Position numbers and translations under genes: made by a program
From: Escherichia phage vB_EcoP_C
DNA length: 44,970 nt
Sequence record: NC_047807.1
Reading direction: 5' to 3' (one strand)
In this document: positions 1 to 44,970 of the stretch, piece after piece
How positions within the stretch are numbered: position 1 is the stretch's first letter
Layout of the letters: the number at the start of each line of letters is the position of its first letter
The notes under the pieces: model-generated
What the model was told of the DNA's origin: nothing
The model's database searches: none
What the model saw: the letters and a program-made list of their open reading frames with translations, nothing else

Positions 1-75
1 TTAAAAAGTCATAATAGTCACCTTATATAGTGTAAGTAAATATCACATAGCCCACACAGGCAGGCTATAGGCTAG

Positions 76-303
76 TTACTTGATGTAATGCCACGTTTCT
101 ATAAATGCATCTTTGTTAATGGCGCATTCCGTGCCGTTAGGTGCAATGTATTCGACTAAACCACCTCTTACACAGAGGTAGTTACCGCCTTCCTTTCTTA
201 GTTTGCGTTTAGCTTTATCGAATAAAAACTCACGGTAAAGGTGATAGGAGCACCAGCTTAAGCCAATAAGAGCAAATGCCATAATGATGCTATCTAAATC
301 CAT
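76..303 (-). CDS. Hypothetical early protein, N-terminal hydrophobic segment (75 aa)
   Basis: ORF track; ATG preceded by TAGGAG Shine-Dalgarno; lies downstream of phage-type promoter at 367-389. Confidence 0.6.
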   Translation of the reverse strand: MDLDSIIMAFALIGLSWCSYHLYREFLFDKAKRKLRKEGGNYLCVRGGLVEYIAPNGTECAINKDAFIETWHYIK

Positions 304-366
304 AGTCTTAACTCCTAGTAAGTGAAAGTTTAATCAGGCGCTACCGTAGCAACGCCTTGTTAAGCC

Positions 367-389
367 TTCTCTTATAGTGTCAGCTAAAT
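367..389 (-). promoter_or_regulatory. SP6-type phage RNAP promoter, variant (minus strand ATTTAGCTGACACTATAAGAGAA)
   Basis: Matches the 11-copy promoter family but has A instead of G at the expected +1 position. Confidence 0.45.
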
Positions 390-497
390 AGTTTGTATGT
401 AGTACCTAGCACTTCCTCACGAATCTGCGCAAATCGTAAGGAACATTTCAGGGTTACACCGTCTGAGAAGATGAAGTTATATTGCCTTTCCATCTTA

Positions 498-827
498 TTA
501 TTCCTCTTCTCCGCCTTCATACCAAACTACATCGCTGTCATTTGGTACATCATTATAAAGAGCTTCATAGATGCGAGCTTGTAGAATCTTGGTTACATCC
601 TTCGTATCAGGAATCAAACCAGCATCTTCAAAATCAACATCAATGCCATCAGCAGCCATCACAGTAAAGATTTCGCTGTAATAAACTGGCACCATGCTAT
701 CTACAACCTCATGCAGTGCATCAGAGTAATCATCATCTTCACGAATCTCATCGTACTTGATGCGCTCGTTGAATGCTTCAACAGTTGCAGCCAGAAGGTT
801 GTAGTAAGCGTTAGCGTTGCGTTCCAT
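498..827 (-). CDS. ocr: Ocr-like anti-restriction DNA-mimic protein (T7 gp0.3 homologue), 109 aa
   Basis: Highly acidic; recalled similarity to T7 Ocr (IRxDDD...VPxYYSxIFxVMAxxGIDxxFEDxGLxPDTKDVxxILQARIYE); GAGGA SD. Confidence 0.8.
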   Translation of the reverse strand: MERNANAYYNLLAATVEAFNERIKYDEIREDDDYSDALHEVVDSMVPVYYSEIFTVMAADGIDVDFEDAGLIPDTKDVTKILQARIYEALYNDVPNDSDVVWYEGGEEE

Positions 828-921
828 GATTTAATCCTCATTAGTTAGTTAGGTTACATTATAGGGCACTCAAAAGAATACCCTAGGTTTAACCTATCCA
901 GACTAAGAAGCGACTACCCAT

Positions 922-934
922 ATTGTTAAAGAGC
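922..934. repeat. Conserved early-region 13-mer ATTGTTAAAGAGC, copy 1 of 4
   Basis: Exact 13-mer recurs at 922, 1184, 1496 and 2255, each in an early intergenic spacer with a flanking imperfect long hairpin. Confidence 0.6.
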
Positions 935-1002
935 GTGGCTTGTGCCTTGATAGGCTGGCTAGTGCCAGCAACTATCTTATAAGATACTATTCACAAGTTT
1001 AT

Positions 1003-1140
1003 CTATTTAGCATTAATTGCAACCACTTTACTATAAAGTTTATCGTGTTTGCTCTTATCTGTGTTAGCTTGCCAAGCGGCATAAGCAACAGCAAGTTTCT
1101 CTTGCAATGCATCATAGCGTTTACGTTGTGCGTTAGTCAT
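1003..1140 (-). CDS. Small hypothetical protein, 45 aa (below ORF-track size cut-off)
   Basis: Hand translation MTNAQRKRYDALQEKLAVAYAAWQANTDKSKHDKLYSKVVAINAK; AAAGGTGA SD 6 nt upstream of ATG. Confidence 0.45.
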   Translation of the reverse strand: MTNAQRKRYDALQEKLAVAYAAWQANTDKSKHDKLYSKVVAINAK

Positions 1141-1183
1141 GATAGTTCACCTTTGTTAGTAAGCCTATCAAGACACAAACCAG

Positions 1184-1196
1184 ATTGTTAAAGAGC
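1184..1196. repeat. Conserved early-region 13-mer ATTGTTAAAGAGC, copy 2
   Basis: Exact repeat; flanked by CCTATCAAGGCAC / GTGTCTTGATAGG complementary arms (13 bp with one G-U) on the transcribed strand. Confidence 0.6.
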
Positions 1197-1239
1197 TAGG
1201 TTAGTGCCTTGATAGGCCAGCTATTAAGCTGGCTTATTG

Positions 1240-1452
1240 CTACAATTCTCCATCATTCAGTGCTTTAAGCCATCTGTAACCAGTGGCCTTACTCACATTA
1301 AGATACATGTTACAGAAGTCCACGAACTCATCATGTGTTGGCTGTTTGTCTGCCTTATAGTGTGCAAGCAGTACAGCCATCTTCTTGATAATCCGCTTCT
1401 CTTGTTTCTCACGTTCCATGCGTAATTCGTGAGCGATGTCGCAGTAGTTCAT
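1240..1452 (-). CDS. Hypothetical small early protein with HTH-like C-terminus (70 aa)
   Basis: ORF track; TAAGGTGA SD; C-terminal segment VSKATGYRWLKAL resembles a helix-turn-helix. Confidence 0.6.
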   Translation of the reverse strand: MNYCDIAHELRMEREKQEKRIIKKMAVLLAHYKADKQPTHDEFVDFCNMYLNVSKATGYRWLKALNDGEL

Positions 1453-1495
1453 AGTTCACCTTAGTAAGTAGTTAGCCTACCAAGGCACTAGCCAG

Positions 1496-1508
1496 ATTGT
1501 TAAAGAGC
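1496..1508. repeat. Conserved early-region 13-mer ATTGTTAAAGAGC, copy 3
   Basis: Exact repeat in intergenic spacer. Confidence 0.6.
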
Positions 1509-1541
1509 GGGATGTTTAAAGACGTCGCCGTCTTGATGCTT

Positions 1542-1570
1542 AATGTAGCCTTGTATGCCGTGGTTGTCAA
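1542..1570 (-). promoter_or_regulatory. Candidate host sigma70 promoter (TTGACA-17 nt-TACATT on minus strand)
   Basis: Perfect -35 hexamer, 17-nt spacer, -10 TACATT; intergenic; same arrangement as candidate at 2420-2448. Confidence 0.35.
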
Positions 1571-1578
1571 TAGTTAAT

Positions 1579-1803
1579 TTAGAGATTTGTCGTGATTACT
1601 TCATCGTAATCATAATCTTCACTACCTAGATACTCAGTAATGACTTGGTTGTCATACTCAGATACTAAGGTAACTCGGTGATATTCAGTGTCGTAATCTA
1701 TCAAATAGTGATACACATCAACACCTACGCCAGCTTGCATCATATCATCGTGGAAGCGAATAGCTTCGCTAGCTGATTCAAAGAATACCTCATGTTGATA
1801 CAT
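1579..1803 (-). CDS. Hypothetical acidic early protein (74 aa)
   Basis: ORF track; ATG overlaps upstream stop (TAATG); rich in D/E/Y. Confidence 0.6.
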   Translation of the reverse strand: MYQHEVFFESASEAIRFHDDMMQAGVGVDVYHYLIDYDTEYHRVTLVSEYDNQVITEYLGSEDYDYDEVITTNL

Positions 1804-1982
1804 TATTTACCCTCCCTCAACTCATCTATCATGTTACGGTATTGATTAACCGTATCGGTCCAACCTTCGTTAAGAAAGCGGTGATACAAGGCTAACTCAT
1901 CATCTGTAAGTAATTCGTTGTTACGAATCATGTAACATAACAGGGTGAAGAGAACGGACAGTTCACGGTTATTTAATGTCAT
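1803..1982 (-). CDS. Hypothetical early protein (about 59 aa)
   Basis: ORF track frame; track start is GTG, first ATG at 1982 has AGAGGG SD. Confidence 0.55.
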   Translation of the reverse strand: MTLNNRELSVLFTLLCYMIRNNELLTDDELALYHRFLNEGWTDTVNQYRNMIDELREGK

Positions 1983-2196
1983 GATTAGCACCCTCTTTAA
2001 GAGTTTTGATAATGCGGTTATATGCTGTACCAGTTATAACTAATTTATTACCCATCTTAAGATCAATATAGTGCAGATACTTAGGCGAATAATCATAGTT
2101 ATCTGGTGTGCGCATCTTACATAAGTCATAACCTTTATCGAGGACGTGCTGAATCTCATCAACTGGCATGTTGTACGCTTTTACTTGTACTTTCAT
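1969..2196 (-). CDS. Hypothetical early protein (about 75 aa)
   Basis: ORF track frame; start moved to ATG at 2196 preceded by GAGGGA SD. Confidence 0.55.
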   Translation of the reverse strand: MKVQVKAYNMPVDEIQHVLDKGYDLCKMRTPDNYDYSPKYLHYIDLKMGNKLVITGTAYNRIIKTLKEGANHDIK

Positions 2197-2254
2197 AGTT
2201 AATCCCTCATTCAATAAGTAATTAACCACGGCATACACAGGTTACACTAAGCAA

Positions 2255-2267
2255 ATTGTTAAAGAGC
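2255..2267. repeat. Conserved early-region 13-mer ATTGTTAAAGAGC, copy 4
   Basis: Exact repeat immediately upstream of the first early gene. Confidence 0.6.
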
Positions 2268-2419
2268 ATTGCGCTAACCTTGGTTTATCGTGGTAGGTTA
2301 TGCTTGCGCCATCTTCCACTATCTAACATTGTTTAACGGCTTCAGTAGCTAGGCCGGATAGTTAAGGACGCTCTCTATCATTCACCCTGAGTGTTTAATG
2401 TCGCTCCCGACTGATTGCT

Positions 2420-2448
2420 AATGTATACCTGTTAACTGCCTATGTCAA
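2420..2448 (-). promoter_or_regulatory. Candidate host sigma70 early promoter (TTGACA-17 nt-TACATT)
   Basis: Consensus -35, 17-nt spacer, -10 TACATT on minus strand in the non-coding region upstream of the early genes. Confidence 0.35.
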
Positions 2449-2675
2449 CACTAAATCGCACTAAGATAGATTATTTATGTGATACCTGTCACAACTGCTA
2501 AGGTAAACCTAGGTTGTCTAACGTGTGAGACTAAGGAAAGCAATAGATACAGAGCTAGGATAGGCTAGGACGGCTAGGTTTCTGGTGTTCCTCCTACTGC
2601 ATCTTATCACTATTACCTACTCTCAGCGGTCTACCGACCGCGACCTAATTGCATCTTATAGCTTTAGCTATGCAA

Positions 2676-3010
2676 TCACTAAGGTCTGGCACTAAGACTA
2701 ACTAAGGTACACTACTAAGTTGATACTAAGCTAAGCACTAAGGCTTTAACTAAGGCAGCCCACTAAGGCTAACCTAAGCCATCCATCAAGGAACAACCTA
2801 AGGTACACGTGAGCGAGTGAACGGAGCGCAAGCGGAGTGAACGAAACGAACAGATAGCCCACACCCTCACACCTTGTCAAACACTCAGGAATTGCCCTAA
2901 AACGGCCTGTGTAAGCCCTAAGCGGTTGCACTAAGGCAATCACCTTGTCCAACACTAAGGCGTGCCCTAGCGCTTCCTAGGCGTTCTACTTGTGCAGCCA
3001 CTAAGAGCAG
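2676..3010. repeat. Array of 12 or more dispersed copies of heptamer CACTAAG(G) in non-coding genome-end region
   Basis: Visible repeats of CACTAAG/ACTAAGG at irregular spacing; by analogy with T7-like short repeats near genome ends. Confidence 0.6.
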
Positions 3011-3204
3011 ACCTCGGCAAACCTCAGCCAACCCGTCGAGCTTCCTGCTGCCGCAGGTTGAAGACGGCCCAGCCTAGCCCAATTCCCAAGCCAACCGCAG
3101 CGCGGCCCCATATGGGGGAAATCCGGCGAGGGCGAGGGCGAGAGAGCTGACACACGCCTACATCAAAATTTTTTTGACTTTGGTTACTTTGTGACCACCT
3201 TTGG

Positions 3205-3360
3205 TTACACTAAGTCGAAACCTTGTGGCTTCTTCATGTAGCACTGGATAGTTCCACCAAGTACCTTCTGGCTGGCTAAGGCCGACTCCTCGGACTCATG
3301 AATCTTCCTGAGTACATTCTTCTGGAATGGACCTACACCATACGTATGAATCCAAATCAT
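3205..3360 (-). CDS. Small hypothetical protein (about 51 aa)
   Basis: Internal ATG of ORF-track frame with strong AAGGAGGT SD; lies in otherwise non-coding region. Confidence 0.3.
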   Translation of the reverse strand: MIWIHTYGVGPFQKNVLRKIHESEESALASQKVLGGTIQCYMKKPQGFDLV

Positions 3361-3430
3361 GTTACCTCCTTTGGAATACACTAAGAGCAGACCTAAGCCT
3401 GCCCTTGTGTACACTAAGATATTAACCTGC

Positions 3431-3580
3431 TTACGCAGAAGATGCAGAAGGTTTCTTCATGGTACGACGTTGAACATCCTTGGCAATGGCATAAGCCTGC
3501 TTAGGGTCACGTCCTGATTGAATAAGTTCTTCTGTGTTCTGGAGTACAGCAGCTTGCTTAACTGATTTTATTAGTGGCAT
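3431..3580 (-). CDS. Small basic hypothetical protein (49 aa) overlapping the 3' end of the endosialidase gene
   Basis: Hand translation MPLIKSVKQAAVLQNTEELIQSGRDPKQAYAIAKDVQRRTMKKPSASSA; GAGGA SD. Confidence 0.3.
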   Translation of the reverse strand: MPLIKSVKQAAVLQNTEELIQSGRDPKQAYAIAKDVQRRTMKKPSASSA

Positions 3581-5993
3581 ACATATCCTCTAACTTGTCT
3601 AAACGATAACGAGTATAAGCAGCCTCCAAGATTAAGATTTCACTATATCTAACACCAAACTGACCTTCTTCGAAGGAGACAATGCCGAAGTCGATTGCAT
3701 CTAACCCTTCGGATGCAAAAGCAGCTACAATGTCTTGTGCCAATACACCAAAGTGAGTGTGGTGCACACCACGAGACATCTCACCAATCAACTTGTACTG
3801 CTTGAAGCTAACCTTACCCCATGCCTTTAGTACACTCTCATCAATACCTTGTGATCCATACTTATGAGTGGCATCAGACGTAATAATAGGGTCACTTGTA
3901 AGATGGATAGTAGTGAATCTATTACGAGGGCCTCCAGCAGGATACACGTTATCATTGTATGGCATGATAGCCCCACTTTTGAACAAGTGCTCATTGGCAT
4001 TATATACTGCGCGTCTAGAAGTACTAGAACCTGCTCCATGTAAGGTAATTTGCGCACCGGTATCTGCTGCTGTACCCTCTCCCCCAGAGATGATAACACG
4101 TTGTGCGGTTGGGTTATCCGTTGGTATAGTCTTACCAATGAACCCATATTCACCTTCCATCAGCATCTCTGAGCGAATATTAGCACTTGTACTTGCCTTC
4201 AGGGTAAGGTGTTCGACAGTCATATCTGCGGCAACTACCTCTCCTGATAAGTGAAGTGGAGCAGGAATAGTACGAATACCATCAGTACCCATGAAGGTAG
4301 GTATAGCCTGACCCGGAGTTGCACCATATGTAAACTTACGAGATACACGATTGTCATTTGCAATCTGCATCTTATAGCAGTATATATCAGTGGGGTGTCC
4401 ATGACCTTTAAATGGGTCTTTATCTTTGTTGTCACCATAAGTCATTGGGTTGAAATGGTTTTCTCCACCAAAGATATAGTAAATGTAGCTGTCTTTAACT
4501 ACTACCGAACCTACACCTACACTAGAGTTCACAATGTCACCCTGATAGATTTGGTCTGTGATGTTAACCCATTCAATGTCATCTGCATTCCACTTGTTTA
4601 CATTCAATCGTGCATAGAAGGTACGAGGATAAGATGCCTTGTAACGATCATCTGGTGCACCTGCTTCCCATTCATTTTCTGCACGTTCTGAACCAAACAT
4701 AATAAGGTCATCTCCTACTTTAGCAAAAGGTAAGGTAGTATGATGAACATTATGTGGAAATCTTAGTGACTCCCAAGTTTGACCTATATCTCTACTACGA
4801 TGCAGAGAGCTTCCTAGTCGATCGCCACGAGTACCACGAGTGATAAGGTACAATACACCGTCATAGTACTTGATGCATGGCTCTGCCGCATCTGGTTCAT
4901 ACTCAGATGGTATCTGACGACGAACATAATTAGATGGGCTATTGAAAGCATCAGGGAAGTAGAAAAGCCCAACTTCTCGTGGAGCTACATCACCTTGATG
5001 ATAGCCCATAACAAAGCCATTGTTATCAATAGTAGCAAAGCTATGCACCTCTGTGACACGAGGGATTAGACCAAGATCTGTCTTACGCCAAGGAGATTTA
5101 TGGAAAGAAGTACCCATGTGCCAACTCTTTCCAGCGTTATTCAAATCTGAAGTCTGCTGGTTAGGTGTAAGAACCGTGAAGTTGTCCTTATCTATTACTG
5201 TTGCAACCTTCATATCACCAGATACACCTGTTACCGCAGAGTTAGAGAAGTTAACAAAATCACCAACGAAGAGTCCGTGATCAGGTACATGGATTGTTGC
5301 ATATCTCTGATTTGCAGCCTTAGTGATACCACCAGTAAGATGCAGACTACGAGACATAGGGCGATCCCACAATGCACAATTGGTTAGTGCGTTCTTGGCT
5401 AAAGTACGTGTTTCAATCATGGCAAACAGACGGTTGCGACATACACCCATACTCATACAATGATAGTTCACTGTAGGGTAATCTGGATGCAGATCAGTTA
5501 ACCACTCTGGAGTAGACCATGTTTGACCATCGTCACCAGACTTAACCCATGATACATGCAGACGACTAACACCATGACGGTCGCTACCCATGTAAGGTGC
5601 ATATATCACGTTCTCATATACAAACGCTTTGTCTTGAGGCCAAGCATTGTAATAAGGGTTATCCGTGATTTTATAGAGTTCACCATTGATAAAACCTTTA
5701 CTCACATAGTAAAGAGGTTGACCTGCTAAACGTTCCCATACGAAGCGGGTGTTATAGAATCGCTCCATATCAGGTAAAGATGATACTTTGTAAGTAGCAC
5801 CAGCACCGTCAATTCTCTTACCTGAAGCCATCGCTGCATTTACTGCATCTTGGTCGTTTGTCTTACCATCACCTTTGGCTCCAAAATCTTTAAGCGATAC
5901 AACCTCGGTGAGCTTGTCATCCAAGTTACGCCAGATTGCACCTGCTATTTTACTCTTGAATTTAACTAATGAAGAACCTAGTCTTTGAATCAT
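3558..5993 (-). CDS. Tailspike endosialidase (K1 capsule depolymerase) with C-terminal intramolecular chaperone domain, 811 aa
   Basis: Recalled similarity to phage endo-N-acetylneuraminidases; C-terminal chaperone-like block (...SDATHKYGSQGIDESVLKAWGKVSF...); strong AAGGAGG SD. Confidence 0.85.
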   Translation of the reverse strand: MIQRLGSSLVKFKSKIAGAIWRNLDDKLTEVVSLKDFGAKGDGKTNDQDAVNAAMASGKRIDGAGATYKVSSLPDMERFYNTRFVWERLAGQPLYYVSKGFINGELYKITDNPYYNAWPQDKAFVYENVIYAPYMGSDRHGVSRLHVSWVKSGDDGQTWSTPEWLTDLHPDYPTVNYHCMSMGVCRNRLFAMIETRTLAKNALTNCALWDRPMSRSLHLTGGITKAANQRYATIHVPDHGLFVGDFVNFSNSAVTGVSGDMKVATVIDKDNFTVLTPNQQTSDLNNAGKSWHMGTSFHKSPWRKTDLGLIPRVTEVHSFATIDNNGFVMGYHQGDVAPREVGLFYFPDAFNSPSNYVRRQIPSEYEPDAAEPCIKYYDGVLYLITRGTRGDRLGSSLHRSRDIGQTWESLRFPHNVHHTTLPFAKVGDDLIMFGSERAENEWEAGAPDDRYKASYPRTFYARLNVNKWNADDIEWVNITDQIYQGDIVNSSVGVGSVVVKDSYIYYIFGGENHFNPMTYGDNKDKDPFKGHGHPTDIYCYKMQIANDNRVSRKFTYGATPGQAIPTFMGTDGIRTIPAPLHLSGEVVAADMTVEHLTLKASTSANIRSEMLMEGEYGFIGKTIPTDNPTAQRVIISGGEGTAADTGAQITLHGAGSSTSRRAVYNANEHLFKSGAIMPYNDNVYPAGGPRNRFTTIHLTSDPIITSDATHKYGSQGIDESVLKAWGKVSFKQYKLIGEMSRGVHHTHFGVLAQDIVAAFASEGLDAIDFGIVSFEEGQFGVRYSEILILEAAYTRYRLDKLEDMYATNKIS

Positions 5994-6060
5994 GTAACCT
6001 CCTTTTCTGAAAGGCTACCATCATGATAACCTTTAAGAAAAGTTGCGCGAAAAGCAGTGC

Positions 6061-6396
6061 TTACGCACTGACAATGTGTTTACCTAGAATGTAAACATCT
6101 ACATCTATGTCTATTTCAACTTGTGCTGTATGGAATACATGTACTTCTAATCTAGTATCTGACACTTTAGTAATCCAAGCTGTACAAAGTGTAGGTGTAC
6201 TTAATGATACAAGTGATGCCCACGAAGAATCTAAATCTCCTGTTGCAGGTACTTCTATCTCAATTTTAGTATCTTCACTTGGGACTACACCTTCAAATGT
6301 AACACGCCTTTTAGATAGTAAATTATCCAATAATGTAGCTAGTACAGTATCTCTATGTAGTAAGCCAGTTGTCTTGGGTTTAGTTAACTTAGCCAT
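6061..6396 (-). CDS. Short tailspike-module protein (111 aa), possible vestigial second tailspike or adaptor
   Basis: ORF-track frame with start moved to ATG at 6396 (AGGAG SD); sits directly downstream of promoter 6475-6497 and upstream of endosialidase. Confidence 0.55.
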   Translation of the reverse strand: MAKLTKPKTTGLLHRDTVLATLLDNLLSKRRVTFEGVVPSEDTKIEIEVPATGDLDSSWASLVSLSTPTLCTAWITKVSDTRLEVHVFHTAQVEIDIDVDVYILGKHIVSA

Positions 6397-6474
6397 ATAC
6401 TCTCCTATTACTTCCCAACCCTCCCTATGAAGATTGGCTAGTAATAGGCCGCTCAAAAGAACGGCACTATCTTA

Positions 6475-6497
6475 TCTCTTCTATAGTGTCAGTAAAT
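6475..6497 (-). promoter_or_regulatory. SP6-type phage RNAP promoter (ATTTACTGACACTATAGAAGAGA)
   Basis: Member of 11-copy promoter family; intergenic between lysis genes and tailspike module. Confidence 0.7.
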
Positions 6498-6526
6498 CGT
6501 AAGACACTGATACATAAAACTATGTA

Positions 6527-6724
6527 TTAATTATACCCGTGTTCTAGCGAGAGAATGTACATACCTAATTTTGTAGCGTCAGGTTTACTGAAGCAGACTT
6601 TATCGTCCACCTCGTAGACTGCCGTAAGCGTCGGCTTCAGAGGCTTCACCTTTGGATTCTCTGGTAACGCCGTCTGACACCCTGAAGTGATCAGCGAACC
6701 AATCAGCAGGATTGTCGCTAGCAT
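6527..6724 (-). CDS. Putative o-spanin (Rz1-like outer-membrane lipoprotein), about 65 aa
   Basis: Internal ATG with GAGG SD; lipoprotein signal MLATILLIGSLITSGC then Pro-rich segment; overlaps the neighbouring membrane-protein frame. Confidence 0.55.
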   Translation of the reverse strand: MLATILLIGSLITSGCQTALPENPKVKPLKPTLTAVYEVDDKVCFSKPDATKLGMYILSLEHGYN

Positions 6725-6821
6725 GATTCGCCTCACTTTGTGCCTCCTTCTCTTCCTTCTTCTTCTTAGCGGCAAGCAGCAGGCCAATAAGACCTGCTAC
6801 CACCTCTAGCACCTTATTCAC
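6600..6821 (-). CDS. Putative i-spanin-like membrane protein (start uncertain, track start is GTG)
   Basis: N-terminal TM segment followed by charged KKKKEEKE region; o-spanin candidate overlaps out of frame. Confidence 0.4.
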   Translation of the reverse strand: MNKVLEVVAGLIGLLLAAKKKKEEKEAQSEANHASDNPADWFADHFRVSDGVTRESKGEASEADAYGSLRGGR

Positions 6822-6963
6822 AGGTGATTACTTGGCATACCACGTCAGTGACGGAACCTTCAGTACCTTCACCTAGGTCTACGCCAAGACCTACAGAAAC
6901 AAGAGCAATCACCAGTGCAACCAGTGCACCTACCACTTTCTTAGACTTAAACAGCTTTTTCAT
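6814..6963 (-). CDS. Small membrane protein (49 aa)
   Basis: Hand translation MKKLFKSKKVVGALVALVIALVSVGLGV...; single hydrophobic helix; in lysis cluster. Confidence 0.4.
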   Translation of the reverse strand: MKKLFKSKKVVGALVALVIALVSVGLGVDLGEGTEGSVTDVVCQVITCE

Positions 6964-7071
6964 TACATCTCCCTTTCCATTGAGCTAATAAGTCCGAGTA
7001 GTTCTTCCAGTCATCATAGTTGCCATCCTCGGCAGCTTGAGCAACCATGCGCTCGCACCATTCAATACATC

Positions 7072-7416
7072 TTACCATCGTGCACATCCCTCTCTTACAT
7101 CAATGTGGGTGAAATTAGGATAAGACCCAATGCCATATTTATTGGGGTAGCGTGCTGTTAGATAGGACCATACACGGTAAGGTGTAATACCTTGTACCTT
7201 AATGTCAGCAGCCTTACCAGTAAGATGCATGGAGTTCTTAGCACCTCCCACATTAGCATTGTGCTTAGCACAGCGGTGTCCAGAAGTAATAACTACAGGA
7301 GCACCAAAGTGCTCACGTACATCTGTGACTACCTGTAGTAACTCAGCATCTACTGTGGATGTACCGCACCCACAACGGCAAGCGAACTCACGGCGCTTGA
7401 AGTGTTTGTTAAGCAT
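7072..7416 (-). CDS. Endolysin, peptidase M15-like zinc peptidoglycan peptidase (about 114 aa)
   Basis: Motif SGHRCxxHNxxxGGxxxSxHxxGxAxDI typical of the M15/VanY-like fold; start moved to ATG at 7416 with GAGG SD. Confidence 0.7.
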   Translation of the reverse strand: MLNKHFKRREFACRCGCGTSTVDAELLQVVTDVREHFGAPVVITSGHRCAKHNANVGGAKNSMHLTGKAADIKVQGITPYRVWSYLTARYPNKYGIGSYPNFTHIDVREGCARW

Positions 7417-7436
7417 TATTGACCTCGTCTTTACAA

Positions 7437-7724
7437 TTAAGCCGCAGGTGTTACAGGGTCCGACTCCATAGTAGTTGCATCCCACTTGTCGGTGGGTTCA
7501 CTCCCACGTGCAATAGCGATGTACAAGGATTGGTTTGTTTTCTCTACAGCAACCATGGCGCCTTTCTGTTTACCAGAGAGGTGTTTAATGTTGATAGGAT
7601 GATCTTTCTTCTTAAGGTCTGCTTCAGCAACAATAGGCAAAGGGATTGCCGTTGCAGTGGTTTGTCCAGTTTTTACTCGAAAAGCCTGACCAGTAACAGT
7701 ACCTGCGGTTCCATATTTAGACAT
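7437..7724 (-). CDS. Hypothetical protein, paralogue B of tandem pair (95 aa)
   Basis: AGGAG SD; shares ...SGKQKGAMV...IAIA...W.A block with the adjacent gene. Confidence 0.6.
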   Translation of the reverse strand: MSKYGTAGTVTGQAFRVKTGQTTATAIPLPIVAEADLKKKDHPINIKHLSGKQKGAMVAVEKTNQSLYIAIARGSEPTDKWDATTMESDPVTPAA

Positions 7725-7736
7725 GTAACTCTCCTC

Positions 7737-8015
7737 TTAAGCTGGGTAAATAGTAGTGACCGCTTTATTAGCTGTCAACCAATTGGAATCTTCTTTGCCA
7801 TCAACTGCGATAGCAATAACCAGGTTATCATGTGTATCAAGACACACCATGGCCCCTTTCTGCTTACCTGATTTGGTGGCATCATTAATAACATCACCTT
7901 TCTTCTCAACAGTGTCCTCGTAAACTACAGGAAGCATCAGGGCTTCACTCACAGGTTGTATCTGCTTACGAGCAGACTTACCTGTAAGGGGTTGTGTACT
8001 ATAACTATTAGACAT
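7737..8015 (-). CDS. Hypothetical protein, paralogue A of tandem pair (about 92 aa)
   Basis: Start moved to ATG at 8015 with AGGAGAG SD; shares SGKQKGAMV...IAIA block with downstream gene. Confidence 0.6.
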   Translation of the reverse strand: MSNSYSTQPLTGKSARKQIQPVSEALMLPVVYEDTVEKKGDVINDATKSGKQKGAMVCLDTHDNLVIAIAVDGKEDSNWLTANKAVTTIYPA

Positions 8016-8147
8016 TCTCTCTCCTATTATGTAAGTATAGTAAGGAAGTAAGGAATAGGGTGTACAGGAGTACACCCATACTAAGGAATACCTATATAAC
8101 CTAGGTTAACCTATATTATCCTTGTTATTTCTCTTATTATCTGGGCC

Positions 8148-8172
8148 TTCCTTCTATAGTGTCCGGTAATTA
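8148..8172 (-). promoter_or_regulatory. SP6-type phage RNAP promoter variant (AATTACCGGACACTATAGAAGGAAGG)
   Basis: Promoter family member overlapping the terminase stop codon; drives the paralogue pair and lysis genes. Confidence 0.6.
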
Positions 8173-8901
8173 ATAAGTCCTTGAAATCCTTGCAGAAAGT
8201 GTATTTCTGCTTGCCGATTTACTCCTGTAATTCTGACCGTATACTCTTTGCTGCATAGCCACGGAAGTGTTGGTTACTCTTCGCTCAGTGCCATAATCTC
8301 CATAGAGCATTGCCCTACGGAGGTGAGGTGTGTTCATAGCTTGGATATAATCGCGCATCTCCTGCGCTCTGAGGCGATTAATCCGTGTAACCTCGTCATA
8401 GTCTATCTGAGAAGTTAATTGCCGTATAGCGCCATACAGCGCGTCTAAGCGGTCATCGTGCCGGAGGCTGTTCTTCTCAATCGTGATGTTCGACATTTGA
8501 TTGAAAAGGCTGTATGACATGCGTAGTTCAAGCGGATAGTGCTGTACCGACTCAAAATCAGACTTGACCATCTCTGCGTTGAAGATGAGCCTGTGGGCCG
8601 CCATTAGTGGCTCTAGTGTTTCAATGATACGCAACTCTTTCTGTCCGGTGGCGTAATCTTCCTCCAGAGTCACAGGCCACTCTCGTTCAAAGTATGGCTT
8701 TATAACGGCCTCAAACGCGCCATGACCAAAGTTCTTTTCAATGAATACCTCTTTAACACCTGCCTGCTTTGCGGCCTGCACAATGCGATTCAGGGACGAT
8801 TCGCGGTATCCTCCCGGCACACCAAAGCACTGATACACATAAATGAATGTGCCGTGCAGGAAGACGATAGCCACACCCGTTTCATCCCCATTCTTACCTC
8901 C
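8170..8901 (-). CDS. Terminase large subunit, exon 2 (nuclease domain; GGKNGDETGVAIV onward)
   Basis: ORF-track frame 8170-8952 carries the terminase nuclease motif; sequence upstream of 8901 is intron-derived. Confidence 0.8.
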   Translation of the reverse strand, partial: GGKNGDETGVAIVFLHGTFIYVYQCFGVPGGYRESSLNRIVQAAKQAGVKEVFIEKNFGHGAFEAVIKPYFEREWPVTLEEDYATGQKELRIIETLEPLMAAHRLIFNAEMVKSDFESVQHYPLELRMSYSLFNQMSNITIEKNSLRHDDRLDALYGAIRQLTSQIDYDEVTRINRLRAQEMRDYIQAMNTPHLRRAMLYGDYGTERRVTNTSVAMQQRVYGQNYRSKSASRNTLSARISRTY

Positions 8902-9427
8902 CGGTTTGAACGTGACGTGCGAGCCAACCCTTGTGGTGTTTACGTAAACCATGTGCCACCTTACGCATATTCTGAGGTGTTAGGTTGTGCTCTTTACAGA
9001 AGTCAGTAATGCAAGTTACAAGAAACTCTTCACCATCTGGAGAAGTGAATATGTAATCTTTGCCAGTACCTTTGTTGTAAGGTGTCATGCCTTTCTTGAA
9101 CTCAGTGGCAACAGACAAGTGCTGTCCTTTCTTGATTTCAGTGGCAATACTTATGCGTTCACCTTTCTCGATGTTACCTGCTTTGCGATAACCACCTTTA
9201 CCCTTATTCCAACCCATGTTGTCATGTGGGCGTAGCTTCTCTTCTAGTGCATAACACTCTTCTTTGCTACCAGTGAATAAGATAACGTACTCGCGGCCAT
9301 CACAAAGACGGCCTGCACACTTGTGCTCTCTCATACGCTTCTTAATATCGGAGGTTACACCAATATAACCTTGCATTACATCAGTTTCACCAACAACACG
9401 AATATGATAAACTTTATGCTCTGTCAT
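8894..9427 (-). CDS. GIY-YIG homing endonuclease (intron-encoded), 177 aa
   Basis: GIY-YIG-like motif (VYHI...11 aa...YIGVT), conserved R/E/N positions, C-terminal NUMOD-like repeats; own GGGAG SD; lies inside the terminase intervening sequence. Confidence 0.8.
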   Translation of the reverse strand: MTEHKVYHIRVVGETDVMQGYIGVTSDIKKRMREHKCAGRLCDGREYVILFTGSKEECYALEEKLRPHDNMGWNKGKGGYRKAGNIEKGERISIATEIKKGQHLSVATEFKKGMTPYNKGTGKDYIFTSPDGEEFLVTCITDFCKEHNLTPQNMRKVAHGLRKHHKGWLARHVQTGR

Positions 9428-9647
9428 ATTTAACTCCCTTCAATTGTTACGTTAATTCGCTACTTTAACTTCTACTAGTCACCTAGTAGGTCGGACTATA
9501 TCTTAGGCTTGCGCCTCCCTCTGTTTCAGACCGCTTGGCCTTACAGTTAGTCTCTACACGTTCCTGTTATTGCAACAGGCTTCGCTCGGTATTGTCTCAG
9601 TGAGAGTTCCACCGAATTAAGAGGGTTTTACGCTGGCAGAGGTGTTT
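8902..9647 (-). mobile_element. Group I self-splicing intron (about 746 nt) in terminase large-subunit gene
   Basis: Splits terminase within YIDPAG|GGKNGDETG; P1 (exon GCUGGU with intron GCCAGC 9632-9637); P10 (intron CCUCU with exon-2 GGAGG); P7 core elements GACUA (9546-9557) and AAGAUAUAGUCC (9493-9504); P9-like hairpin with GUGA tetraloop. Confidence 0.75.
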
Positions 9648-10814
9648 ACCAGCGGGGTCAATGTACATAATTTTACGGGTGACAGCGCCCCATTCATACG
9701 GTCGGGCCACAGGGCGATACATAAAGTCTGTAGGCTTATTGCCATACTTCGGTGCATCGCCAATGATGTTAATAGAGTCGTTGCTCCATGTAGGCATCAC
9801 AGGGACTTCCTCTGTACCGAATGAAGTGAAGATGAGGTTGTTCAGGCGTAGCGGATAGCGGTCAGCATCCATCATGCGAGTGTTAAGCATAAACTGAAGC
9901 TGGAACTTAGCCGCACCCTGCGAGATTTCCTTCTCAATCAGCACATCATCATCATACATTTCAGGTGCACAAGGGGCACCACTATTGCCATCCAAGCCAT
10001 ACCCTGAGCGAAGTGCTGGGTTGTCCTTCATATCCTGCACAATCATAGGTGCAAGGAAGTCGCCATAGCATTGCTCCTGCTCCACTGAGGGATAACGTGC
10101 AGTCCAGATACGAACAGAGTAACCACGAGCAGGTAGGTTATTGTAGATAGAGTTTACGTTCTGAGGAGTACCAAGGTAGATAATATCACCAAACTGGTTA
10201 ATAGATTCAAACTCCTTGGTCAGTTCCTCAAGCAAGGCACGTCCTGCCGCTGTACGAGCATTCTGCATTGACTCAACGTCATCTGCTAGGATGATATCTG
10301 CACGCGCACCCTGCATACCTGCTTCGATTGAGTAACAAGACACAGAAGGCGACTTGTCACTGCCACGTAGGGTGTAATGAATCTCAAATGCCTTAACTGA
10401 GGCACGGTCCCCTGCGTAGATGTCCGGTAGCATAAACTCAAGAAAGTCTAGGCCACGGAAGATTTTAACTACCCAACCTGCGATTTCCTCTGCTCGCTTG
10501 GCGTTTTGGGATACAACCATGATACGCTTATGCGGTTCATGAATGATACGGAATACTGTATAGATTGCTGATAGTGTTGTCTTAGCGATACCACGAGGCG
10601 CTTCGATGAGGCGATACTTGTGTCCGTAGAATAGGAACTTCAAGATATCAGCCTGCATACGAATCAGATGAGGGTTGCCTGCAATTAAGTTATGAATAAC
10701 TGTGTCTGCAAAGAGAAGCAAACCTTCCGCTGTGTAAGGAAAGGTCTGCTGTAACTCCTGTAGCATCTCCCATCTGGCAAGAGCCTCCGCTTGTGATTCT
10801 CTTGCCTTAGCCAT
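9648..10814 (-). CDS. Terminase large subunit, exon 1 (ATPase domain)
   Basis: T7 gp19-like sequence; ATG at 10814 overlaps terminase-small stop (TGATG) with AAGGAGG SD; reading frame runs into intron after ...YIDPAG. Confidence 0.85.
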
Positions 10815-11113
10815 CAATCCTCCTTAGTGAATTGAATAATCTTGCCACTTGATGCCTCTCGGATAGCCTTGAGGCGCTTAGATAGCTTGGACTCCTCCTG
10901 CTGTGCAGCGGGTGTAGCGGTAATACCATTATCAAGAACCCACTTACACATAGCTCCAATGTCTTTACCAGAGACTAAATGCAGTGCTGCATCTGGGTCT
11001 TCTTCTATAGTGTCCAGTATTGCCTGTGCTTTCTTATTAAAGATTTTGGTAATAGCACCATGTAGAATGCCAACCTCGTCTTCCGTAGCTGCATGTTTAT
11101 TGTGTACGCTCAT
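10814..11113 (-). CDS. Terminase small subunit (T7 gp18-like), about 99 aa
   Basis: Position between holin and terminase large subunit; start moved to ATG at 11113 with GGAGGAGG SD. Confidence 0.65.
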   Translation of the reverse strand: MSVHNKHAATEDEVGILHGAITKIFNKKAQAILDTIEEDPDAALHLVSGKDIGAMCKWVLDNGITATPAAQQEESKLSKRLKAIREASSGKIIQFTKED

Positions 11114-11291
11114 GGCTCCTCCTCCATAGTTTAATCTTGGTATAAAACCAGTCTCCAATTTGCAACACGGTATAAATGAATGTTGCTATTAACACCCAAT
11201 TATCCCAACTGATACCGAGGAAGTACCCACCTGATACTAATGCAGGTGGCGCCAGCTTCACACCACTATCTACCAGTTCGGAGTTAATCAT
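11097..11291 (-). CDS. Holin, class II-like (two TM segments), 64 aa
   Basis: Two hydrophobic helices plus charged C-terminus; AAGGAGG SD; T7 gp17.5-like position. Confidence 0.65.
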   Translation of the reverse strand: MINSELVDSGVKLAPPALVSGGYFLGISWDNWVLIATFIYTVLQIGDWFYTKIKLWRRSHERTQ

Positions 11292-11300
11292 CTCACCTCC

Positions 11301-12263
11301 TTACACTAGTTGTAGCTTCACACTTACGACACACTCAGGTAATGGCTCACTGAAAGTGATAGTAGACCCTACGATTTCATAAGCATTATTAGGTTGATAC
11401 AGGCCATCCAAGTATACATCAAGACGTTGGAAAGCCGTTACAATGTCGATAGATTGTGTACCTTCACTCACTGCTTGTGTAAAGAGGATAGTATCCGCAC
11501 TTGTAGGTGGGGTTAAGCGACTACCGATAAGCACATAAACTTCATCCCCAGCCTGTAATGGCTCGGACAGGGTTATAACATCATACCCCACTGATACTGC
11601 ACCTGCTAGTTCATGCTGGAATACACCGTTTATAAACACCATAGCATCATCAAATGAGTAAGGTGGTCGAATGATTTGCTCTCCACCGGAGGCGACCATA
11701 TACCAAGGAATCGTGCGATGAGATACACCAGACACCATTCCTCTCTTAATACCAGCAATCTCTATATCTTGTGCAGAGTTCCAATCAGTATGCTTCTTGT
11801 CGATAGCATCTAGCTGTGATTTATTTACTGCATCTTTTGGATTCTCACCATCAGCTAGGTCAGTAATCTTATTGCCGCCCCAGCTTACATTCTGCTTAAT
11901 GAAGTATCCTTCTGGATAAAACCCATCAAGTAACTCCTGTGTAATCTCCAGTATATGAATGAAAGAGCCATTTAAAGACTTCATATCCAAGGTAACACCA
12001 CGGTCAAACTCAGCGTATGGATATTCCTTTTGTACTTCCCTTCGAATACGGAACTTCAAACCTGCAACAGGTGCTACATCAAAAGTGATTTGATGCGTAC
12101 CAGTTAATTGCCAGCCAGATGTAACCTCAATCCAAGTGTTACCTTGAAGAGATTCCACTATCACATCTGAGGCACGAAGATAGCCTTTATCCCTGCCAGC
12201 AAAGCTAAAGGGATAGGTTACTTGCGTACCGTTGGCTATATGTTCTGTGAAAGTATAACTCAT
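11301..12263 (-). CDS. Tail fiber/tailspike adaptor protein (T7 gp17 N-terminal-domain-like), about 320 aa
   Basis: N-terminus MSYTFTEHIANGTQVTYPFSF resembles T7-like tail-fibre attachment domains; no long C-terminal receptor-binding region. Confidence 0.65.
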   Translation of the reverse strand: MSYTFTEHIANGTQVTYPFSFAGRDKGYLRASDVIVESLQGNTWIEVTSGWQLTGTHQITFDVAPVAGLKFRIRREVQKEYPYAEFDRGVTLDMKSLNGSFIHILEITQELLDGFYPEGYFIKQNVSWGGNKITDLADGENPKDAVNKSQLDAIDKKHTDWNSAQDIEIAGIKRGMVSGVSHRTIPWYMVASGGEQIIRPPYSFDDAMVFINGVFQHELAGAVSVGYDVITLSEPLQAGDEVYVLIGSRLTPPTSADTILFTQAVSEGTQSIDIVTAFQRLDVYLDGLYQPNNAYEIVGSTITFSEPLPECVVSVKLQLV

Positions 12264-15200
12264 CAATCCTCCAGTTCATCTAAGCCATAACGCAATGCGT
12301 TCTGGATTCCTATTACATTAGTTAGAGGCACTAAGCGTAAAGCCCTACGTGCCACATCTACACCTTCTGTATCACCCTCTGCATATTTAGTTATAGAATC
12401 TGCTAAACGATATGCATCTTGACCAACACCTACTAGTGGTATTTGGTCTATCAAACCTTTAGTCTGAAAGCCAGCCTCATAACGGGATTGTACTAACTCA
12501 GAAGGTAGAACACCTAGGCCACCTAAGAAATCTCCACCTAGACTAAATACAGCAGTTGTACTCATCATACCCATTGCACCAAAGGCCAACCCTTTAGGCG
12601 ATAACTTCTCTTCCAAATATTCATCTTGGTCTTCTCGCCCAATAGAGTTCACATAGGCTTTTGCCGCATACACTATTGAACCCAAAGCAAACCCGTAAGC
12701 TGTCTTCTTAGCAAGACCAATTTTATCGTGGCGAATCCCTCGACCAAATTGCTTCTCACCAGATACAAGAGAGAATGACTTAAGCTGTGCAAATGTCTTA
12801 CCTAGTGCTTTGTTCATCCAGATACCTTCATCACCAATGAAGTTACGTTGGATAATTAGACCTGACTTACGACGAATAGCATTAGCTAAAGTTTCACCCA
12901 TGGCATAAGGCATTGTATCAAAGCCAAGCAAGCCAGAACCTTTAGAGTTAGCATCATAGTGCTTCTGTAGGTTAGTCATGAACTCCTGAGTAAGACCAAG
13001 TTCCTCCAGTTTCTTCTGAGGAATAATCTTCTTGCCTTCAAGGTGGTCAATGAAAGACAAAGCTATTTGCCTATTGGTCATTCGCTCCAGAGAACCCTGT
13101 GCCATGCGGAAGAGTGATAGGTTGGTTTGAGCACGACGTATTGAGTTCATGGATTGGTCAAAGTGAGCCATCATTCCTTTTACTGTGGTTACATCACCAA
13201 ACTCATCTGGACGTGCACCCTTGGTTGTTAGCCAGTTATCCTCACCAATGTAACCTACCATCCTCTCTACTTCTGCCAAGTTCTTATCTCGGAAGAAGCC
13301 ATCACCGCTCCGCAAAGCCTTAGATGTAAAGCGGAATTGCTTACCTAAAGCTATAGTGGTTGCAGCAATACCAAACTCACCCATGAAGTTAGCAAGTTCA
13401 CCCAGCTGTGCGAAGCCCATCTGACCTAAGCGAAGTACACCTGTAATGTCACGACCACGACGCAGCATTTTAGTAGACAAAGCCTGTGGGTCTGCATCGA
13501 TAGATTTACCCATAATCAAGCGAAGCCCTTCTCGCATCTGACGGATTTCTTCATCAATAGCCAGACCTGCTGCTTCATCTTTCTCTTTCAATTTAAGTCG
13601 CTTCTTTAGCTCTTCAATCTTCTCTTGTGCCTTCTTGTAATCAGGCTCTGATTGACGAATCTTAGCAGACTCCGCTTCAAATTGTGCGTGTGCTTTTGTA
13701 TCTTTAGCTGCATTTCGTGCATTTCGCTCTACAAGGTCAATTGCATTAAGTGCAGCCTGATAGGTAGAGAAACCTTGACGAGCCAAGGCAGCACCACCTG
13801 CCGCTTCCTTCATGTAGTTATCTGTTAACTCTTCCACGTTAGTATTCATAAAGTCACGCATACGAATGCCATTGTACTCTTGAGTAACATCTAAGCCTAA
13901 ACTCATCTTAGCTCGGTTAGAGATATTATCTTTGGTTTCTTTATTATCCAGAGCTTCTACCATCTTTTCAATTTCTTCATCACTGAAGCCTGCCTTGCGC
14001 ATTATTGCTTCATACTCTGCTTTAGTCTGACCAGACATAGCCTTTTCGAAACTCATACGTCCTGTCAGAGTGGCATCCACAACACGGTTTACTTGTGCTC
14101 GTGCAATTTCATCCGCTACTTCTTTTGGAATTTTACGAGCGCCGTTCTGATAAGCACGAGAGAATAACTCAATGATATCTTCTTTATCGTGCATACCGAA
14201 TTGACGACGAGCCTTCATACTGTCAAAAATATCAGGCATGTACTTATCATCTGCTTTAACCTTTTCAAACCCAGCTTCACCAGAGCGTTGACGTAATGCT
14301 AATGCTTCACGATACATAGCTTGCTGCCCCTCTGCTGCCATACGGATAGACTTAGGCGTAGCCTCATCCATACCGATGCGTACAGCTTCCCATACCTTCT
14401 CATTATATTGCTGCACATAGTGAGAGTTAGTATGGCCTGCAACTGGATTGATATTATTTTCTTTGAGCCATAAGTCAAACCCGTCATTGAAACGGTTCAT
14501 ATCAGCAGACTTCAGTCGATTCAAGTTGGTATTCTGCATAAGACTGGCAGATGCCTTTTGCATACCTAAACCTTGCGGAGACTCAAACAGGCGAGCACCG
14601 AGGCCACGAACACTAGCATCCTGAGAGGAGTGCACGACAGTCCCAAGGGCAGACATAGTTCCGGCCCAGCGGCGAGGTGTCATATCAATTGCATTACCTT
14701 CCCGCTGTAGGGTTTTCAGCAAATCTTCACCTTTGCTAGAGATATCAAATGCACCCTCAGTGAGTACCTCTTCGCCCTTAACACGCATCGCACCGATACT
14801 GTCATCAGCAACAGCACGCACATAGCGGTCCCCTGCGTCTGCACTGCGCACAATGCTCGCAGCCCTGTCATCCCCTTGCTCACTGAGCTTAGTGGCCCTA
14901 CCACGCGCTACAGCTCCAATAACGCCACCCATAGCCATACCGGAACCTAGTGCTACCATAATGTCATCTAAATCACGAGTCATGTCACCTTGGACCAATA
15001 CGGATTCAATAGCGGCATTACTCACGCCAGCGGCGATAGCGCCACGCACAGCACGGCCTACGAGTCCAACTTTAGCTGCACCACCGGTTGGAATAGAGGC
15101 AACCCAACCCACTGGGTCAAGCACAGCAGCGCCAATCGTTGCCACAGAGCCGGCCCATCCAGCCTGAGCAATGCGCTTATTGCGCTCAAGGTCTTCATCA

Positions 15201-15571
15201 GCATTCTGAATACGGAAGTTCAATTCATCCTCAGAACGAACACCCTCAGTGATTGTCTGCATCATATCCGTACCATATTTGAAACGTAGTGCTTCACGTT
15301 GCTCTGGTTGGATTTCAAAGTCAGGTTGGGGTGTGAAATCAGCAGTGGCACGGTCATACCATCGCTTACCTCCGAATGCCAACCATTCATTCTGGAAGGC
15401 AGCACCTACAGCACCTAAGATGTCCGCATCAGCTTTGGCTTCAAGAACTTGCTCTTGTAACTCATTACGCTGGCGTATCGTAGGAGCCGATACCGGAGCC
15501 GCCTCAATAGAAAACGGCTCAGGAGTAGACTGGACATATCCAGCCCAATTAGTCTTAATATCTTGTTCCAT
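12263..15571 (-). CDS. Internal virion protein (T7 gp16-like ejection/core protein), 1102 aa
   Basis: Very large structural-module ORF following two other internal virion proteins; GGAGG SD. Confidence 0.75.
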   Translation of the reverse strand: MEQDIKTNWAGYVQSTPEPFSIEAAPVSAPTIRQRNELQEQVLEAKADADILGAVGAAFQNEWLAFGGKRWYDRATADFTPQPDFEIQPEQREALRFKYGTDMMQTITEGVRSEDELNFRIQNADEDLERNKRIAQAGWAGSVATIGAAVLDPVGWVASIPTGGAAKVGLVGRAVRGAIAAGVSNAAIESVLVQGDMTRDLDDIMVALGSGMAMGGVIGAVARGRATKLSEQGDDRAASIVRSADAGDRYVRAVADDSIGAMRVKGEEVLTEGAFDISSKGEDLLKTLQREGNAIDMTPRRWAGTMSALGTVVHSSQDASVRGLGARLFESPQGLGMQKASASLMQNTNLNRLKSADMNRFNDGFDLWLKENNINPVAGHTNSHYVQQYNEKVWEAVRIGMDEATPKSIRMAAEGQQAMYREALALRQRSGEAGFEKVKADDKYMPDIFDSMKARRQFGMHDKEDIIELFSRAYQNGARKIPKEVADEIARAQVNRVVDATLTGRMSFEKAMSGQTKAEYEAIMRKAGFSDEEIEKMVEALDNKETKDNISNRAKMSLGLDVTQEYNGIRMRDFMNTNVEELTDNYMKEAAGGAALARQGFSTYQAALNAIDLVERNARNAAKDTKAHAQFEAESAKIRQSEPDYKKAQEKIEELKKRLKLKEKDEAAGLAIDEEIRQMREGLRLIMGKSIDADPQALSTKMLRRGRDITGVLRLGQMGFAQLGELANFMGEFGIAATTIALGKQFRFTSKALRSGDGFFRDKNLAEVERMVGYIGEDNWLTTKGARPDEFGDVTTVKGMMAHFDQSMNSIRRAQTNLSLFRMAQGSLERMTNRQIALSFIDHLEGKKIIPQKKLEELGLTQEFMTNLQKHYDANSKGSGLLGFDTMPYAMGETLANAIRRKSGLIIQRNFIGDEGIWMNKALGKTFAQLKSFSLVSGEKQFGRGIRHDKIGLAKKTAYGFALGSIVYAAKAYVNSIGREDQDEYLEEKLSPKGLAFGAMGMMSTTAVFSLGGDFLGGLGVLPSELVQSRYEAGFQTKGLIDQIPLVGVGQDAYRLADSITKYAEGDTEGVDVARRALRLVPLTNVIGIQNALRYGLDELED

Positions 15572-15602
15572 AGTTCCTCCATAGTGCCTATCATAAAGAC
15601 CT

Positions 15603-15618
15603 GTCTCACATGTGAGAC
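15603..15618. repeat. Perfect 16-bp palindrome GTCTCACATGTGAGAC
   Basis: One of six perfect copies of GTCTCAC-NN-GTGAGAC; intergenic between internal virion protein genes. Confidence 0.8.
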
Positions 15619-15635
15619 AAGCCTTGAGTTAGGTA

Positions 15636-18584
15636 CTACAATTTAACTTTACCTACCTTAGAGTCTTTAGCTAACTTGGTAGGTGCAGCCTCATAAACCT
15701 GATACCAGCCATCGGCTCCAATACGTTTATGCGTCCACGCAGAAACAGAGCCTGCTGGCATAGGTCCACCAAACTTAACCCACATAGAGCCATCTTCCCT
15801 CGTCTCCACTTCTGTGATCTTAGGTACACCACCAGCAGCTGCCATATTGTATGCCTCAGCGCGTCGCTTCAGTAGGCCCGGAATACGTTTACCTTCACTT
15901 GATGCAGTACCCAGCATTTCGATAAAGCCTTCCGTAAGCTTACCAGCTTTGAATGCAGCAAGAGCACGCGGTGAGTTCTGGATTCCACCTTTACCTAAAT
16001 TGTAGGTTAAATCCATCAAGCCACGTTGCTGTGCAGGATGCATCTGGTCAAACGGAATCTTCCAGTCACGAGTAGGAGGCACATGCTTCTTAGCATCTTG
16101 CTCCATAAGAGCGCGAGCCTTACTCTCTGTAAGCTGAGACATAGACCCTCGATAGGGAACTAGTTCATCGCCAATCTTAATATACCCGTTTCGCTTCTCT
16201 TCTTCCGTTAAGAAATGACCGTAACCGATAGACTCACCGTGAGCGTCTTTATATGGAGTAAAGGTTCCAGTTGCCTTATTAAAGCCAACTTTATCTTTAT
16301 TCTCATCCATAGCTAGCTTGTCATAGAATTGTTGCATATTACCTCGATAGTTAATCTCGAAGTTAGAAGGCAGATTCTCACCAGAAGCAAAAGCAGAAGA
16401 CATGAGGAAGTTAGCTAGTCCAAATTTACCAATATCTTTGGCAGTTGGTTTAGCTGGCATAGGCTCTTGTGCACCAATATCTGTACGATACGGGTGAACA
16501 TACTCGCCTTTATCTCGTTCCTCTACTTTCTTCTGATAGGCAGAATCTAGTAGTGAAGTGGTATCTAAAGAGGTTACAGGGATTACTCCAGAAAGAGGGC
16601 GACCTGCTGCACCAGCACGAATCACAAAAGTTCCTTTCTGCTCATTGTAGTCAATGTACACATCATCCTTAGTTTCCCACTCTTGAAGCTCCTTTTTCAA
16701 TTCTGGCATCTGTGTTTCTACATACCTACCAAGCGCCAGAGGGACATCGGTAGGGTTTACACCTTTCCCAACTGACATAAGCATATCAGATGCAGAAGTG
16801 TAATCACCTTTAATGAAATAGCCACCGGAAGTCTTTGCATCCTCTGATTGAGTGTAGCGTTTATTGCCCCAAGTAATTAAAGCCTTCTTGATAGAATCCA
16901 TGTTACGCATACCGCTAGACCACAACATATTGGCCTTAGCTCGTAACTCTTCTTCCGCAATAGCTTTACCTAAGTCTGACACTTCGGTTTTACCATCAAA
17001 CCAGCCAGCACCAGATACCTCATCCAGTGCATCTCCAATAGCTGAGTTGAACTTCTTGTTTTCCTTCTCAGTACGAGAGAATTTCTGCTGTGCTTCACGC
17101 GCAAACCTTGCAGCCTGCAAAGGTGTCTCTCCCATTTGTAGTGCAGTGTTGTAGTTATCCATGTAGCCATTCACCGTGTCACCAAAGACACCTCGGCTCT
17201 CTTCTGGCAACTGTTCCCACAACTGACGAATAGTCATCAACTCCTGTGGTTCGCCCTTGGCAAAGTGCTCAGGCGATAGCATAGATTCCATGGCTTTGAT
17301 ACGAGACTCAAAGGTATCATCCACTAAGCCTTTGGAGTTCATGAATTGCAGGCGCTGCACTTCCACTGCACCACGAATAGCTTCAGCCTCTTGACTGTAA
17401 GGGTCCAAGCCACGTTGCTTGATTTGCTGGTCTGCATAAAGTTGGCTATCCTGTTTGATAACATCAATGTAAGCCTTCTTCTCTTTATCAGTCTTACCTT
17501 GGAAGCCAGTCAGGCGGTCGGAGTAAAGCTCACGTCGCATATCCTGCATTGCACCTAGCTCTGCATTCTGCTTAGCCCGTTGGCGCATCAGTGCCTCTAG
17601 CTCTGGATTAGAGAAGACATAGTTACCTGTCAGATTATTAATGTGCTGTGCTCGTTCCAACAATTCTTCATCAGTTAAATCACCTGCAAGGTATGATTCT
17701 TTAACTTCGAAAGACATACGAGTTACATCAGCTACATTATTCCTAGCCCAAACTGCATTACCACTAGTGATGGCTGTGATAAGCTGTGGATTCTTAGCAT
17801 AAACAGAAACACCCTTATCGTCCTTCACATACTTCAGGGCTTCAGCCATGCTAACATCACCGCCTTGTGCAAGTGAAATTGCTCGCTGGACTAACTTCTT
17901 GTGCATCTGTTCAGGTAGTAATCCTTGAGTAAGACCTTCGCGGATTCGTTCCTGTAAAGCATAGCCAGAAGCTTCAGGGTCAATATTAGAATCCCAAGTA
18001 GAAGCCACTCGCCCGTCAAAGGTATCCTCACGGTCTGCTTGTTCACGGTCAAGTTTATGCTGGGTCCGTGTAGCCCAAATCTGAGGCTGCTGTTCTTGGA
18101 AGACATTAGTGACCATACGCATAGTATCTTTGTCACCTTGCAACTCAGGGTATTGCTGGAACAGCTTATTCTGCATCTCATTACGAGAGTCAACCATAAG
18201 TTGTGTCCACTCGTCATCCGTCCCTTGGAAACGAGTAGCCATGTCTTTCATTCGTGCTGCTTCATCATTAGCTAGCAGTTGAGCTTTGACAAGCATGTTA
18301 GCACGAGCGCCACCACGAGTTGCATCCTCAGAAGGCATTAATCCGTTATATGCCCGTTCCATTTGAACAACCTTATCTTCCTCAATCTTCTGATTAAGGA
18401 TACCAGTGGTAACATCAGCCACGCTGCTTGCTGCACGAATAAGGTCTTCGATAAATCTACTACCGGAGGTAGAAGCCACGCCAGCCTCCACACCTCCCAC
18501 TTGTTGAGGTGCAAAGGTCATGACATTAGGAGAAGTGGCCTGCACTTGTGGCAGACCTTGTACTGCTTGTCGCTCAATTGCCAT
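15636..18584 (-). CDS. Internal virion protein with lysozyme-like (GH24-type) domain near C-terminus, 982 aa
   Basis: Segment YKDAHGESIGYGHFL resembles the T4-lysozyme YKDTEGYYTIGIGHLL block; T7 gp15/16-like position. Confidence 0.75.
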   Translation of the reverse strand: MAIERQAVQGLPQVQATSPNVMTFAPQQVGGVEAGVASTSGSRFIEDLIRAASSVADVTTGILNQKIEEDKVVQMERAYNGLMPSEDATRGGARANMLVKAQLLANDEAARMKDMATRFQGTDDEWTQLMVDSRNEMQNKLFQQYPELQGDKDTMRMVTNVFQEQQPQIWATRTQHKLDREQADREDTFDGRVASTWDSNIDPEASGYALQERIREGLTQGLLPEQMHKKLVQRAISLAQGGDVSMAEALKYVKDDKGVSVYAKNPQLITAITSGNAVWARNNVADVTRMSFEVKESYLAGDLTDEELLERAQHINNLTGNYVFSNPELEALMRQRAKQNAELGAMQDMRRELYSDRLTGFQGKTDKEKKAYIDVIKQDSQLYADQQIKQRGLDPYSQEAEAIRGAVEVQRLQFMNSKGLVDDTFESRIKAMESMLSPEHFAKGEPQELMTIRQLWEQLPEESRGVFGDTVNGYMDNYNTALQMGETPLQAARFAREAQQKFSRTEKENKKFNSAIGDALDEVSGAGWFDGKTEVSDLGKAIAEEELRAKANMLWSSGMRNMDSIKKALITWGNKRYTQSEDAKTSGGYFIKGDYTSASDMLMSVGKGVNPTDVPLALGRYVETQMPELKKELQEWETKDDVYIDYNEQKGTFVIRAGAAGRPLSGVIPVTSLDTTSLLDSAYQKKVEERDKGEYVHPYRTDIGAQEPMPAKPTAKDIGKFGLANFLMSSAFASGENLPSNFEINYRGNMQQFYDKLAMDENKDKVGFNKATGTFTPYKDAHGESIGYGHFLTEEEKRNGYIKIGDELVPYRGSMSQLTESKARALMEQDAKKHVPPTRDWKIPFDQMHPAQQRGLMDLTYNLGKGGIQNSPRALAAFKAGKLTEGFIEMLGTASSEGKRIPGLLKRRAEAYNMAAAGGVPKITEVETREDGSMWVKFGGPMPAGSVSAWTHKRIGADGWYQVYEAAPTKLAKDSKVGKVKL

Positions 18585-19306
18585 TAAATACCTCTTGTTC
18601 CAGATGAATATGTGCGAGAATCAGTTAAGGCTTTACCCAATGCCTTGCCAGACTTACTACCAGTTACATAGGCAGATGCCAGACTTGGAATACCTTTAAC
18701 CAAGGTATTCATAGCAGAAGGCTTCTTAAACTCACGCATCTGCATCTGACCACCACGTTGGATAGACTTAAGCTGGTTGGTGAAATTAATCTTCTGATTC
18801 TCATAGTTATCAATGATAGTACTCTGGTTTCTGCCGCCATCTGCTGCTAAGTCATTAAGCATAGAGGACACAGAATTACCACCAGTACCAGTAGCCCCAG
18901 CAAGTAATGCAACCTGTGCTCGCTGCTGTAGCAGTGAAGCCTGATTACTGATTGCATCTGCATGATATTGTTTAGCAGCAGAACGTTCTGCGTCTGCCAC
19001 TGTCTTGTACGCCTCTTGTGTAGCAATAAGCTGCTGCCGCCATTGCTCTTCTTGTGCTTTCTTCATCGCCTTGGCTTCATCACTTCCACCAAAGAGATCA
19101 CCAATCAAGCCTAACCCTTGAAGGCCAGCACCAAGAAGGCCAGCATTAGAGAAACCAGCAGTGGAGCCACTTAGGAATCCACCTAGTGAACCTAGCAAAC
19201 CTCCGCCACCTGCGGCAGCACCTCCAGCAGCGGCTGCTGCACCGCTGCCTGCAAACATACTACCAATAGAAGACATACCAGACATAACGGCTGAACCTAT
19301 AGCCAT
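18584..19306 (-). CDS. Internal virion protein, Gly/Ala-rich (about 240 aa)
   Basis: Start moved to ATG at 19306 (AAGGAGGG SD, TAATG overlap with upstream gene); low-complexity G/A-rich N-terminus. Confidence 0.65.
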   Translation of the reverse strand: MAIGSAVMSGMSSIGSMFAGSGAAAAAGGAAAGGGGLLGSLGGFLSGSTAGFSNAGLLGAGLQGLGLIGDLFGGSDEAKAMKKAQEEQWRQQLIATQEAYKTVADAERSAAKQYHADAISNQASLLQQRAQVALLAGATGTGGNSVSSMLNDLAADGGRNQSTIIDNYENQKINFTNQLKSIQRGGQMQMREFKKPSAMNTLVKGIPSLASAYVTGSKSGKALGKALTDSRTYSSGTRGI

Positions 19307-21708
19307 TAGACCCTCCTTTTGGTTGGATTGTAGCTCCCTTCCCACTCAATATCGCGGAGCTGGAATGTGTGAGGTGATTCTACAATAATACGATAAACAG
19401 CATCCGTACTCTTAGCTCTCAGTGGGAATCTGAAGACACCTTCTCTTGGTTCAACATAACCTACTGTATTGTTGAGAGCACCACCTATACGGTTTGACGC
19501 TAGCACCCTGCGTACTTTACCACTCTTCACATTCTTAACCTCCACGGAGAAATCAGGATACATATCAAGATTAAGGTGAACCAACCCCACAACAGGTACA
19601 TCAATATAGGATACACGGTCTTGCCTATCTCTGATAACTACAGGTGTTGGTTCAAACTCTTGAGGGTAAATCTGACCAACAATAACCTTCGCTTTTACGT
19701 GGCTATCATCATGCATATCAAAGGTTGTAGACAAGGTGTTATCACCGGGATTATATTTGAATAGGAAAGAACCACCAATATATGAATCCCACCCGTCTAT
19801 TAAGATGCAATCCAAAAGCTCTGGGTTAGTAGGAGTCCAAGGAAGCGGTTCAGACACCCATTCATCTTCTGCTTTAAAATGCTTGAAGACTAACTCTGCT
19901 TGCCTATCCATCCTAATGCGGTCATTCAAACCATAGGTTAATGCATCACCCATGTCCATCTTCTCCAGATATACGCCATCCCCTCGCTCAAGGAGTAGGT
20001 AAAGTAATTCACCAGAATAAAATAGACCTCGCACCTTTGTACCTACAGGCCACTTCCATACATGCCATGCTGATTGTACACGGTCTGTTCCTTGCCATAA
20101 CCAATCATAGCAGTAGATTATGTTACGGTACTTATCGGTAGTGACAAGTAACCTGTTGACATTGGTGCTTGCTGCCATGTTGGTAATGTTACCTTCGATG
20201 AGTTTATTCACATGACTTGTGATTGCTTGTGCCTTCTTAGTGTCACTATAAGAGTCTGTATAGAACTCTCGTACACCAGAGTAATAACCATCATTAGTGG
20301 CAAACATTACCGATTCACCAGTTACTACTGGCTTCACTTTATTGTTCACTTCAAATGTTGTAACAGGCTTAAGCAATGCATTTGACTTCTCTAAAGGCTT
20401 ATCGCCTGGCAGTATGAATTGTGACTTATCAGAGAACAATACGGTAGCTCCATCTAAGGTCACTGCATGTTTTAGCTGGTAAACTTCACTCGCATCTGAG
20501 AAAATATCAAATGGGTCAGTTGCCAATGCAGAGATAACCGTATAACGAAAGAAATCGAAGAAATATGATGTACGAGAAGCAATAACCGCTTCACCTGCTG
20601 TAAAGCATAGGCGGTTCTGCACCATGAACATTCCACCTATTGTCTGGGGTACTTCCTCATCAATAAAAGAGGGCATAGGGTTAGTCAAGTCATCCCCTAC
20701 TTTACGGTCTTCCCAATCACCTTGTCTTATCTTGAATTGAGCTATGCCGTCAATGATACCTGTACGTTCAATAATGTAAGGCATTGTGCCTTTATCAAAC
20801 CCAAGTAATACATCAGCAGCTATTGTTTCTTTCCAAGACACAAGGTTTCCCTCTTTAGGCTCAGCTTGCAGCCAGTAACGAGACTCAGGTTTGCTGCCAG
20901 TAGGCCACACTTGTACTTTATAACCAGCAGGCGCACGAGAAGGGAGTAGGTCAGTAGAGCTAACTTTATTCTTGATAGCCACTAAGTCCTTACCTTTTGC
21001 ACCATCGGTAGTTGTTACTGTGAAACTTTTACCATCGCGTCTCTCTATAAATATGCTCGTACCATCTCTTTGTATTTCATAGTCATTCACACCACTCCAT
21101 TGCTGCAACTTGGAGTACAATTCAGAAGTGATACGTTCCGTTCGTATTTGTTCAACATGTTCTGCACTTCCCCCATCTGGTGTTTTAAAACTAGCAGCTG
21201 TAGTTCCATTAATTATGATAGAATAAGATGTACCGTATTGACCATATGCACAAAACACAATGGCTTTATCTCCAACTTTAGGTGACTTCCTATTACTAAC
21301 TTTAACCACTTTCCTACGGTTAAGCATAAAAGTAACATCAGCTATAGTCATGAATTGCACATCTTCCCTAGGGTTAACAACTTCAGAAAGGTAGGTCATA
21401 GGTGCATCTTGAGAGGTGACATTGCACTTGCGTCCATGCTTATCAAATATCTCTGGCACTTGCCCCTTCTTTAAGGTGAAGAAATACTCTTCATCCCCCT
21501 CACCCCTGCGATAATGGTGCGTTGCCATATTATCTGTACCTTCATCCAAGAGCTTAGCAATGTGAGTTGTACCCATGCGGGATTGAGTCCCATTCACTAC
21601 ATCAGGGACCATGTTCACCATAGTCGTACATTGGCCATCAAGACGTACCGCTGGTGGTTGCTGGCTAATCCCTTGGATTTGCCTCCCTAATGAACCTTGT
21701 ACTTCCAT
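19306..21708 (-). CDS. Tail tubular protein B (T7 gp12-like), about 800 aa
   Basis: Size and position; start moved to ATG at 21708 with GGAGGA SD, overlapping upstream stop. Confidence 0.8.
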   Translation of the reverse strand: MEVQGSLGRQIQGISQQPPAVRLDGQCTTMVNMVPDVVNGTQSRMGTTHIAKLLDEGTDNMATHHYRRGEGDEEYFFTLKKGQVPEIFDKHGRKCNVTSQDAPMTYLSEVVNPREDVQFMTIADVTFMLNRRKVVKVSNRKSPKVGDKAIVFCAYGQYGTSYSIIINGTTAASFKTPDGGSAEHVEQIRTERITSELYSKLQQWSGVNDYEIQRDGTSIFIERRDGKSFTVTTTDGAKGKDLVAIKNKVSSTDLLPSRAPAGYKVQVWPTGSKPESRYWLQAEPKEGNLVSWKETIAADVLLGFDKGTMPYIIERTGIIDGIAQFKIRQGDWEDRKVGDDLTNPMPSFIDEEVPQTIGGMFMVQNRLCFTAGEAVIASRTSYFFDFFRYTVISALATDPFDIFSDASEVYQLKHAVTLDGATVLFSDKSQFILPGDKPLEKSNALLKPVTTFEVNNKVKPVVTGESVMFATNDGYYSGVREFYTDSYSDTKKAQAITSHVNKLIEGNITNMAASTNVNRLLVTTDKYRNIIYCYDWLWQGTDRVQSAWHVWKWPVGTKVRGLFYSGELLYLLLERGDGVYLEKMDMGDALTYGLNDRIRMDRQAELVFKHFKAEDEWVSEPLPWTPTNPELLDCILIDGWDSYIGGSFLFKYNPGDNTLSTTFDMHDDSHVKAKVIVGQIYPQEFEPTPVVIRDRQDRVSYIDVPVVGLVHLNLDMYPDFSVEVKNVKSGKVRRVLASNRIGGALNNTVGYVEPREGVFRFPLRAKSTDAVYRIIVESPHTFQLRDIEWEGSYNPTKRRV

Positions 21709-22445
21709 TAACGATCCTCCCACGGACGAAGTGCCCAACTGTCATATGGTGAATGAGAGTAAGCAGGTACATTCTGAGAACCACCTGCCATAATACCGAA
21801 CTGACGCTGCGTAGGATTATGCACAAGCATATTCAATCGCTTTTGTGACATTTGTTCTGATTGCACATCCATTAGAAGCTGAGTGGCAATCTGCTGTGCA
21901 GTGGCTAGCTTAGTCTGATCTGCATCCTTAGACACAATAAACTCTACAGCAGCTTGATAGGCAATAGCCTGCATTACACTAGTAGGTAGATGCTCATATG
22001 GAAGTAAGGTAAGTAAGGTAAGACGAATCATACCATTAGCATTCACATGCTTACGCATATCAAAGGTATGACTCCATGTAGAGTAGAGCTTACCTGCTCG
22101 CATAGTCATGGGTACTTTCTTCTCACCCAAAGCATAACACTGCAATACTGCTAGGCAGTTGTTAGGTAGATTGACTTCACCATTGGTATCAGGTGCAATC
22201 TGCCAGTTTGGTTCACGATTGAACCACCAGCCACCTCCTTTGTTGTACTGGAATCGCTGGGATACGATGTCGATCATCTTGCTTGCATCTTCTGCGTCCA
22301 AGTCACCTGAGTCGAGAGAATCCACACCCTCACGACCAATAGCTCGCATACACAAGTTTACCGCTTCCAGCTTACTATCAATAATCTGGAAGGCCACATC
22401 TTCCATCATATGACCTACTTTACTGGTTTGTCTAATTACAGGCAT
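21708..22445 (-). CDS. Tail tubular protein A (T7 gp11-like), about 245 aa
   Basis: Position after capsid gene and terminator; start moved to ATG at 22445 (GGAGGG SD); the track's longer N-terminus reads through the terminator. Confidence 0.75.
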   Translation of the reverse strand: MPVIRQTSKVGHMMEDVAFQIIDSKLEAVNLCMRAIGREGVDSLDSGDLDAEDASKMIDIVSQRFQYNKGGGWWFNREPNWQIAPDTNGEVNLPNNCLAVLQCYALGEKKVPMTMRAGKLYSTWSHTFDMRKHVNANGMIRLTLLTLLPYEHLPTSVMQAIAYQAAVEFIVSKDADQTKLATAQQIATQLLMDVQSEQMSQKRLNMLVHNPTQRQFGIMAGGSQNVPAYSHSPYDSWALRPWEDR

Positions 22446-22458
22446 GAACCCTCCTAAC

Positions 22459-22508
22459 AAAAAAAAAAAAAGAACCCTACGAACCCTACCTACGCAAGGT
22501 AGATAGGG
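22459..22508 (-). terminator. Transcription terminator downstream of major capsid gene (hairpin plus U13)
   Basis: Minus-strand RNA CCCUAUCUAC-CUUGC-GUAGGUAGGG (10-bp stem, 22484-22508), then a 13-nt U run (22459-22471); analogous to T7 T-phi. Confidence 0.6.
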
Positions 22509-22516
22509 CATAGGTA

Positions 22517-23722
22517 TTACTCAGTAGGTTTCATTGCAGTCGGCTTAATGTCATTAGCCATCACTGCACGAACAGCAGCAACCAAATCTTCAGCAGACAA
22601 GCTAGCAGCGGCAGCAGCACCTGCCGGGGCAGCATTCTTGACGTATACAGCTTTACGCTGTGCACGGTTCAGAACCTGAGTGTGCTGTGCTCCACCAGTA
22701 CCCTCAGCCTCCCCAGTAGATGTGCTACGCTTAGTTGTCACAACAGACACTGCTTCCCATCGATCAGGGATTGCACCTTCAGACATGAAAGTATCAATGT
22801 AGTAGGTCTTCTCTTTCTTCTCATAGAAGATATCACCGGTTACATCAATAGAACGACCCACAAGCAGAGCGTCAGATGTGAACAGTACAGCGATAGCACC
22901 ATTCATCTCTGCGGTCGGGTCATAACGATAACCGTTGTCTTCATTGGACAGCAGGTGATGTTTCTGACCCTGAGAGAATTTAGGGAAGCGGTTAGACGGG
23001 ATAACAGGACAGTTGTAAGAAGACAGAACAAAACCATGAATGGTTGCACCGGACTGGCTGATGGTGTAGCTCTTGTCAACGATACGGTCTGCATCACGCA
23101 GTACGTTGAAGTAGCGCCACGGCATCAGGATAGCTACATCAGAGATGTCTACTTCCTGCTCAAGCTGCTGCTCCAGAGCAAACTCTACAGCCGCCATTAC
23201 ATACTGCGGGTTAACCAGTGCTTCGCTTTCATTGACCTCCACGTTGACAGAGAAGCCATGACCTTTCACACGAGGGTTAGTACGCTTAGCCTGAGTGTTA
23301 GCAATACCACCCAGCAGCATCTGCTGAATCAGCATTTCATCTTCCATCTTCTTAAGCTGCTTAGCTTGGTTGGTAGCCAGCTTAGGTTTCAGGCTGTCAA
23401 TATCACCCTGTACATCATGCAGGTGTGCAACGGTGTTACGAGCAATAACAGTGGCATCAATTACCAGCTGGTTTTTATCGGCCTGAGTAGAGGTTGCAGC
23501 CGGAGACTGACCCGGTGCCAGAACCTGCAACTCTGTTTCACCCAAGTATTTGTTGCTTACCGTGTTAGTACCAGTAACAGTCTGAACATCGAAGTAGGAC
23601 ATGATGTTCTCACCTTTCAGGTACTGCTCATTTACCTTACCATTGAATTTCTCAATGAGCAGGCTGTCTACCTCACCGGAAGCGGAGACTGCAACGTTGG
23701 TCAGAGTATTCGGTGTAGACAT
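22517..23722 (-). CDS. Major capsid protein (T7 gp10-like), 401 aa
   Basis: Position after scaffold and promoter; AAGGAGG SD; followed by terminator. Confidence 0.85.
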   Translation of the reverse strand: MSTPNTLTNVAVSASGEVDSLLIEKFNGKVNEQYLKGENIMSYFDVQTVTGTNTVSNKYLGETELQVLAPGQSPAATSTQADKNQLVIDATVIARNTVAHLHDVQGDIDSLKPKLATNQAKQLKKMEDEMLIQQMLLGGIANTQAKRTNPRVKGHGFSVNVEVNESEALVNPQYVMAAVEFALEQQLEQEVDISDVAILMPWRYFNVLRDADRIVDKSYTISQSGATIHGFVLSSYNCPVIPSNRFPKFSQGQKHHLLSNEDNGYRYDPTAEMNGAIAVLFTSDALLVGRSIDVTGDIFYEKKEKTYYIDTFMSEGAIPDRWEAVSVVTTKRSTSTGEAEGTGGAQHTQVLNRAQRKAVYVKNAAPAGAAAAASLSAEDLVAAVRAVMANDIKPTAMKPTE

Positions 23723-23768
23723 TAATAAACCTCCTTATAAATCAAATTGATAATTTAGGGAGACATTT

Positions 23769-23792
23769 CTCCCTCTATAGTGTCCAGTAAAT
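23769..23792 (-). promoter_or_regulatory. SP6-type phage RNAP promoter (ATTTACTGGACACTATAGAGGGAG)
   Basis: Promoter family member immediately upstream of major capsid gene. Confidence 0.75.
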
Positions 23793-23797
23793 ACTGA

Positions 23798-24718
23798 TTA
23801 AAGTCCGCGAGCCATACCAGCGCGGCGGCGAGCATCCAGTCTAGCCTGATACTCAGCAGCAGCTTTCTTGTCTGTGCCGAAGCGAGAGCTAAGGGTCATC
23901 ATCTCACGCAGGTACTGCTCACGCGAGAGTGGGCCGTTGTCTTCTGATGCGGCAGCAGGTGCAGATGGTTCAATCAGGCTTGGCTTGTCATCACCTTGTG
24001 CAGCCTTACGGCGGCTCTCCAGTTCACGCACAGCGTATTGCTGAAGGTACTGGTTGCCAGATCCCATCACCGCATTGAATGCCATTAGTTCGTCATCAGA
24101 CAGCGCTTCAAGTGCCCACGCCTCAAGACGGGACCACCCTTCTTCACCACCAATTTCCTTAGAAACATCAGAGAAGCGTTGGGTATTAGCTGCTTCCAAC
24201 TCTTTAGCTGCGTTGGCTTCTTTTAGGAAGAAGGCTTCATTTTGAGCCTTAAGGCCTGACAGGTAAGCATCTACCGCAAACTTGCCAAAAGCATCATACA
24301 GTTTCTGCTTGGTTGCATCAGACAGCTCAAACTTGCCATCTTTGGCATAGAGTTCCTTGGCAACCTGCTTAGCATCAATACCTTTCTCTTTAAGGCTATC
24401 AGTAACATCCTGTGGTATATCTACTGTTACTTCATAGTCTCCGAAGAAGTATTGCACTTCCTCAGTGTCGGTCGTGGTATCATCTGGCTTAGATTCACCA
24501 TTCTCTCCGTCATTGTCTCTCGCTTCTGAAGGTTGTCCAGAAGTTTCTCCTCTGGTGTCTTCAGCAGATTGTGTACTAGCATTGTCATCTTGTACATTAG
24601 TGCTAGTATCAGCATGAACATCATTAGTAGTAGCATCAGTTGATACCTCCTTGGTTTCTACCGGATTGTCTTCAGCAATAGGATGAGTGGTTGACGGTTC
24701 AGTAAATGAGAAAGACAT
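23798..24718 (-). CDS. Scaffolding protein (T7 gp9-like), 306 aa
   Basis: Acidic, low-complexity N-terminal half; between portal and capsid; AAGGAGG SD. Confidence 0.75.
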   Translation of the reverse strand: MSFSFTEPSTTHPIAEDNPVETKEVSTDATTNDVHADTSTNVQDDNASTQSAEDTRGETSGQPSEARDNDGENGESKPDDTTTDTEEVQYFFGDYEVTVDIPQDVTDSLKEKGIDAKQVAKELYAKDGKFELSDATKQKLYDAFGKFAVDAYLSGLKAQNEAFFLKEANAAKELEAANTQRFSDVSKEIGGEEGWSRLEAWALEALSDDELMAFNAVMGSGNQYLQQYAVRELESRRKAAQGDDKPSLIEPSAPAAASEDNGPLSREQYLREMMTLSSRFGTDKKAAAEYQARLDARRRAGMARGL

Positions 24719-26268
24719 TACGCCTCCTTAAGTTCTTGTTGAATTACACCCGGAATGGCCTTAGCCACACCCTCTTCAAGCATCTGTGCTTGCTGTGCTT
24801 GCATCTGCGCTTCCTGTTCTTGCTCCATCTCTTCAGTCGATTTAAGGAATGGCAGTTCAGCAGAGATTTGACCACGTACCCAATCCATGTAATCAGGCCA
24901 CTTCACAGCAGCTAGGACAGGCTCAGGCCATTGCAAAGGCAGTGACATGTACTGAGCGAAGTTTGCCAGCTTATCCAGTTCAGCCATGCGCCCTAATGCT
25001 TCAATGCCTGTGATAATCACAGGGTCAACTAGGTCACTAGTGAATGAATCACCTGCCTCCAGCAGACCCCACATCGCTACTGGCGATTGCATAGTAGTAG
25101 CAAAGAGGGAATATACACCGCCCATGTTCTGCTCAATCTCTAACGCATCTCGCTGGATTTCTACAGCAGTAACACGTTCGGCATCACGGCGTGTCATCGT
25201 CTCCATCATGAATACGACACCGATACGGCGAGTGTACACCTCTAGAACCGCACTAATAGGTGTGAGGTCTGCATACTTACCTAACTGTACAATATGGATG
25301 TCTTCTTCTACACCAGTAACAACCTCACCAGTGCCAGAGTTAACAAAGTGGTCAACATCAGTCTGAGCACCCGGACGAATCAAGTACTTAATATCTGCCA
25401 TCAGTGCAGCACCACGGGCAACTGCTTCAGACAGGAATTGGATAACGAATAAATCACCGGAGTAATCCTCTGCTAAAGGACGACCCCAATCCTCACCATA
25501 GCTTCGCTTCCAAGTTAGCGGGATAAATGGTAGCTTTTCTGATTTGATTTTACTTACCTTACCAACAGGGATATCATCAGCAGATTGCTTGAGTTCCCAA
25601 AAACCCTCACCAAGATACTTAGCATGTGTGTACAGCTTAATGCTGTCATCTTCCTTGCATTTCTTACCTTTCAAGCCCACCTCTACCACAGCACGGGTAG
25701 CGGGGTCAAATGTACGCAAGGACTTTTCTTGCAGTAAGATAATGTCTAACAGGTCGCCATTGGTATCACGGTTAACTACGTAGTGATGCATTGGTATTGC
25801 ACTGATTGCACCTTTGCTCGGCTTGTATAGCATACAGCTGCCAGCAACAATAAGATGCTTGAATGCTTCTACTACAGCAGGCCGGAATTGACGTTGCTCT
25901 AACTCTTTCATTGCCCGTGTTTCCACTTGAGCAAAGATAGTAGCTAGCTCTGTCTTCTTCAGGCCACGCTGATTAAGAATCTTCTCACCTTGTGCAGTTA
26001 GGTCTACACGGAAGAAGGAGCGCTGTGCAGGGAATAGCACTTGCGCTAGCTTGTTGGCTAGGTGGTTAGTTGCCTGAGCACCTACACCTTGCCATCCGTT
26101 CTGCGAAGTCTCGTTATCACCTTTGTCATTCATCAGATAGGGCAAGGTTAATTTGGAGTAATGCTTCGCCCTATCAAGGAAAGAGCTACGTTTAGTGGAG
26201 AACTTCTCCCATAGCTTAGGTATCTTAGACCGCTTACCTCCATACTCCAAATCTGTGCTCTGTTTCAT
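24718..26268 (-). CDS. Portal (head-tail connector) protein (T7 gp8-like), 516 aa
   Basis: Size, position and acidic EQEQEAQMQAQQ C-terminal region typical of T7-like portals. Confidence 0.85.
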   Translation of the reverse strand: MKQSTDLEYGGKRSKIPKLWEKFSTKRSSFLDRAKHYSKLTLPYLMNDKGDNETSQNGWQGVGAQATNHLANKLAQVLFPAQRSFFRVDLTAQGEKILNQRGLKKTELATIFAQVETRAMKELEQRQFRPAVVEAFKHLIVAGSCMLYKPSKGAISAIPMHHYVVNRDTNGDLLDIILLQEKSLRTFDPATRAVVEVGLKGKKCKEDDSIKLYTHAKYLGEGFWELKQSADDIPVGKVSKIKSEKLPFIPLTWKRSYGEDWGRPLAEDYSGDLFVIQFLSEAVARGAALMADIKYLIRPGAQTDVDHFVNSGTGEVVTGVEEDIHIVQLGKYADLTPISAVLEVYTRRIGVVFMMETMTRRDAERVTAVEIQRDALEIEQNMGGVYSLFATTMQSPVAMWGLLEAGDSFTSDLVDPVIITGIEALGRMAELDKLANFAQYMSLPLQWPEPVLAAVKWPDYMDWVRGQISAELPFLKSTEEMEQEQEAQMQAQQAQMLEEGVAKAIPGVIQQELKEA

Positions 26269-26269
26269 A

Positions 26270-26479
26270 TTACACCTTCAAGCTAGAAGCTACCGGACGG
26301 ACAAGCCCGCGCTTACCTTTTGCAGATGCAGTCGCATCATCACCACCTGCACCAATCTGTATATCTTCAGCTTCAGTCTCAGGCTTACGCTCAAGCTGCT
26401 GAGCAGGAACCTTGGCTTCAATACGCGGTGCATCTTGAGCAAGACCGACAGCCTTAAATGCTTTCTTTACAATACCCAT
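26270..26479 (-). CDS. Hypothetical protein (69 aa), possibly a small virion protein
   Basis: Strong AAGGAG SD; immediately upstream of portal gene. Confidence 0.55.
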   Translation of the reverse strand: MGIVKKAFKAVGLAQDAPRIEAKVPAQQLERKPETEAEDIQIGAGGDDATASAKGKRGLVRPVASSLKV

Positions 26480-26488
26480 GTGATCTCC

Positions 26489-26950
26489 TTAGAACTTCAG
26501 GTTATACACAGTGCCAAACTGTTCAAAGCCAAGTCGCTTATACATACGTCCGACACGTTCTTCATTAATACCAGAAGCGATAGACAGGCGAACCTCGGAA
26601 CACCCACTATCGTTAGCCCATTGCTTCAAGGCTTTGATGAGGCGCATACCGAGCAGTGTCCCTCGCTTCTCTGGTACAATATAAAAGAGAATGTCAGATG
26701 CAACTCTTACAGGTGTCCAAGGGGCTAACTCGTGATAGCCAGCCCACAGAAAACCTACAATCTGCCCTTCATCTACAGCAACCCATAGGAATAAATCTTC
26801 TCTACTAAGAGATGCACAAAGGTTATGTGCGCTTTGTTCTGCATTCCATGAGGCTGAGTGGTGGGCTACAACCTTGACTTCCTCTTCCACATATTTATTC
26901 CCAAGGTTTATAATCTCAGGAATATCTAGGAATGAAGCTGGACGTATCAT
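26489..26950 (-). CDS. GNAT-family N-acetyltransferase, 153 aa
   Basis: Acetyl-CoA-binding motif-A-like block QIVGF...VRV...YIVPEKRGTLLGMRLIKALKQWA. Confidence 0.75.
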   Translation of the reverse strand: MIRPASFLDIPEIINLGNKYVEEEVKVVAHHSASWNAEQSAHNLCASLSREDLFLWVAVDEGQIVGFLWAGYHELAPWTPVRVASDILFYIVPEKRGTLLGMRLIKALKQWANDSGCSEVRLSIASGINEERVGRMYKRLGFEQFGTVYNLKF

Positions 26951-27069
26951 TGGACCACCAGTTGTGCTCTAACACAATCCATAATGTAACGCTTCACTTC
27001 ATCTACGATTAATTCTTCGTGAGTCTTAGTCACCTTCGGAGAAGAAGGCTTGAGAATCATCTCAAGCAT
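26947..27069 (-). CDS. Small hypothetical protein (start uncertain)
   Basis: ORF-track frame; track start is TTG; internal ATG with GAGGG SD chosen. Confidence 0.3.
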   Translation of the reverse strand: MLEMILKPSSPKVTKTHEELIVDEVKRYIMDCVRAQLVVQ

Positions 27070-27079
27070 CTCCATACCC

Positions 27080-27295
27080 TCAAATGAAATCGTCGGTTTC
27101 TTCTTCGTCTGTACCATAGAGTTCTTCAACCTTCTCTTGGATAGCTTCTACAGAAAGACCAAGCTCTTCTGCATCAGCTAGTAAGGTATATGGCACTTCC
27201 ATGCCACAGGATAAAGTTTCAAAGATAGCTTCTGCTACCTCAACTGCACGAGTTGCCTTCATGCTATCAAAAGAAATCTGGTTCATCTTTGTCAT
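27080..27295 (-). CDS. Small acidic protein (71 aa) with acidic C-terminus ...EEETDDFI
   Basis: ORF track; GGAG SD; strongly acidic. Confidence 0.5.
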   Translation of the reverse strand: MTKMNQISFDSMKATRAVEVAEAIFETLSCGMEVPYTLLADAEELGLSVEAIQEKVEELYGTDEEETDDFI

Positions 27296-28214
27296 GTCTT
27301 AATTCTCCAGCTTTGGGCAGACGAATGTTGCCCTTGCTTGAATCCTGAAGACCTTTTACTTCAAAGATTTTACCAATGACATTCAATCGTCCACCGTGTT
27401 TAATATCGTGGAACATCTGTTCTGCATCTGCATGAGTCCACCCTTTACCTAACATAGCTTTGATTGTCTTTCCTCCTTTCCATTTGAAAATGAGGTTAGC
27501 TACCTTACCTTTGTACTTACCTTTGCCTTCTTCAAAGCCAATACAAGTAAGGTCATAAGTTACCTTACGGACTTCTTTAGTCTGACGATAACCTTTGTGG
27601 CCTGCTTCATAATCACAGTCCAGTTTAAACACAGCACCCTCTCGGCCTGCGTCTATTTGCTCTTGCGCAAACGCTTCAACTTCTCGCTCATTATGGCAAG
27701 GAGTAATAGGAAGGATAGCGTTGTACCCGCTAAGATGAGCGCCGATGCGACGATGTAAAGCATCGTAACGTTTGAGATAAGAAACATCAGTGAATCCATC
27801 ATGGAATGCCTTAATAGTTAACATATCGAAGAAGTCAATATACAGGTTGTCTTTAATCTGCTGGCCTATGAAATCAAGTGGCTCTGTGCGATTAGGGTTA
27901 ACTACTCCAGAAAGTGCTTCAAGGTAGACATCAACAGCCATAGATTGCAACTCACCGAGATAAATGCCAGTAGGGAAAGCTGAATAAGATTCTTCCAAGG
28001 TTTCCGTGTTAGCCAGTTTCTTTCCAGTGCGTCCAAAGACACCAACGACACCATCGTTGCGAACAACCACAGCACTAAATATCCCATCTCGTTTTACCTG
28101 TGCATAACATGGAAAAGTTAATTTCTTCTCAGGTACTTCACCGCGATGTTTCACCAGCATGAATGGGTGATTGCGGTGGTCTTCTGGAAGACCTAGGAAT
28201 TGGAAGATATTCAT
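27267..28214 (-). CDS. ATP-dependent DNA ligase (T7 gp1.3-like), 315 aa
   Basis: Ligase motif I KxDG (CYAQVKRDGIF); AAGGAGG SD; C-terminus DKDEPDFF. Confidence 0.85.
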   Translation of the reverse strand: MNIFQFLGLPEDHRNHPFMLVKHRGEVPEKKLTFPCYAQVKRDGIFSAVVVRNDGVVGVFGRTGKKLANTETLEESYSAFPTGIYLGELQSMAVDVYLEALSGVVNPNRTEPLDFIGQQIKDNLYIDFFDMLTIKAFHDGFTDVSYLKRYDALHRRIGAHLSGYNAILPITPCHNEREVEAFAQEQIDAGREGAVFKLDCDYEAGHKGYRQTKEVRKVTYDLTCIGFEEGKGKYKGKVANLIFKWKGGKTIKAMLGKGWTHADAEQMFHDIKHGGRLNVIGKIFEVKGLQDSSKGNIRLPKAGELRHDKDEPDFF

Positions 28215-28384
28215 TTCACCTCCTTCATCACACCTTTAACTATTGCCTCTTTAAAGTATGCTAAGTCAGAACCATAGGCACTTAGGAACCACATTGCACC
28301 TTCATCATTGGAGGTCAATACAAAACCAAGAGGGCTTACTCTATATAAGTTACCGAAGTACCCTCTATATAGTTTACCTTCCAT
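28211..28384 (-). CDS. Small hypothetical protein (about 57 aa)
   Basis: ORF-track frame; start moved to ATG with GAGGA SD. Confidence 0.35.
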   Translation of the reverse strand: MEGKLYRGYFGNLYRVSPLGFVLTSNDEGAMWFLSAYGSDLAYFKEAIVKGVMKEVK

Positions 28385-28385
28385 A

Positions 28386-28856
28386 TTAAATATCCTCATC
28401 AATACATTCGTGACGATGCTTCTGGAATAGCTCTTTGTAGTAGTCTGCTTTCTTCAGATCTTCTTCCGTGTTGAATTTCTTCCCTGCACGCAGACGATAC
28501 TTCAAAGCATTACCCATGCAATATCCAGCAAATTGCTTCTCGGTCATACTACGAGCAATGATAGTGATTGCCTCTACCCCATCGAAGAACTCGTAGTGCT
28601 TAGGCTTAGTAACCATATTGTTGTCCAACGTGCTAGGATCTTCACCTTGCAATGAGTCAACAACCTTGAAGTAAGGTGCATACCATTCGCGCTTCTCAAC
28701 ACCTTCTAACATGATAGAGTTATAATTAGGTTCTGCACGGGATACTTTGAATACCCCATCTGGTTTCTTGTCTAGGCTTTCACACAGTTTATTCCAGATG
28801 GCATCTCGGTAAGCTGCACGGCGTACGACGTATTCGCCAATATAAATCTTTGACAT
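28386..28856 (-). CDS. Conserved hypothetical phage protein (about 156 aa)
   Basis: Start moved to ATG at 28856 (GGAGG SD); C-terminal block KPKHY...GNALKYRLRAGKK resembles a widespread small phage domain (recalled, unverified). Confidence 0.55.
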   Translation of the reverse strand: MSKIYIGEYVVRRAAYRDAIWNKLCESLDKKPDGVFKVSRAEPNYNSIMLEGVEKREWYAPYFKVVDSLQGEDPSTLDNNMVTKPKHYEFFDGVEAITIIARSMTEKQFAGYCMGNALKYRLRAGKKFNTEEDLKKADYYKELFQKHRHECIDEDI

Positions 28857-28907
28857 AATTAATTCCTCCATTCACTATACAATCAAGGGCAAGCTAATAC
28901 CTACCCT

Positions 28908-28930
28908 TTGTTCTATAGTGTCAACTAAAT
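28908..28930 (-). promoter_or_regulatory. SP6-type phage RNAP promoter (ATTTAGTTGACACTATAGAACAA)
   Basis: Promoter family member overlapping the phosphoesterase stop codon. Confidence 0.7.
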
Positions 28931-29932
28931 CTTACCAATCCAGCGATTGTCATTATTGGTCTGCATCGGGACAATGTGCGGCACACCCTCCAGAATAACC
29001 ACACAACCTAATGCTGGCTTGTATTTGGACTCACGACCATAGGCAAATGCACGAGATGACTCATCAATCAAACAGCCTCCCTGCACAGCCCAATACTGTT
29101 CATGGGTGTTACGTGCATACTCCACCGACATCTTCCCATGCAAGTGACCACACACTAAGTTCATGCGCTCATGTGCTGCATCTGCTAGGACAGCGCCAGC
29201 AGGTTGATGCTTGAACGCCACCTGCTCACCATTAGGTAGCTCAAGTACATGCGTATGCTGCCAGTCCCACTGGTCGCCACCTCCCTGCGGGAAGAAGACT
29301 TCACGGTATGTGCGCAGGTATTGCACAGGGATGCCATGAGCACTGGCCTTACGGAAATGTAAGGAGCCATGATTAGAGTGGCAGATGCGCATTACAGGGA
29401 ACATCTTATGTAATTTACGCATGAAGATACGAGCCTTCTCTAACTCCATACCAGCCGAATCCAGATTAGGATCTGACGTATGGAATGAAAGTGCGTGCTT
29501 GTCCGCCTCATCACCAAGATGAACTACAGTGTCTGGACGGTAACGTGCTGCCACCGCTGCCAGAAACTCTAATGTATCTGGATGCTCATAAGGTGCATGG
29601 GTGTCAGGTATTACCAGTACACTTCGATGAGGCGAGTCAGGCAATGGTACAATAGCCAAATCCTCGTAGCGGTCAGGAGTCCTGAGCTTACGTTCTTCTT
29701 TGATAGCACGGTTCGCAATAGCCAAGGTTTCATACGCCTCGCCATTCTTCTTCCGCTTTTCAAATTGTTTGGCCCAATACTTTGCAAGCTGCCTTGTAAC
29801 TGTAGTCCCGTGTGTGTTATCTGAGAGAATAGACGCCATTAGGCGATAGTTGATAGTGCCATCATCCCGCTTTGCACTTTCAACTGCTTCTTCTACCTCC
29901 TTATTAGTAAACAAGTTTCTAATCTTACCCAT
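28925..29932 (-). CDS. Calcineurin-like metallophosphoesterase, about 335 aa
   Basis: Motifs DTH, GDEAD, SNHG, GHLH in canonical order; ATG overlaps HNH endonuclease stop (TAATG). Confidence 0.7.
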   Translation of the reverse strand: MGKIRNLFTNKEVEEAVESAKRDDGTINYRLMASILSDNTHGTTVTRQLAKYWAKQFEKRKKNGEAYETLAIANRAIKEERKLRTPDRYEDLAIVPLPDSPHRSVLVIPDTHAPYEHPDTLEFLAAVAARYRPDTVVHLGDEADKHALSFHTSDPNLDSAGMELEKARIFMRKLHKMFPVMRICHSNHGSLHFRKASAHGIPVQYLRTYREVFFPQGGGDQWDWQHTHVLELPNGEQVAFKHQPAGAVLADAAHERMNLVCGHLHGKMSVEYARNTHEQYWAVQGGCLIDESSRAFAYGRESKYKPALGCVVILEGVPHIVPMQTNNDNRWIGKI

Positions 29933-30363
29933 TATTCTTTCCAAACCCTCCCGCTTACAATATCACTAATGGTAGCAGGTGAGACATTATATAGCTTAGC
30001 TAGTCGTAACCTCTCACCTTTCTTATTAGCAACATATGTTGCCCTGATAGCACGTACAACATCCCAAGTTAGTTTAGCACGATTATTATTTTCTCCTGCA
30101 AAGCTAGCACGTCTGCCTCGATCTATCATATCTTGTATGTTGTCCTGCTGTGTACCAGATATTAAGTGTGCAGGGTTTATACACCTTGCATTATCACAAG
30201 TGTGTCTAATCACTACATCCTTTATATCCTCTATAGAAAGGCCGTGGTGCTCTGCATAGACCACGCGATGAAGTAATTGTAACCTCTTACTAGGTTTATG
30301 CCACGACCTGTAGTAACCTAATTGATTTAAGCATTTATAATGCCCGTGGTCTATACAGTCCAT
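29932..30363 (-). CDS. HNH homing endonuclease, free-standing (about 143 aa)
   Basis: HNH block HHGLSIEDIKDVVIRHTCDNARCINPAHL plus C-terminal HTH-like tail; start moved to ATG at 30363 with AAGGAG SD. Confidence 0.8.
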   Translation of the reverse strand: MDCIDHGHYKCLNQLGYYRSWHKPSKRLQLLHRVVYAEHHGLSIEDIKDVVIRHTCDNARCINPAHLISGTQQDNIQDMIDRGRRASFAGENNNRAKLTWDVVRAIRATYVANKKGERLRLAKLYNVSPATISDIVSGRVWKE

Positions 30364-30364
30364 A

Positions 30365-30766
30365 TCATACTCCTTTCTTTCTTGCATAAGCAAGGCGTGC
30401 CTTACGGTTCTTAGCCTCGCGCTTCTCTGCCTCCGTTTGATGTTTGTGATATAACTTATCTGTCTGAGGCGTACTATGTAACTTCCAGTATTCATACAGT
30501 CGTTCTAACCATTGAAGCTGGAAGTAACGGTTATTACCTGCCTTGCCATAACCAGAGATAACACCCTTAATCTTCCCTTCCGCACCATTGCAGCCTCGGC
30601 ATACAACAGCGCGGCAGAATCCTGTCTCATGGTCATGGTCAAGTACACGGTTTACAGGTGTGACAGCTTTGAGACTGCCGCCACACAGAGGGCATTTCCA
30701 GCCTTGCTTATCCAGCAATTCCTTCTTATAAGCTGCCACCTCCGATGCTTTTAATTTGCTAACCAT
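30365..30766 (-). CDS. Endonuclease VII-like junction-resolving nuclease, 133 aa
   Basis: Cys-rich zinc site (CPLCGG...CRGCNG) and DHDH motif typical of the T4 endonuclease VII family. Confidence 0.7.
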   Translation of the reverse strand: MVSKLKASEVAAYKKELLDKQGWKCPLCGGSLKAVTPVNRVLDHDHETGFCRAVVCRGCNGAEGKIKGVISGYGKAGNNRYFQLQWLERLYEYWKLHSTPQTDKLYHKHQTEAEKREAKNRKARLAYARKKGV

Positions 30767-31779
30767 TCCGCATCATCTCCCCACAAGATTGGGTTCTTAT
30801 CGGCTCGCCATATATCACCTTTGAATCTAGCCATGTGAGCTAGGCGACCACATTCAAGCATCAGGTCAAAGGCTTTGCCGATACGATAACCACCTCGGTA
30901 ATTCTTAATCTTAACTTGTCCATGCCCGAACTTAGCCTTGTAAGCACCCAGCACTGCCATGTACAACTCTTTCTCTGTCTTACAATCTTTGAGAAGATCA
31001 TAGGCATATTTAGCACCACGACCTGGTATGCCAGCATAGTTATCAATATCATCACCGATAATCATCTGTGCATAGTGGAACATGAGGCCAGCACCTTTTA
31101 GATCTTTGACTTGCCCATTAGCCTTACGGCGTAGCTCAAGCCAGCCCATAGGCTCTACCCACTTCTTCTCTTGACCCGGCTGTAGATGCCAACCGGGAAC
31201 AATCATCAAATCCTTATCCAAGGAAACGATGCAAGTATCAGAGAATGCTTTATGCTCTGGACTACCGATAGGGAACTCGTTACCTGTATCTTGCTGGAAG
31301 CGGCGGTGGCTGTCCCATTGTGCGATACTCATGAGGTCGTCTGCTTCCTCTCCATCTGCCAAGATTGCACCGTGAACCTCTAAGAGATGCTCTCGCAATT
31401 CATAGAAGAATGGAGGCTTCTCGGTCTTACGTTGGCCTTTATAAGGCTTGGTGAATGCTAGGCGGACACGGAAGTTAGCTTCTGATTTCGTCATGAATAA
31501 CTTAGCTGCATCACATTCTGCTGCATACACCCAAGAGTTAAGCAAGGAGTTCACACGGTCACACGCTTGCTTACACTCAGGCGTATCTTTGATTGATGGG
31601 ACTTGTCCTGACTTAACACGAGTTGTGGCTCGTACATAAGTCATGTCGCTGATTGTATACGCGACGATGTAAGGCAACATATCGGCATCTATTAAAGCGA
31701 TTCGATTACCTTCAGTCGGCCACAGGATGAGATTATTGTCTTCCGATACTGTAGCTCCGAAGTCGAAGTTTGGTCGCAT
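30751..31779 (-). CDS. 5'-3' exonuclease (T7 gp6-like, FEN family), about 342 aa
   Basis: Recalled similarity to T7 gene 6 exonuclease; start moved to ATG at 31779 with AAGGAG SD. Confidence 0.8.
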   Translation of the reverse strand: MRPNFDFGATVSEDNNLILWPTEGNRIALIDADMLPYIVAYTISDMTYVRATTRVKSGQVPSIKDTPECKQACDRVNSLLNSWVYAAECDAAKLFMTKSEANFRVRLAFTKPYKGQRKTEKPPFFYELREHLLEVHGAILADGEEADDLMSIAQWDSHRRFQQDTGNEFPIGSPEHKAFSDTCIVSLDKDLMIVPGWHLQPGQEKKWVEPMGWLELRRKANGQVKDLKGAGLMFHYAQMIIGDDIDNYAGIPGRGAKYAYDLLKDCKTEKELYMAVLGAYKAKFGHGQVKIKNYRGGYRIGKAFDLMLECGRLAHMARFKGDIWRADKNPILWGDDAEWLAN

Positions 31780-31964
31780 GTAGGCCACTCCTTCAAGAAG
31801 GAGGACACCGCATCATGGAGGTTCTGTCTTAACCAATAGTCATCCCATTGTCTCACCTCCACTAGCTTCTCACCAGTTTTGTAATCATAGGCAACCCCAA
31901 TATACTGTCTGGTGATTGCATTGTAGCTAATGTCCAGTTCAATTCGAGATTCAATAGTCGGCAT
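31692..31964 (-). CDS. Hypothetical protein (90 aa) overlapping the exonuclease start by about 88 nt
   Basis: ORF track; GGAG SD; 3' third overlaps exonuclease out of frame. Confidence 0.45.
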   Translation of the reverse strand: MPTIESRIELDISYNAITRQYIGVAYDYKTGEKLVEVRQWDDYWLRQNLHDAVSSFLKEWPTCDQTSTSELQYRKTIISSCGRLKVIESL

Positions 31965-32081
31965 AATTCATTCTCCAATAACTATTACGCAAAAGACCCT
32001 GCCTACACTAAGGCAGACAGGGCATTAGATGAGGTGAGCGTGATAGTCAACTAGGACTAACAGAGGCTACACCTGCTATTA

Positions 32082-32453
32082 TCAAAACTCTTCCTCTTCG
32101 CTAACCGGAGCTTCCGGTGCAGACACTTCTACTGCCGGAGCTTCAGCTTCTTCAGCAGCTTTAACTTCTTTCACTGGTTTACCAGCAGCAATCCAATCCA
32201 GATATTCAGCTACGATGTTAGCCTTACCGATCTGGGCTTTGTCAGCCTGCTCAGGGAAGCAAGCACGAGCGAACTCCAGACCATCAGCGAAGTTACCCAT
32301 GCTGTCAATCTTAGCCTGAGCTTCTTCACGGGTATCGTAAGCCTTAGTACCAGCTACCAGTTGATCAGCTTCATCAACGATAATGAAAGACTCAACGGAT
32401 ACCAGAGCAGCACCTTTAACAACACGGTTTACGATAGTTTCAATCTTGAACAT
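32082..32453 (-). CDS. Hypothetical protein with acidic C-terminal tail ending ...SEEEEF (123 aa)
   Basis: AAAAGGAG SD; directly downstream of promoter 32504-32526. Confidence 0.6.
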   Translation of the reverse strand: MFKIETIVNRVVKGAALVSVESFIIVDEADQLVAGTKAYDTREEAQAKIDSMGNFADGLEFARACFPEQADKAQIGKANIVAEYLDWIAAGKPVKEVKAAEEAEAPAVEVSAPEAPVSEEEEF

Positions 32454-32503
32454 ATTAAATTCTCCTTTTGTTGGTTATGGCATTATCGCCGATTAAAATT
32501 CTT

Positions 32504-32526
32504 CTCTTCTATAGTGTCCAGTAAAT
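32504..32526 (-). promoter_or_regulatory. SP6-type phage RNAP promoter (ATTTACTGGACACTATAGAAGAG)
   Basis: Promoter family member; intergenic. Confidence 0.75.
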
Positions 32527-32541
32527 ACCGGACACCGATTT

Positions 32542-32557
32542 GTCTCACACGTGAGAC
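32542..32557. repeat. Perfect 16-bp palindrome GTCTCACACGTGAGAC
   Basis: Copy of GTCTCAC-NN-GTGAGAC; about 15 nt upstream of promoter 32504-32526. Confidence 0.8.
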
Positions 32558-32558
32558 T

Positions 32559-32777
32559 TTATAAAACTGTGTTCACCTGAGCAATGTCATGCGCCGGAAG
32601 CGATACGCCGTGGCGTTTCCCCGTAGCTGGGTCGCTGTAGTTCACCACGTGCTGTCCGTCGCGCCAGATGTAGTGCAGGTCGGCATATGTGTCCCCTTCA
32701 GAGAAGGAGTGAAAAGTGTTGCCGCCAAGAGTTGTAATTCCTTTCTTGCAGTGCAGGGTTACGATTTGTACTTTCAT
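32559..32777 (-). CDS. Hypothetical protein (72 aa)
   Basis: ORF track; strong TTAAGGAG SD. Confidence 0.55.
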   Translation of the reverse strand: MKVQIVTLHCKKGITTLGGNTFHSFSEGDTYADLHYIWRDGQHVVNYSDPATGKRHGVSLPAHDIAQVNTVL

Positions 32778-32786
32778 CCTTTCTCC

Positions 32787-33593
32787 TTAATATTCCGCGT
32801 CCTCATCCATCTCCGGTGCAGGAGTATCTTCTGCTTCAGGTACTTCCTGTGGAACAGACTCACCAGTATCCAGAGATTTACGATTAGCTGGGGTAGCATC
32901 TTCCTCGTCTTTCTTCTTAGCCTTCTTCCATTCAGGGTCTTCTTCACGAGCAGCTTTGATAATAGCTTCTACGTGAGAGCCAGCAACAGACAGGTTCTTA
33001 CCACGAGGTGTCTCGTTCAGGAAGTATTGACGTACCAAGTTAGCTGGGATGTCATCAAGGATTTCTTTGGTCAGCTTGTCGAAGGTGATATGACCTGTCA
33101 TAGACAGACCTTCCTCTTCTACCTGAGCCAGTACAAGCTTCTTCAACTTATCAGGCATACCGCCAAAGCCTTTCCAGTTAACATACTTGAAAGTACCATC
33201 ATCATTCTTGTCGCCAGAGCCAACCATAGTTGCAGTCAGACATTCACCGATAAAATCATCGAAGCCACCCAGCAACTCTTTAGGGTCAACTGCATTCAGG
33301 AACTTAGTCAGTGTTGCCTTATCACCAGACTTCAGAGGCACAGCCATCCATTGTTCCATGCGAGAATCATCTTCATTCTTATCGTCGTCACCCATCAGGA
33401 TAATCTTAACAAGAACAAAGTTTGCTGGCTTCTTAACTTCAGTGGTATTACCTTTCTTAAAGATATCTTGGAAGGAACCAACATGAATGATGCCAGAGAT
33501 TACTGCTTCATGATCACCAACTTCAGGGTTCTTAAATACTTTACCTTCAGCTTTAGTAACCTGAGCACCAAAATCAAAATCACCACGTGCCAT
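32787..33593 (-). CDS. Candidate ssDNA-binding protein (acidic C-terminal tail ...EMDEDAEY), 268 aa
   Basis: Position in replication module; acidic tail ending in an aromatic residue as in T7 gp2.5; primary sequence not obviously gp2.5-like. Confidence 0.5.
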   Translation of the reverse strand: MARGDFDFGAQVTKAEGKVFKNPEVGDHEAVISGIIHVGSFQDIFKKGNTTEVKKPANFVLVKIILMGDDDKNEDDSRMEQWMAVPLKSGDKATLTKFLNAVDPKELLGGFDDFIGECLTATMVGSGDKNDDGTFKYVNWKGFGGMPDKLKKLVLAQVEEEGLSMTGHITFDKLTKEILDDIPANLVRQYFLNETPRGKNLSVAGSHVEAIIKAAREEDPEWKKAKKKDEEDATPANRKSLDTGESVPQEVPEAEDTPAPEMDEDAEY

Positions 33594-33650
33594 TTATTTA
33601 GTCTCCTATTGTTACACTACACAATCATAGGCCGAACTAAGCCGACCTAT

Positions 33651-33673
33651 TGTTCTATAGTGTCCAGTAATTA
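33651..33673 (-). promoter_or_regulatory. SP6-type phage RNAP promoter variant (AATTACTGGACACTATAGAACAA)
   Basis: Promoter family member overlapping the stop of the upstream gene. Confidence 0.7.
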
Positions 33674-33970
33674 CTTATGAACTACCTTAATACGTGCAAT
33701 AGTATCGAGAGGGTAGACATAACTAACACATTCACCATCTTCAACCTCTTGTACATTTACACTAGCCATAGTGTCACAAAGTGAAAGGCTCAATTGATGA
33801 CAAGTTTCACCTTGAGTAAACTCTGGACCACGATAGGCATCTGCTTGTTCCACAGTAGTGATTGCTGTATCGTCTTCTTTAGCCAGACGAGTGTGACCTG
33901 CAACTTTACGCTGCTCTAGATCACGAAAGATGATACCTACATGTTTAGCTTGAATCACTTCTTCCATCAT
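33671..33970 (-). CDS. Hypothetical protein (99 aa)
   Basis: ORF track; AAGGAG SD. Confidence 0.55.
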   Translation of the reverse strand: MMEEVIQAKHVGIIFRDLEQRKVAGHTRLAKEDDTAITTVEQADAYRGPEFTQGETCHQLSLSLCDTMASVNVQEVEDGECVSYVYPLDTIARIKVVHK

Positions 33971-33976
33971 AACTCC

Positions 33977-34354
33977 TTATTTAGTCAAGTTGTCCAGTTC
34001 TATTTCCAGCATAACAATCTCTTTCTTCAGGCTGTCAGATGCAGCTTGATTTACAAGAGCAATTGATGCCTTGTTCTCTTCAAATTCAGCTTTCAGGCTG
34101 TCACGCTCTTGCTGGTGACGTGCCAGCATATCTTCTACCTCTTTGACTTGACGTGCATTTAGTTCATCACGAGATGCATAGTAGCGGTTATGACAGTCAA
34201 TCATTTGAGAACTACGATGTTCTTCAACTTTAACTTGCTCTGCCTGTACTGCTTCGATGCGAGCCTCAATAGCTTTGATAGCCTTGGACTTGAACTTATT
34301 AGCAAGACCACGAAAGTATTGAGCCACGAATACCAGAGTAGTTACCATAGACAT
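33977..34354 (-). CDS. Hypothetical coiled-coil protein (125 aa)
   Basis: ORF track; AGGAG SD; heptad-like charged/hydrophobic pattern. Confidence 0.6.
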   Translation of the reverse strand: MSMVTTLVFVAQYFRGLANKFKSKAIKAIEARIEAVQAEQVKVEEHRSSQMIDCHNRYYASRDELNARQVKEVEDMLARHQQERDSLKAEFEENKASIALVNQAASDSLKKEIVMLEIELDNLTK

Positions 34355-34418
34355 ATTTATATCTCCTATATTTATTTAATTACCTATACTACCTTATAAA
34401 CCTAGATTACCTAGGCTT

Positions 34419-34441
34419 TCCTTCTATAGTGTCCAGTAAAT
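34419..34441 (-). promoter_or_regulatory. SP6-type phage RNAP promoter (ATTTACTGGACACTATAGAAGGA)
   Basis: Promoter family member; intergenic downstream of DNA polymerase. Confidence 0.75.
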
Positions 34442-34509
34442 CATGTTAGACTAAATAAGTAGGAATAAGTTATTCATAAAGGCCACTCGTAAGTGACCTT
34501 GAGTATAAC

Positions 34510-34608
34510 TCAGTCGTAGTTACCATCACAATCTGGGTCAATGCCAGAGAAAGCCCAGAATACTACCATAAATAATATGACTCCAAGAATAATAAAAGAT
34601 GCCTGCAT
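34510..34608 (-). CDS. Tiny membrane protein (32 aa), translationally coupled
   Basis: Hand translation MQASFIILGVILFMVVFWAFSGIDPDCDGNYD; ATG overlaps preceding stop (TGATG). Confidence 0.3.
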   Translation of the reverse strand: MQASFIILGVILFMVVFWAFSGIDPDCDGNYD

Positions 34609-34724
34609 CAATCGTAACCCTCCTCTTCATCAGGTATATCTAATCGCATACTTCCATAGCAAGCAAGCATAAGGAATATAAGAAAGAAAGTGGAGAATAG
34701 GCAAACAATATCAAACCTGTCCAT
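34608..34724 (-). CDS. Tiny membrane protein (38 aa), translationally coupled to DNA polymerase
   Basis: Hand translation MDRFDIVCLFSTFFLIFLMLACYGSMRLDIPDEEEGYD; ATG overlaps DNA polymerase stop. Confidence 0.3.
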   Translation of the reverse strand: MDRFDIVCLFSTFFLIFLMLACYGSMRLDIPDEEEGYD

Positions 34725-37270
34725 CAGTGTGTTTCCTTCCAACTTGCACCAATCTTATACTCACCTGCCATCGGACAACGCATCTTCAGGTACTGACCCG
34801 CCCAAGTCATTGCGTCGGCAATGATATGCCCTGCACGGTGATAGCGACGCTGGCAATGAAGTACACCAGCATCAGCATCAACGCTAACGAGATTTGCAGC
34901 AGACCACATACGTCCTTCAGAATCCACATGAACACGTTTCTCCTCTGCATCGAACACTGCTTTCACAGCAGCCTTCTCTGTTTCGAACCCTTCTAAGGTG
35001 AAAGGCAAGTCGTAGTTGAGATACAAGACCTCATCTTCAGGGACTTCCATCTGGATTTCATCGTGCACGTTAGCTATACCGCAAGGGTTTCCCATGCTAT
35101 CTAAGGCCACACCTTCCTTGCGCATCACTGCAAACGCCCTGACCAATGCGTATTTCATACACAGAGAACCAGTCATCTGGAGTAGTACGTTAAGCATAGT
35201 GTGCTCTTTAAGTTCACCACCAGACATACGGATGCGACCCCAATGACCATCAGGTGCTTGTAGGTAGCCAAACTTGTTACCTTGTGCGATAACATTCTCA
35301 CGAAGACGTGCAAGAGATGGTAGTTCAACCTCAAATCTTGCCACAACTTCCTCCATTTCTTCCTCAGTAACACCACATACTGCTGCAAGGTTAGCTATAC
35401 CAGACCCATATAGGAAGGCATATATAAATGTCTTCGCCATGTCACGCTTAGGAAGACCAGCCTTCATTTGATTATGGGTGTGAATGTCACCATGCAGTAC
35501 AATATCTTGATATTCAGGGTCATTCATGAAGTGAGACAGTACACGTAGTTCAAGACCAGCACCATCACAACCAAGGATTAGCTTACCTTTACCGGCTATG
35601 AATAAATCACGTAAAGGATACAAACCACGGGCAGGAATATTAACCACGTTACGATGACGCATACGGAACGTAGAAGTTCCAATACTAATAGCAATAGCTG
35701 GCACACGCCATTCTCCGTCATCCTTGTCTGACGTAGGCCAGCATCCGTACCTTTCGTAGTATTGCTGCGCATTGATTCCTAACTCCTTGTTAAATGCTAC
35801 AGGTACAAGGCCGCGACACTTTCGTATACCAGCTTGCGAAGGCCACACCCCCTTCTGGTCGAAGGCTTCAACGTCACCACGGTTGAGGATCTGACCACGA
35901 CGGGATACGAGTATGTACCATGCAGCGATACCCAAGCACCAATCAGGGACTGTTTTACCTTCACGTGCGGCTCTCTCTTGCCATAAAGTAAGGGACTTTT
36001 CATTTATCTTCCCACTCCAAGGCTTGGGTAATACGCCATGCTCATCGAGATGCGCTTGCTCGGTATCGTTAAATTCAACACCTTTCCATCCATAATCATA
36101 GAGCACTTGCTTAACTGTATCCCTGTTACCCAAGGGAATCTCTTCGAAAGTAACAGGCGAGTAAGCGCCAATCCACTTGATGCTTGGCGTGTCATTACGG
36201 TTTCCTCTAAGGTGAGGAAAGTCTTTCTTGACGCTAGCCGACCAATCACCAGACTTAGTAGTGACACTCCATACTGTCTTGCGATCTCCTCGTCTCTCGG
36301 CATGAAGAAAGTGTGAGGGGTCAAGGACAGTAGGTATATTGTTGCTAGCTCCATACTCATTTGCGCGTTGGCATACTTCATTCTTTTCTTCCGGTTTAAA
36401 AGGTTTAGACTTGATACGCATAGGCATGTGCGGACGGAACGCTGCGACTGTCTCATCAATCTTAGCGTCCAATTCCTCGCATCGTGCTAATGCTTTATCT
36501 ATATCCAGACGGAATCCACGCTCGGCCTGACGGCTCATCTCCAGCGCCACAATGGACTCCATGTGGAAGGCTGTCTCAATACCTAGGCCAGTGCGTTTAT
36601 TCACGCCACGGCGTTTGTGCTCCGTCCATTCTCCGTTAAATAGCCAGAGGAATAGGTCACGGCCTATCGCCACGTCCTCGCGTACACGATGTACCATGTG
36701 GTCAGTTAGTTTAGACCAATCCTCGTTCTCCGGCTTATAACGGCCTATACGAATGCCGTGCGCCTCAATTGAGTGAGGGGCTACGTTACCCATGCCTTTG
36801 GCGTATGCTTGCGGAGGGAGGCGTCTATCGGGGTTTAACAGGCGACTCATGACCAGCGTATCCATGACGCGTACCGGACACAGGTCAGCGCGGAGTCTGC
36901 CCTTGCCGCGTCTCTCGGTATAGTTAAAGCCTTTCCAGATATCAGGGAATGCTTTCTCAAATAGAAGGCCGTCGTACCCTAGGAAGTTCTGTGAGACGAT
37001 GGCTTCGCAGTGCTTAAGGAAGTTAACACCGTCAACCAATGTTCCATCTTGATGGCCTTCCCATTCTTTTAGGCGTTCTCTTGCTTCAGGGTCACGCATC
37101 TCGTATGGGTCAAAGAAGAGGAACTCCTCTGTAGTAAGCAAATCCATGCAGCAAATGATGTGCACATCTTCGCGGTGGCCATATCGGATAGCATCCAGCA
37201 GGCCTTTAGCCTCAGAATCCATCACTAAGATGCGGCCTTCTGCTTCCTTCTTCCAATCAATTGATTTCAT
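34724..37270 (-). CDS. DNA polymerase (T7 gp5-like family A), about 848 aa
   Basis: Pol A motif B region (KTFIYAFLYGSG) and 3'-5' exonuclease N-terminal region; track start is TTG, first ATG at 37270 has GGAG SD. Confidence 0.9.
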   Translation of the reverse strand: MKSIDWKKEAEGRILVMDSEAKGLLDAIRYGHREDVHIICCMDLLTTEEFLFFDPYEMRDPEARERLKEWEGHQDGTLVDGVNFLKHCEAIVSQNFLGYDGLLFEKAFPDIWKGFNYTERRGKGRLRADLCPVRVMDTLVMSRLLNPDRRLPPQAYAKGMGNVAPHSIEAHGIRIGRYKPENEDWSKLTDHMVHRVREDVAIGRDLFLWLFNGEWTEHKRRGVNKRTGLGIETAFHMESIVALEMSRQAERGFRLDIDKALARCEELDAKIDETVAAFRPHMPMRIKSKPFKPEEKNEVCQRANEYGASNNIPTVLDPSHFLHAERRGDRKTVWSVTTKSGDWSASVKKDFPHLRGNRNDTPSIKWIGAYSPVTFEEIPLGNRDTVKQVLYDYGWKGVEFNDTEQAHLDEHGVLPKPWSGKINEKSLTLWQERAAREGKTVPDWCLGIAAWYILVSRRGQILNRGDVEAFDQKGVWPSQAGIRKCRGLVPVAFNKELGINAQQYYERYGCWPTSDKDDGEWRVPAIAISIGTSTFRMRHRNVVNIPARGLYPLRDLFIAGKGKLILGCDGAGLELRVLSHFMNDPEYQDIVLHGDIHTHNQMKAGLPKRDMAKTFIYAFLYGSGIANLAAVCGVTEEEMEEVVARFEVELPSLARLRENVIAQGNKFGYLQAPDGHWGRIRMSGGELKEHTMLNVLLQMTGSLCMKYALVRAFAVMRKEGVALDSMGNPCGIANVHDEIQMEVPEDEVLYLNYDLPFTLEGFETEKAAVKAVFDAEEKRVHVDSEGRMWSAANLVSVDADAGVLHCQRRYHRAGHIIADAMTWAGQYLKMRCPMAGEYKIGASWKETH

Positions 37271-37475
37271 AGATTGCTCCAAAGTATTTAACCCTATAAC
37301 CAAGTCCTAATAAAGAATTAGGTGTTAGATGAGGATAGTTATATGCTAATTCATTGTGGTACTTATCAAACAAAGCAGCCTCTTTCTTAGACCTGCAATG
37401 CCCACACTTACCATCAATACGACTGCGATAACCTTTACCGCAAGAGCAAACCTTACTGACTTTAATAGCTTTCAT
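37257..37475 (-). CDS. Small Cys-rich (zinc-finger-like) protein, about 72 aa
   Basis: CxC...CxxC pattern (VCSCGKG...CGHCR); start moved to second ATG with GAGG SD. Confidence 0.5.
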   Translation of the reverse strand: MKAIKVSKVCSCGKGYRSRIDGKCGHCRSKKEAALFDKYHNELAYNYPHLTPNSLLGLGYRVKYFGAIYEIN

Positions 37476-37569
37476 ACATTGCCTCTGTTTCGTAGTAGTC
37501 ATCTGAACGTTCAGGTTTTGAGTTCATTGAATCTTGGAAATCCCAATCAGAATCATAATCACGTGGCAT
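37462..37569 (-). CDS. Small acidic protein (35 aa)
   Basis: Hand translation MPRDYDSDWDFQDSMNSKPERSDDYYETEAMYESY; strong GGAGG SD. Confidence 0.35.
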   Translation of the reverse strand: MPRDYDSDWDFQDSMNSKPERSDDYYETEAMYESY

Positions 37570-37600
37570 AATGCACCTCCAATCAATATGATGAAAGGCT

Positions 37601-37616
37601 GTCTCACGTGTGAGAC
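37601..37616. repeat. Perfect 16-bp palindrome GTCTCACGTGTGAGAC
   Basis: Copy of GTCTCAC-NN-GTGAGAC; intergenic. Confidence 0.8.
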
Positions 37617-37626
37617 AACCCTTTAC

Positions 37627-37836
37627 TTATCGACTGCGTGTTACAGTTAATTTCTGGCCCATGTATTTGCCTTGGTGTGGCTCCCAAGTTGCCTCTTTGA
37701 TAACTTGCTCGCGCGTCAGGCTATTCTTCTTGGCCTCAGCCATAGTTAACTGTGCGAACAGGAAGGCTTGGTTAGTAATCTTGGCTTGCAGGTCTTCATG
37801 ACCATCGAACATTTTAAGACTATGTTTATTCTGCAT
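37627..37836 (-). CDS. Hypothetical protein (69 aa)
   Basis: ORF track; ATG start. Confidence 0.5.
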   Translation of the reverse strand: MQNKHSLKMFDGHEDLQAKITNQAFLFAQLTMAEAKKNSLTREQVIKEATWEPHQGKYMGQKLTVTRSR

Positions 37837-38044
37837 GTTTCACCATAAAGCTGCCGATTACATTAAACTCCTCACGGAACTCTTTTTCAGTCAAATGACC
37901 GAAAAGTTCCATCTGAAAACTTGCACTAAGACTGGCACCTATTAATGCAAACCCCTTTGAAGTACCATAGGGCTTAACACCATCTGGTGCTACAACTGCA
38001 TAGCATTTATGAGGTCCACGCATATAAATTAATACCTTAGTCAT
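37826..38044 (-). CDS. Hypothetical protein (72 aa)
   Basis: ORF track; strong TAAGGAG SD. Confidence 0.55.
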   Translation of the reverse strand: MTKVLIYMRGPHKCYAVVAPDGVKPYGTSKGFALIGASLSASFQMELFGHLTEKEFREEFNVIGSFMVKHAE

Positions 38045-38054
38045 GATTAACTCC

Positions 38055-38738
38055 TTAGATATTCACGTATGTTTCTTCAGTAACGATAGGTAGGTACAGT
38101 AATTCTTCACCATTTAAGATGTGAAGACCTTTCAACCCTTGCTTACGAATAATGCCTTCTATAGTGTCGGCAAAATGCTTATTAATTACACGTCGTTGCG
38201 TACCTTGTTCTGTGATTGCATGGTCAACATCCATGATTCGCACAGGTACATTTGGATGCATCATGGCTTCTCCAATCTTTACCATAGCTTGTCCTGTGGA
38301 TTTACCCAATGCACGAGTATTAAACTGTGTAACACCTAATGCAGTGCCACATTGCTTAATCATCTCACTTTGAGTCTTACCAGTGATTACATTGCGACGC
38401 TCTTTCTTGAGTGTGGTTTTCTTTTCTGCCATGTACTCTGCTAGTGTTTGAGGACCAGCACCATAATAAAGAGGAGCTAGGAAATTCTTAAGCATCTGGC
38501 GAGCACATTTATCGCAAACCTCATCATGTATGCACTTACATTGATTGTTTATCTCTACAATCTTTTCAAGATATTTATGTGCTGTCTTCTTGTGGTAATA
38601 TTGCTTAACACCACTGCGATATTCTACATAATACAGGTTCTCACCTACAAAGGTTACAACACCACGGCAAAGATAGCGACTTGAAACTTTCTTGATGTTG
38701 CGTACAAAGTCACCTACATTCAACACTAAGTTATACAT
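38055..38738 (-). CDS. Hypothetical protein with Cys cluster (about 227 aa)
   Basis: ORF-track frame, start moved to ATG at 38738 (GGAG SD); CKCIHDEVCDKC cluster. Confidence 0.6.
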   Translation of the reverse strand: MYNLVLNVGDFVRNIKKVSSRYLCRGVVTFVGENLYYVEYRSGVKQYYHKKTAHKYLEKIVEINNQCKCIHDEVCDKCARQMLKNFLAPLYYGAGPQTLAEYMAEKKTTLKKERRNVITGKTQSEMIKQCGTALGVTQFNTRALGKSTGQAMVKIGEAMMHPNVPVRIMDVDHAITEQGTQRRVINKHFADTIEGIIRKQGLKGLHILNGEELLYLPIVTEETYVNI

Positions 38739-38777
38739 AATCAATCTCCAGTTATTTAATGTACTTAATAAGAGCCT

Positions 38778-38793
38778 GTCTCACAGGTGAGAC
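38778..38793. repeat. Perfect 16-bp palindrome GTCTCACAGGTGAGAC
   Basis: Copy of GTCTCAC-NN-GTGAGAC; intergenic. Confidence 0.8.
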
Positions 38794-38810
38794 AAGCCCT
38801 GATAAATACA

Positions 38811-38972
38811 CTAGATAAGGCGTGTTACAATAAAGAACATTGACATAAGAAAACCAGATGCAACGATAAGTTTCACAGCTTTCTTGAATCCATATCGTGC
38901 AGCATAATCTGCGATCACAAGCATGAATAGGATCTCAATACCGATATTCAATACTGGTTTAATAATTTCCAT
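38811..38972 (-). CDS. Small membrane protein (53 aa), translationally coupled to primase/helicase
   Basis: Hand translation MEIIKPVLNIGIEILFMLVIADYAARYGFKKAVKLIVASGFLMSMFFIVTRLI; ATG overlaps helicase stop (TAATG). Confidence 0.45.
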   Translation of the reverse strand: MEIIKPVLNIGIEILFMLVIADYAARYGFKKAVKLIVASGFLMSMFFIVTRLI

Positions 38973-40960
38973 TAAAACTCCTGTTCATCGTCAAAGGTTG
39001 TCTCTTCTATAGTGTCCGGTAAATCAGGTACTTCTTGTTGCCTTGCTTCACCTGTATCAAATGACTTAGTACGGGCTTGTGGTTCTAGCAGTCGGCCCGT
39101 AGCGATGTCACCCTTAAGCATAATCTTAGTACCAGAGTAAATCCCTTGATCCCTATCTTTAACACAGGAAATATAGGTAGTAGTTCGCTCATCTAGTGTC
39201 TCTGCCCTCGTGTTCCTTTCGATGCCCAAGGCATATGATGCCCAAAAGCCGATAGCGCCTGAGCCTCGGAAGTCAGAAAGGATAACCTCGCCACCTTCTT
39301 CGTGTTGGGTACGGTTTGCCGGAGGACGTGTAAGGTGAGAGACAAGGAATATAGTAACTGGGTGTCGGTCTTTGATAGTACCAATCCGCTTGACGCATTC
39401 ATCAAGTGCACCAACCTTCCCACCAAAAGCACGCTCATCTAATTTAATCCCCGTTAAGTTATCAATGATGATATTAGAAATGCCCATAGCCTCAAACTCT
39501 AGGCAAGTTTGCTCTACCTTCTCCATAGAATAGTCGCCTTCTAGGTCAGCCACAAATAGCTTTCCTGTATCAGCCACATAATCAATGGCAGCGTTAGCTT
39601 CTTCCTCGGTGTAGTCGAACACCTCACGGTATCCGTCTTCTTTCGGGTCGTTGGTTGGCGGTAACTCAATACGCTTATCAATCCACTTGCCGATAAAAGC
39701 ACGGGACACCTTGACCATTGGGTCTTCTGTAGAAATGATGCCTACAGATTCACCGTGTTCTTCAATGAGGTGCTTAACCACTTCGCGAAGGAACTCAGTC
39801 TTACCTACACCAGAGCCTGCACCTACAATGATAAGCTGGTTCTTACGAATACCTAGCGTTACCTTGTTCAGCTTAGGCCAAGGCCATGATAACCCTTGCT
39901 CTGGACGTGCAGCCTTGAGCTTATCCCTTTGAGATGCGATAGATTTAATCTGGCTACCAAAGACTTCATCAGATGACTTGGCATTAAACCAAGCATCAAC
40001 AAACTCTTTAGCCTTGCCAGCCATCAATGCCTTGTTAGCATCTTTGCAACCAGAGGGATATTCGAGGATGTAGGATTTGCCAGGAAACAGGCGAGCAGCT
40101 TGTTGGTTCTGCTTCTGCCCTACCTCATCCCCATCAAAACCCCATATAATCTTCTTGAATTGGGCGATATGCTCACGGTTCTGCACTATCTCTTCAAGGC
40201 AAGACTCGCCTTTGTTGACAGACCATACATGGTATGGCTGGCCTTCCCACTTAGTACCCTTGGCAGAATCAAGGAGCATCTGCTGCGCTGCTAGTGCATC
40301 AAGTTCACCACCTACAATAAGCAAGCAATCCTTTCGTCTCCCCTTGTCTAACACGTGAGACAAAGTATTCATACCGAAAAGATCTTGCATACCAAAGAGT
40401 TTACCTAAATGACCAAACTTAAAATCTTTAGGTAATGTGCGACACTTAGCGCCTACTAGCTCACCTTTTTCGAAGCGTGGATAGTAATGCCGTGAGACTC
40501 TACCCTCTTCATCGTGCCCAACACGTACATCATACAATGCGCAAATGTCGCCGCGAATGTGTCTGGAAACAAGGTTCTTACGCTTAAGCGTGAGGAACCA
40601 TTCAACATCAAGTTTCCACTCTGCTTCTTGCTCTGCCCTTTCTTGTTCATTCATGACCTCCCAACGGTCTTTCATACGCATACCACCAAGTGCGATGGCG
40701 CGTAGCTTAGGGTCGCTAATCTTCCCTTCCTTCTCCATCTCTTTAAACTGAGAAGGTGTATATTTGATGTTTCCAGTGATAGGTAACTCTGTTATCTCGA
40801 TGCCACCTTCCGGCTTATGGTAGTAGGGTCTGCCATTATCATGGAAGTGACCACGGTTACAGTATCCTGCCCCGTCGTCAAAGATCATTAAATGATTGCC
40901 AGTAATATCATGTCCGTTCTTTTGGCAAGCAGGACACGGTACATTCTGAATAATAGCCAT
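38972..40960 (-). CDS. DNA primase/helicase (T7 gp4-like), 662 aa
   Basis: N-terminal Cys4 zinc motif (CPACQ...CNRGH), Walker A GAGSGVGKT; acidic C-terminus ...DDEQEF. Confidence 0.9.
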   Translation of the reverse strand: MAIIQNVPCPACQKNGHDITGNHLMIFDDGAGYCNRGHFHDNGRPYYHKPEGGIEITELPITGNIKYTPSQFKEMEKEGKISDPKLRAIALGGMRMKDRWEVMNEQERAEQEAEWKLDVEWFLTLKRKNLVSRHIRGDICALYDVRVGHDEEGRVSRHYYPRFEKGELVGAKCRTLPKDFKFGHLGKLFGMQDLFGMNTLSHVLDKGRRKDCLLIVGGELDALAAQQMLLDSAKGTKWEGQPYHVWSVNKGESCLEEIVQNREHIAQFKKIIWGFDGDEVGQKQNQQAARLFPGKSYILEYPSGCKDANKALMAGKAKEFVDAWFNAKSSDEVFGSQIKSIASQRDKLKAARPEQGLSWPWPKLNKVTLGIRKNQLIIVGAGSGVGKTEFLREVVKHLIEEHGESVGIISTEDPMVKVSRAFIGKWIDKRIELPPTNDPKEDGYREVFDYTEEEANAAIDYVADTGKLFVADLEGDYSMEKVEQTCLEFEAMGISNIIIDNLTGIKLDERAFGGKVGALDECVKRIGTIKDRHPVTIFLVSHLTRPPANRTQHEEGGEVILSDFRGSGAIGFWASYALGIERNTRAETLDERTTTYISCVKDRDQGIYSGTKIMLKGDIATGRLLEPQARTKSFDTGEARQQEVPDLPDTIEETTFDDEQEF
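39002..39024 (-). promoter_or_regulatory. SP6-type phage RNAP promoter (ATTTACCGGACACTATAGAAGAG) inside 3' end of helicase gene
   Basis: Promoter family member. Confidence 0.7.
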
Positions 40961-40963
40961 AAC

Positions 40964-41092
40964 TTAGAACTCCCACGCTGCGCGTTTAGATGCACGGTCA
41001 CGGACAGGTTTATTCAGCTTCTTGCCTTTCTTCTGCCCTTCTTCCATGTCAAAACGGTTAGCTTTACGGGTCATCTTCTCAAAGTTACGCAT
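40964..41092 (-). CDS. T7 gp1.1-like small basic protein (42 aa)
   Basis: Hand translation MRNFEKMTRKANRFDMEEGQKKGKKLNKPVRDRASKRAAWEF; recalled similarity to T7 gene 1.1; GGAG SD. Confidence 0.55.
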   Translation of the reverse strand: MRNFEKMTRKANRFDMEEGQKKGKKLNKPVRDRASKRAAWEF

Positions 41093-41117
41093 GGTTAAAT
41101 CTCCAAAGTGAGTTAAT

Positions 41118-41140
41118 CTTATCTATACTGTCCGGTAAAT
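41118..41140 (-). promoter_or_regulatory. SP6-type phage RNAP promoter variant (ATTTACCGGACAGTATAGATAAG)
   Basis: Promoter family member with C to G change in the core (ACAGTATAG); 5 nt downstream of a palindrome. Confidence 0.5.
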
Positions 41141-41145
41141 ACGAA

Positions 41146-41161
41146 GTCTCACATGTGAGAC
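41146..41161. repeat. Perfect 16-bp palindrome GTCTCACATGTGAGAC
   Basis: Copy of GTCTCAC-NN-GTGAGAC; immediately upstream of promoter 41118-41140. Confidence 0.8.
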
Positions 41162-41301
41162 AACCTAGGTCTGCCCTTCCTCTGAGTGGTAATAAGAGGA
41201 AGGAAGAAGGTAATAGGTATTCCTAGATAACCTATATAACCTTTAATACCTATTACTTCCTTTATATCCTTTATCTTCCCTTTCTTTCCCGTCTCCGACG
41301 G

Positions 41302-41324
41302 CTATCCTATAGTGTCCGGTAAAT
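41302..41324 (-). promoter_or_regulatory. SP6-type phage RNAP promoter (ATTTACCGGACACTATAGGATAG)
   Basis: Promoter family member just downstream of RNAP gene; 3 nt from a palindrome. Confidence 0.7.
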
Positions 41325-41327
41325 AAA

Positions 41328-41343
41328 GTCTCACATGTGAGAC
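41328..41343. repeat. Perfect 16-bp palindrome GTCTCACATGTGAGAC
   Basis: Copy of GTCTCAC-NN-GTGAGAC; immediately upstream of promoter 41302-41324. Confidence 0.8.
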
Positions 41344-41416
41344 ACGTTTATGTTAATGAAATGTTACAGGTAGTAGGTAAAAGAAAGGCCACTCCCGAAG
41401 GAATGGCCTATTAATA

Positions 41417-44044
41417 TTATGCGAAGCAATAGTCTGAAACTAAGATTTCGTTAAGGTCAAACTCCCCTTGCTCTGGTACTTGTATTCCGGTGTCTACTAA
41501 CCAACGCTCTTCGTGCACATCTAGCAGGTTTTGCAGGGCATTATGGTTTTGATACATCTTAACCATTTCTTCCCTTAAGCTATCCCGCAGGTCTGCGGTA
41601 CGTCCTGCATGAGTACCGAAAGAATCATGGATGACTGCAATGGATGTAATACCTTTATCCACTAGGTCACATACAGTCAGAATCAGGTGGCTAGCATCGT
41701 GACCATGGACGAAGTTAGGAGCAGCCGCACCCATCATTGCCGTTTCATCAACTACATCTGTTTCAATCTGGAGACTCATCTTGATTTCACCCATCAAGCA
41801 AGTGGATACGCGGAGCATATCGGTAGCCATTATCTTTTGTTGCAAGATGAAGCCAGTTGGTAAGGGATATTCTAAGCCTTCGTTTCTTTTAGCTGCGAAA
41901 CGTGCAAGCTGACGAATCATTTTCATTGCCACTATAGGAGCTTTAACCACTTCCGAAATAGAAGGCCAGATTAAAGCTGTCATATAGTTATAAGCTGCGC
42001 TAGGTGTCAGGCTGTCTTTGCGGTCATTATCAAAAGGATGTACAGGATTGGCGGTACGCCCTTCCGCAATAGCCCGTTGGGCCTCTTTTTCTTCCAAATC
42101 AACGATATAATCAATCACTGATTCACGGCAGGTTAGACGTGTGCTGCCATAAGGTAGTGTCATTACAGGCTTTTTGGTCAGGCCGCGAGTGATTCCTATC
42201 ATATCCCACGCACTAGCCATGCTACGAAGTTCTGCACCTGTTAAAGTCACGCTGCCAGAAGTGAAGGTTTCCGCATCCTCTGCATTCATGTATGCATAAT
42301 TCTTCTGAATTACTACCTGCGCAACGGCACCATAAATATCTTGAGGGGAGTCAGAGGGCTTAAGGTTTACCGCTTTCGCACCTACTGCATCGCGTAGCAT
42401 AGTACTGTAGTGCTGGATACCAGAACAACTACCATCTTGATGGACTGGGAGGTGCGTCATGAATTGGTCTTGCGTGCCTTCATCCAGTGCATCCAGATAA
42501 CGCGCATATTCAAAGCACCATGCAAGGAAGCCGTAAGGGGAGTCGGCATTTACCCATTGAGTGAAGGTCAGCGGATCCGCTGCAATGTCGCGGCACATGT
42601 CTTGAAATTCACTATCCAGCACGTTAGCGGTGCGCACGTCAAAAGTTTTCTTATCCCAACCCCAGTTATTAGCCCCGTTCACCAAAAACCACTTAAGCGC
42701 CTCAGCGCTATCAAGACGCTGCCCTTCGGTAAAACGGAGCAATGCCTTGCCTAAGTCGTTTGATTGCGGAGAGAGCGTGCTAGATTGCGCGTAGACGCGG
42801 CTGCGGCTGTCCAGAGCATACACGAAGTATATTGCGTCAAATTGGCTGTATTTACGGGCCTGCCCTACCATGCGGACGGTCGCCGCCGATTTGCTGCCGC
42901 GCTTAGTCTCAGCGGTATACAGCTTGGTGCATTCACCTTTCCAGTTGATGAAGGCTTGCCATTGTTCCGGTGTTAACATTTCTTTCAGTTCACGGCCTCG
43001 CAGGTGCTGGAACTCTAACGGCACCGGATTAGCTGGCTTGTTCTCACGGTCGATGAGTGGTTTAAAGGAAGGTACACCATAGCCGAGGTCTAGACGTATA
43101 ACGTCCTCCACAACCTGTAAAACCTCTTTATTAACCTGCCACTTAGTTGCCTGCAAAGCGTTAACAGCCTTATAAACGGCTGGCATTTGCTTTTTGGTCA
43201 GCTTGCGGACGTGCTCACGATTGCCTTTTACCAGACGAATACGGCTTGCTACTTTCTCAGTATGAAACCCACCGTTAAAAGGTGATACCCAAGGGCGGGG
43301 AGGTATAACGCAAGGTGCATAGGCAGGGCTGAGCTGCGCTACATGTTCCTTAAATGCAGTTATCCACTCGCCAACATGTTCACTGGTCTGTAAATAGTAA
43401 ACACCATGCTTTCCGCCGTTAGTGCGCAAGGTACGAAGGAAAACAGGTTGACCATTGAAGAATACACTATTCTCCAATATTTCGAGCAAGGTCATACCGA
43501 TTTGCAGCAAGGTGTCTTTAGGCCATGCCTCCCAACGGGAGAAATCCGCGTCACGGTCAGCAACAGATTTCTCAGCTACTACCGCTACGTTGTGCGCATG
43601 ACGATAAGATTTAGTCTTGCTAGCCTTAAGCGACTTCTTCACTTTCTCAAAGTACTTAGCTGCGTGACCTTCCAGCTTGCTAAAACGTACTTGGTCCTCG
43701 ATGCGGTCTGCTACATTCATAGCGATAGCTTGTAAGGTAACGTCTGTATTCAGCATATCCATAACGATTTTCATGGTGATATATGCTGCCACTTCGTTTC
43801 CTACGCAGTTAATGAAAGCTAATGCACGTGGTGCACGACCTCTCTTGCCTTCGTATTCTTCCTTGTAAGCCTGAATACCTTCCGCCATAGGTGTGATTAG
43901 TTCGGACAATAAGCGTCGATTCCATGCCGTGTCTGATTCATTACCGGATGCAATCTGGCGTTGTTGGTCCGCTTCAAAGCGACGGATACCGCCGTTAAAC
44001 ATTTCTTCTTCAAGTTGAAGTTGAATAGCGTGTAGGTCTTGCAT
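41417..44044 (-). CDS. Single-subunit DNA-dependent RNA polymerase (SP6-type), 875 aa
   Basis: N-terminus [32 protein letters not shown]... and overall sequence match recalled SP6 RNAP; T7-like catalytic motifs (HDSFGT) near C-terminus. Confidence 0.95.
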
Positions 44045-44107
44045 CTTGTTTACTCCTAGTGAAAGAAACCTTAATAGGTGACACCTAAGAAGATGCCACC
44101 GATAAGG

Positions 44108-44970
44108 TTACTTAGTCAACTCTTCTACTGCCTCAGAGATTAAGGGCCATGCTTCATGGCCTTCACCGTAGCCTAGCTTAACCAGTTCGCGGCGTGCCTT
44201 GTTAACTGCTGTTTTCTTCGTTGCCTCCTCAGCGCTTAAACCTAAGCGAGCATAGAAGCAGGAAGATTTGAATTGCGGCAGCATAGGCGCGGCTGCCTTC
44301 TTGCTTTCGCGTGCGCTACTTAAGGAGGCGATGCGGTCATTGGCTGCCTGTAATTGCTCAGTCAGTGCTTTAATTTGTGCCAGCAGACCAGCAATAGCGG
44401 CATTCTCAGTATTAGCCGTGTTATCCAGCGGCGCGGCCTTCGGTGCCTCCGGCTTGCTTTCCTCTTCCCATGGTGCTGATTCGTCGGCCTCCTGCTCGCT
44501 CGCGGGTGGCACTACCTGCGGCGCTTGCATTTCCTGTGATTCTGCGGCCTCAGTCGCGTTCTCCTGCGGTTTTACCGCCTCAGCCTTAGATTGTACCGTT
44601 TCAGTCTTTATCTCTTTCTTAGGTTCAATCAGGGCGTTTACGGCATTAGTGTCCAGCTTGCCAGCTGCGGCGAGTTCTGCGGCCTTCTCCATGATTATAT
44701 TTTCATCAGCGAAAGGAACAAGCGCCAGCATTACACGCATAGCCACACCTTTAAAGCGTTCGTCTCCTTCAAAGACACGGGCTACACTCATCAGCTTGTA
44801 GCATTGTGCCTTCTTGATGCCGAACTCTGATTCTACATAAGCTAAAAAGTCTTTTTGACCTTCGAAATCACCGCGTAATTCATTCAGACAAGCGCCAACT
44901 TTGATGTAAGAAGTGCCGATATTGTCTAAGTGCTGCTTGATTTCAGCGGTTGCAGCTTCACGAACAGACA
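44108..44970 (-). CDS. Hypothetical early protein, 5'-partial at window edge
   Basis: ORF track gives 227 aa from ATG at 44791, but the frame has no stop for the further 59 codons up to the window end. Confidence 0.55.
   Translation of the reverse strand, partial: SVREAATAEIKQHLDNIGTSYIKVGACLNELRGDFEGQKDFLAYVESEFGIKKAQCYKLMSVARVFEGDERFKGVAMRVMLALVPFADENIIMEKAAELAAAGKLDTNAVNALIEPKKEIKTETVQSKAEAVKPQENATEAAESQEMQAPQVVPPASEQEADESAPWEEESKPEAPKAAPLDNTANTENAAIAGLLAQIKALTEQLQAANDRIASLSSARESKKAAAPMLPQFKSSCFYARLGLSAEEATKKTAVNKARRELVKLGYGEGHEAWPLISEAVEELTK

Follow-up and report, generated by a model that had tools for sequence, protein, structure and literature searches.

An acidic early protein encoded upstream of Ocr in a K1E-like phage: predicted ferredoxin-like fold, clade-specific charge and a possible decoy role

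The early region of Escherichia phage vB_EcoP_C encodes an Ocr homologue and, upstream of it, a very acidic 74-aa protein whose family is encoded early and conserved among SP6-like phages. We analyzed positions 498-1803 and the adjoining genes in the phage sequence NC_047807.1 (44,970 nucleotides, hereafter the window). According to a structural model, the 74-aa protein is predicted to be a folded, ferredoxin-like β-α-β-β-α-β domain and not disordered. When the family sequences are compared, strong acidity is not a trait of the whole family; its conservation is confined to the K1E-type clade. For the reading as a whole, i.e., Ocr as assigned plus the mode of action proposed below for the 74-aa protein, we see an even chance.

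Region 498-1803 has 100% identity to Escherichia phages vB_EcoP_R and vB_EcoP_D. The window is a Vectrevirus genome in rotated and reverse-complemented orientation, and its genes discussed here are all on the minus strand. The region is best explained as the leftmost early region of a K1E-like phage (Vectrevirus, SP6-like group) that is transcribed by the host RNA polymerase. The operon begins with a 75-aa gene (R_39, 1969-2196), annotated to date as a hypothetical protein, which matches phrog_19860 at 1.4e-48 over residues 15-89 of an 89-aa ORF. It is followed by a 59-aa SP6 gp3-like gene (1803-1982; phrog_9275 at 2.9e-40, from residue 4 of a 62-aa ORF) and by the 74-aa gene of the K1E gp2/SP6 gp4 family (1579-1803; phrog_6403 at 2.2e-29). 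The stop codon of the 59-aa gene overlaps the start codon of the 74-aa gene (TAATG), which suggests from the sequence that the two are translationally coupled. Two ORFs lie between the 74-aa gene and the Ocr gene, i.e., a 70-aa gene corresponding to K1E gp2.5 (1240-1452; phrog_26099 at 3.9e-54), with a weak helix-turn-helix hint below the cut-off (Pfam HTH_23, E=0.011), and a 45-aa basic gene corresponding to K1E gp2.8 (1003-1140; phrog_16783 at 9.6e-34; pI 9.8). A preliminary description of this DNA had placed the 74-aa protein two genes upstream of Ocr, and this position is hence correct. Both ORFs have good ribosome-binding sites, GGAGGG ahead of the 74-aa ATG and GAGGA ahead of the Ocr ATG, and both are kept intact across dozens of phage genomes.

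A candidate sigma-70-like promoter, TTGACA-17-TACATT, is found upstream of the 75/59/74-aa operon (2420-2448, minus strand; 10 of 12 consensus positions), and a second candidate with identical hexamers lies directly after the 74-aa stop codon (1542-1570, minus strand); both are consensus matches only, and such sites are no more numerous in the region than expected by chance. The intergenic spaces carry repeats. One repeat unit is located upstream of ocr (895-961, minus strand), and further copies were found at 1157-1223, 1469-1508 and 2228-2267. The repeats were detected as the direct-repeat families D1-D3 and as the hairpin I3, which has its arms at 1163-1181 and 1199-1217. Moreover, a perfect 14-nt inverted repeat brackets the first operon, with its arms at 1552-1565 and 2224-2237. 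A chance occurrence in the window is unlikely, and K1E has one copy only.

The 109-aa early protein (498-827, minus strand), which corresponds to K1E gene 3 and vB_EcoP_R gene R_34, is almost certainly a true Ocr, as the preliminary description had stated. Matches to Pfam, PHROG and PDB chains agree on this. It reached 108.9 bits with Pfam PF08684 (cut-off 25, E=2e-31, profile positions 5-97 of 101), 3e-51 with PHROG 2568 ('ocr-like anti-restriction') and E=7e-28 with the T7 gp0.3 PDB chains 1s7z/2y7c, where residues 7-102 align on residues 7-102. Identity to T7 gp0.3 is 53% over 92 aa without gaps, with 73% positives. The protein contains 28 D/E versus 7 K/R and 9 Tyr (net charge -21, pI 4.05), and its negative charge density ranks third (-0.193 per residue) among 58 non-overlapping ORFs of the minus strand that encode 40 aa or more. 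Its gene is syntenic with K1E gene 3, SP6 gp5 and LL11 gp06, each upstream of the RNA polymerase gene. Across five different Molineuxvirinae genomes the net charge is kept at -20 to -28, with -22 in F5M1D, -21 in contig L004, -28 in SP6 and -20 in LL11. By homology to T7 gp0.3, the protein would dimerise into an acidic body shaped like DNA and fill the sites at which type I restriction-modification enzymes and BREX bind DNA. The dimer is probably all-α and banana-shaped, mimicking about 24 bp of bent DNA, and the protein would thus have anti-restriction and anti-BREX activity. The Ocr gene as such adds nothing new, because the identical GenBank record already reads 'DNA mimic ocr' and K1E gene 3 is annotated 'ocr-like anti-restriction'.

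The sequence of K1E gp2 matches that of the 74-aa protein fully (100% identity), and the K1-5 gene 2 product shares 98.6% identity with it. The 74-aa protein had been described as extremely acidic and rich in aromatic residues, and we confirmed this. There are 17 D/E (23%) versus 2 R and no K, giving a net charge of -15 and a pI of 4.05, and 9 of the 12 aromatic residues are Tyr. Since the protein ranks first in negative charge density (-0.203 per residue) among the 58 ORFs, its acidity is a real outlier. We found no Pfam or NCBIfam match for the protein, nor a Pfam match for any of 14 members of its family, and neither these databases nor PHROG provide a functional label. A literature search, including a sequence-motif search of full texts and supplementary data, returned nothing on K1E gp2 or SP6 gp4, and no binding partner, phenotype or published study of the protein. 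JSS1_004, a candidate from the literature, was rejected as it is a T7 gp0.7-type kinase.

The ORF is intact at constant length in 63 phage records and at least 48 protein clusters; the 48 clusters formed at 90% identity all consist of 74-aa proteins that are 66-97% identical to the one in the window. Within the K1E-type clade identity thus falls to 66%, outside it to about 27-38%. All homologues that we found came from Molineuxvirinae records or from podovirus contigs about 44-46 kb long. In K1E, K1-5, SP6, LL11, phD2B and metagenomic contigs, their gene is located close to the left end, at a distance of about 1-2 kb. SP6 gp4 is a distant homologue encoded directly upstream of the SP6 ocr-like gp5; the family occurs also in a phage with a SAM hydrolase in Ocr's place. 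A profile search of 1.84 billion representative proteins yielded nine matches at E<=0.001, from which three further relatives were taken; one of these, 190 aa long, carries the domain at its C-terminus. We assumed that matches in several stretches of proteins of 321-1219 aa reflect an effect of PPR-type repeats, and no cellular relatives were identified in this protein set. A 140-aa 'duplicated' gene 2 in Vectrevirus LF31P3 was discarded as a homopolymer (poly-C) assembly artefact.

In an alignment of 14 family members, H4, E5, L59, V69, I70 and T71 are invariant. SP6 gp4 has HT for HE and LL11 gp04 has EEVNS for EEVIT, and the family motifs are therefore less strict than this alignment implies. 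Net charge varies widely in the family, from +1 to -15, with pI values of 4.05-8.05. Proteins of the K1E-type clade (74 aa) have net charges of -9 to -15, SP6 gp4 (69 aa) has -7, LL11 gp04 has -1 (pI 6.3), and the versions of Klebsiella and Lelliottia phages range from +1 to -3. Any function shared by descent should hence be independent of strong negative charge. Inside the K1E-type clade, at least 36 of 45 sequences have an acidic residue at 16 of the 17 acidic positions of the 74-aa protein. Loop 60-65 is the near-invariant SEDYDY, with a mean major-residue frequency of 0.98 in this clade.

The AlphaFold2 model of the 74-aa protein has a pLDDT of 79 and a pTM of 0.66, with no segment below 50. 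DSSP assigned strands to residues 2-8, 27-34, 40-48 and 66-73 and helices to residues 11-23 and 52-59. In BFVD, homologues encoded by phages of Citrobacter, Pectobacterium and Proteus have the same predicted fold (TM-scores 0.76-0.83). The model thus speaks against disorder, which the preliminary description would have counted against a mimic. Among the best 50 Foldseek matches of the model in the PDB were PII, CutA, S6, IsdG and designed proteins, and known DNA mimics were absent from these 50. The ferredoxin-like fold is generic and without functional information. PDB sequence and profile searches found no solved homologue, only artefacts with pentatricopeptide repeat (PPR) proteins. PPR kinship was rejected, although the E-values with designer pentatricopeptide proteins were as low as 2e-17. 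Residues 12-33, i.e., 22 residues modelled as a helix followed by a strand, match every repeat with about 2.5 bits and a per-stretch E above 1000, and the whole-sequence E-value is low because some ten such sub-threshold matches are summed. Ocr paralogy of the 74-aa protein was likewise rejected (BLASTP E=2.6).

From its composition alone, the 74-aa protein had been proposed as a second nucleic-acid mimic. As a genuine mimic in the manner of Ocr or ArdA, the protein would imitate the phosphates of DNA with its surface carboxylates and block a different DNA-binding enzyme of the defence or the host. The composition stood up: with its pI of 4.05, 23% D/E and lack of lysine, the protein has the top negative charge density of the proteome, and its acidic positions are conserved in the K1E-type clade. 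The gene shares the early block with an anti-restriction gene in all relatives examined and, judging by gene order, would be expressed ahead of Ocr from the first operon. Likeness to Ocr, a solved homologue, a match to known mimics in sequence or fold and a family-wide charge did not emerge, however, and a globular monomer of 74 residues is small for an extended DNA-like array. Syntenic homologues are near neutral in LL11 and in the Klebsiella and Lelliottia phages, whereas Ocr stays at -20 to -28 there. Because charge varies in this way across the family while that of Ocr is steady, the second-mimic idea is unproven and contradicted at the family level, and we consider it unlikely. We give about the same low weight to a two-protein early module, in which the 74-aa protein would pair with the upstream 59-aa protein, e.g., with one of the two as a conserved effector and the other as a fast-evolving adaptor or specificity subunit. 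The overlapping stop and start codons in the window fit such a pair, and the two genes adjoin in K1-5, SP6, LL11 and Klebsiella and Salmonella phages. Moreover, tblastn detected the 59-aa gene in 100 phage records with 56-100% identity, its end sitting just ahead of a gp2/gp4-like gene in most of them; the 74-aa family diverges further, to the 27-38% given above. Yet an extra ORF separates both genes in K1E and vB_EcoP_B, phD2B has an unrelated 91-aa gene upstream, and in VLCpiA2a and contig L004 the space from the tail gene to the homologue lacks any annotated or called gene.

Much less probable is that the protein oligomerises like PII/CutA and binds a small molecule or metal, e.g., as a sponge for a nucleotide immune signal. 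The best PDB folds were indeed PII/GlnK, CutA1, the c-di-AMP binder PstA and SbtB, with query-normalised TM-scores of 0.6-0.72, and strands β1 and β4, which lie next to each other, carry a conserved histidine and conserved acidic residues. E-values were only about 4e-4 to 5e-3 at 8-18% identity, though, for a fold that is among the commonest known. With 74 aa compared with about 112 aa for PII, there is no space for T- and B-loops, conserved basic residues to hold a nucleotide are lacking, a net charge of -15 would repel nucleotides, and Pfam gave no match. We hence rejected membership in PII/CutA as a generic fold resemblance only. That the ORF is non-functional, with a composition that is accidental in an AT-rich early region, could be argued only from its small size and absent annotation. 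This is effectively refuted, since its length is constant in the 63 records and at least 48 clusters despite amino-acid divergence, its ribosome-binding site is strong and a fold is confidently predicted.

For the 74-aa protein we propose, at slightly less than even odds, that it is a folded binder and inhibitor acting as a local electrostatic decoy. Its gene would be the third of the first operon to be expressed, yielding a product separate from and unrelated to Ocr. The protein would bind a host protein stoichiometrically and inhibit it, in host takeover or counter-defence. For docking it may use two conserved features, M-x-x-H-E-I/V-F/Y in the N-terminal strand and the aromatic-acidic motif (Y/F)-(D/E)-(D/E)-V-I-T at the C-terminus. 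Proteins of the K1E-type clade would in addition have gained a polyanionic surface that is conserved and includes the loop SEDYDY; judged from the fold topology and not from a computed surface, it may cluster at a single pole. This would favour binding to the target at a basic site, probably one that contacts nucleic acids, so that the protein would be a local decoy and not an extended B-DNA mimic like Ocr. Because the charge is conserved within the K1E-type clade, a clade-specific electrostatic role is possible. A bolder version of this proposal, which we rate as doubtful and a little below the rival DNA-mimic reading, is that K1E-type gp2 represents a structurally new type of polyanionic decoy, with a ferredoxin-like domain as its scaffold. 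Its ancestor, of the SP6 gp4/LL11 gp04 type, would have been near neutral and have gained about a dozen conserved carboxylates within Vectrevirus. The decoy would neutralise a nucleic-acid-binding defence or host factor beyond the reach of Ocr.

About a hundred SP6-like phages carry the family, and several of these are candidates for phage therapy against K1 E. coli, Klebsiella and Salmonella. Once the genome has entered the cell, the gene is one of the earliest to be expressed. Should the acidic K1E-type version inhibit a host defence or nucleic-acid-binding protein, it would add a new fold to the phage decoy proteins, and decoy evolution could be studied with its neutral relatives as natural controls. 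If it is a polyanionic decoy, the family would offer a natural series from net -1 to -15 on how nucleic-acid mimicry arises. As things stand, the 74-aa protein is a candidate that deserves a cheap screen, not a discovery.

DNA mimics such as ArdA, Ugi, T4 Arn, T7 gp5.9 and phi29 p56 are small, D/E-rich proteins with a pI of about 4 that phages express early. The 74-aa protein resembles them in size, pI, composition and as an early gene, but differs in that its sequence matches no solved structure and that its charge is not family-wide. With the PII, GlnK and CutA1 trimers, its best PDB fold matches, it shares the predicted β-α-β-β-α-β core. It is shorter, however (74 aa versus about 90-112 aa), only 8-18% identical, and has neither a T-loop nor a Pfam P-II match. 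The 109-aa protein is much closer to its prototype. Like T7 gp0.3 Ocr (PF08684; PDB 1S7Z), it has a pI of about 4 and an early-region position, and it passes the Pfam gathering score fourfold. It differs from T7 Ocr in length (109 aa versus 117 aa), in a shorter acidic C-terminal tail (GGEEE) and in its N-terminus (MERNANAYY versus MAMSNMTY), and a more T7-like variant is found in sister Vectrevirus phages, e.g., LL11 and LF31P3.

The first 3600 nucleotides of the window were identical (100%) to Escherichia phages vB_EcoP_R (KY295899) and vB_EcoP_D in a megablast search, and showed about 94–96% identity with K1E and further Vectrevirus phages, which belong to the SP6-like group of the Molineuxvirinae (Autographiviridae). 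Compared with the K1E reference, the record is rotated and reverse-complemented; the right genome end is marked by an 811-aa tail-spike ORF (3558–5993), which the matching record labels "endosialidase", and the early genes occupy the minus strand, starting near position 2450 and continuing down to position 1. A candidate promoter, TTGACA-17-TACATT (2448–2420, minus strand), lies ahead of three minus-strand genes with zero intergenic space, i.e., a 75-aa gene (2196–1969), a 59-aa SP6 gp3-like gene (1982–1803, phrog_9275) and the 74-aa gene (1803–1579), the ATG of which overlaps the preceding stop codon (TAATG) and is served by the ribosome binding site GGAGGG. A second candidate promoter with the same hexamers follows directly after the 74-aa gene (1570–1542, minus strand). 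In line with the preliminary description, two further ORFs separate the 74-aa gene from the 109-aa ORF (498–827, Pfam ocr), namely those for 70 aa (K1E gp2.5, 1240–1452) and 45 aa (K1E gp2.8, 1003–1140), all on the minus strand. C-terminal residues 51–68 of the gp2.5-like protein hint at a helix-turn-helix, with a match below the cut-off (Pfam HTH_23, E = 0.011), and its gene is missing from the Vectrevirus phages LF31P3 and LL11.

The early region also contains repeats. A conserved intergenic unit, ...GCTCTTTAACAAT(C/A/T)TGG... as read on the minus strand, was found at 895–961, 1157–1223, 1469–1508 and 2228–2267, with copies preceding genes 1, 2.5, 2.8 and ocr; one of them forms a 19-bp hairpin (arms 1163–1181 and 1199–1217, 17-nt loop). 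By analogy with T7 early transcripts, these units could serve as leaders of early mRNAs or as sites of RNase III processing. The first three-gene operon is flanked by a perfect 14-nt inverted repeat (1552–1565 and 2224–2237), one arm of which falls in the gene 1 leader and the second in the spacer of the candidate promoter that follows the 74-aa gene. In 100 shuffles, two matches of this repeat never occurred. K1E has a single copy, and the inverted repeat is therefore probably lineage-specific or a recombination scar.

Residue counts bore out the acidic composition claimed for both early proteins, with 28 D/E against 7 K/R in the 109-aa Ocr (net −21, pI 4.05) and 17 D/E against two R and no K in the 74-aa protein (net −15, nine Tyr, pI 4.05). 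By negative charge density, the 74-aa protein ranked first and Ocr third among 58 minus-strand ORFs. The second rank went to another small and very acidic ORF (71 aa, 27080–27295, minus strand, net −14) located mid-genome, outside the early region; it matched phrog_5860, a family without assigned function, and had zero Pfam matches.

The 74-aa protein matches K1E gp2 at 100% identity and the product of K1-5 gene 2 at 98.6%. It belongs to phrog_6403, which carries no functional label, and had zero matches in Pfam and NCBIfam. A word-indexed search across 5.8 billion proteins yielded 46 clusters at 66–97% identity, all of 74 aa save one truncated 54-aa entry, on contigs of up to about 44–46 kb and on many short fragments. 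Among 1.84 billion representatives, an exhaustive HMM search picked out nine proteins at E ≤ 0.001, of which three were accepted as further relatives; multi-stretch matches in proteins of 321–1219 aa were left out as assumed repeat artefacts. The profile extended with these three brought the total to 64 clusters, nameless or labeled "hypothetical", "uncharacterized" or "unknown function", the long contigs again measuring about 44–46 kb. With two distant members as tblastn queries, this gp2/gp4 family was located in 79–85 records of phages infecting Escherichia, Salmonella (including SP6 gp4), Klebsiella, Citrobacter, Pectobacterium, Lelliottia and Raoultella. We found no publication on the family in the literature.

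The gene kept a constant position, lying 1–2 kb in from the left end and upstream of an anti-restriction gene. The latter is Ocr in K1E, SP6, LL11, F5M1D and contig L004; in Lelliottia phage phD2B it is a putative SAM hydrolase. From this constant position we conclude that the 74-aa gene is an early gene conserved in SP6-like phages and independent of Ocr; a spurious ORF was excluded. The ocr slot of K1E and SP6 holds the putative SAM hydrolase in phD2B (L008, 1720–2136) and an unannotated 172-aa protein in Klebsiella phage VLCpiA2a (L010, 3545–4063); the anti-restriction slot appears exchangeable, with the gp2/gp4-like gene staying put. In a 190-aa protein of a metagenomic contig (P0051; L007, 422–994), the C-terminal 73 residues make up the gp2/gp4-like domain and the N-terminal part is unrelated; either the two parts are naturally fused or the start may have been called wrongly. 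A 140-aa gene 2 ORF with a polyproline tract in LF31P3 (L011, OZ035776.1, 1513–1935) was rejected as an assembly artefact: within gene 2, the public assembly has part of the sequence duplicated and a long run of poly-C/poly-G, which together create the false ORF.

An AlphaFold2 model from a 45-sequence alignment (pLDDT 79, pTM 0.66, every segment at least 50) predicts the order strand, helix, strand, strand, helix, strand, i.e., a ferredoxin-like fold. Disorder, named beforehand as speaking against the proposal of a second nucleic-acid mimic, is hence not what the model predicts. Foldseek against BFVD matched uncharacterised 69–74-aa proteins (TM-scores 0.76–0.83) of Citrobacter phage CrRp3, Pectobacterium phage PP1 and Proteus phage PM116. 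CrRp3 and PP1 were also among the tblastn matches, and the predicted fold is therefore common to the gp2/gp4 family. Kinship with PPR proteins was dismissed, as PDB sequence searches gave designer PPR proteins only, via a repeat-summing artefact.

A DNA mimic is expected to keep its charge; to judge from the sequences compared, Ocr does and the gp2/gp4 family does not. Ocr orthologues in four other Molineuxvirinae genomes have net charges of −20 to −28. In the gp2/gp4 family, values run from −9 to −15 (pI 4.05–4.57) in the K1E-type clade (48 clusters), −7 (pI 4.45) in SP6 gp4 and −6 to −9 (pI 4.44–4.70) in CrRp3-like proteins to −1 (pI 6.26) in gp04 of the E. coli-infecting Vectrevirus LL11 and +1 to −3 (pI 5.4–8.05) in ten clusters of Klebsiella/Lelliottia-phage type. 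The wider family alignment shows conservation of L59, of an N-terminal strand with the pattern M-x-x-H-E-(I/V)-(F/Y) and of a C-terminal (Y/F)-(D/E)-(D/E)-V-I-T; SP6 gp4 and LL11 gp04 depart to some extent even from this. Within the K1E-type clade the charge does not drift: 16 of 17 acidic positions carry an acidic residue in 36 or more of the 45 sequences. Here, the N-terminal half is more variable than the C-terminal half (mean major-residue frequency 0.77 versus 0.95), and loop S-E-D-Y-D-Y (60–65; 0.98) and strand β4 (0.96) are near-invariant. The β1-α1 loop (E9), the β2-β3 hairpin (D36, D38, E40) and the α2-β4 loop (E62, D63, D65) would come together at one pole of the fold. This suggests, from the ferredoxin-like topology and not from computed coordinates, a concentrated acidic and aromatic patch rather than an extended array.

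The most economical reading is a small folded early protein-binding factor, on which the K1E-type lineage has gained and kept a polyanionic surface; this would suit attachment to a basic site, possibly one that binds nucleic acid. The second mimic was a guess based on composition. Charge retention within the K1E-type clade lends it some support, but the comparative charge evidence is against it at the family level; the 74-aa protein had zero similarity to Ocr, and known DNA mimics were absent from the 50 best Foldseek PDB matches. A true Ocr-like DNA mimic is conceivable for the K1E-type clade only, and there improbable. These PDB matches were generic ferredoxin-like proteins (PII/GlnK, CutA1, PstA, SbtB, ribosomal protein S6, IsdG, designed proteins) at E-values of 4e-4 or weaker and 8–18% identity, and a PII-like small-molecule binder is very unlikely. 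Joint action with the 59-aa neighbor is a reasonable rival to which we assign a low probability. With 56–100% identity across 100 Molineuxvirinae records, the 59-aa protein is better conserved than its neighbors and far above the 74-aa family, whose distant members share about 27–38% identity. In most genomes the 59-aa gene terminates only a few bases ahead of the gp2/gp4-like one, and the two would usually be translationally coupled. An additional ORF separates them in K1E and vB_EcoP_B, and some gp2/gp4-carrying relatives are without the 59-aa gene. As a candidate for an anti-defence screen, the 74-aa protein would cost little to try.

The assignment of the 109-aa protein as an Ocr homologue was right. 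It matched Pfam ocr with 108.9 bits (cut-off 25, E = 2e-31), PHROG 2568 "ocr-like anti-restriction" (3e-51) and the T7 gp0.3 chains of 1S7Z/2Y7C (7e-28). This identity is already known and adds nothing new, the protein being labeled "DNA mimic ocr" in an identical GenBank record and "ocr-like anti-restriction" for K1E gene 3. Anti-restriction and anti-BREX activity would follow by analogy from the T7 literature, of which PMC7064336 (on Ocr) and Isaev et al. 2020, as cited by another source, are examples. T7 gp0.3 and the 109-aa protein share 53% identity and 73% positives in a gap-free alignment over 92 residues.

Follow-up and report, generated by a model that had tools for sequence, protein, structure and literature searches.

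The 13-nt sequence GCTCTTTAACAAT, which recurs in the early region of the phage genome analyzed here, is, judged by its sequence, an rrn-type host boxA anti-termination signal. We consider it probable that the early operon is composed of boxA-headed units, each with a gene-bracketing helix, like a miniature rRNA operon, and that it relies on Nus-based anti-termination. The elements themselves, boxA and the leader–trailer helix, are known, and what is new is their combination around small phage mRNA units. An unannotated, highly conserved phage motif is thus re-identified as a host anti-termination signal, and a lytic phage appears to apply the design of an rRNA operon (boxA plus a unit-bracketing helix) to mRNAs.

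The 13-mer and the host boxA

The window, by which we mean the whole stretch of 44,970 nucleotides that was analyzed, comes from a K1E-like Vectrevirus with its early genes on the minus strand. A search of the whole window for the 13-mer, which reads GCTCTTTAACAAT on the mRNA strand and ATTGTTAAAGAGC on the plus strand, returned four exact copies (922-934, 1184-1196, 1496-1508 and 2255-2267), compared with none in 100 dinucleotide-preserving shuffles, and no additional copies were found in the window at up to two mismatches. As originally predicted, the ORF calls place all four copies in the non-coding spacers of the early operon, on the minus strand: 2255-2267 in the leader ahead of gene 1 (ATG at 2196), 1496-1508 between genes 2 and 2.5, 1184-1196 between genes 2.5 and 2.8, and 922-934 between gene 2.8 and ocr. 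We number them boxA1 (2255), boxA2 (1496), boxA3 (1184) and boxA4 (922), so that copy 2 of the original prediction, at 1184-1196, corresponds to boxA3.

The 13-mer is base-for-base equal to the boxA of the E. coli rrnB leader, and all four copies read GCTCTTTAACA(AT), which matches the gamma-proteobacterial boxA consensus GYUCUUUAANA (GYTCTTTAANA; PMC5725501). BoxA is the binding site of NusB/NusE, and the affinity of NusB:NusE is 5-8 nM for the rrn boxA versus about 80-90 nM for the lambda nut boxA (PMC2800207). In a set of 20 early-region loci (the window, T7 and 18 other phage records, with SP6, which is present under three accessions, counted once), all 37 exact copies were located on the sense strand, as were all six one-mismatch variants with respect to their own operons, and the sequences upstream of boxA were otherwise unrelated between phages. 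In addition, predicted sigma-70 promoters precede the four copies in the window, and the first SP6-type phage promoter (368-386) follows downstream of them all. BoxA was unpaired in every computed fold and is predicted to be accessible; in the helix model it forms the linker between the trailer of one unit and the leader of the next.

In the feature tables of related records, the module is either unannotated or overlapped by a "hypothetical protein". No description of boxA or leader–trailer elements in SP6-like phages was found in the full-text literature searched, and subscription papers on SP6 or K1-5 may mention them. A comparison of positions 1-3300 with Rfam at a permissive threshold returned no relevant family; its sole match was a chance miRNA-like similarity of a hairpin at 309-380.

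Helices bracketing the early genes

The order of the operon is P1-boxA1-L1[genes 1, 1.5, 2]T1/P2-boxA2-L2[2.5]T2-boxA3-L3[2.8]T3-boxA4-hairpin-ocr, where L and T denote the 5' (leader) and 3' (trailer) strands of a helix, and its features are as follows.

2420-2448, minus strand: P1, predicted sigma-70-type early promoter (TTGACA-17-TACATT), upstream of boxA1; 10/12 match in a consensus scan
2255-2267, minus strand: boxA1 (GCTCTTTAACAAT) in the 5' leader of the early operon; exact copy, equal to the rrnB leader boxA
2224-2253, minus strand: L1, 5' strand of the type-2 leader–trailer helix (TGCTTAGTGTAACCTGTGTATGCCGTGGTT); L1:T1 duplex of 30 bp, -42.2 kcal/mol
1579-2196, minus strand: genes 1 (1969-2196), 1.5 (1803-1982) and 2 (1579-1803), bracketed by L1:T1; ORFs of PHROG families, function unassigned
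1542-1570, minus strand: P2, predicted internal sigma-70-type promoter (TTGACA-17-TACATT); 10/12 match in a consensus scan
1537-1565, minus strand: T1, 3' strand of the type-2 helix (AACCACGGCATACAAGGCTACATTAAGCA), overlapping P2; from duplex energy and family covariation
1496-1508, minus strand: boxA2; exact copy
1473-1490, minus strand: L2, 5' strand of a type-1 helix (TAGTGCCTTGGTAGGCTA); L2:T2 of 18 bp, -30.5 kcal/mol, with family covariation
1240-1452, minus strand: gene 2.5 (70 aa), bracketed by L2:T2; ORF call and PHROG
1202-1219, minus strand: T2, 3' strand of the type-1 helix (TGGCCTATCAAGGCACTA), whose core is the left arm of the original prediction; from duplex and covariation
1184-1196, minus strand: boxA3; exact copy
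1162-1182, minus strand: L3, 5' strand of a type-1 helix (TGGTTTGTGTCTTGATAGGCT), whose core is the right arm of the original prediction; L3:T3 of 21 bp, -35.5 kcal/mol
1003-1140, minus strand: gene 2.8 (45 aa here), bracketed by L3:T3; ORF call and PHROG
936-956, minus strand: T3, 3' strand of the type-1 helix (AGCCTATCAAGGCACAAGCCA); from duplex and covariation
922-934, minus strand: boxA4; exact copy
832-916, minus strand: local irregular hairpin lying between boxA4 and the ocr start codon, covering the ocr Shine-Dalgarno sequence; fold of -37 kcal/mol, z -5.9
498-827, minus strand: ocr-like anti-restriction gene, the first gene past the last boxA unit; phrog_2568, E 3e-51

The arms around the 13-mer, which had been read as the two sides of a hairpin, are genuine RNA helices whose partners lie across ORFs: the complementarity that had been noticed is real and covaries, and it is the placement of the partners that has changed, since the conserved ones are hundreds of bases away. 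Among the phages, the 5' strand of the helix starts 0-7 nt (mostly 0-5) past the boxA core, and the 3' strand follows 190-800 nt downstream, past one to three ORFs and directly ahead of the next boxA; the helices comprise 18-30 bp. The best helices between a leader and its downstream sequence scored 17-30, versus a maximum of 15 in reversed-sequence controls, and the duplex energies of the type-2 helices ranged from -39 to -54 kcal/mol, versus -23 to -32 kcal/mol in controls.

Relatives were checked for covariation, and strong support was found for the across-ORF pairs. In the type-1 helix, 99.3% of cells were paired among 25 variants, with 10 of 18 pairs changed on both sides; this count is conservative, as it covers only the 18 ungapped inner pairs, the outer helix having been gapped by MAFFT. 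None of 500 shuffles was as good, and slid registers were 29-41% paired. Likewise, in 15 variants of the type-2 helix (15 phages), 96.8% of cells were paired and 15 of 30 pairs were compensatory, again with 0/500 shuffles as good. Because the sequences are mutually related, the shuffle control overstates the significance somewhat, whereas the slid-register control does not. The arms diverge widely between phages yet remain complementary, and their outer end beside boxA is the most variable part. The G.U to A.C ratios of cells, 29:2 and 21:10, indicate that pairing in the sense RNA is favoured.

The window carries two type-1 cassettes in succession, and here energy calculations by themselves do not settle on the cognate pairing. 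The cognate duplexes L2:T2 (-30.5 kcal/mol) and L3:T3 (-35.5 kcal/mol) are stronger than the non-cognate T2:L3 (-25.9 kcal/mol), whereas the minimum-free-energy fold of the whole region (1512-915) favours a nested alternative of local T2:L3 plus L2:T3. We prefer the cognate pairing because of the covariation, the cognate duplex energies and the phages with a single cassette. The hairpin around copy 2 is accordingly a non-cognate pairing between two adjacent units (T2:L3).

Comparison with rrn operons, T7 and other systems

The E. coli rrn operons share with the window not only the identical 13-mer but also its setting. In rrnB, a leader strand, ATCAGACAATCTGTGTG, begins 2 nt past the 13-mer and its complement, CACACAGATTGTCTGAT, follows the 16S gene, and boxA is repeated ahead of the next unit (the spacer boxA). 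The phage operon appears to copy this layout, boxA-leader[16S]trailer...boxA-leader[23S]trailer. The rrn leader–trailer helices, of 25-40 bp, are RNase III substrates (PMC10250234), and cutting of the phage helices (18-30 bp) by RNase III is plausible by analogy. The window helices enclose ORFs (36-95 aa for type 1 and three small genes for type 2) in place of rRNA, and since the enclosed units are protein-coding, the helix is an analogue and not a member of the rrn processing helices. Further differences are the span of the units (190-800 nt versus 1.5-2.9 kb in rrn) and the absence from the window of a boxB hairpin directly before boxA and of a boxC (UGUGUGGG).

In the nut sites of lambda, too, a phage boxA on the nascent RNA recruits host Nus factors, as we suppose for the window. 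However, the lambda boxA binds NusB:NusE about tenfold more weakly and requires boxB and N, whereas the boxA of the window has the rrn form; no short boxB-type hairpin followed it in the folds, its place being taken by a helix strand with a distant partner. The 5'-UTR of suhB resembles the window in having a boxA less than about 50 nt from the start codon of a protein gene, but it is a single autoregulatory site without a flanking leader–trailer helix.

Five early RNase III sites were reportedly described in T7 by Dunn and Studier in 1983, and these sites (R0.3, R0.5, R1, R1.1 and R1.3) resemble the window elements in being structured intergenic elements of an early operon transcribed by the host polymerase. 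They are local hairpins, whereas the window helices are mostly long-range and leave the 13-mer outside. The first 8 kb of T7 contain one boxA (813-823, GCTCTTTAACAATCTGG), compared with four in the window; it has the same sequence, on the early transcript and downstream of host promoters (T7 A1-A3). The T7 arrangement of boxA, hairpin and then the 0.3/ocr gene is that of the boxA4 unit, whose leader aligns with T7 807-930, and the hairpin at 832-916 aligns with the T7 leader between boxA and gene 0.3, where R0.3 is located. T7 has no more than a local hairpin after its boxA, whereas three of the four copies in the window head long-range helices that bracket ORFs. A local irregular hairpin is seen in the window at 832-916 (z -5.9), but no significant one around three of the four 13-mers. 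PMC3709561, with reference to Savalia et al. (2010), calls the boxA of T7 a functional "boxA anti-termination element".

Proposed mechanism and alternative explanations

By analogy with these systems, we infer Nus factor binding and anti-termination in the window phage. When host RNA polymerase transcribes the early genes from P1 and P2, boxA in the emerging RNA would bind NusB/NusE, which together with NusA, NusG and SuhB would render the polymerase fast and resistant to termination, as at rrn operons and the T7 boxA. Tethering through boxA may keep the leader strand close to the RNA exit channel until the cognate trailer emerges and pairs with it, a model discussed for rRNA, and RNase III may then cut the helices and release each small mRNA with paired ends; both the tethered pairing and the cutting are inferred from the rrn analogy. 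Cutting would also sever the link to the preceding boxA, and we propose this as the reason why every unit begins with a boxA of its own. It is less evident why translated mRNAs, in contrast to rRNA, should need anti-termination. For rRNA it is debated whether the Nus complex serves as an RNA chaperone for long-range helices (PMC10250234), and the window units, at about 250 nt and with a translatable read-out, could serve as a test system for this question that is easier to handle than the ribosome.

In the reading that follows the original prediction, the 13-mer and its local arms form RNase III hairpins of the T7 type, with the 13-mer taken as part of the recognition site. It is correct that the quoted arms CCTATCAAGGCAC and GTGTCTTGATAGG flank copy 2 (1184), where a local fold of -37.1 kcal/mol (z -4.8) was obtained, that this hairpin is part of the whole-region minimum-free-energy fold, and that RNase III processes the early mRNAs of T7. 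The stem-loop proposed for each copy was found at this copy only: the folds at 1496 (z -1.2) and 2255 (z -0.4) were not significant, and at 922 the 13-mer lay outside the stable structure, so that the model of one stem-loop per copy was rejected. The upstream arm has no local partner at copy 2 of SP6 or copy 2 of phD2B, and in Gaspode and an Edwardsiella phage both arms flank an ORF but only one exact boxA is present (the Edwardsiella phage has a one-mismatch boxA copy past its trailer). Moreover, the compensatory changes track the across-ORF pairs. The 13-mer itself was rejected as an RNase III determinant, as it equals the rrn boxA and occurs once in T7 despite several RNase III sites there. 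We therefore regard local processing hairpins as very unlikely. A similarly low probability is assigned to a repressive role, in which boxA would act in a Nus-dependent manner on the downstream cistron and tune or delay the early genes, as in E. coli suhB, where a boxA less than about 50 nt from the start codon lowers translation and permits Rho termination (PMC5725501). BoxA2 and boxA3 end 43 nt and boxA1 58 nt from the start codon, within the suhB-type range, but boxA4 is 94 nt from that of ocr, the T7 copy is reported as anti-terminating and not as repressing, and repression of all units of an operon whose expression is needed within minutes is hard to rationalise. Less probable by far is a promoter element for host RNA polymerase: an A/T-rich hexamer within the motif looks like a -10 box (TAACAAT), but the consensus scan that detects P1 and P2 finds nothing at the four copies, and the sequence upstream at the -35 distance is not conserved.

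The distribution of the module brings in another explanation, that the repeats are DNA-level linkers or inverted repeats for cassette exchange, or ends of a mobile element with boxA as a target duplication, and have no RNA function. About 19 unrelated small ORF families are found between the same pair of 5' and 3' flanks at fixed spacing (22-27 nt from helix to start codon in most cassettes, and 21-25 nt from stop codon to helix), and a 63-nt module is present in 143 phage records from many hosts. Among close relatives, cassette number is 0, 1 or 2, with the differences exactly at module boundaries, and K30, a member of another subfamily, has the gene 2.8 cassette together with both flanks at about 94% identity. 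These observations speak for exchange at the DNA level. However, the mismatches in the arms are overwhelmingly sense-strand G.U, which is unexpected for DNA repeats; the arms diverge while keeping their complementarity, unlike ends recognised by a transposase; the outer end beside boxA is where they vary most; some units have a single boxA; and the motif and the host boxA are one and the same sequence. An explanation at the DNA level alone is thus unlikely, if slightly less so than local hairpins or repression, and the excess of G.U, the variability of the outer ends and the single-boxA units led us to reject the mobile-element and target-duplication version as sufficient by itself. Recombination at the modules may well be a consequence of the repeats, and not something that takes the place of RNA function.

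A broader form of the anti-termination model, which we put forward tentatively and with rather less than even confidence, joins the two aspects in a portable cassette that mimics rrn: boxA and a helix around one swappable early ORF, providing Nus-dependent speed and tethering, excision by RNase III and recombination at the flanks. Nus factors tethered by boxA could speed the host polymerase through the DNA that enters first, the next boxA could reload the complex after RNase III has excised a mini-mRNA, and the conserved flanks could be the points at which phages of different subfamilies and families recombine and swap early host-takeover or anti-defence genes. The flanks mark a variable slot near ocr and offer a handle for finding such genes, and in phage engineering the modules are likely to be required for proper early expression. 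In T4-type phages, Arbiol, Comeau and Krisch reportedly described in 2010 the PeSL cassettes, repeated intergenic modules that flank variable small early ORFs, and proposed modular shuffling. The PeSL module is reported to consist of an early promoter and a stem-loop, whereas that of the window consists of boxA and the halves of gene-bracketing helices.

A ribosomal boxA sequence repeated in the early operon

Over its first 3.2 kb the window matches Escherichia phage vB_EcoP_R at 100% identity and phage K1E (Vectrevirus, Autographiviridae) at ~96%; the minus strand encodes the early genes, which run downwards from ~3150. The original prediction of four exact copies of a 13-mer in early intergenic spacers was confirmed: the copies at 2255-2267, 1496-1508, 1184-1196 and 922-934 are positioned before gene 1 and in the spacers 2/2.5, 2.5/2.8 and 2.8/ocr, respectively. 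No extra copy with up to two mismatches was found, and no exact copy occurred in 100 shuffles. On the transcript strand the 13-mer reads GCTCTTTAACAAT, which agrees with the boxA consensus GYTCTTTAANA (PMC5725501), and exactly GCTCTTTAACAAT is present in the Escherichia coli K-12 rrnB leader (record L002, 417-429). An Rfam search returned no family for the 13-mer. From this sequence match, we are highly confident that GCTCTTTAACAAT represents boxA, the site at which NusB/NusE bind in ribosomal anti-termination complexes.

Features of the early operon in transcript order (P1 and P2, predicted promoters; L and T, leader (5') and trailer (3') strands of gene-bracketing helices)
2448-2420, minus: P1, predicted sigma-70-type promoter (promoter scan)
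2267-2255, minus: boxA1, exact 13-mer
2253-2224, minus: L1 TGCTTAGTGTAACCTGTGTATGCCGTGGTT, type-2 leader strand
2196-1579, minus: genes 1, 1.5 and 2, bracketed by L1:T1
1570-1542, minus: P2, predicted sigma-70-type promoter (promoter scan)
1565-1537, minus: T1 AACCACGGCATACAAGGCTACATTAAGCA, type-2 trailer strand, placed within P2
1508-1496, minus: boxA2, exact 13-mer
1490-1473, minus: L2, type-1 leader strand
1452-1240, minus: gene 2.5
1219-1202, minus: T2, type-1 trailer strand
1196-1184, minus: boxA3, exact 13-mer
1182-1162, minus: L3, type-1 leader strand
1140-1003, minus: gene 2.8
956-936, minus: T3, type-1 trailer strand
934-922, minus: boxA4, exact 13-mer
916-832, minus: hairpin between boxA4 and ocr
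827-498, minus: ocr

Across 20 early-region loci (the window, T7, K1E, K1-5, SP6 and 15 further records, including Przondovirus, Phimunavirus, Tuodvirus, Acadevirus, Kayfunavirus, Gajwadongvirus and one Zobellviridae phage), the sense strand of the operon carries all 37 exact copies and each of the six variants with one mismatch, and the upstream flank is otherwise unrelated from phage to phage. The promoter scan gave two good sigma-70-type candidates, P1 upstream of boxA1 and P2 upstream of boxA2. As all four boxA copies precede the first SP6-type phage promoter (386-368), the RNA that contains them is a product of the host polymerase, which is the target of Nus factors (PMC5725501). NusB:NusE binds the rrn boxA at 5-8 nM and the lambda nut form at ~80-90 nM (PMC2800207); the boxA of the window is of the tight-binding rrn form, for which rrn operons need no phage N protein.

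Two variants were observed in relatives. In K1E (L001, AM084415; reverse complement, ~2236), the site of boxA4 reads GCTCTTTTAACAAT, with one T more, which is either a real boxA-disturbing variant or a homopolymer sequencing error. Between a second P2-like sequence and its ocr leader, SP6 (L003, 1536-1546) has a third, variant boxA, GATCTTTAACAATCTGG, in which consensus position C2 is changed to A.

Helices that bracket early genes

Two types of helix follow the boxA copies. The type-1 leader arm is ~20 nt long and starts 0-7 nt (mostly 0-5) past the boxA core, as in TGGTTTGTGTCTTGATAGGCT. The complementary trailer, AGCCTATCAAGGCACAAGCCA, is found 190-350 nt further downstream, past one small ORF, and stops 1-5 nt short of the next boxA. 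The best ungapped helices between leader and downstream sequence scored 17-27, compared with a maximum of 15 in the reversed-downstream control. Across 25 distinct type-1 variants, pairing at the 18 inner positions is kept in 99.3% of cells, and 10 of these pairs have changed on both sides, as in phD2B (GTGTCGTGATAGG/CCTATCACGACAC), Kc166A (GCGACTTGATAGG/CCTATCAAGTCGC) and PP99 (AATCTACCTGATAGG/CCTATCAGGTAGATT); none of 500 shuffles was as good, and slid registers were only 29-41% paired. The type-2 helix follows boxA1 and encloses genes 1, 1.5 and 2, with L1 pairing to T1, which coincides with P2. In 15 variants its 30 pairs are 96.8% paired, with compensatory changes in 15 of 30 and no equally good result in 500 shuffles, and the duplex energies are -39 to -54 kcal/mol versus -23 to -32 in controls.

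It had been proposed that complementary arms flank each 13-mer and form a stem-loop. The arms covary in related phages, and the covariation supports helices across ORFs, not pairing around the motif. In SP6 copy 2 and phD2B copy 2 the upstream arm is present and its local partner is absent, and in Gaspode and an Edwardsiella phage, with one exact boxA each, both arms surround an ORF (the latter has a one-mismatch boxA past its trailer); these patterns indicate that the conserved pairing is the one across the ORF. In addition, non-Watson-Crick cells in the sense strand are mostly G.U rather than A.C (29:2 in type 1, 21:10 in type 2), which argues for a helix of the early RNA and against a repeat acting at the DNA level; it is very probable that the helices form in RNA.

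Around the 13-mer itself, enclosing arms hold at 1184 only (boxA3; -37.1 kcal/mol, z -4.8). Folds around 1496 and 2255 were not better than those of shuffled sequence, and the 922 copy lies outside stable structure. In the 1184 hairpin T2 pairs with L3, so that a trailer is joined to the leader of the following unit; the two are complementary solely because one design is repeated in tandem. Cognate pairing gives longer and more stable duplexes (L2:T2, 18 bp, -30.5 kcal/mol; L3:T3, 21 bp, -35.5 kcal/mol; T2:L3, -25.9 kcal/mol), and their outer parts vary in step between the two units (TAG/CTA versus TTG/CAA). When the whole region is folded by minimum free energy alone, the nested alternative (local T2:L3 plus L2:T3) is favored over cognate pairing; thermodynamics gives no decision between the two in vivo.

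Parallels with rrn and T7, and a proposed mechanism

In rrnB, the leader strand ATCAGACAATCTGTGTG starts two bases past the identical 13-mer, the 16S gene is followed by the exact complement of this strand, CACACAGATTGTCTGAT, and a second boxA, GCTCTTTAAAAATCTGGAT, is positioned ahead of 23S. The rrn leader-trailer helices are 25-40 bp long, covarying and cut by RNase III, and NusB-bound boxA has been proposed to tether the leader at the RNA exit channel until its trailer leaves the polymerase (PMC10250234). Order, spacing and reiteration are alike in the phage, although it has ORFs where rrn has rRNA. T7 has one boxA (813-823), between promoter A3 and gene 0.3; a passage of PMC3709561 citing Savalia et al. 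(2010) terms it a 'boxA anti-termination element', mutation of which makes Gp2, the host-polymerase inhibitor, dispensable. The last unit of the window differs from the others: boxA4 precedes a local irregular hairpin (z -5.9) that covers the ocr ribosome-binding site, aligns with the T7 boxA-to-gene 0.3 leader and shares its upper stem, AGGGUAU...GUGCCCU. R0.3 of T7 was reportedly mapped as an RNase III site by Dunn and Studier in 1983; it is absent from the T7 RefSeq feature table.

To the boxA identity, its strand and position, the covarying helices and the geometry common to rrnB and T7, all of which are observed, we add a proposed mechanism. Nus factors at boxA would modify host polymerase started at P1 or P2 into a fast, termination-resistant form, as reported for T7; once the bracketed ORF or ORFs are transcribed, the tethered leader strand would pair with its own trailer, and RNase III would cleave the 18-30 bp helices into discrete small mRNAs with paired ends. 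Each unit would bear its own boxA, presumably because cutting severs the tie to the previous one and P2 transcripts lack boxA1. RNase III cleavage is somewhat likely; the explanation as a whole, combining boxA, bracketing helices and processing, is likely.

Other readings account for parts of these data. Local RNase III hairpins, as originally predicted, would suit the fold at 1184 but not the other three copies, while recombination linkers or a mobile element acting at the DNA level would leave the preponderance of G.U cells unaccounted for. The 13-mer might also be a promoter element, but the promoter scan called no promoter at any of the four copies, or it might mediate suhB-type repression by boxA. 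None of these four explains, all at once, why the 13-mer equals the host boxA, why covariation runs across ORFs and why G.U cells prevail.

Cassette behavior and distribution

The type-1 helix brackets ~19 unrelated ORF families (36-95 aa), in most cassettes with 22-27 nt from leader to start codon and 21-25 nt from stop codon to trailer. Close relatives have 0, 1 or 2 type-1 units between P2 and the ocr leader, and therefore 2, 3 or 4 boxA copies. One ORF family is seen with differing arms, and identical arms are seen with differing ORFs; K30, from another subfamily, has a gene 2.8 unit ~94% identical including both flanks. A 63-nt module of boxA, leader and ribosome-binding site was found in 143 phage records from at least 10 host genera, with at least 80% of the module covered in 133 of 143. 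Together these results suggest that the modules may double as exchange points for small early genes. Both boxA and RNase III sites are already known in T7. For SP6/K1E-like phages, searches of the accessible literature, outside which the original SP6 and K1-5 genome papers fall, returned no account of several boxA copies that each head a helix around ORFs, and the feature tables retrieved for related records list no such feature.

Several contigs have related arrangements. L180 (~2507, minus) has an apparently empty cassette, with no ORF and only 36 nt between a type-1 leader and trailer, which form a local hairpin directly past boxA. A boxA-leader-ORF-trailer unit with a 23-bp helix in Erwinia phage Pecta (L141, Zobellviridae; 334-650, minus) suggests that the module was transferred between phage families. 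The IMG/VR contig L122 (~400-1400, minus) has a T5-like pre-early region coding for the PHROG 'DNA transfer protein' and 'DNA binding protein', which we take to be T5 A1/A2 equivalents, and four boxA-type motifs within 1 kb, each directly downstream of a promoter-like sequence. One is followed by a 20-bp leader, whose complement 671 nt downstream overlaps a CCTATAAT box and ends 11 nt ahead of the next boxA; from this layout, the design of boxA and bracketing helix seems to recur in an unrelated, T5-like phage family. In prophage-like IMG/VR contigs (L020, L025, L032, L041, L063, L105, L111, L131, L132 and others), boxA is followed at once by ATCTGGATATCC, with its complement (...GGGGATATCCAGAT) 440-680 nt downstream (scores 15-21), and often preceded by a hairpin that reads as an opposite-strand terminator; in L041, boxA lies ~190 nt downstream of a cI/LexA-like repressor gene, recognized by eye from a KGDSM motif.

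Within the window, gene 2.8 (1003-1140) codes for 45 aa, versus 54 aa in K1E, K30 and the PHROG profile, and seems shortened by an early stop, because its stop codon is 48 nt ahead of the trailer, versus ~22 nt otherwise. The spacer from helix to Shine-Dalgarno sequence contains TAACTAACTAA (836-856, minus; also L005 near 1290; CTAACTAACTAACTAAGG in K1-5), with stops in all three frames directly ahead of the next cistron, which would halt ribosomes coming through from upstream. Directly past the SP6-type promoter TAGCTGACACTATAAGAGA (386-368, minus), and before the next gene, is a stable 5' hairpin (element 304-386; -23.5 kcal/mol, z -3.8), which caused the sole, miRNA-like Rfam near-hit, a chance match. 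Many short ACTAAGG/CTAAGG-type repeats occupy the stretch from the early promoters to the probable genome end (~2650-3160), which is a T7-like TTCCCCCATATGGGG motif (minus strand, near 3105-3125). The window looks like a circularly permuted assembly across the terminal repeat.

What the first reader, a model, noticed from the sequence alone, without database searches (positions are those of the whole stretch)
2270..3420. Non-coding genome-end region with a heptamer array and host-type promoters implies a permuted representation
About 1.1 kb lacks convincing genes and contains at least 12 dispersed CACTAAG(G) heptamers, a 12-bp palindrome CCCCATATGGGG (3107-3118), GC-rich GGGCGA repeats, and two candidate sigma70 promoters. 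It sits between the late tailspike gene and the early genes, which is where the physical genome ends, terminal repeat and concatemer junction of a T7-like phage belong. The window therefore seems to span the end-to-end junction, with the terminal repeat probably collapsed to one copy.
Basis: partly seen in the sequence, partly recalled or inferred. Interest (0 to 1): 0.45.

Follow-up and report, generated by a model that had tools for sequence, protein, structure and literature searches.

The report
Collapsed terminal repeat of K1E-like phage
This stretch is the place where the two physical ends of a K1E/SP6-type coliphage genome were joined by the assembler, with the 289-bp terminal repeat kept once and its usual packaging and early-promoter signals around it; this is ordinary, already described biology.

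Summary
The window is a reverse-complemented, circularly permuted unit genome of a Vectrevirus, 100% identical over this region to phages vB_EcoP_D and R. The reference K1E record carries a 288-bp repeat at both ends. Its left end maps to window 3143 and its right end to 2855, both read on the minus strand. That sequence occurs only once in the window, and 44970 + 289 = 45259, the largest genome size published for this phage set.

The heptamer is real: 12 CACTAAG on one strand where 0.17 are expected. It is conserved, one-stranded and spaced about 12 bp apart in Escherichia, Salmonella, Klebsiella and Proteus relatives. Its layout matches the CCTAAAG arrays around the T7 repeat.

Three points were missed:
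- The RNA-polymerase class II pause signal ATCTGTT lies exactly on the repeat's right boundary, as in T7.
- A roughly 60-bp block before the left cut is conserved across genera.
- A real 51-codon gene lies at 3205..3360, so the region is not wholly non-coding.

The two sigma-70-like promoters are on the minus strand and are conserved in relatives. No phage-type promoter flanks the repeat, unlike T7. The heptamers' function is untested. The finding is known biology and of low interest.

The parts
3431..3580 (-). Small late gene (49 aa), the gp48 homologue, directly after the tailspike gene
   Evidence: Translation. PHROG 2423, E = 1e-23. Annotated '48' in vB_EcoP_D and K1-5. Conserved in K1-5, SP6 and IME184.
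3361..3430 (-). Intergenic spacer carrying two CTTAGTG heptamers (plus-strand CACTAAG at 3379-3385 and 3412-3418). These belong to the heptamers upstream of the repeat.
   Evidence: The same module, CTTAGTGTACACAAGGGCAGGCTTAGGTCTGCTCTTAGTG, is seen in a Proteus phage and in an uncultured viral contig.
3205..3360 (-). Real small gene (51 aa) inside the supposedly non-coding region. Its last codons and stop overlap a heptamer (3208-3214).
   Evidence: AAGGAGGT ribosome-binding site and ATG. PHROG 3955, E = 7e-25. Nearly identical protein in Klebsiella phages IME184 and Koku. Annotated as D_38 in vB_EcoP_D.
3144..3204 (-). Conserved block just before the left-end cut: GGTGGTCACAAAGTAACCAAAGTCAAAAAAATTTTGATGTAGGCGTGTGTCAGCTC. 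It contains an A/T palindrome (3163-3177). It is a candidate terminase recognition or cleavage signal.
   Evidence: This is the best conserved non-coding stretch across Escherichia, Salmonella, Klebsiella, Proteus and Lelliottia phages. The function is inferred.
2855..3143 (-). Direct terminal repeat (289 bp), one collapsed copy. In virion DNA it should be present at both ends.
   Evidence: The K1E repeat is 288 bp and identical at both ends of NC_007637. Its first 25 nt match exactly at window 3143 and its end matches at 2855. There is a single copy in the window. Baig et al. report 250-289-bp repeats and a 45259-bp genome.
3125..3142 (-).
   Evidence: Conserved as CTCGSCCTCGSCCTCGCC in all relatives.
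3106..3117 (.). Palindrome CCCCATATGGGG, 25 nt in from the left end
   Evidence: The motif C4-5 N3-4 G3-5 has invariant columns in all ten aligned phages, including T7 (CCCCCATAGGGGG, also 25 nt from the end).
2929..3005 (-). Three CTTAGTG heptamers inside the repeat (plus-strand copies at 2929, 2953 and 2999)
   Evidence: K1E and K1-5 also have three copies and SP6 one. T7 has three CCTAAAG in its repeat.
2849..2855 (-). ATCTGTT, the single-subunit RNA-polymerase class II pause/termination core, exactly on the right boundary of the repeat and followed by T-rich sequence
   Evidence: TATCTGTT is invariant in all ten phages aligned, including T7. The signal and its position in the T7 concatemer junction are described in the papers read. 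Pausing by this phage's polymerase is inferred.
2677..2803 (-). Dense one-stranded array of 11 CTTAG(T/G) cores, of which 4 are exact CTTAGTG, spaced about 10-13 bp apart, beginning about 50 bp after the repeat
   Evidence: In nine aligned phages the CTTAGT cores are invariant while the spacers vary. The T7 counterpart has CCTAAAG at 13-bp multiples.
2580..2676 (-). Three conserved non-coding blocks of unknown role: inverted repeat ATTGCAT...ATGCAAT (2648-2676), hairpin GCGGTC-TACC-GACCGC (2626-2641), and AAGATGCAGTAGGAGGAACACCAGAA (2580-2605)
   Evidence: Nearly invariant across Vectrevirus, Zindervirus and Klebsiella phages.
2420..2492 (-). Two sigma-70-type early promoters facing the early genes: GTGACA-18-TATCTT (2492..2463) and TTGACA-17-TACATT (2448..2420). 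A heptamer abuts or overlaps each.
   Evidence: The second has a counterpart of the form (T)TAGTGTTGACA in all eight phages, and both are present in K1E and SP6.
1969..2196 (-). First early gene (75 aa)
   Evidence: PHROG 19860, E = 9e-49. Annotated as D_37.

Best explanation
The region is the concatemer junction of a K1E-like (Vectrevirus, SP6 supergroup) phage, written on the reverse strand in a circularly permuted assembly. It holds one collapsed copy of the 289-bp direct terminal repeat (window 3143 to 2855, read on the minus strand).

Shown here:
- The repeat boundaries are homologous to the ends of K1E, K1-5 and SP6.
- The repeat occurs once in the window.
- The window's own ends are arbitrary.

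Inferred from T7 biology:
- In virions the repeat sits at both ends.
- Replication gives concatemers with one repeat per junction.
- Late transcription by the phage RNA polymerase runs through the junction and pauses at ATCTGTT on the repeat's right boundary.
- Terminase (small subunit gene 10814..11158; large subunit gene 9597..10817 plus 8170..8952) is recruited there.
- Terminase uses the conserved sequence around the left-end cut (3144-3204, plus the (CTCGCC)x3 repeat and the CCCC-N-GGGG motif) and the conserved right-end sequence TTGACA..GGGTGTGGGCTA. It makes the two staggered ends while the repeat is duplicated.

The one-stranded CTTAGTG heptamers lie before the repeat, within it, and in a roughly 12-bp-phased array after it. 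They are the counterpart of the T7 CCTAAAG arrays. Most likely they form a protein-binding array that helps mark or organise the junction for packaging (inferred, about 35% confidence). After injection of the left end, host RNA polymerase starts at the conserved sigma-70 promoters (2492-2420) and transcribes the early genes.
For: The window is 100% identical to vB_EcoP_D and R across 2000-3700, and 110 related records match the region. The K1E, K1-5, SP6 and T7 records carry exact repeats of 288, 234, 174 and 160 bp at both ends. The K1E left 25-mer matches exactly at window 3143, and the right end matches at 2855.

There is no second copy in the window. The wrap-around of the window ends is contiguous in K1E (2868-3477) and in vB_EcoP_D.

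Baig et al. 2017 report terminases of these phages in the short-direct-repeat clade, repeats of 250-289 bp at 92-96% identity to K1E, and a largest genome of 45259 bp. Ends of the SP6-like phage UAB_Phi78 were mapped with Bal31 and run-off sequencing to the same conserved sequences, shifted about 15 nt.

Both boundaries are conserved in 8-10 phages of several genera while the repeat interior varies from 165 to 290 bp. ATCTGTT sits on the boundary in all of them and in T7. The class II/CJ literature was read.

CTTAGT(G) is the most repeated k-mer in every junction, and the exact heptamer lies on one strand in all but one copy. It is phased at about 12 bp, and its cores are invariant while the spacers vary. 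Promoter conservation is shown. Terminase genes are present.
Against: No reads or virion DNA of this phage were available, so the ends are placed by homology only. Reported left ends in relatives differ within a 6-nt TCTCTC stretch, and UAB_Phi78's mapped ends are shifted by about 15 nt.

Unlike T7, no phage-type promoter flanks the repeat, so any transcription dependence of packaging would rely on read-through from distant late promoters.

The heptamer differs from T7's and resembles it best in the opposite orientation. No protein is known to bind either heptamer. I found no accessible paper that tests these arrays.
Confidence: 0.9

Rival explanations
1. The heptamer array is an iteron-type replication origin, or a binding array for a replication protein, rather than a packaging element. 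On this view the region matters mainly for initiating DNA synthesis near the genome end.
For: The short repeats are one-stranded, phased at about 12 bp and conserved across genera. Conserved hairpin and inverted-repeat blocks follow directly.
Against: Copies lie on both sides of the repeat and inside it, in the same layout as in T7. G+C rises to 0.54-0.585 across 2800-3200 and stays at or above the level of the flanks across the array, so there is no A+T-rich unwinding element. No phage promoter is present in the region; from memory, the T7 origins are promoter-linked. No replication initiator gene is adjacent.
Confidence: 0.1
2. The heptamers are operator-like sites for a regulator of early transcription, of phage or host origin. 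Their presence near the ends only reflects the position of the early promoters.
For: A heptamer or near-heptamer abuts the -35 element of the conserved promoter ((T)TAGTGTTGACA) in all eight phages. A heptamer lies in the promoter spacer in K1-5, GRNsp03 and the Proteus phage, and overlaps the -10 of the upstream promoter in the window.
Against: Most copies are 200-900 bp from the promoters. Three lie in the repeat, three lie upstream of it at the genome's right end, and the dense array is about 230-380 bp upstream of the promoters. No DNA-binding regulator was recognised among the neighbouring small genes.
Confidence: 0.12
3. The window is a genuinely circular or terminally non-redundant molecule, and the region is just a long intergenic regulatory spacer. 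On this view the resemblance to K1E ends has no bearing on this phage's ends.
For: Only one copy of the sequence is present and no coverage data exist.
Against: Identity to K1E at both boundaries is near-complete. The terminase clusters in the short-direct-repeat clade, and the authors themselves report the repeats. Relatives with experimentally mapped ends share the same boundary sequences.
Confidence: 0.03

Closest known systems
Terminal repeat and genome ends of coliphage K1E (NC_007637 / AM084415), and of its relatives vB_EcoP_D/R, mutPK1A2, K1-5 and SP6
   Same: Same position between the tailspike cluster and the early genes. Same left-end sequence (TCTCGCCCTCGCCCTCGCCGG...CCCCATATGGGG) and same right-end sequence (...GGGTGTGGGCTA|TCTGTTCGTTT). 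Repeat length is 289 bp here against 288 bp in K1E. The CTTAGTG layout and the early promoters are the same.
   Different: Here the repeat is present once and the record is permuted and reverse-complemented. The window has a 51-codon gene before the repeat that the K1E reference lacks. K1-5 and SP6 have short hydrophobic ORFs in that slot. Repeat interiors of K1-5 (234 bp) and SP6 (174 bp) are largely different in sequence.
Bacteriophage T7 concatemer junction: 160-bp terminal repeat, flanking CCTAAAG short-repeat arrays (named SRL/SRR by Dunn and Studier, from memory), CJ class II pause site, and host promoters A1-A3
   Same: The order of elements is the same. The left end starts TCTC. A C-run/G-run palindrome begins 25 nt from the end. 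TATCTGTT lies at the right boundary of the repeat. Heptamers are one-stranded and lie before, in and after the repeat at spacings of about 12-13 bp. Strong sigma-70 promoters follow.
   Different: The heptamer sequence differs: CTTAGTG here against CCTAAAG in T7. The best resemblance is to the T7 complement. No equivalents of the phage promoters phiOL and phiOR flank the repeat. The repeat is nearly twice as long. The right end includes the A of ATCTGTT here but not in T7.
Class II (sequence-specific) pause/termination signals of single-subunit phage RNA polymerases (PTH, VSV, T7 CJ)
   Same: The exact 7-nt core ATCTGTT is on the non-template strand. It is preceded by T, which is allowed, and followed by T-rich sequence.
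   Different: Recognition by the K1E/SP6-type polymerase at this site has not been shown here. The downstream sequence is TCGTTT rather than an unbroken T run.

Membership tests
Short exact direct terminal repeat (T7/SP6-type) genome end, seen as a collapsed concatemer junction | The same sequence is present at both ends of virion DNA | not testable with these tools
   There are no reads or virion DNA for this phage. In the reference records of K1E, K1-5, SP6 and T7 the repeat is exact at both ends, at 288, 234, 174 and 160 bp.
Short exact direct terminal repeat (T7/SP6-type) genome end, seen as a collapsed concatemer junction | Both repeat boundaries are homologous to mapped ends of close relatives | tested here: met
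   The K1E left 25-mer matches exactly at 3143. The right end matches at 2855 with one mismatch in 25. The boundaries are conserved in 8-10 phages.
Short exact direct terminal repeat (T7/SP6-type) genome end, seen as a collapsed concatemer junction | Lies between the last late gene and the first early gene of a genome transcribed in one direction | tested here: met
   All large ORFs are on the minus strand. The tailspike is at 3558..5993 and early genes run from 2196 downwards.
Short exact direct terminal repeat (T7/SP6-type) genome end, seen as a collapsed concatemer junction | Single copy in the assembly, and the assembly's own ends are arbitrary | tested here: met
   Only one BLAST hit of the 289-bp sequence was found in the window. 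The wrap-around of the window ends is contiguous within K1E genes 5/6.
Short exact direct terminal repeat (T7/SP6-type) genome end, seen as a collapsed concatemer junction | Terminase of the short-direct-repeat clade | tested here: inconclusive
   Terminase small and large subunit genes were recognised. I made no terminase phylogeny. Baig et al. place the terminases of phages R, B, C, D and K in the short direct terminal repeat clade.
Class II pause signal at the concatemer junction (T7 'CJ') | Exact ATCTGTT on the non-template strand, preceded by A, C or T | tested here: met
   CTATCTGTT lies on the minus strand at 2857..2849, with the 7-nt core at 2855..2849.
Class II pause signal at the concatemer junction (T7 'CJ') | [quoted passage not shown] | tested here: met
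   The A of ATCTGTT is the last base of the repeat. TATCTGTT is invariant in ten phages including T7.
Class II pause signal at the concatemer junction (T7 'CJ') | The phage's own RNA polymerase pauses or terminates there | not testable with these tools
   This needs in vitro transcription with the K1E-type polymerase.
T7-type short-repeat arrays flanking the terminal repeat | Many copies of one heptamer, all on one strand, before, within and after the repeat | tested here: met
   There are 12 copies on one strand and none on the other. Positions relative to the first base of the repeat are -274, -241, -70; 139, 185, 209; and 377 to 893. The same layout holds in seven relatives.
T7-type short-repeat arrays flanking the terminal repeat | Same heptamer sequence as T7 (CCTAAAG) | tested here: not met
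   The heptamer is CTTAGTG on the gene strand. This is an analogue, or a diverged homologue, and not the same repeat.
Host-polymerase early promoters of T7-like phages (A1-A3 type) | Near-consensus -35 and -10 elements with 16-18 bp spacing, facing the early genes, downstream of the left repeat | tested here: met
   TTGACA-17-TACATT at 2448..2420 and GTGACA-18-TATCTT at 2492..2463. Counterparts lie at the same relative position in relatives.
Host-polymerase early promoters of T7-like phages (A1-A3 type) | Mapped transcription starts | not testable with these tools
   No transcript data are available.

The most novel reading that the evidence does not exclude
The one-stranded, roughly 12-bp-phased CTTAGTG array is the primary recognition array for the small terminase or another packaging protein of the whole SP6 supergroup. 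It is conserved from Escherichia to Proteus phages and mirrors the never-explained T7 CCTAAAG arrays. Its strand would set the direction of packaging. The CCCC-N-GGGG motif at +26 and TATCTGTT at the repeat's far end would then be an ancestral cut-and-pause module shared with T7. That would give a testable function to the T7-family short repeats, which to my knowledge have none.
Probability: 0.2. Interest if true: 0.4.

Novelty: already known. Interest (0 to 1): 0.15.

Why it matters
The main consequences are practical. The deposited or assembled sequence is permuted, reverse-complemented and lacks one copy of the 289-bp repeat. The true virion genome is therefore about 45,259 bp, and it should be re-oriented to start at window 3143 (minus strand) for comparison, engineering or rebooting.

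The comparison also gives a compact map of the cis-acting elements at the ends of K1E/SP6-type phages:
- the conserved block at the left-end cut;
- the palindrome;
- the class II pause site;
- the heptamer arrays;
- the early promoters.

This map is useful for building packaging-competent plasmids or synthetic genomes. It does not reveal a new kind of element.

Tried and rejected
- Phage-type promoters next to the repeat, as T7 has with phiOL and phiOR. I built a weight matrix from the 12 CACTATAG-containing sites on the gene strand, 11 of which fit the ATTTACYGGACACTATAGAAG consensus. It gives no score above 6 bits in 2000-3700 on either strand, against 25-41 bits for those 11 promoters. Rejected.
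- A second copy of the repeat, or an overlap of the window ends. None was found.
- Known RNA families, tRNA or tmRNA in 1800-3800. None was found.
- A structured 5' leader, such as an RNase III-type hairpin, between the promoters and the first gene. The fold z-score is -1.5, which is not convincing.
- Hairpins in the cut-site region folded as single-stranded DNA. The z-score is -2.5, which is marginal.
- The terminator-like hits are on the antisense strand and number no more than chance (2 found, 1.1 expected).
- Enrichment of GGGCGA genome-wide. There is none. Only the tandem copies at the end matter.
- Depletion of ATCTGTT on the transcribed strand. There are 2 copies, which is not significant.
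- A relation between CACTAAG and the phage promoter core CACTATAG. The heptamer points the opposite way to the promoters, and T7's heptamer shows no consistent relation. I treat the resemblance as coincidence.
- Literature on the heptamer arrays. Searches for SRL/SRR, CCTAAAG and CTTAGTG found nothing relevant. The original SP6 paper (Dobbins 2004) was not in the library. I did not look up the K1-5 (Scholl 2004) or K1E (Stummeyer 2006) papers. I therefore cannot say whether those papers already describe the arrays.
- A scan of viral contigs with a 15-mer from the cut site. About half of the 20 hits were chance matches in unrelated contigs.
Full report
WHAT THE WINDOW IS

All large ORFs are on the minus strand. 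Region 2000-3700 is 100% identical to Escherichia phages vB_EcoP_D and vB_EcoP_R (Vectrevirus, Molineuxvirinae), and 110 related records match it. In vB_EcoP_D the flanking genes are annotated as the endosialidase tailspike (window 3558..5993, -), gene '48' (3431..3580, -), a hypothetical gene (3205..3360, -), and then small early genes from 2196 downwards with ocr further on.

Read in the direction of transcription, the order is therefore tailspike, two small genes, about 1 kb of non-coding DNA, then the early genes.

CHECKING THE OBSERVATION

Heptamers. CACTAAG occurs 25 times in the window, against 7.5 +/- 2.8 in shuffles. Twelve copies lie in 2245-3418, all on the + strand. From the outside rate 0.17 are expected there (P = 1.4e-18). 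The core CTAAG occurs 24 times on the + strand and never on the - strand in the region. Eleven of the twelve exact copies fall inside the stated coordinates.

Palindrome. CCCCATATGGGG is unique in the window and lies at 3106-3117, one base off the stated position.

GGGCGA repeats. These are (GGCGAG)x3 at 3125-3142.

Promoters. Two sigma-70-like sites on the gene strand are at 2448..2420 (TTGACA-17-TACATT) and 2492..2463 (GTGACA-18-TATCTT). The raw count of such sites is not above chance.

Coding content. The claim that the region lacks genes needs correcting. 3205..3360 (-) has an AAGGAGGT ribosome-binding site, matches PHROG 3955 (E = 7e-25), and encodes a nearly identical protein in two Klebsiella phages.

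WHERE THE PHYSICAL ENDS ARE

I fetched both ends of the reference records of K1E, K1-5, SP6 and T7. Each carries an exact direct repeat at both ends: 288, 234, 174 and 160 bp respectively.

The first 25 nt of K1E (TCTCGCCCTCGCCCTCGCCGGATTT) match exactly at window 3143 on the minus strand. The last bases of the K1E repeat (...GGTGTGAGGGTGTGGGCTA) match at window 2855, with one mismatch in 25. The repeat is therefore window 2855..3143, or 289 bp.

It is present once. No long direct repeat exists in 2000-3700, and a BLAST of the 289 bp against the whole window returns only itself.

The window's own ends are arbitrary. Joined head to tail they align in one piece to K1E 2868-3477, inside genes 5/6, and to vB_EcoP_D. 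At the join, 16 nt of vB_EcoP_D are replaced by 6 unrelated nt, which looks like an artefact at the record's end.

The paper describing these phages states several supporting facts (PMC5582158). Their terminases fall in the short-direct-terminal-repeat clade. Phages R, B, C, D and K have repeats of 250-289 bp that are 92-96% identical to K1E's. The largest podovirus genome is 45259 bp, which is exactly 44970 + 289.

For an SP6-like relative, UAB_Phi78, the ends were mapped with Bal31 and run-off sequencing (PMC4837284). Its annotated repeat begins and ends in the same conserved sequences, shifted about 15 nt. Reported left ends of SP6, K1E, K1-5, mutPK1A2 and phD2B differ within a 6-nt TCTCTC stretch. 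The cut position here is therefore known to a few nucleotides only.

ANATOMY AND CONSERVATION

I built junctions for K1E, K1-5 and SP6. I also took permuted records from a Salmonella phage, two Klebsiella phages and a Proteus phage, plus uncultured viral contigs.

In all of them the two boundaries are strongly conserved while the repeat interior varies from 165 to 290 bp:
- Left boundary: GGTGGTCACAAAGTAACCAAAGTCAAAATTTTGATATAGGCGTGTGTCAGC|TCTCTCGCCCTCGCC...CCCCATAGGG
- Right boundary: CTTGACAGnGTGTGnGGGCGTGGGCTA|TCTGTTCnTTT

A distant BLAST shows that the roughly 60 bp before the left cut, plus the first 40 bp of the repeat, is the only part of the junction still recognisable in Proteus, Klebsiella and Lelliottia phages.

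Alignments that include T7 show two sets of invariant columns. One is the C-run/G-run motif, which begins 25 nt from the end in both T7 and this phage. The other is TATCTGTT at the right boundary.

ATCTGTT is the core of the class II pause/termination signal of T7 RNA polymerase. [quoted passage not shown] Pausing there is thought to couple the polymerase to terminase and start DNA maturation (citing Zhang and Studier 2004). In the window it lies on the transcribed strand at 2855..2849. It is preceded by T and followed by T-rich sequence.

THE HEPTAMERS

On the gene strand the repeat reads CTTAGTG. CTTAGT(G) is the most repeated 6-mer and 7-mer in every one of the eight junctions, always on that strand.

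The layout is the same everywhere: two or three copies in the 100-300 bp before the repeat, one to three inside it, and a dense array starting about 50 bp after it. In the window the array is at 2677-2803. Spacings there are 10-13 bp or multiples of these.

In an alignment of nine phages the CTTAGT cores are invariant while the spacers between them vary. This argues for selection on the repeats themselves.

T7 shows the same picture with CCTAAAG: 13 copies on one strand, at -106 and -77, at 17, 41 and 60, and at 175 to 332, spaced at 13-bp multiples. From memory, these are the SRL/SRR short repeats of Dunn and Studier 1983. I could not retrieve a paper that tests their function.

The two heptamers are not the same sequence, and they resemble each other best in opposite orientation. 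I therefore call them analogues, not members of one repeat family.

PROMOTERS AND WHAT FOLLOWS THE ARRAY

The promoter at 2448..2420 has a counterpart of the form (T)TAGTGTTGACA-17-TAnnnT in all eight phages, 300-470 bp after the repeat. The upstream promoter at 2492..2463 is shared with K1E and SP6. These are the equivalents of T7 A1-A3.

A weight matrix built from this phage's own promoters (ATTTACYGGACACTATAGAAG) finds nothing in 2000-3700. There is therefore no phiOL or phiOR equivalent, which is a real difference from T7.

Between the array and the promoters lie three conserved non-coding blocks of unknown role. These are an inverted repeat at 2648-2676, a GC hairpin at 2626-2641, and a block at 2580-2605.

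No Rfam family or tRNA is present, and no convincing leader structure.

HOW IT MOST LIKELY WORKS

Shown: this is the end-to-end junction with the terminal repeat collapsed.

Inferred from T7:
- Virion DNA carries the repeat at both ends.
- Concatemers carry one repeat per junction.
- The phage polymerase reading through from the late genes pauses at ATCTGTT.
- Terminase, whose genes were recognised, acts on the conserved left-cut and right-cut sequences while the repeat is duplicated.
- After infection the left end enters first, and host polymerase starts at the conserved promoters.

The role of the heptamers as a phased protein-binding array for packaging is my best guess, at about 35%. The rivals are an iteron-like replication element (about 10%) and operator sites for early-transcription control (about 12%). 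The latter is suggested by heptamers abutting the -35 element or lying in the promoter spacers.

VERDICT

The finding is nonetheless the standard architecture of T7/SP6-type genome ends. For these very phages the repeat was already reported in print. Novelty: already known. Interest is low.

The useful additions from this check are:
- the repeat coordinates, placed to within a few nucleotides;
- the class II pause site on the repeat boundary;
- the cross-genus conserved block at the left cut;
- the small gene at 3205..3360;
- the absence of flanking phage promoters.

Noticed in passing
window 8170..10817 (minus strand); intron 9472..9720; HNH ORF 8894..9427: The terminase large subunit gene is split. 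The N-terminal part is 9597..10817 (PHROG 17672) and the C-terminal part is 8170..8952 (PHROG 15524). Between them lie a group I intron (Rfam RF00028, 61 bits, E = 3.5e-13) and an ORF with an HNH-endonuclease match.
   Followed up: partly
window 1-6 and the join 44970/1: The window's ends cut a gp6-like gene a few codons after its start. At the wrap-around, 16 nt present in vB_EcoP_D (ACTGAAAACACCCTTC) are replaced by 6 unrelated nt (read TTTTAA on the gene strand). This looks like an artefact at the end of the assembly or record.
   Followed up: partly
window 2580-2676: Three non-coding blocks are conserved across Vectrevirus, Zindervirus and Klebsiella phages, between the heptamer array and the early promoters. 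They are the inverted repeat ATTGCAT...ATGCAAT (2648-2676), the hairpin GCGGTC-TACC-GACCGC (2626-2641), and AAGATGCAGTAGGAGGAACACCAGAA (2580-2605). The motif AAGATGCA occurs in two of them. Their function is unknown.
   Followed up: partly
window 3205..3360 and the same slot in relatives: The gene slot just before the repeat is variable. The window and two Klebsiella phages have a conserved 51-aa protein there. K1-5 and SP6 have unrelated hydrophobic peptides of 42 and 25 aa behind a similar AAGGAG-type ribosome-binding site. In the K1E reference no counterpart of the 51-aa ORF was found in this slot.
   Followed up: partly
window 7437..7724 and 7737..8075 (minus strand): Two adjacent ORFs both match the N-terminal 100 positions of the same family (PHROG 2725, labelled acetyl-CoA acetyltransferase). 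This could be a tandem duplication or two diverged copies.
   Followed up: no
L019 (UAB_Phi78) 1-180, compared with SP6 (L006/L009): The experimentally mapped 180-bp repeat of UAB_Phi78 starts about 15 nt earlier (TAGGCGTGTGTCAGG...) and ends about 10 nt earlier (...GTGTGCGG) than the homologous SP6/K1E boundaries. Either the cut sites differ between close relatives, or one of the mappings is imprecise.
   Followed up: no
window about 365-393 and 41115-41144 (minus strand): Besides the 12 CACTATAG-containing sites on the gene strand (11 of which fit the phage promoter consensus), two weaker promoter-like sites score 22-24 bits: ATTTAGCTGACACTATAAGAG near 393 and ATTTACCGGACAGTATAGAT near 41144. 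The first would be the earliest phage promoter, about 2.75 kb from the left end.
   Followed up: no

Follow-up and report, generated by a model that had tools for sequence, protein, structure and literature searches.

The genome of Escherichia phage vB_EcoP_C (NC_047807.1), whose 44,970-nt sequence, the whole stretch of DNA analyzed, we refer to as the window, raises a simple question: what is a gene for a 111-aa protein doing between a phage promoter and the gene for an 811-aa endosialidase, in a slot where related phages have a full tailspike? A first-pass annotation had described positions 3558-6497 as a host-range module shaped by receptor swapping, and had taken the short gene for the remnant or the adaptor-binding stub of a lost or exchanged depolymerase. 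Every feature of that module was found, all of them on the minus strand and at the positions assigned to them there (Table 1); the last position of the span, 6497, is the exact 5' end of the promoter. The identity of the genes follows from 100% DNA identity over 3400-6600 to the Escherichia phages vB_EcoP_D and vB_EcoP_R (Vectrevirus) and 92% to K1E, whose counterpart genes are gp46 and gp47, and from the annotation of the same three elements in K1E and in GenBank X78310, where they appear as a promoter, a "12kDa ORF," and the "gp90" endosialidase. This K1E-type tailspike module is thus real and previously described, and in all likelihood it serves a K1E-like Vectrevirus as its receptor-binding (host-range) module, the capping and exchange proposals made below included.

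Table 1. Features of the tailspike module and the associated adaptor gene, with window coordinates, strand, and basis of assignment
Feature	Position	Strand	Basis
SP6/K1E-type phage RNA polymerase promoter	6476..6497	-	ATTTACTGACACTATAGAAGAG; exact core match; X78310 annotation
Structured 5' leader, two hairpins	6405..6465	-	RNA fold and covariation
gp46-like protein, 111 aa, 12.2 kDa	6061..6396	-	ORF; PHROG 15083; X78310, K1E, and vB_EcoP_D annotation
GC-rich hairpin GCAGTGC-GTAA-GCACTGC, then TTTT (first base T in the window)	6054..6072	-	Conservation and covariation
Second intergenic hairpin	6002..6042	-	Fold and pairing across 11 phages
gp47-like endosialidase (endo-N-acetylneuraminidase), 811 aa, 90.3 kDa	3558..5993	-	Pfam; PDB matches; catalytic residues
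C-terminal intramolecular chaperone domain of gp47, residues 706-811, 11.8 kDa	3561..3878	-	Peptidase_S74; 3gw6; 3gud
gp48-like ORF, 49 aa	3431..3580	-	PHROG 2423 (E 1.2e-23); annotated in K1-5, AAPEc6, ACG-C91
Adaptor protein, gp37-like, 320 aa	11301..12263	-	Pfam Phage_T7_tail; PDB 7y22_e; PHROG 2710

K1E (AM084415; earlier X78310) agrees with the window in gene order, promoter, leader, intergenic region, and the lengths of the two proteins; its gp46 is 96-97% identical to that of the window, and it shares the split terminase with a homing endonuclease upstream; the window differs from it by a 1-nt promoter deletion. No difference was found over 3400-6600 from vB_EcoP_D and vB_EcoP_R, which are Smith and Huggins therapeutic K1 phages (PMC5582158). 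The records of these two phages measure 44,931 and 44,941, respectively, against 44,970 for the window, which is circularly permuted relative to both.

The Pfam matches of the larger protein, all above cut-offs, are End_N_terminal, End_beta_propel (E 1.9e-222), End_beta_barrel, and End_tail_spike (PF12218, PF12217, PF12195, and PF12219, respectively), that is, the GH58 set of an N-terminal extension, a six-bladed β-propeller with an inserted β-barrel, and a triple-β-helix stalk, with the catalytic and stalk part spanning residues 39-705. Propeller, barrel, and stalk are near-identical to those of endoNF of phage K1F (PDB 1v0e and 3gvl; E 0 over residues 38-705), and His140, Arg339, Glu371, Arg386, and Arg437 align with endoNF His350, Arg549, Glu581, Arg596, and Arg647, the key active-site residues of that enzyme (PMC12632334). 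Directly after the stalk, at the junction IIT/SDATHK, comes a Peptidase_S74 domain (PF13884, residues 706-763, E 1.2e-8), which matches the endoNF chaperone construct 3gw6 (E 8.6e-58) and 3gud, whose alignment begins at Ser706, the conserved serine that endoNF has at the same junction. By every sequence criterion, catalytic residues and Ser706 included, the protein is therefore an endosialidase with a C-terminal chaperone-like domain, as first annotated. Cleavage of polysialic acid is documented in the literature for the K1E gene product, 92% identical in DNA (PMC6966330), and autoproteolytic release of the chaperone domain is predicted to occur at Thr705/Ser706, which would leave a 78.5-kDa mature spike.

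Where gp47 and endoNF part is in how they attach. endoNF attaches directly and has at its N terminus a long capsid-binding domain of the T7 gp17 type, in place of which gp47 has a 38-residue N terminus for a separate adaptor. The gene for a gp37-like adaptor lies outside 3558-6497 yet is part of the tailspike system; its product consists of a T7 gp17-like N terminus (PF03906) without a receptor-binding body and matches the "tail adaptor protein" 7y22_e over its full length (E 4.8e-84). The heptapeptide MAKLTKP at the start of gp46 and the undecapeptide MIQRLGSSLVK at the start of gp47 (encoded at 5961-5993), the two docking peptides of a dual-tailspike phage, were both read from the sequence, and they align to their counterparts in K1-5, Mt1B1_P10, CrRp3, SP6, and Proteus phages. 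For the physical docking on gp37 we rely on published work, which assigned the slot 1 heptapeptide and the slot 2 undecapeptide to two sites of the adaptor (PMC6872550, PMC6966330), and in which a passage of a review of cryo-EM work has gp46 and gp47 each joined to the K1E virion by gp37 (PMC6966330). The stub and modular-swap interpretation has likewise been published already (PMC6966330, PMC6872550).

What, then, is gp46? The gene starts at ATG 6396, with AGGAG ahead of it, as annotated in X78310, K1E, and vB_EcoP_D; a mechanical ORF listing begins 20 codons earlier, at a TTG. The protein belongs to the K1E gp46 family (PHROG 15083, E 2e-73, positions 1-111 of 111), which a tblastn search of 50,697 phage records finds in 26 records at 84-100% identity. 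The gene is full-length in 25 GenBank phage records, and 22 of these have it at 111 codons. Its likeness to tailspikes is confined to the N terminus. Residues 1-24, comprising MAKLTKP and a predicted helix, are common to first-slot tailspikes and the likeness extends weakly to residue 46, so that comparison with second-tailspike N termini came out positive: residues 1-46 align with K1-5 gp46, the K5 lyase (39% identity, E 7e-7 for the pair), and gp46 also aligns to the solved K5 lyase 2x3h among PDB sequences. Beyond residue 46, the HMMER scan and targeted tailspike comparisons found no similarity to any tailspike, and after its docking segment gp46 has no receptor-binding or enzymatic body of the kind that defines a tailspike or capsule depolymerase. 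It has been described as "very small and truncated," without enzymatic activity (PMC6966330).

For residues 25-111, no relative was found beyond K1E-like phages in the tblastn search, among 5.8 billion proteins, in an exhaustive HMMER profile scan of 1.84 billion representatives, or by sensitive blastn with the 300-nt cassette, and there was no homologue among PDB sequences and no match in a targeted set of 19 slot 1 and slot 2 spikes. No Pfam domain of gp46 exceeded its cut-off, and a match to the OCRL ASH domain below it (E 0.071) was rejected as noise. Structure models, with a pLDDT of 49.8 from the single sequence and 58.4 from a four-sequence alignment, are of low confidence and too weak to classify; they contain about six short strands. 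Foldseek searches with the model returned only the ACG-C91 orthologue from BFVD at E ≤ 0.001 and nothing below E 0.078 from the PDB, and scattered weak fold matches to small tail-fibre β domains, from searches that were not significant, were discounted. On these models, residues 25-111, which were found only in the K1E-like lineage, may form a β-rich domain.

The slot itself is filled differently in relatives, where, in agreement with the first-pass annotation, it holds a full tailspike. K1-5 and AAPEc6 have the K5 lyase there (632 aa), Mt1B1_P10 has a protein of 479 aa, and SP6 has a tailspike of 550 aa. That such bodies have been exchanged at conserved flanks is visible directly in DNA alignments. 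Homology to K1-5, AAPEc6, Mt1B1_P10, and SP6 ends at 6371, 6365, or 6377 and restarts at 6070 (6090 for Mt1B1_P10), and homology to SP6 ends again at 5962 and restarts at 3597. The cassettes are thus bounded by three conserved DNA segments, or handles. One comprises the promoter, the leader, and the opening 7-9 codons of gene 1, another the intergenic region together with the opening 11 codons of gene 2, and the third the gp48 region. The first two provide the promoter and leader before slot 1 and the conserved region between slots expected of a dual-tailspike phage. In the third (3439-3597; 83.6% DNA identity to SP6), the gp48-like ORF shares 23 nt with the end of the endosialidase gene. The handles were found in 107-108 records of Escherichia, Salmonella, Proteus, Citrobacter, Pectobacterium, and Lelliottia phages. 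K1-5 shares with the window the promoter, leader, both docking peptides, the intergenic hairpins, and a 90% identical endosialidase gene, whereas its slot 1 holds a lyase with its own chaperone domain instead of the 111-aa protein, the exchanged segment measuring 1,881 nt there and 300 nt here. SP6 has the same three handles (76-88% DNA identity) and the docking peptides MSLTKP and MIQRLGSSLVK, whereas its gp46 and gp47 cassettes are O-antigen-specific spikes unrelated to gp46 and the endosialidase of the window. Relative to K1E, the endosialidase is more diverged (dS 0.31) than gp46 (dS 0.08), which indicates mosaicism.

Two of the three handles also encode covarying RNA hairpins. The module promoter matches the 16-nt core TGACACTATAGAAGAG exactly (predicted +1, G6481), and allowing up to three mismatches the core occurs 11 times in the window, always on the minus strand; the chance expectation is 0.63. 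Its 1-nt deletion (GG to G, at about -9/-10) sets it apart from all compared relatives except vB_EcoP_D. The leader, which folds at -33.9 kcal/mol (z -6.17), consists of hairpin 1 (6448-6465) and hairpin 2 (6405-6447), the latter with an internal loop and a 3' arm that overlaps the AGG of the gp46 Shine-Dalgarno sequence. Across 10 phages from three genera, 99.2% of cells are paired, compared with 38-55% when the partners are slid, and both sides have changed in six pairs. The intergenic region as a whole also folds stably (z -3.92). In its GC-rich hairpin, the loop of which contains the gp46 stop codon TAA, both sides change in four of seven pairs (CrRp3, SP6, and Proteus phages). The 3' arm of the second hairpin extends into the Shine-Dalgarno sequence of gp47 (AAAAGGAGG). 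In a comparison of 11 phages this hairpin has 93.8% of its cells paired, most of them invariant or changed compatibly on one side. The compensatory changes in the hairpins come from a few independent lineages, namely, the Proteus clade, SP6, and CrRp3. The GC-rich hairpin, a putative terminator in the annotation of KAW1A4500 and LL11, may be a partial terminator or an RNA 3'-end element.

Whether gp46 is being kept or lost can be read from its codons. Pairwise dN/dS is 0.14-0.44. Codons 25-111 alone have a pN/pS of 0.19-0.39, and in the pairs that have diverged most they show an excess of synonymous change (P = 2e-5 to 6e-4); residues 25-111 are under purifying selection rather than decaying. 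With only residues 1-24 tailspike-like and the remainder under such selection, gp46 is a maintained adaptor-binding stub and not a demonstrable depolymerase fragment. Of the two initial proposals the adaptor-binding stub is supported, while a depolymerase remnant is not demonstrable, residues 25-111 having matched nothing outside K1E-like phages in the searches above. Going further, one might tentatively see in residues 25-111 no depolymerase fragment at all but an orphan β-rich domain of K1-only phages, kept by selection and evolved or captured as a cap for the empty first site on gp37, and in the handles functional structured RNAs as well, a joint reading that we regard as possible but somewhat against the odds. 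The RNAs could then be RNase III-type processing or translation-control hairpins in which both Shine-Dalgarno sequences are embedded, and such functions, if real, would account for the conservation of the handles across genera while cassettes turn over.

The same data make it unlikely that the 111-aa gene is what a deleted tailspike gene left behind, functionless, open by chance, with no role in the virion, and transcribed only through its position between the promoter and the endosialidase. The absence of homologues of residues 25-111 outside K1E-like phages would fit such an origin, as would the published description of the protein as truncated and inactive, and the ORF ends in a conserved hairpin loop, as expected if the junction simply runs to the first stop codon. 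However, the synonymous excess reaches P = 2e-5, and length and frame are kept at synonymous divergence of up to 0.38. Frameshifts in the K1A and mutPK1A2 records also speak for a leftover and, if real, imply that the phage can grow on K1 hosts without full-length gp46. Their positions differ between the parent and mutant records, and one or both may therefore stem from sequencing errors.

Purifying selection tells us that gp46 has a function, not what that function is, and the protein might instead work in solution or during assembly and not as part of the virion, for instance, as a transient shield of the gp37 site or a helper that orders endosialidase attachment and is then released. Its small size, acidic pI of 5.4, and conserved docking peptide suit such a role, which we nevertheless consider decidedly improbable given that the review passage cited above has gp37 linking gp46 as well as gp47 to the K1E virion and that no sign of gp46 release was found. 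Finally, it is very improbable that gp46 is a truncated K5 lyase derived from K1-5 gp46 by internal deletion, in which case K1E-like phages would descend from a K1-5-like dual-host phage: although the aligned N termini are nearly identical over their first eight residues, and K1-5, AAPEc6, and ULINTec7 have the lyase in this very slot, beside the 90% identical endosialidase gene, DNA homology to K1-5 ends at about codon 9 and restarts only when 10 nt of the ORF remain, a sensitive blastn search with the 300-nt interior found no lyase gene, residues 25-111 compare with the K5 lyase at E > 1 in the 19-protein database, and the N-terminal motif is equally present in unrelated slot 1 spikes, such as that of Mt1B1_P10.

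The module probably works as follows. The late phage-polymerase promoter would yield a single transcript in which the structured leader and the intergenic hairpins flank the two genes. Gene 1 would provide a 12-kDa nonenzymatic protein made of the first-slot docking peptide (MAKLTKP and a short helix) and a small β-rich domain in place of a depolymerase body, which most likely occupies or caps an otherwise vacant first docking site on gp37. gp47 would form a trimeric endosialidase that depolymerizes the α-2,8-polysialic acid K1 capsule; its folding would be aided by the C-terminal chaperone domain, which would then be cut off at Ser706, and it would dock through MIQRLGSSLVK on the C-terminal site of gp37. 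The three conserved segments would serve as handles for homologous recombination, through which phages exchange entire tailspike bodies.

Host-range change in podoviruses has a textbook example in this module, whose two-site adaptor, short docking peptides, and conserved flanks together make depolymerase genes exchangeable as whole units. Since such modules are already in use in phage engineering, pyocin engineering, and depolymerase therapy, seeing one again adds nothing fundamental. What our analysis adds is the recognition of the small protein as an orphan domain that purifying selection maintains, and not a decaying fragment, together with the exact coordinates of the three exchange handles and the overlap of their covarying RNA hairpins with both ribosome-binding sites. 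Phage engineers may find this useful for choosing cassette boundaries and for deciding whether to keep gp46.

Some other signals were set aside. Plus-strand ORFs (e.g., 3868-4254, 4251-4691, and 6107-6430) were dismissed because they run antisense to well-supported genes and all transcription of this genome is from the minus strand, and scans for sigma-70 promoters and intrinsic terminators yielded about as many sites as chance predicts. Neither the leader nor the intergenic hairpins have a family in Rfam, whose single match in the window is a group I intron in the terminase gene.

The promoter, the 111-aa gene and the 811-aa endosialidase gene lie where the first-pass annotation had placed them, as confirmed by the ORFs and by the exact promoter core, and the end of the region it delimited is the promoter's 5' end. 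This module is that of phage K1E and is already known: it has been described from 1995 onward and was explained structurally in 2007. GenBank entry X78310 (K1E) annotates the same arrangement, that is, a promoter, a ribosome-binding site, a "12kDa ORF" and a "gp90" endosialidase, for which the calculated masses in the window are 12.2 kDa and 90.3 kDa; the K1E genome names the two genes gp46 and gp47, as we do here. All well-supported genes of the window are carried by the minus strand, and GC skew is negative along the whole length. When up to three mismatches are allowed, the promoter core has 11 matches in the window, all on the minus strand (0.63 expected by chance). The automatic ORF list starts the 111-aa gene at a TTG located 20 codons upstream of the ATG.

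Coordinates of the tailspike module, its conserved flanks and the adaptor gene
Feature	Position	Strand	Remarks
Promoter ATTTACTGACACTATAGAAGAG	6476..6497	-	16-nt core exactly of SP6/K1E type
111-aa ORF (gp46)	ATG at 6396 to 6061	-	AGGAG before ATG; start as annotated in relatives
811-aa ORF (gp47)	3558..5993	-	From ORF listing
RNA hairpins	leader 6405-6465; intergenic 6002-6072	-	Covary across three phage genera
Handle 1	homology ends at 6371 (K1-5, AAPEc6), 6365 (Mt1B1_P10), 6377 (SP6)		Promoter, leader, first 7-9 slot-1 codons
Handle 2	homology back at 6070 (6090 in Mt1B1_P10); ends again at 5962 in SP6		Intergenic region and first 11 slot-2 codons
Handle 3	homology back at 3597 (SP6)		Last ~40 nt of endosialidase gene and overlapping 49-aa gp48
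Adaptor gene	11301-12263		T7 tail-fibre N-terminal domain; PDB 7y22_e "tail adaptor protein", full length, E 4.8e-84

Over 3400-6600, identity is 100% with two Vectrevirus members, Escherichia phages vB_EcoP_D and vB_EcoP_R, 97-99% with phages K, B, K1A and mutPK1A2, and 92% with K1E; D and R are part of the historic Smith and Huggins collection of therapeutic K1 phages (PMC5582158). The promoter before gp46 reads ATTTACT-GACAC, with one G fewer than the ATTTACTGGACAC form found in K1E, K1A, mutPK1A2, ACG-C91, KAW1A4500, ULINTec6, K1-5 and Mt1B1_P10. This 1-nt deletion, which moves the upstream AT-rich block by one base and is shared only with vB_EcoP_D among the loci compared, may be an error in a short GG run.

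The identification of the 811-aa protein as an endosialidase with a C-terminal chaperone domain is borne out by Pfam, by solved structures and by conserved key residues, and all the defining features that we tested for the endosialidase family and the S74 chaperone domain are present. The protein matches all four endosialidase Pfam domains (β-propeller, E 1.9e-222), with a Peptidase_S74 "chaperone of endosialidase" domain at residues 706-763. K1F endoNF (1v0e, 3gvl; E 0) aligns nearly unchanged to residues 38-705, the chaperone-containing construct 3gw6 matches with E 8.6e-58, and the alignment of the phi29 gp12 chaperone domain (3gud) begins at residue 706. The key endoNF residues H350, R549, E581, R596 and R647 (PMC12632334) correspond to H140, R339, E371, R386 and R437. 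At the junction, IIT|SDATHK, Ser706 aligns with the start of the chaperone domain, and cleavage there is predicted to release an 11.8-kDa fragment and leave a mature spike of 78.5 kDa. From near-identity to known proteins, we infer both endosialidase activity and cleavage at this junction.

As for the small gene, our analysis reads gp46 as a maintained adaptor-binding stub carrying an orphan β-rich domain, because it has a docking N terminus, no further similarity and no sign of decay. The protein begins with MAKLTKP, and MIQRLGSSLVK is likewise present in the window. According to two reviews of K1E/K1-5 cryo-EM (PMC6872550; PMC6966330), the former motif attaches the first tailspike, which in K1-5 is the K5 lyase, to the middle of the adaptor gp37, and the latter attaches the endosialidase to the C-terminal part of gp37. 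Every defining feature of the SP6/K1E/K1-5 adaptor system that we tested was found. In BLASTP, residues 1-46 align with the K1-5 lyase (39% identity, pairwise E 7e-7), an identical alignment is obtained with the K5 lyase structure 2x3h, and residues 1-23 are common to the unrelated 479-aa protein of Mt1B1_P10 in slot 1, the first of the two tailspike gene positions. Of the two origins first proposed for this gene, the adaptor-binding stub thus stands, since residues 1-46 align to the K1-5 lyase, whereas a depolymerase remnant is not demonstrable.

Past residue ~24 (46 at most), no search found similarity outside K1E-like phages. Against phage GenBank, tblastn with gp46 returned 26 records, all K1E-like, and blastn with the 300-nt interior of the gene returned the same 26; a search of 5.8 billion proteins gave three clusters only, each 111 aa long, and an HMMER profile scanned exhaustively against 1.84 billion representatives hit only the family itself. 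Residues 25-111 matched none of 19 slot-1 and slot-2 proteins (E > 1), and no tailspike body was detected in the 111-aa protein. The structural models are weak (pLDDT 49.8 and 58.4), suggesting a helix at residues 15-24 and then six β-strands, and fold searches with them gave no significant match. The DNA homology boundaries contradict a reading of gp46 as a truncated K5 lyase.

Pairwise dN/dS is 0.14-0.44 (against ACG-C91, dS 0.37, and other relatives), and for codons 25-111 by themselves pN/pS is 0.19-0.39, the most divergent pairs showing an excess of synonymous change (p = 2e-5 to 6e-4); both ratios indicate that the gene is not decaying. Most probably, gp46 serves to occupy the adaptor's first docking site. 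Two records carry frameshifts: an annotated 1-nt deletion at nt 130 truncates gp46 in mutPK1A2 (3201-3545), and K1A (297-640) has a 1-nt insertion at gp46 nt 143, 13 nt from that deletion. If real, they would make full-length gp46 dispensable in culture, but parent and mutant differ in where the shift lies, which suggests a sequencing error in at least one of them.

Start codons of slot-1 and slot-2 tailspikes look misplaced in several RefSeq records. In SP6 (NC_004831, 3775), slot 2 is annotated from VKMPNG, with MIQRLGSSLVK encoded immediately upstream; PM116 (4490) and PM93 (4580, 6719) are annotated from an upstream GTG, before conserved MSLTKP, MALTK and MLQRLGS starts.

Pairwise DNA comparison reveals three conserved "handles," segments bounding exchangeable tailspike cassettes. 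Homology in handle 2 restarts within the gp46 ORF, 10 nt short of its end, and the slot-1 cassette spans 300 nt in the window versus 1,881 nt in K1-5. Handle 1 occurs in 108 phage records and handle 2 in 107, including Salmonella, Proteus, Citrobacter, Pectobacterium and Lelliottia phages with many different cassettes; the 111-aa cassette was only ever found alongside an endosialidase. Between the same phage pairs, synonymous divergence of the endosialidase gene is 2-4 times that of gp46 (dS 0.31 versus 0.08 to K1E, 0.88 versus 0.37 to ACG-C91), so mosaic recombination has given the two neighbours different histories.

The handles also contain RNA hairpins, two in the leader (6397-6475; -33.9 kcal/mol, z -6.17) and two in the intergenic region (5994-6090; -29.9 kcal/mol, z -3.92). 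In ten phages (Vectrevirus, Zindervirus, Acadevirus), 99.2% of the leader structure is paired versus 38-55% with partners slid, with six pairs changed on both sides. For the first intergenic hairpin, 4 of 7 pairs show both-sided change (CrRp3, SP6, Proteus phages). These covariation statistics overstate the support, because few independent lineages contributed the compensatory changes. The second intergenic hairpin is conserved, with mostly one-sided, compatible changes. In the first intergenic hairpin, the GTAA loop holds the gp46 stop codon, and 3' arms contain parts of both Shine-Dalgarno sequences (gp46 and gp47). No Rfam family covers the leader or intergenic hairpins, which some depositors annotated as terminators; T7 late mRNAs offer an analogy that would make RNase III processing, or a role in tuning translation, plausible for them.

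A 74-nt copy (85% identity) of the intergenic hairpin region is found at 4501-4574 in Escherichia phage alia (NC_052655) and also in vB_Eco_J-01, both 147-kb Justusliebigvirus myoviruses, directly 3' of a 574-aa tail protein gene. At the DNA level, the flank alone matches Vectrevirus or Zindervirus, and the body of that gene does not; the copy may have been left by cassettes moving between unrelated phage families.

Elsewhere in the window, an exact 746-nt insertion (8902-9647, minus strand) interrupts the terminase large-subunit gene, which is continuous in ULINTec4, ACG-C91 and ULINTec6. The insertion holds a GIY-YIG/NUMOD homing-endonuclease ORF (8894-9427, minus strand), and Rfam gives a full-length group I intron match (9472-9720; 61 bits, E 3.5e-13) whose P1 is probably misplaced because the 5' end of the match enters exon sequence. 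K1E has the same arrangement, annotated as gp40A/40.5/40B without an intron label. Downstream, the module is adjoined by a mostly non-coding, GC-richer stretch (2245-3418, minus strand) with 12 of the window's 25 CTTAGTG heptamers (7.5 expected in the whole window). This is probably the genome-end or terminal-repeat region, so that the window would be circularly permuted and contain the physical ends; ocr and other early genes come next at lower coordinates.

What the first reader, a model, noticed from the sequence alone, without database searches (positions are those of the whole stretch)
6527..7416. Lysis cassette (M15 endolysin, small membrane protein, overlapped spanin pair) lies apart from the holin
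An M15-type peptidase endolysin, a 49-aa TM protein, and a membrane protein with an out-of-frame lipoprotein (lipobox ...LITSGC) that looks like an overlapped i-/o-spanin pair are clustered after the terminase, while the holin-like gene sits about 4 kb away next to the terminase small subunit. The i-spanin candidate is unusually short and starts at GTG; it and the 49-aa TM ORF are adjacent in different frames, so a frameshift or a mis-called start is possible.
Basis: partly seen in the sequence, partly recalled or inferred. Interest (0 to 1): 0.4.

Follow-up and report, generated by a model that had tools for sequence, protein, structure and literature searches.

The report
SP6-type phage lysis gene cluster
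This is the usual late lysis gene cluster of a K1E/SP6-type coliphage, with no sequencing error in it, but the small protein that partners its outer-membrane lipoprotein appears to be a usually unannotated 73-residue protein with no clear membrane-spanning segment, which public annotations label inconsistently.

Summary
A T7-type holin sits 3.7 kb away. The window is 100% identical to phage vB_EcoP_D (K1E-like). This layout is standard for SP6-like phages, so the separate holin is ordinary.

The frameshift idea is refuted. Both frames and the GTG start are kept in 26 distinct relatives, and remoter relatives use ATG.

p73 is a real gene. It shows a codon-position substitution pattern, belongs to a family of 72 clusters, and survives as a separate gene in Vibrio phage X29. 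Its aromatic pair (W41-F42) covaries in size with lipoprotein Gly39, ranking 1 of 880 column pairs (permutation p=0.0004).

The p73 family lacks a conserved transmembrane segment, so it fails a defining i-spanin feature. p49 has i-spanin topology but only 21 periplasmic residues, and it resembles 2-TMD holin-like proteins.

Public annotations conflict four ways, and I found no experiments. My verdict is a spanin-like module with an atypical inner partner.

The parts
7072..7416 (-). Endolysin, 114 aa, zinc peptidase of family M15 (K1E gene 43). It has no N-terminal hydrophobic segment, so it should depend on a holin to reach the cell wall.
   Evidence: Pfam Peptidase_M15_3 at E=5.5e-33, 113.8 bits against a cutoff of 23.2. 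phrog_894 'endolysin' at E=3e-45. Weak match to PDB 1LBU, a Zn D-Ala-D-Ala carboxypeptidase. K1E RefSeq annotates it as 'endolysin'.
6947..7087 (-). p46, a 46-aa Cys-rich soluble ORF (CxxWC motif) of unknown function. It overlaps the endolysin stop by 16 nt and the p49 start by 17 nt.
Evidence: phrog_1312 at E=6.4e-19 with full-length coverage. Homologues sit at the same place in Proteus, Klebsiella, Ralstonia, Aeromonas and Edwardsiella phages.
6814..6963 (-). p49 (K1E gp44), a 49-aa type II inner-membrane protein. It has a basic N-terminus (5 Lys), a 19-residue TMD, and an acidic 21-residue periplasmic tail that ends in CxxxxC-E.
Evidence: Kyte-Doolittle 19-residue maximum of 2.76. N-flank has 5 K/R, C-flank has 0 K/R and 4 D/E. 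phrog_4712 labelled 'holin' at E=3e-27. hhalign against 2-TMD proteins at the same position in marine relatives gives 90.7% probability, E=1.2e-6.
6600..6821 (-). p73, a 73-aa ORF with a GTG start (homologue of SP6 gp48; not annotated in K1E RefSeq). It has an N-terminal hydrophobic/amphipathic helix, then KKKKEEKEAQSEA, then the conserved motif NPADWFADHF (W41 F42), then a variable acidic tail. I infer that it is the direct partner of the lipoprotein.
   Evidence: Frame open in 26 of 26 distinct sequences with an invariant TGTG start context. Column entropy in the segment coded only by p73 is 0.62 / 0.28 / 1.01 for codon positions 1 / 2 / 3. phrog_9219 at E=1.8e-35. The family has 72 clusters at 50% identity, typically 65-80 aa (49-132 overall). 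AF2 predicts helices at 3-31 and 38-45 with mean pLDDT 60. Covariation with the lipoprotein.
6527..6736 (-). Lipoprotein of o-spanin type (K1E gp45), a 69-aa precursor from GTG 6736 (alternative ATG at 6724). Lipobox is ITSG|C, with Gln at +2. The mature protein is 50 aa, Pro-rich at the N-terminus, with Cys29 and a conserved C-terminus DATKLGMYILSLEHGYN. The gene lies in the +1 frame of p73.
   Evidence: phrog_8971 'Rz-like spanin' at E=1.1e-38. Listed as an o-spanin family in Kongari 2018. tblastn finds it in 165 phage records, including Vibrio, Aeromonas, Ralstonia, Salicola and Erwinia phages. The segment coded only by the lipoprotein shows a coding pattern of 0.37 / 0.10 / 0.85.
6478..6490 (-). 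SP6-type phage promoter core just downstream of the lipoprotein gene. It marks the start of the next transcription unit (gene 46 and the tailspike).
   Evidence: Exact match to GACACTATAGAAG. The window has 10 such sites against 0.08 expected. A promoter is annotated at the equivalent site in records X78310 and Pm5460.
8151..8163 (-). SP6-type phage promoter core upstream of genes 41-42, the endolysin, p46, p49 and p73/lipoprotein.
   Evidence: Exact match.
11097..11291 (-). Holin of the T7 gp17.5 family (K1E gene 38), 64 aa, directly upstream of the small terminase subunit gene.
   Evidence: Pfam Phage_holin_2_2 at E=5.5e-27, 93.7 bits against a cutoff of 25.4. phrog_920 'holin' at E=1.8e-27. 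It holds the same position as gene 17.5 in the T7-like phage ICP3.

Best explanation
This is the late lysis unit of an SP6/K1E-type podophage.

Transcription and translation. A phage promoter at about 8163 drives genes 41 and 42, the M15 endolysin, and four tiny genes whose stops and starts overlap (p46, p49, p73, lipoprotein). I infer that these four are translationally coupled.

Inner membrane and cell wall. The T7-type holin, encoded 3.7 kb away, permeabilises the inner membrane and lets the signal-less endolysin reach the cell wall. This step is inferred by homology.

Outer membrane. The lipoprotein is exported, lipidated at Cys20 and sorted to the outer membrane, because residue +2 is Gln. 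This is inferred from sequence rules. Its conserved C-terminal segment (LGMYIL..) is contacted by the NPxxWFxxHF motif of p73. I infer this contact from covariation.

Roles. p73, not the 49-aa protein alone, is the lipoprotein's partner. Together they disrupt the outer membrane as the last step of lysis, by analogy with Rz/Rz1.

What is atypical. p73 has no convincing transmembrane domain. Its link to the inner membrane probably comes from its amphipathic N-terminal helix, from the small membrane protein always encoded immediately upstream (p49 here), or from both. This last step is speculative.
For: p73 is a real gene:
- It shows a coding substitution pattern exactly in the 77 nt that K1E-type annotations treat as intergenic.
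- Its start context is invariant, and distant relatives use ATG.
- The family has 72 clusters at 50% identity.
- It survives as a stand-alone 58-aa gene about 550 nt from the lipoprotein gene in Vibrio phage X29, so it does not depend on the overlap.

p73 and the lipoprotein co-occur:
- Both were present in every one of 15 further contexts I inspected: Salicola, Ralstonia, Aeromonas, Vibrio, Edwardsiella and Erwinia phages and nine metagenomic contigs. Where the two genes overlap, the lipoprotein is in the +1 frame.
- Both are absent together in Klebsiella phage K44PH129C1, which keeps p49.

Size-compensating covariation between the p73 aromatic pair and the lipoprotein residue two positions before the Tyr of the YIL segment (LGMYIL in the window):
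- The observed states are WF/WY with G in 17 lineages, WL with A in 2, YM with A, FF with G, AF with M in 2, SF with M, YA with M, and YV with V.
- Spearman rho is -0.89 over 26 lineages and -0.92 over the 9 distinct states. The exact permutation p is 0.0004.
- In an unbiased scan of 880 inter-protein column pairs, W x G has the most negative volume correlation, -0.84, rank 1.
- The two sites share no nucleotides.
- Lineages fetched after I formed the hypothesis went in the predicted direction in 3 of 4 cases, and the fourth was neutral.

The slot upstream of p73 always holds a small membrane protein, but its family changes: p49 with 1 TMD, X proteins with 2 TMDs, or a TPTxxDD type.

The holin and endolysin assignments both score above the Pfam cutoffs.
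Against: - No experiment on these genes was found.
- p73 lacks a predicted TMD or signal peptide. In the window copy the longest charge-free stretch is 12 residues and the Kyte-Doolittle maximum is 1.46. Across 66 family members the median charge-free stretch is 9 residues, and only 3 have 17 or more. How its motif would meet a periplasmic lipoprotein is therefore unexplained.
- The cluster of Lys/Arg right after the helix favours a cytoplasmic location.
- The covariation rests on about 9 distinct states in lineages that are not phylogenetically independent, and I first noticed the site pair by eye.
- A p49-like protein is followed directly by an unrelated lipoprotein, with no p73, at the T7 18.5/18.7 position in vibriophage ICP3. 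This favours p49 as a minimal i-spanin.
- The combined periplasmic length is short for spanning the envelope. p73 plus lipoprotein gives at most about 105 residues. Kongari flagged the 71 residues of p49 plus lipoprotein as 'too short'.
Confidence: 0.55

Rival explanations
1. The published 'separated spanin pair'. p49 (gp44) is a minimal i-spanin, the lipoprotein (gp45) is the o-spanin, and the 77 nt between them are intergenic or encode an irrelevant ORF.
For: - p49 has the required N-in/C-out topology.
- Kongari 2018 lists K1-5/K1E/SP6 this way. CPT annotates LL11 and Premi this way.
- A p49-like protein followed by a different lipoprotein occupies the T7 Rz/Rz1 slot in ICP3.
- The two periplasmic Cys of p49 are invariant.
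Against: - The authors themselves noted 'too small?' and 'too short', with 21 + 50 periplasmic residues.
- The 'intergenic' stretch shows coding constraint in the p73 frame.
- It is p73 that covaries with the lipoprotein.
- In marine and metagenomic relatives the homologous slot holds 2-TMD proteins with both ends cytoplasmic. These cannot reach the outer membrane.
- Klebsiella phage K44PH129C1 keeps p49 without any lipoprotein.
- The same survey chose the p73 homologue as i-spanin for UAB_Phi78.
Confidence: 0.2
2. p73 is a bona fide, if short, i-spanin whose N-terminal helix spans the inner membrane (N-in, C-out). p49 is a holin or antiholin.
For: - The overlapped +1-frame architecture is typical of spanins. 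Kongari called the UAB_Phi78 homologue an overlapped i-spanin.
- In enteric phages the helix has 15 residues between K3 and K19.
- PHROG and RefSeq label p49 'holin'.
- p49 resembles 2-TMD holin-like proteins.
- Covariation with the lipoprotein.
Against: - The hydrophobic stretch is too short and carries E6 (D13 or D17 in relatives).
- In Vibrio and Edwardsiella phages and many metagenomic members it is plainly amphipathic, with a median hydrophobic moment of 0.49 at mean hydrophobicity 0.27. None of 66 members has 17 residues free of charged or strongly polar side chains.
- Four to five Lys/Arg follow the helix.
- No family member is longer or carries a coiled-coil domain.
Confidence: 0.15
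3. p73 is a cytoplasmic lysis regulator or chaperone. For example, it might bind the small membrane protein or the lipoprotein precursor. The lipoprotein would then act with p49 or alone.
For: - p73 has no export signal, has a basic cluster after the helix, and is tightly translationally coupled to the upstream membrane protein.
- Extra small lysis factors do exist, for example Lcc6 of LambdaSo.
Against: The covarying lipoprotein site lies in the mature, periplasmic C-terminus. The pairing with the lipoprotein is kept even where the upstream membrane protein belongs to a different family.
Confidence: 0.08
4. Sequencing frameshift. p49 and p73 are really a single gene.
For: The two ORFs are adjacent, lie in different frames and overlap by 8 nt.
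Against: - The arrangement is identical in 26 distinct sequences from independent isolates and metagenomes.
- Relatives have a different frame offset and ATG starts.
- The only 'fusion' found (P0083) is a one-contig chimera of two proteins that are separate in at least 99 other contigs.
Confidence: 0.01

Closest known systems
Lambda Rz/Rz1 and T7 gp18.5/gp18.7 two-component spanins
   Same: - A small outer-membrane lipoprotein gene lies in the +1 frame of its partner's gene.
- The pair sits in a lysis cluster with an endolysin.
- The lipoprotein has one periplasmic Cys. It is Cys29 of the mature protein, the same position as in Rz1 (from memory).
- Partner contact involves the lipoprotein C-terminus.
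   Different: - There is no sequence similarity (no Pfam hit).
- The partner (p73) is 73 aa, against about 140-150 aa (from memory).
- The partner has no credible TMD and no coiled-coil domain.
- A third small membrane protein is always encoded just upstream.
K1-5/K1E/SP6 'separated spanin' family of Kongari et al. 2018 (PMC6139136)
   Same: It is the same set of genes. gp44 is p49 and gp45 is the lipoprotein.
   Different: That assignment ignores p73. The authors flagged it as doubtful and contradicted it in the same survey for UAB_Phi78. My data point to p73 as the lipoprotein's partner.
T7 gp17.5 holin (Pfam Phage_holin_2_2)
   Same: The window gene at 11097-11291 is a member, scoring above the cutoff. 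It sits before the small terminase gene, as gene 17.5 does in the T7-like phage ICP3.
   Different: Nothing notable.
Unimolecular spanin (T1 gp11)
   Same: Both are outer-membrane lipoproteins used for lysis.
   Different: From my own knowledge, u-spanins carry a C-terminal TMD. This lipoprotein ends in ...LSLEHGYN, and its longest hydrophobic run is about 8 residues.
phiKT gp28 cationic 'disruptin' (bioRxiv 10.1101/515445)
   Same: Both are small, TMD-less amphipathic proteins in a podophage lysis context that would reach the outer membrane only after the inner barriers fall.
   Different: p73 has a net charge of about -2 rather than being cationic, and it is paired with a lipoprotein.
Lcc6 of Shewanella prophage LambdaSo (bioRxiv 10.1101/2024.01.23.576932)
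   Same: It is an extra small (65 aa) membrane protein required for lysis besides the holin, endolysin and spanin. This makes it a precedent for p49/X-type accessory proteins.
   Different: No homology was tested. Lcc6 acts at the holin step and is not adjacent to a lipoprotein.

Membership tests
i-spanin (candidate: p73, 6600-6821) | N-terminal transmembrane domain with N-in/C-out topology | tested here: not met
   In the window copy the longest charge-free stretch is 12 residues, E6 lies inside the helix, the Kyte-Doolittle 19-residue maximum is 1.46, and the C-flank has 5 K/R. Across 66 family representatives the median charge-free stretch is 9, only 3 have 17 or more, none has 17 residues free of DEKRNQHP, and the median hydrophobic moment is 0.49.
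i-spanin (candidate: p73) | The o-spanin gene is embedded in, or overlaps, the +1 frame of the i-spanin gene (embedded and overlapped classes) | tested here: met
   The lipoprotein starts 85 nt into p73, in the +1 frame. The same register is seen in enteric, Vibrio, Erwinia, Ralstonia and Salicola phages and in metagenomic relatives.
i-spanin (candidate: p73) | Physical interaction with the o-spanin periplasmic domain | tested here: inconclusive
   Only indirect evidence is available: size-compensating covariation between W41/F42 and lipoprotein G39, rank 1 of 880 pairs, p=0.0004.
i-spanin (candidate: p49, 6814-6963) | N-terminal TMD with N-in/C-out topology | tested here: met
   A 19-residue TMD with Kyte-Doolittle score 2.76, 5 Lys before it, and an acidic tail after it.
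i-spanin (candidate: p49) | Periplasmic domain long enough, together with the o-spanin, to bridge the envelope | tested here: inconclusive
   The lengths are 21 + 50 residues. Kongari's notes say 'too small?' and 'too short', but their accepted range starts at 62 residues. In marine relatives the homologous proteins have 2 TMDs and only an ~11-residue loop outside.
o-spanin (lipoprotein, 6527-6736) | Signal peptide with a lipobox, and a residue other than Asp at +2 (outer-membrane sorting) | tested here: met
   The precursor reads MRRIMLATILLIGSLITSG|CQT when started from GTG 6736, which is read directly from the sequence. Across 29 distinct sequences from relatives, +2 is Q, G, A, S, V, L or M and never D.
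o-spanin | Small, Pro-rich mature periplasmic domain with Cys, encoded in a lysis cluster | tested here: met
   The mature protein is 50 aa with 5 Pro and Cys29. The gene is 336 nt (6736 to 7072) downstream of the endolysin stop. It matches phrog_8971 'Rz-like spanin' at E=1.1e-38.
o-spanin / spanin function | Required for outer-membrane disruption (spherical-cell phenotype when absent; complements lambda Rz1) | not testable with these tools
   No experimental paper was found.
Holin, T7 family (11097-11291) | Match to Pfam PF10746 above the gathering score | tested here: met
   93.7 bits against a cutoff of 25.4, E=5.5e-27.
Holin (candidate: p49, as labelled by RefSeq and PHROG) | Membership of a curated holin family, or demonstrated hole formation | tested here: inconclusive
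   There is no Pfam or NCBIfam hit. The PHROG label exists but is only a label. Profile similarity to 2-TMD X proteins is 90.7%. Those X proteins have only sub-threshold Pfam holin hits, with E-values of 0.003-0.008.
Peptidase M15 endolysin (7072-7416) | Match to Pfam PF08291 above the gathering score | tested here: met
   113.8 bits against a cutoff of 23.2.

The most novel reading that the evidence does not exclude
SP6-like and many other podophages may use a three-part outer-membrane disruption device. The component that binds the o-spanin would be p73, a family of about 70-aa proteins with no transmembrane domain. p73 would be tethered to, inserted by, or released through the small holin-like membrane protein always encoded just upstream (p49/X). 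Spanin assembly would then be gated by that protein, rather than being pre-formed across the periplasm as in lambda.
Probability: 0.3. Interest if true: 0.7.

Novelty: new variant of a known kind. Interest (0 to 1): 0.5.

Why it matters
Spanins are defined as an integral inner-membrane protein plus an outer-membrane lipoprotein. This module is found in coliphages of therapeutic interest (K1E, K1-5, SP6 relatives) and in many marine and metagenomic phages. Here the lipoprotein's evolutionary partner seems to lack a membrane anchor, and a third small membrane protein always accompanies it.

If that is confirmed, three things follow:
- The definition used to find spanins in genomes would need widening.
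- Some phages now counted as 'spanin-less' or as having a 'separated pair' would need re-annotation.
- A very small system (49 + 73 + 50 residues) would become available for studying membrane disruption or fusion.

On a practical level, public records label these genes in four incompatible ways. One of them, in the SP6 GenBank record, is a plain error.

Tried and rejected
- Frameshift or single-gene idea. Rejected on comparative grounds.
- 'Rosetta-stone' fusion P0083 (TMD fused to a p73 domain, 95 aa, TARA contig). It first looked like proof that the p73 domain is periplasmic. It is a unique chimera: its N-terminal half is 100% identical over the part it shares with the separate protein P0124 (a 2-TMD X protein), and its C-terminal half is 100% identical over the part it shares with P0122 (p73). 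It occurs on one contig, against at least 99 contigs for the split form, so I discounted it.
- Search for long, canonical i-spanin relatives of p73. I ran a profile against 1.84 billion representatives. None was found, and all hits are 49-132 aa. A PDB profile search found nothing.
- Pfam and NCBIfam scans of p46, p49, p73 and the lipoprotein gave no significant family.
- Fetching many loci with the diverse p73 alignment failed because the alignment was too divergent. Three single-protein scans of IMG/VR found nothing.
- Raw mutual information between p73 and lipoprotein columns is dominated by high-entropy columns and was not informative. Only the volume correlation was.
- AF2 of p73 alone has low confidence (mean pLDDT 60) and shows only helices.
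- The sigma-70 promoter scan found no excess over shuffles (4 sites against 4.6), and the terminator-like sites were not informative.
Full report
**Identity of the window**

The stretch 6000-7800 is 100% identical to Escherichia phages vB_EcoP_D and vB_EcoP_R, and 98.5% identical to K1E (Autographiviridae, Molineuxvirinae, Vectrevirus). All genes discussed here are on the minus strand.

K1E RefSeq annotates the homologous region as follows:
- gene 38, holin
- gene 39, small terminase
- genes 40A / 40.5 / 40B, large terminase split by a homing endonuclease
- genes 41 and 42
- gene 43, endolysin
- gene 44, 'holin'
- gene 45, 'Rz-like spanin'
- gene 46
- gene 47, the endosialidase tailspike

**Check of the observation**

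- The endolysin (7072-7416) matches Pfam Peptidase_M15_3 at E=5.5e-33.
- The 49-aa ORF (p49, 6814-6963) has an unambiguous single TMD. Five Lys precede it and an acidic tail follows it, so the predicted topology is N-in/C-out.
- The 73-aa ORF (p73, 6600-6821) starts at a GTG that overlaps the p49 stop (GTGAATAA).
- The lipoprotein frame carries ...LITSG|C. Its best start is GTG 6736, 6 nt after AAGGAGG. K1E has ATG at this position and CPT annotates the same GTG in LL11.
- The holin-like gene at 11097-11291 belongs to the T7 holin family, Pfam PF10746, E=5.5e-27.

- a conserved 46-aa ORF (6947-7087, phrog_1312);
- the two paralogous genes 41 and 42;
- two SP6-type promoter cores that bracket the unit, at 8151-8163 and 6478-6490.

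**Is the layout unusual?**

It is not. The separation of the holin from the endolysin and the spanin candidates is described as conserved among SP6-like phages (PMC4640515). The announcement for the K1-5-like phage LL11 lists 'a class-II holin, endolysin ... and a separated spanin pair' (PMC6687929). In the T7-like phage ICP3, holin 17.5 also sits before gene 18.

**Frameshift or mis-called start?**

I extracted the p49-to-lipoprotein stretch from 28 loci, which gave 26 distinct sequences. They come from Vectrevirus, Zindervirus, Acadevirus, Klebsiella phages and IMG/VR contigs.
- In all 26, p49 and p73 are separate, the p73 frame is open for 61-73 codons, and the tetranucleotide TGTG is invariant. 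TGTG is the last Cys codon of p49, always TGT and never TGC, plus a G, and it creates the GTG start.
- More distant relatives start p73 with ATG and overlap the upstream stop by 1 or 4 nt, in a different relative frame. These are Vibrio JSF38, Erwinia VL73 and Ralstonia Reminis.

This rules out a sequencing error and a conserved programmed frameshift. It points to translational coupling of separate cistrons.

**Is p73 a real gene?**

K1E-type annotations treat the 77 nt between the p49 stop and the lipoprotein start as intergenic. In that stretch the column entropy by codon position in the p73 frame is 0.62 / 0.28 / 1.01. This is the signature of purifying selection on a protein. For comparison:

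| Segment | Position 1 | Position 2 | Position 3 |
|---|---|---|---|
| p73-only (the 77 nt) | 0.62 | 0.28 | 1.01 |
| p49 | 0.46 | 0.34 | 1.17 |
| lipoprotein-only | 0.37 | 0.10 | 0.85 |

Where the p73 motif overlaps the lipoprotein signal peptide, all three positions are constrained (0.33-0.45). In the p73 tail the pattern follows the lipoprotein frame.

Further evidence that p73 is a gene:
- p73 matches phrog_9219 and is annotated as gp48 in SP6 RefSeq.
- A profile search of 1.84 billion representative proteins found 72 clusters at E<=1e-3. They are typically 65-80 aa (49-132 overall), and none resembles a long i-spanin.
- In Vibrio phage X29 a 58-aa homologue stands alone, about 550 nt from the lipoprotein gene, with an opposite-strand gene in between.

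**Anatomy of the p73 family**

The family has four parts in order:
- an N-terminal helix of about 15-20 residues;
- a Lys/Arg cluster;
- K-E-Q-x-x-A-Q-x-E-A-D ... (D/N)-P-x-x-W-F-x-x-H-F;
- a variable acidic tail.

AF2 gives helices at 3-31 and 38-45 with low confidence, mean pLDDT 60.

The N-terminal helix is not a conserved TMD.
- In the window copy the longest charge-free stretch is 12 residues.
- Across 66 representatives the median is 9, only 3 reach 17, and none has 17 residues free of charged or strongly polar side chains.
- The median hydrophobic moment is 0.49 at mean hydrophobicity 0.27, which is amphipathic.
- My controls, recalled from memory, have charge-free stretches of 23 residues (lambda Rz) and 19 residues (T7 gp18.5).

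The family therefore fails the defining i-spanin feature.

**Who is the lipoprotein's partner?**

In all 15 further contexts I inspected, p73 and a lipoprotein ending in ...L-G-x-Y-I-L-x-L-E-R-G-Y occur together. Where the two genes overlap, the lipoprotein is in the +1 frame.

The gene just upstream is always a small membrane protein, but its family changes:
- p49, with 1 TMD;
- 'X' proteins with 2 TMDs and both ends cytoplasmic (KSKTIWG...AIYGR);
- a TPTxxDD type in X29 and Salicola phage CGphi29.

Klebsiella phage K44PH129C1 keeps p46 and p49 but lacks both p73 and the lipoprotein.

I noticed that where the Trp of the p73 motif is replaced by a small residue, the Gly of LGxYI is replaced by Met. 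After forming this idea on X29 and L055, I fetched further lineages:
- three non-Trp p73 representatives;
- loci found by a DNA pattern for the Met-type lipoprotein motif.

| p73 aromatic pair | Lipoprotein residue | Lineages |
|---|---|---|
| WF or WY | G | 17 |
| WL | A | 2 |
| YM | A | 1 |
| FF | G | 1 |
| AF | M | 2 |
| SF | M | 1 |
| YA | M | 1 |
| YV | V | 1 |

Statistics for this table:
- The summed side-chain volume stays within 440-483 cubic angstroms.
- Spearman rho is -0.89 over 26 lineages, which are not independent.
- Over the 9 distinct states rho is -0.92, with an exact permutation p of 0.0004.
- In an unbiased scan of 880 inter-protein column pairs, Trp x Gly has the most negative volume correlation, -0.84, rank 1.
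- The two sites share no nucleotides, because the lipoprotein site lies beyond the p73 stop.

I take this as indirect but fairly strong evidence that the p73 motif packs against the lipoprotein C-terminus.

**What is p49?**

Evidence for that view: a p49-like protein followed by an unrelated lipoprotein occupies the T7 18.5/18.7 slot in ICP3.

Evidence against: a profile comparison links p49 to the first two-thirds of the 2-TMD X proteins, with 90.7% probability and E=1.2e-6. Transmembrane composition may inflate this score. X proteins have only sub-threshold Pfam holin hits and cannot reach the outer membrane.

I regard p49 as a small inner-membrane accessory of the p73-lipoprotein pair. It could be an anchor, an insertion aid, a gate, or a holin-like factor. 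Its exact role is open.

**A lead that failed**

A 95-aa 'TMD-p73 fusion' (P0083) seemed to show that the p73 domain is periplasmic. It is a single-contig chimera of two proteins that are separate in at least 99 contigs, so I discounted it.

**State of public knowledge**

I found four incompatible labellings:
1. K1E RefSeq: gp44 holin, gp45 Rz-like spanin, p73 not annotated.
2. Kongari 2018 for K1E, K1-5 and SP6, and CPT for LL11 and Premi: gp44 i-spanin plus gp45 o-spanin, 'separated'.
3. Kongari 2018 for UAB_Phi78: the p73 homologue as an 'overlapped' i-spanin.
4. SP6 GenBank AY288927.2: the p73 frame, which has no Cys, is labelled 'o-spanin'.

Earlier genome papers stated that no T7 gp18.5 homologue exists in SP6, K1E or K1-5 (PMC4837284). 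I found no experimental work on these genes.

**Most likely mechanism**

Shown here:
- the gene content, the overlaps and the promoter motifs;
- the family memberships of the holin and the endolysin;
- the lipobox;
- that p73 is coding;
- the covariation.

Inferred:
- Late transcription starts at the promoter near 8163, and the small genes are translated by coupling.
- The T7-type holin triggers and releases the endolysin.
- The lipoprotein is lipidated at Cys20 and sorted to the outer membrane, because +2 is Gln.
- The p73 motif binds the lipoprotein C-terminus, and the complex, with p49, disrupts the outer membrane after the wall is degraded.

The weakest step is how p73, which has no export signal, meets the lipoprotein. 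Three options remain open: an unusually weak signal-anchor, insertion with the help of p49/X, or access only after the holin has opened the inner membrane.

**Verdict**

The finding as written is an ordinary, already sequenced lysis cluster, and its frameshift concern is unfounded. The partner is atypical enough, being TMD-less and always accompanied by a third small membrane protein, to count as a new variant of the spanin theme. All of this remains computational.

Noticed in passing
window 8170-10817 (-): The large terminase gene is split into two ORFs (9597-10817 and 8170-8952) by an inserted 177-aa ORF (8894-9427). K1E annotates the same arrangement as 40A / 40.5 (homing endonuclease) / 40B. 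The close relative vB_EcoP_B has an uninterrupted terminase gene.
   Followed up: partly
window 6947-7087 (-): A conserved 46-aa Cys-rich ORF (MCTMVRCIEWCERM..., phrog_1312) is wedged between the endolysin and p49 and overlaps both. Homologues are present from Proteus to Ralstonia phages. One homologue carries a precomputed Pfam DUF8272 hit. Its function is unknown.
   Followed up: partly
window 7437-7724 and 7737-8015 (-): Two paralogous ~92-95-aa genes share the motif SGKQKGAMV and are annotated 'acetyl-CoA acetyltransferase' through phrog_2725. They have no Pfam support, so the name looks like a propagated mislabel. They precede the endolysin across the whole phage group.
   Followed up: no
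window 6545-6547 (lipoprotein codon for His47 of the mature protein): The window, like phages D and R, has ...SLEHGYN where nearly all relatives have ...LERGY. The Arg is almost invariant across the family. This is a possible functional variant of the lipoprotein C-terminus.
   Followed up: no
L057 (SP6 GenBank AY288927.2) 708-905: The CDS labelled 'o-spanin' translates to the p73 frame (VAGLLGLLLAYKKKQDQ...). It has no Cys and no lipobox. The real lipoprotein frame is not annotated in that record.
   Followed up: yes
L032 (Klebsiella phage vB_Kpl_K44PH129C1) 1281-1571: This phage keeps the p46- and p49-like genes but has only 126 nt between p49 and the tailspike gene. p73 and the lipoprotein are both missing. 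Klebsiella phage HY may be the same.
   Followed up: partly
L049 (Vibrio phage ICP3) 1465-1805: A p49-like 47-aa protein (same basic N-terminus, GVDL and CxxxxC motifs) is followed by an unrelated acidic lipoprotein. The pair sits between terminase genes 18 and 19, the slot of T7 Rz/Rz1, and no p73 is present.
   Followed up: partly
L042 (TARA scaffold) 329-616: A 95-aa ORF looks like a fusion of a membrane protein with p73. It is a unique deletion or chimera between two neighbouring genes that are separate in all related contigs.
   Followed up: yes
window 2800-3300: A local G+C peak of 0.54-0.58, against about 0.40-0.45 around it, with no long ORF. It lies downstream of the tailspike gene and may be the genome-end or terminal-repeat region of a permuted record.
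   Followed up: no
window 11002-11014 (-): An exact SP6-type promoter core lies inside the small terminase gene (10814-11158), just downstream of the holin gene.
   Followed up: no
L052 1051-1323, L055 1037-1312, L053 1049-1303: In SU10-portal-type metagenomic phages, the X-p73-lipoprotein triad is preceded by an 84-91-aa protein with one TMD and a coiled-coil-like segment. It could be another lysis component.
   Followed up: no

Follow-up and report, generated by a model that had tools for sequence, protein, structure and literature searches.

Phage lambda gpD, T4 Soc and phage L Dec are late cement proteins of about 10 kDa that act in threes. The N-terminal arm of lambda gpD is flexible and becomes ordered once the protein is on the capsid. 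The mode of action proposed below for gp41 and gp42, two small late proteins of a K1E-like coliphage, would by analogy be the same as that of these three proteins. In the display-type proteins T4 Hoc, T5 pb10, N4 gp17 and phi29 gp8.5, an anchor carries an outward Ig-like or fibre domain. The combination of an anchor and an outward domain is also found among the family members of gp41 and gp42 (Klebsiella phage Kp7 gp47, P0276, P0263 and Vectrevirus R4596 orf44), whereas the two proteins studied here have no display domain, and their anchor module is unrelated to the anchors of Hoc and pb10. [quoted passage not shown] PhiM1 and HRP29 resemble our system in being T7-supergroup podophages with a small paralogous pair, made of a bare anchor and an anchor with an outward domain (PMC11440229). 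In contrast, the gp41/gp42 module is predicted to be mainly beta, with a pair of short helices, and seems to form assemblies of three, and no sequence or fold relationship was detected between it and the PhiM1/HRP29 decoration proteins. The module likewise showed no sequence or fold similarity to the solved decoration folds (gpD beta-tulip, Soc and Dec OB-fold). By sequence and fold, no cement or display family fits, and gp41 and gp42 belong with K1E gp41 and gp42, Kp7 gp45–gp47 and PHROG 2725. Kp7 has true homologs of the pair in the same slot, belongs to the same subfamily and has a major capsid protein 73% identical to that of our phage. It differs in its third member, gp47, which has an Ig-like C-terminal domain, while our phage has two short proteins only. 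The T7 map is not known to have a counterpart of gp41 and gp42 at the position after the terminase.

The analysed DNA is the 44,970-nucleotide sequence of Escherichia phage vB_EcoP_C (NC_047807.1), hereafter the window. The region 6000–9000 is 100% identical in DNA to Escherichia phages vB_EcoP_D and vB_EcoP_R (3 kb compared), and 98.4% identical to phage K1E, including K1E genes 41 and 42. K1E is a member of the genus Vectrevirus, subfamily Molineuxvirinae, family Autographiviridae. Judged by these identities, the window is a K1E-like coliphage and the small gene pair is K1E gp41 and gp42. Every gene of the region is carried by the minus strand (Table 1). The published gene order is tail adaptor, holin, small terminase, large terminase (40A/40.5/40B), gp41, gp42, M15 endolysin, holin, spanin, gp46 and endosialidase tailspike. 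The interrupted terminase large-subunit gene of the window corresponds to K1E 40A, 40.5 and 40B, and terminase genes interrupted by an endonuclease ORF are also present in Lelliottia phage phD2B and in the metagenomic contig L009.

Table 1. Features of the gp41/gp42 locus and related genes (positions in the window)
Feature	Position	Strand	Details
M15 endolysin	7072-7416	-	downstream of gp42
Gene 2, K1E gp42 ortholog	7437..7724	-	ATG 7724; stop 7437-7439; 95 aa; ORF list
gp42 ribosome-binding site	7731-7736	-	GAGGAG, 6 nt ahead of ATG
Gene 1, K1E gp41 ortholog	7737..8015	-	ATG 8015; stop 7737-7739; 92 aa; ORF list
gp41 ribosome-binding site	8020-8025	-	AGGAGA, 4 nt ahead of ATG
Perfect 8-bp hairpin	8058..8077	-	GGGTGTAC-TCCT-GTACACCC, then pyrimidine-rich tract; terminator-like scan
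SP6/K1E-type phage RNA polymerase promoter (predicted)	8149..8171	-	AATTACCGGACACTATAGAAGG; -17 to +6; +1 G at 8154; exact core match
Terminase large-subunit gene, interrupted	8170-10817	-	
Terminase exon-2 ORF	8170-8952	-	
Homing-endonuclease ORF	8894-9427	-	
Group I intron core	9472-9720	-	full-length Rfam RF00028; 61 bits, E 4e-14
Terminase exon-1 ORF	9597-10817	-	
Major capsid protein ORF	22517-23722	-	401 aa

The products of the two genes are 40% identical across 81 residues (BLASTP, E 6e-13), and the core K.xD.IN....SGKQKGAMV ... IAIA ... W is common to both. A longer gp41 ORF starting from GTG-8075 was rejected; this start is unsupported because the gp41 homologs run 91–93 aa. Homologs of that length form 87 clusters for gp41, and 98 homolog clusters were found for gp42. 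Both genes are kept in about 180 clusters (90% identity), nearly all on phage contigs of about 44 kb, which indicates that they are real genes under selection. An earlier reading, made from the sequence alone, had described two tandem paralogs with this shared core and a strong Shine–Dalgarno sequence on each gene, and both points are borne out by the BLASTP match and the ribosome-binding sites in Table 1.

The same reading had placed a dedicated phage promoter over the terminase stop codon, with transcription running on into the lysis cassette. A promoter is indeed predicted there. Its −17 position is 8171 and the terminase large-subunit stop TAA is at 8172–8170, so that the two overlap. The 14-nt promoter core GGACACTATAGAAG was found at 11 sites in the window when up to two mismatches were accepted, all of them on the coding (minus) strand, compared with a mean of 0.38 sites in shuffled sequence. 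The gp41/gp42 site has the exact core, and the aligned sites have the upstream ATTTAC(T/C)GG in common, i.e. ATTTAC(T/C)GGACACTATAGAAG. By the phage's own repeated consensus, its place on the coding strand and its location upstream of a gene, the site before gp41 is a predicted SP6/K1E-type promoter. The late region has only four phage promoters. One stands ahead of gp41/gp42, one ahead of the major capsid protein gene and one ahead of gp46 and the tailspike; the fourth is embedded in the small-terminase gene, a short distance before the large-terminase gene. Downstream of gp41/gp42 the next phage promoter is at 6478–6491, and the terminator-like scan gave no convincing terminator between gp42 and the M15 endolysin, in agreement with the proposed read-on into the lysis genes.

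The hairpin of Table 1 sits downstream of the promoter, within the 139-nt leader of the gp41/gp42 transcript, and it persists in the centroid fold of the leader. Its equivalent in R4596 carries a terminator annotation. The hairpin may be a partial terminator or attenuator of terminase read-through, a processing site or an mRNA stabiliser. The whole leader RNA showed no unusual structure (z −0.72) and gave no Rfam match.

The full lengths of gp41 and gp42 match PHROG 2725 with E values of 3e-40 and 2.8e-46, respectively. Members of the family sit immediately downstream of the terminase large-subunit gene in K1E, SP6, Kp7, R4596, PM93, phD2B, POP72, Vp670, Achelous, phiEa1H and the contigs L007 and L009. 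The sequence-only reading had not recognised the family and had suggested a profile search. That search does find a named family, as the databases hold the pair as K1E gp41/gp42 and as PHROG 2725, albeit wrongly named. The sequence-profile search of the PDB gave 0 matches at E ≤ 10. The product label of PHROG 2725 and RefSeq is 'acetyl-CoA acetyltransferase'. A thiolase has N- and C-terminal domains, about 390 aa and a catalytic Cys-His-Cys. Identity with this enzyme was rejected for gp41 and gp42, which have just 92–95 aa without any domain match: Pfam gave no match for either protein at E ≤ 1, no NCBIfam acetyltransferase model matched them, and PADLOC returned nothing. A weak NCBIfam GroES match was found for gp41 (E 0.024, 14.7 bits); a GroES/Cpn10 co-chaperonin identity was also rejected, since neither the Cpn10 profile nor the GroES beta-barrel was found. 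The enzyme name of PHROG 2725 is wrong and unsupported by anything tested. The earliest use that was found is a 'putative' acetyl-CoA acetyltransferase call in the UAB_Phi78 genome paper (PMC4837284). The name is widespread in RefSeq SP6/K1E-like phages, including K1E, SP6, Proteus, Lelliottia, Vibrio, Pseudomonas and other phages.

Klebsiella phage Kp7 (Molineuxvirinae; GenBank ON148527) has three homologs, gp45 and gp46 of 88 aa each and gp47 of 178 aa, which lie after the terminase large subunit and ahead of the M15 endolysin, just as the pair does in the window. The depositors named gp45 and gp46 'minor capsid protein' and gp47 'minor capsid protein with Ig-domain'. Pairwise identity is 46% between gp41 and Kp7 gp45 (E 2e-17) and about 50% between gp42 and Kp7 gp46 (E 1e-11). 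When bands were cut from silver-stained gels of CsCl-purified Kp7 virions, gp45, gp46 and gp47 were among the proteins identified by mass spectrometry, and the authors named them minor capsid proteins (bioRxiv 10.1101/2024.05.19.594906). The bands of about 10 kDa visible on the Kp7 gel suggest many copies. The Kp7 homologs thus appear to be particle components, and the presence of gp41 and gp42 in virions is proposed through their 46–50% identity to these proteins. The Kp7 capsid entry PDB 7Y3T contains a major-capsid-protein sequence that is 100% identical to the Kp7 protein, in 7 chains, and sequence searches recovered no other Kp7 chain from it. No PDB chain, including those of the Kp7 portal-tail complex (PDB 7Y22), was matched by Kp7 gp45 or gp46 beyond chance matches. 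'Capsid' is therefore the label of the authors and does not come from a deposited structure; the two proteins may be flexible, sub-stoichiometric or elsewhere on the particle. The 73% identity between the major capsid proteins spans residues 1–362. The Kp7 protein in 7Y3T has 363 aa, and the ORF of the window has about 40 extra C-terminal residues, which may belong to a longer isoform or an extension.

The family was surveyed with a profile of the alignment A1, which contains both paralog families; in an exhaustive search of 1.84 billion representative proteins, this profile gave 214 clusters (50% identity). The module of about 85 residues exists in three forms: as two or three tandem genes, as one gene with three repeats, and as an N-terminal anchor with a C-terminal domain. 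Modules were counted in 171 sequences, drawn from the best 150 of the 214 clusters, two proteins found with the A2 profile and 21 tandem-gene products. One module was detected in 127 of them, some with a C-terminal extension, and two or three modules in 43. Nearly all of these 43 are 256–302 aa long and resemble triple repeats. The modules that follow the terminase were counted by HMM over the fetched loci, and numbered two or three in all 8 cultured-phage types with a complete count. Two modules were found in the window phage and K1E, Proteus PM93, Lelliottia phD2B and Erwinia phiEa1H (92 aa and 232 aa), and three in SP6 (gp42, gp43 and gp44), Kp7, Pectobacterium POP72 and Vectrevirus R4596. 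The third members, such as those of R4596 and SP6 (gp44), were assigned to the family via profile comparison.

The triple repeats encoded by single genes are 260–300 aa long, and 36 diverse sequences of them were collected in the alignment A2, whose profile found at least four proteins. When P0185, one of these proteins, was used as a query against viral contigs, no related loci were found. The triple-repeat genes of P0334 and P0333 lie directly after the terminase large subunit on T7-supergroup contigs of 44.8 kb and 12.7 kb. In alignment, the triple-repeat protein is colinear with the adjacent separate genes of the cultured phages. The genes that follow the triple-repeat gene on the contigs L007 and L009 have no recorded endolysin domain. 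P0324 and P0328 (794–893 aa, with 8–9 weak repeats and Big_7 Ig domains) were rejected as homologs, their similarity being cumulative and weak.

The extensions are of several kinds. That of Kp7 gp47 is an Ig domain, whose best PHROG match is a Hoc-like head decoration family (E 4e-23) with a major tail protein family almost tied (4.4e-22). P0276 has the module and a C-terminal Ig domain, P0263 has the module and an Sf6-type tail-needle knob (PF16532, E 1.7e-30), and several other extensions are beta-rich domains without a family match. A Pfam scan found no Ig domain in gp41 or gp42. R4596, Kp7 and the metagenomic contig L019 each have a set of two short proteins and one long, extended protein. 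Many close Vectrevirus relatives (about 88% DNA identity) have an insertion of about 670 bp relative to the window, which is the third gene and whose product has a C-terminal extension. The two-gene state of the window therefore looks like a variant without the display subunit, and by genome comparison the display subunit is a presence/absence polymorphism within the genus Vectrevirus. In R4596 the third member (L005:2790-3479, PHROG 32357) has 229 aa and lies between gp42 and the endolysin. At the same place in the window (7419–7436), gp42 and the endolysin are about 20 nt apart and no remnant of a third gene is visible.

The duplication is old. The sequence-only reading took the pair for a local duplication, but each of the two genes has its own orthologs in other genera, so the event is neither local nor recent. 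First genes resemble first genes and second genes resemble second genes in SP6, Kp7 and the Pectobacterium, Proteus, Lelliottia and Erwinia phages. When all domain instances were placed on the family-HMM alignment, the similarity was 1.50 for gene 1 against gene 1, 1.25 for gene 1 against gene 2 and 1.94 for gene 2 against gene 2. In the fused proteins, repeats 2 and 3 are each closest to their own position in other fused proteins. This position-specific similarity indicates that the paralogs are old and that each position has its own conserved identity. Such an identity would be expected if the positions within one assembly are not equivalent, or if each paralog is adapted to a site of its own. 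The pair in the window is probably a remnant of a two-or-three-gene set. When the three repeats were matched to the three gene positions, the signal was weak (repeat 2 closest to gene 2), and this mapping is not relied on.

When modelled alone (52 aligned sequences), gp42 reached a pLDDT of 69, with residues 1–16 and 89–95 disordered and a small beta-alpha(-alpha)-beta-beta-beta core. The disordered N-terminal arm of this monomer model holds the invariant T11, G12, R16 and K18, which hints at a binding partner missing from the model. The triple-repeat protein P0185, modelled with the alignment A2, reached a pLDDT of 89.3 and a pTM of 0.85. Such a pTM suggests that the three modules are arranged in a definite way relative to one another, and from this value alone we infer their likely three-fold packing. 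In BFVD, uncharacterised proteins of SP6-like phages were found, together with weak matches (E 1e-3 to 3e-2) to the N-termini of tailspike-like proteins (pectate lyase, SGNH esterase and 'tail fiber').

Taken together, gp41 and gp42 are probably late, abundant virion-surface proteins that take part in hetero- or pseudo-trimeric anchors, most likely on the capsid. Each would be a late, strongly expressed structural accessory protein made of one module of about 85 residues, in which a flexible conserved N-terminal arm (TGxxxRxK) is followed by a predicted beta-alpha-alpha-beta-beta-beta core with the invariant SGKQKGAMV. Three modules, either separate products or the repeats of one chain, would pack into a compact hetero- or pseudo-trimer. 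This trimer would dock on the particle exterior, where the HK97-fold capsid lattice is its most likely site, and act as a decoration, 'minor capsid' or cement protein. Among relatives, a display domain of the Ig-like, Sf6-type knob or another type would be attached to the C-terminus at one position of the trimer, and the window phage would have two bare anchor subunits only. With two genes and not three, the window phage cannot build a strict 1:1:1 heterotrimer. We infer the trimeric assembly, the capsid rather than tail location and the stabilising or adhesive role. The further proposal, which we make tentatively and with rather less confidence, is that the module is a new capsid-anchoring unit, a trimer with three anciently diverged and non-equivalent positions, one of which is a socket for display domains.

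The proteins of this family could also occupy the virion as homo-oligomers, with each paralog at its own class of quasi-equivalent site on a T=7 lattice. Paralogous decoration proteins at distinct sites, in a 5:2 ratio, have a precedent in PhiM1 (PMC11440229), the window phage has two genes and not three, and position-specific orthology fits site specialisation equally well. We nevertheless consider this arrangement unlikely, because single-chain triple repeats are encoded in the same slot and are modelled as one compact unit, which implies that the modules contact each other. It is less likely still that the modules are tail or neck anchors, onto which side fibres or accessory spikes might dock, instead of capsid decoration. 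The weak BFVD matches to tailspike-like N-termini would fit such a role, but Kp7 gp45 and gp46 are missing from the portal-tail model 7Y22 as well, the authors who had the Kp7 maps call gp45–gp47 capsid proteins, and the gel bands of about 10 kDa point to many copies. The Hoc-like head decoration match of the Ig extension also argues against tail anchors, though the major tail family is near-equal.

Roles away from the particle have far lower probability. The pair is co-transcribed with the genes for endolysin, holin and spanin, of which the endolysin gene comes directly after it, and would then be non-structural late proteins of the lysis cassette, such as timing regulators, endolysin partners or anti-defence factors. 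A link to lysis was also implied by the lysis-timing assay that accompanied the sequence-only reading. We regard it as very improbable, because homologs are found in purified Kp7 virions and members of the family are fused to Ig and knob display domains. The searches of PADLOC, Pfam and NCBIfam gave no regulator match, and the triple-repeat genes of L007 and L009 have no endolysin domain recorded after them. Hardly any credit can be given to the view that the database name is right, or that the proteins are GroES-like co-chaperonins for head assembly. The RefSeq and PHROG label and the weak GroES match of gp41 speak for it, but the thiolase and GroES tests both failed, and it is already effectively refuted. 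The trimeric virion-surface anchor is thus the reading we prefer.

gp41 and gp42 are already catalogued, and a homolog of each has been seen in virions; they are therefore not a discovery of new genes, and our reading of them overturns nothing established. In the literature searched, no functional or structural study of K1E gp41/gp42 or SP6 gp42–gp44 was found, except for the Kp7 preprint. What is undescribed in that literature is a repeatable anchor module that is split or fused in threes, has no solved fold match and bears an unsupported enzyme name. The family is mislabelled across SP6/K1E-like therapeutic phages of Escherichia, Klebsiella, Salmonella, Proteus, Pectobacterium, Erwinia, Vibrio and Pseudomonas. 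A metabolic label could wrongly flag such phages in safety screens, and a structural name should replace it. If the trimeric anchor is true, it would be a new fold and a new design, with three diverged paralogs or repeats in place of a homotrimer. The C-terminus of the third subunit would then be a naturally tolerated insertion site for the display of foreign domains on K1E/SP6-type phages. The heads of SP6/K1E-type podophages would carry a natural modular display platform, hidden behind a wrong enzyme name.

The paralogs can also be joined within a single gene. P0098 (95 aa, on contigs of up to 1963 bp), the counterpart of 7437–8015 in the window, is a natural chimera with a gp41-type N-terminal half and a gp42-type C-terminal half, joined at the SGKQKGAMV stretch that both paralogs have. 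The two tandem genes can therefore recombine with each other and be reduced to one.
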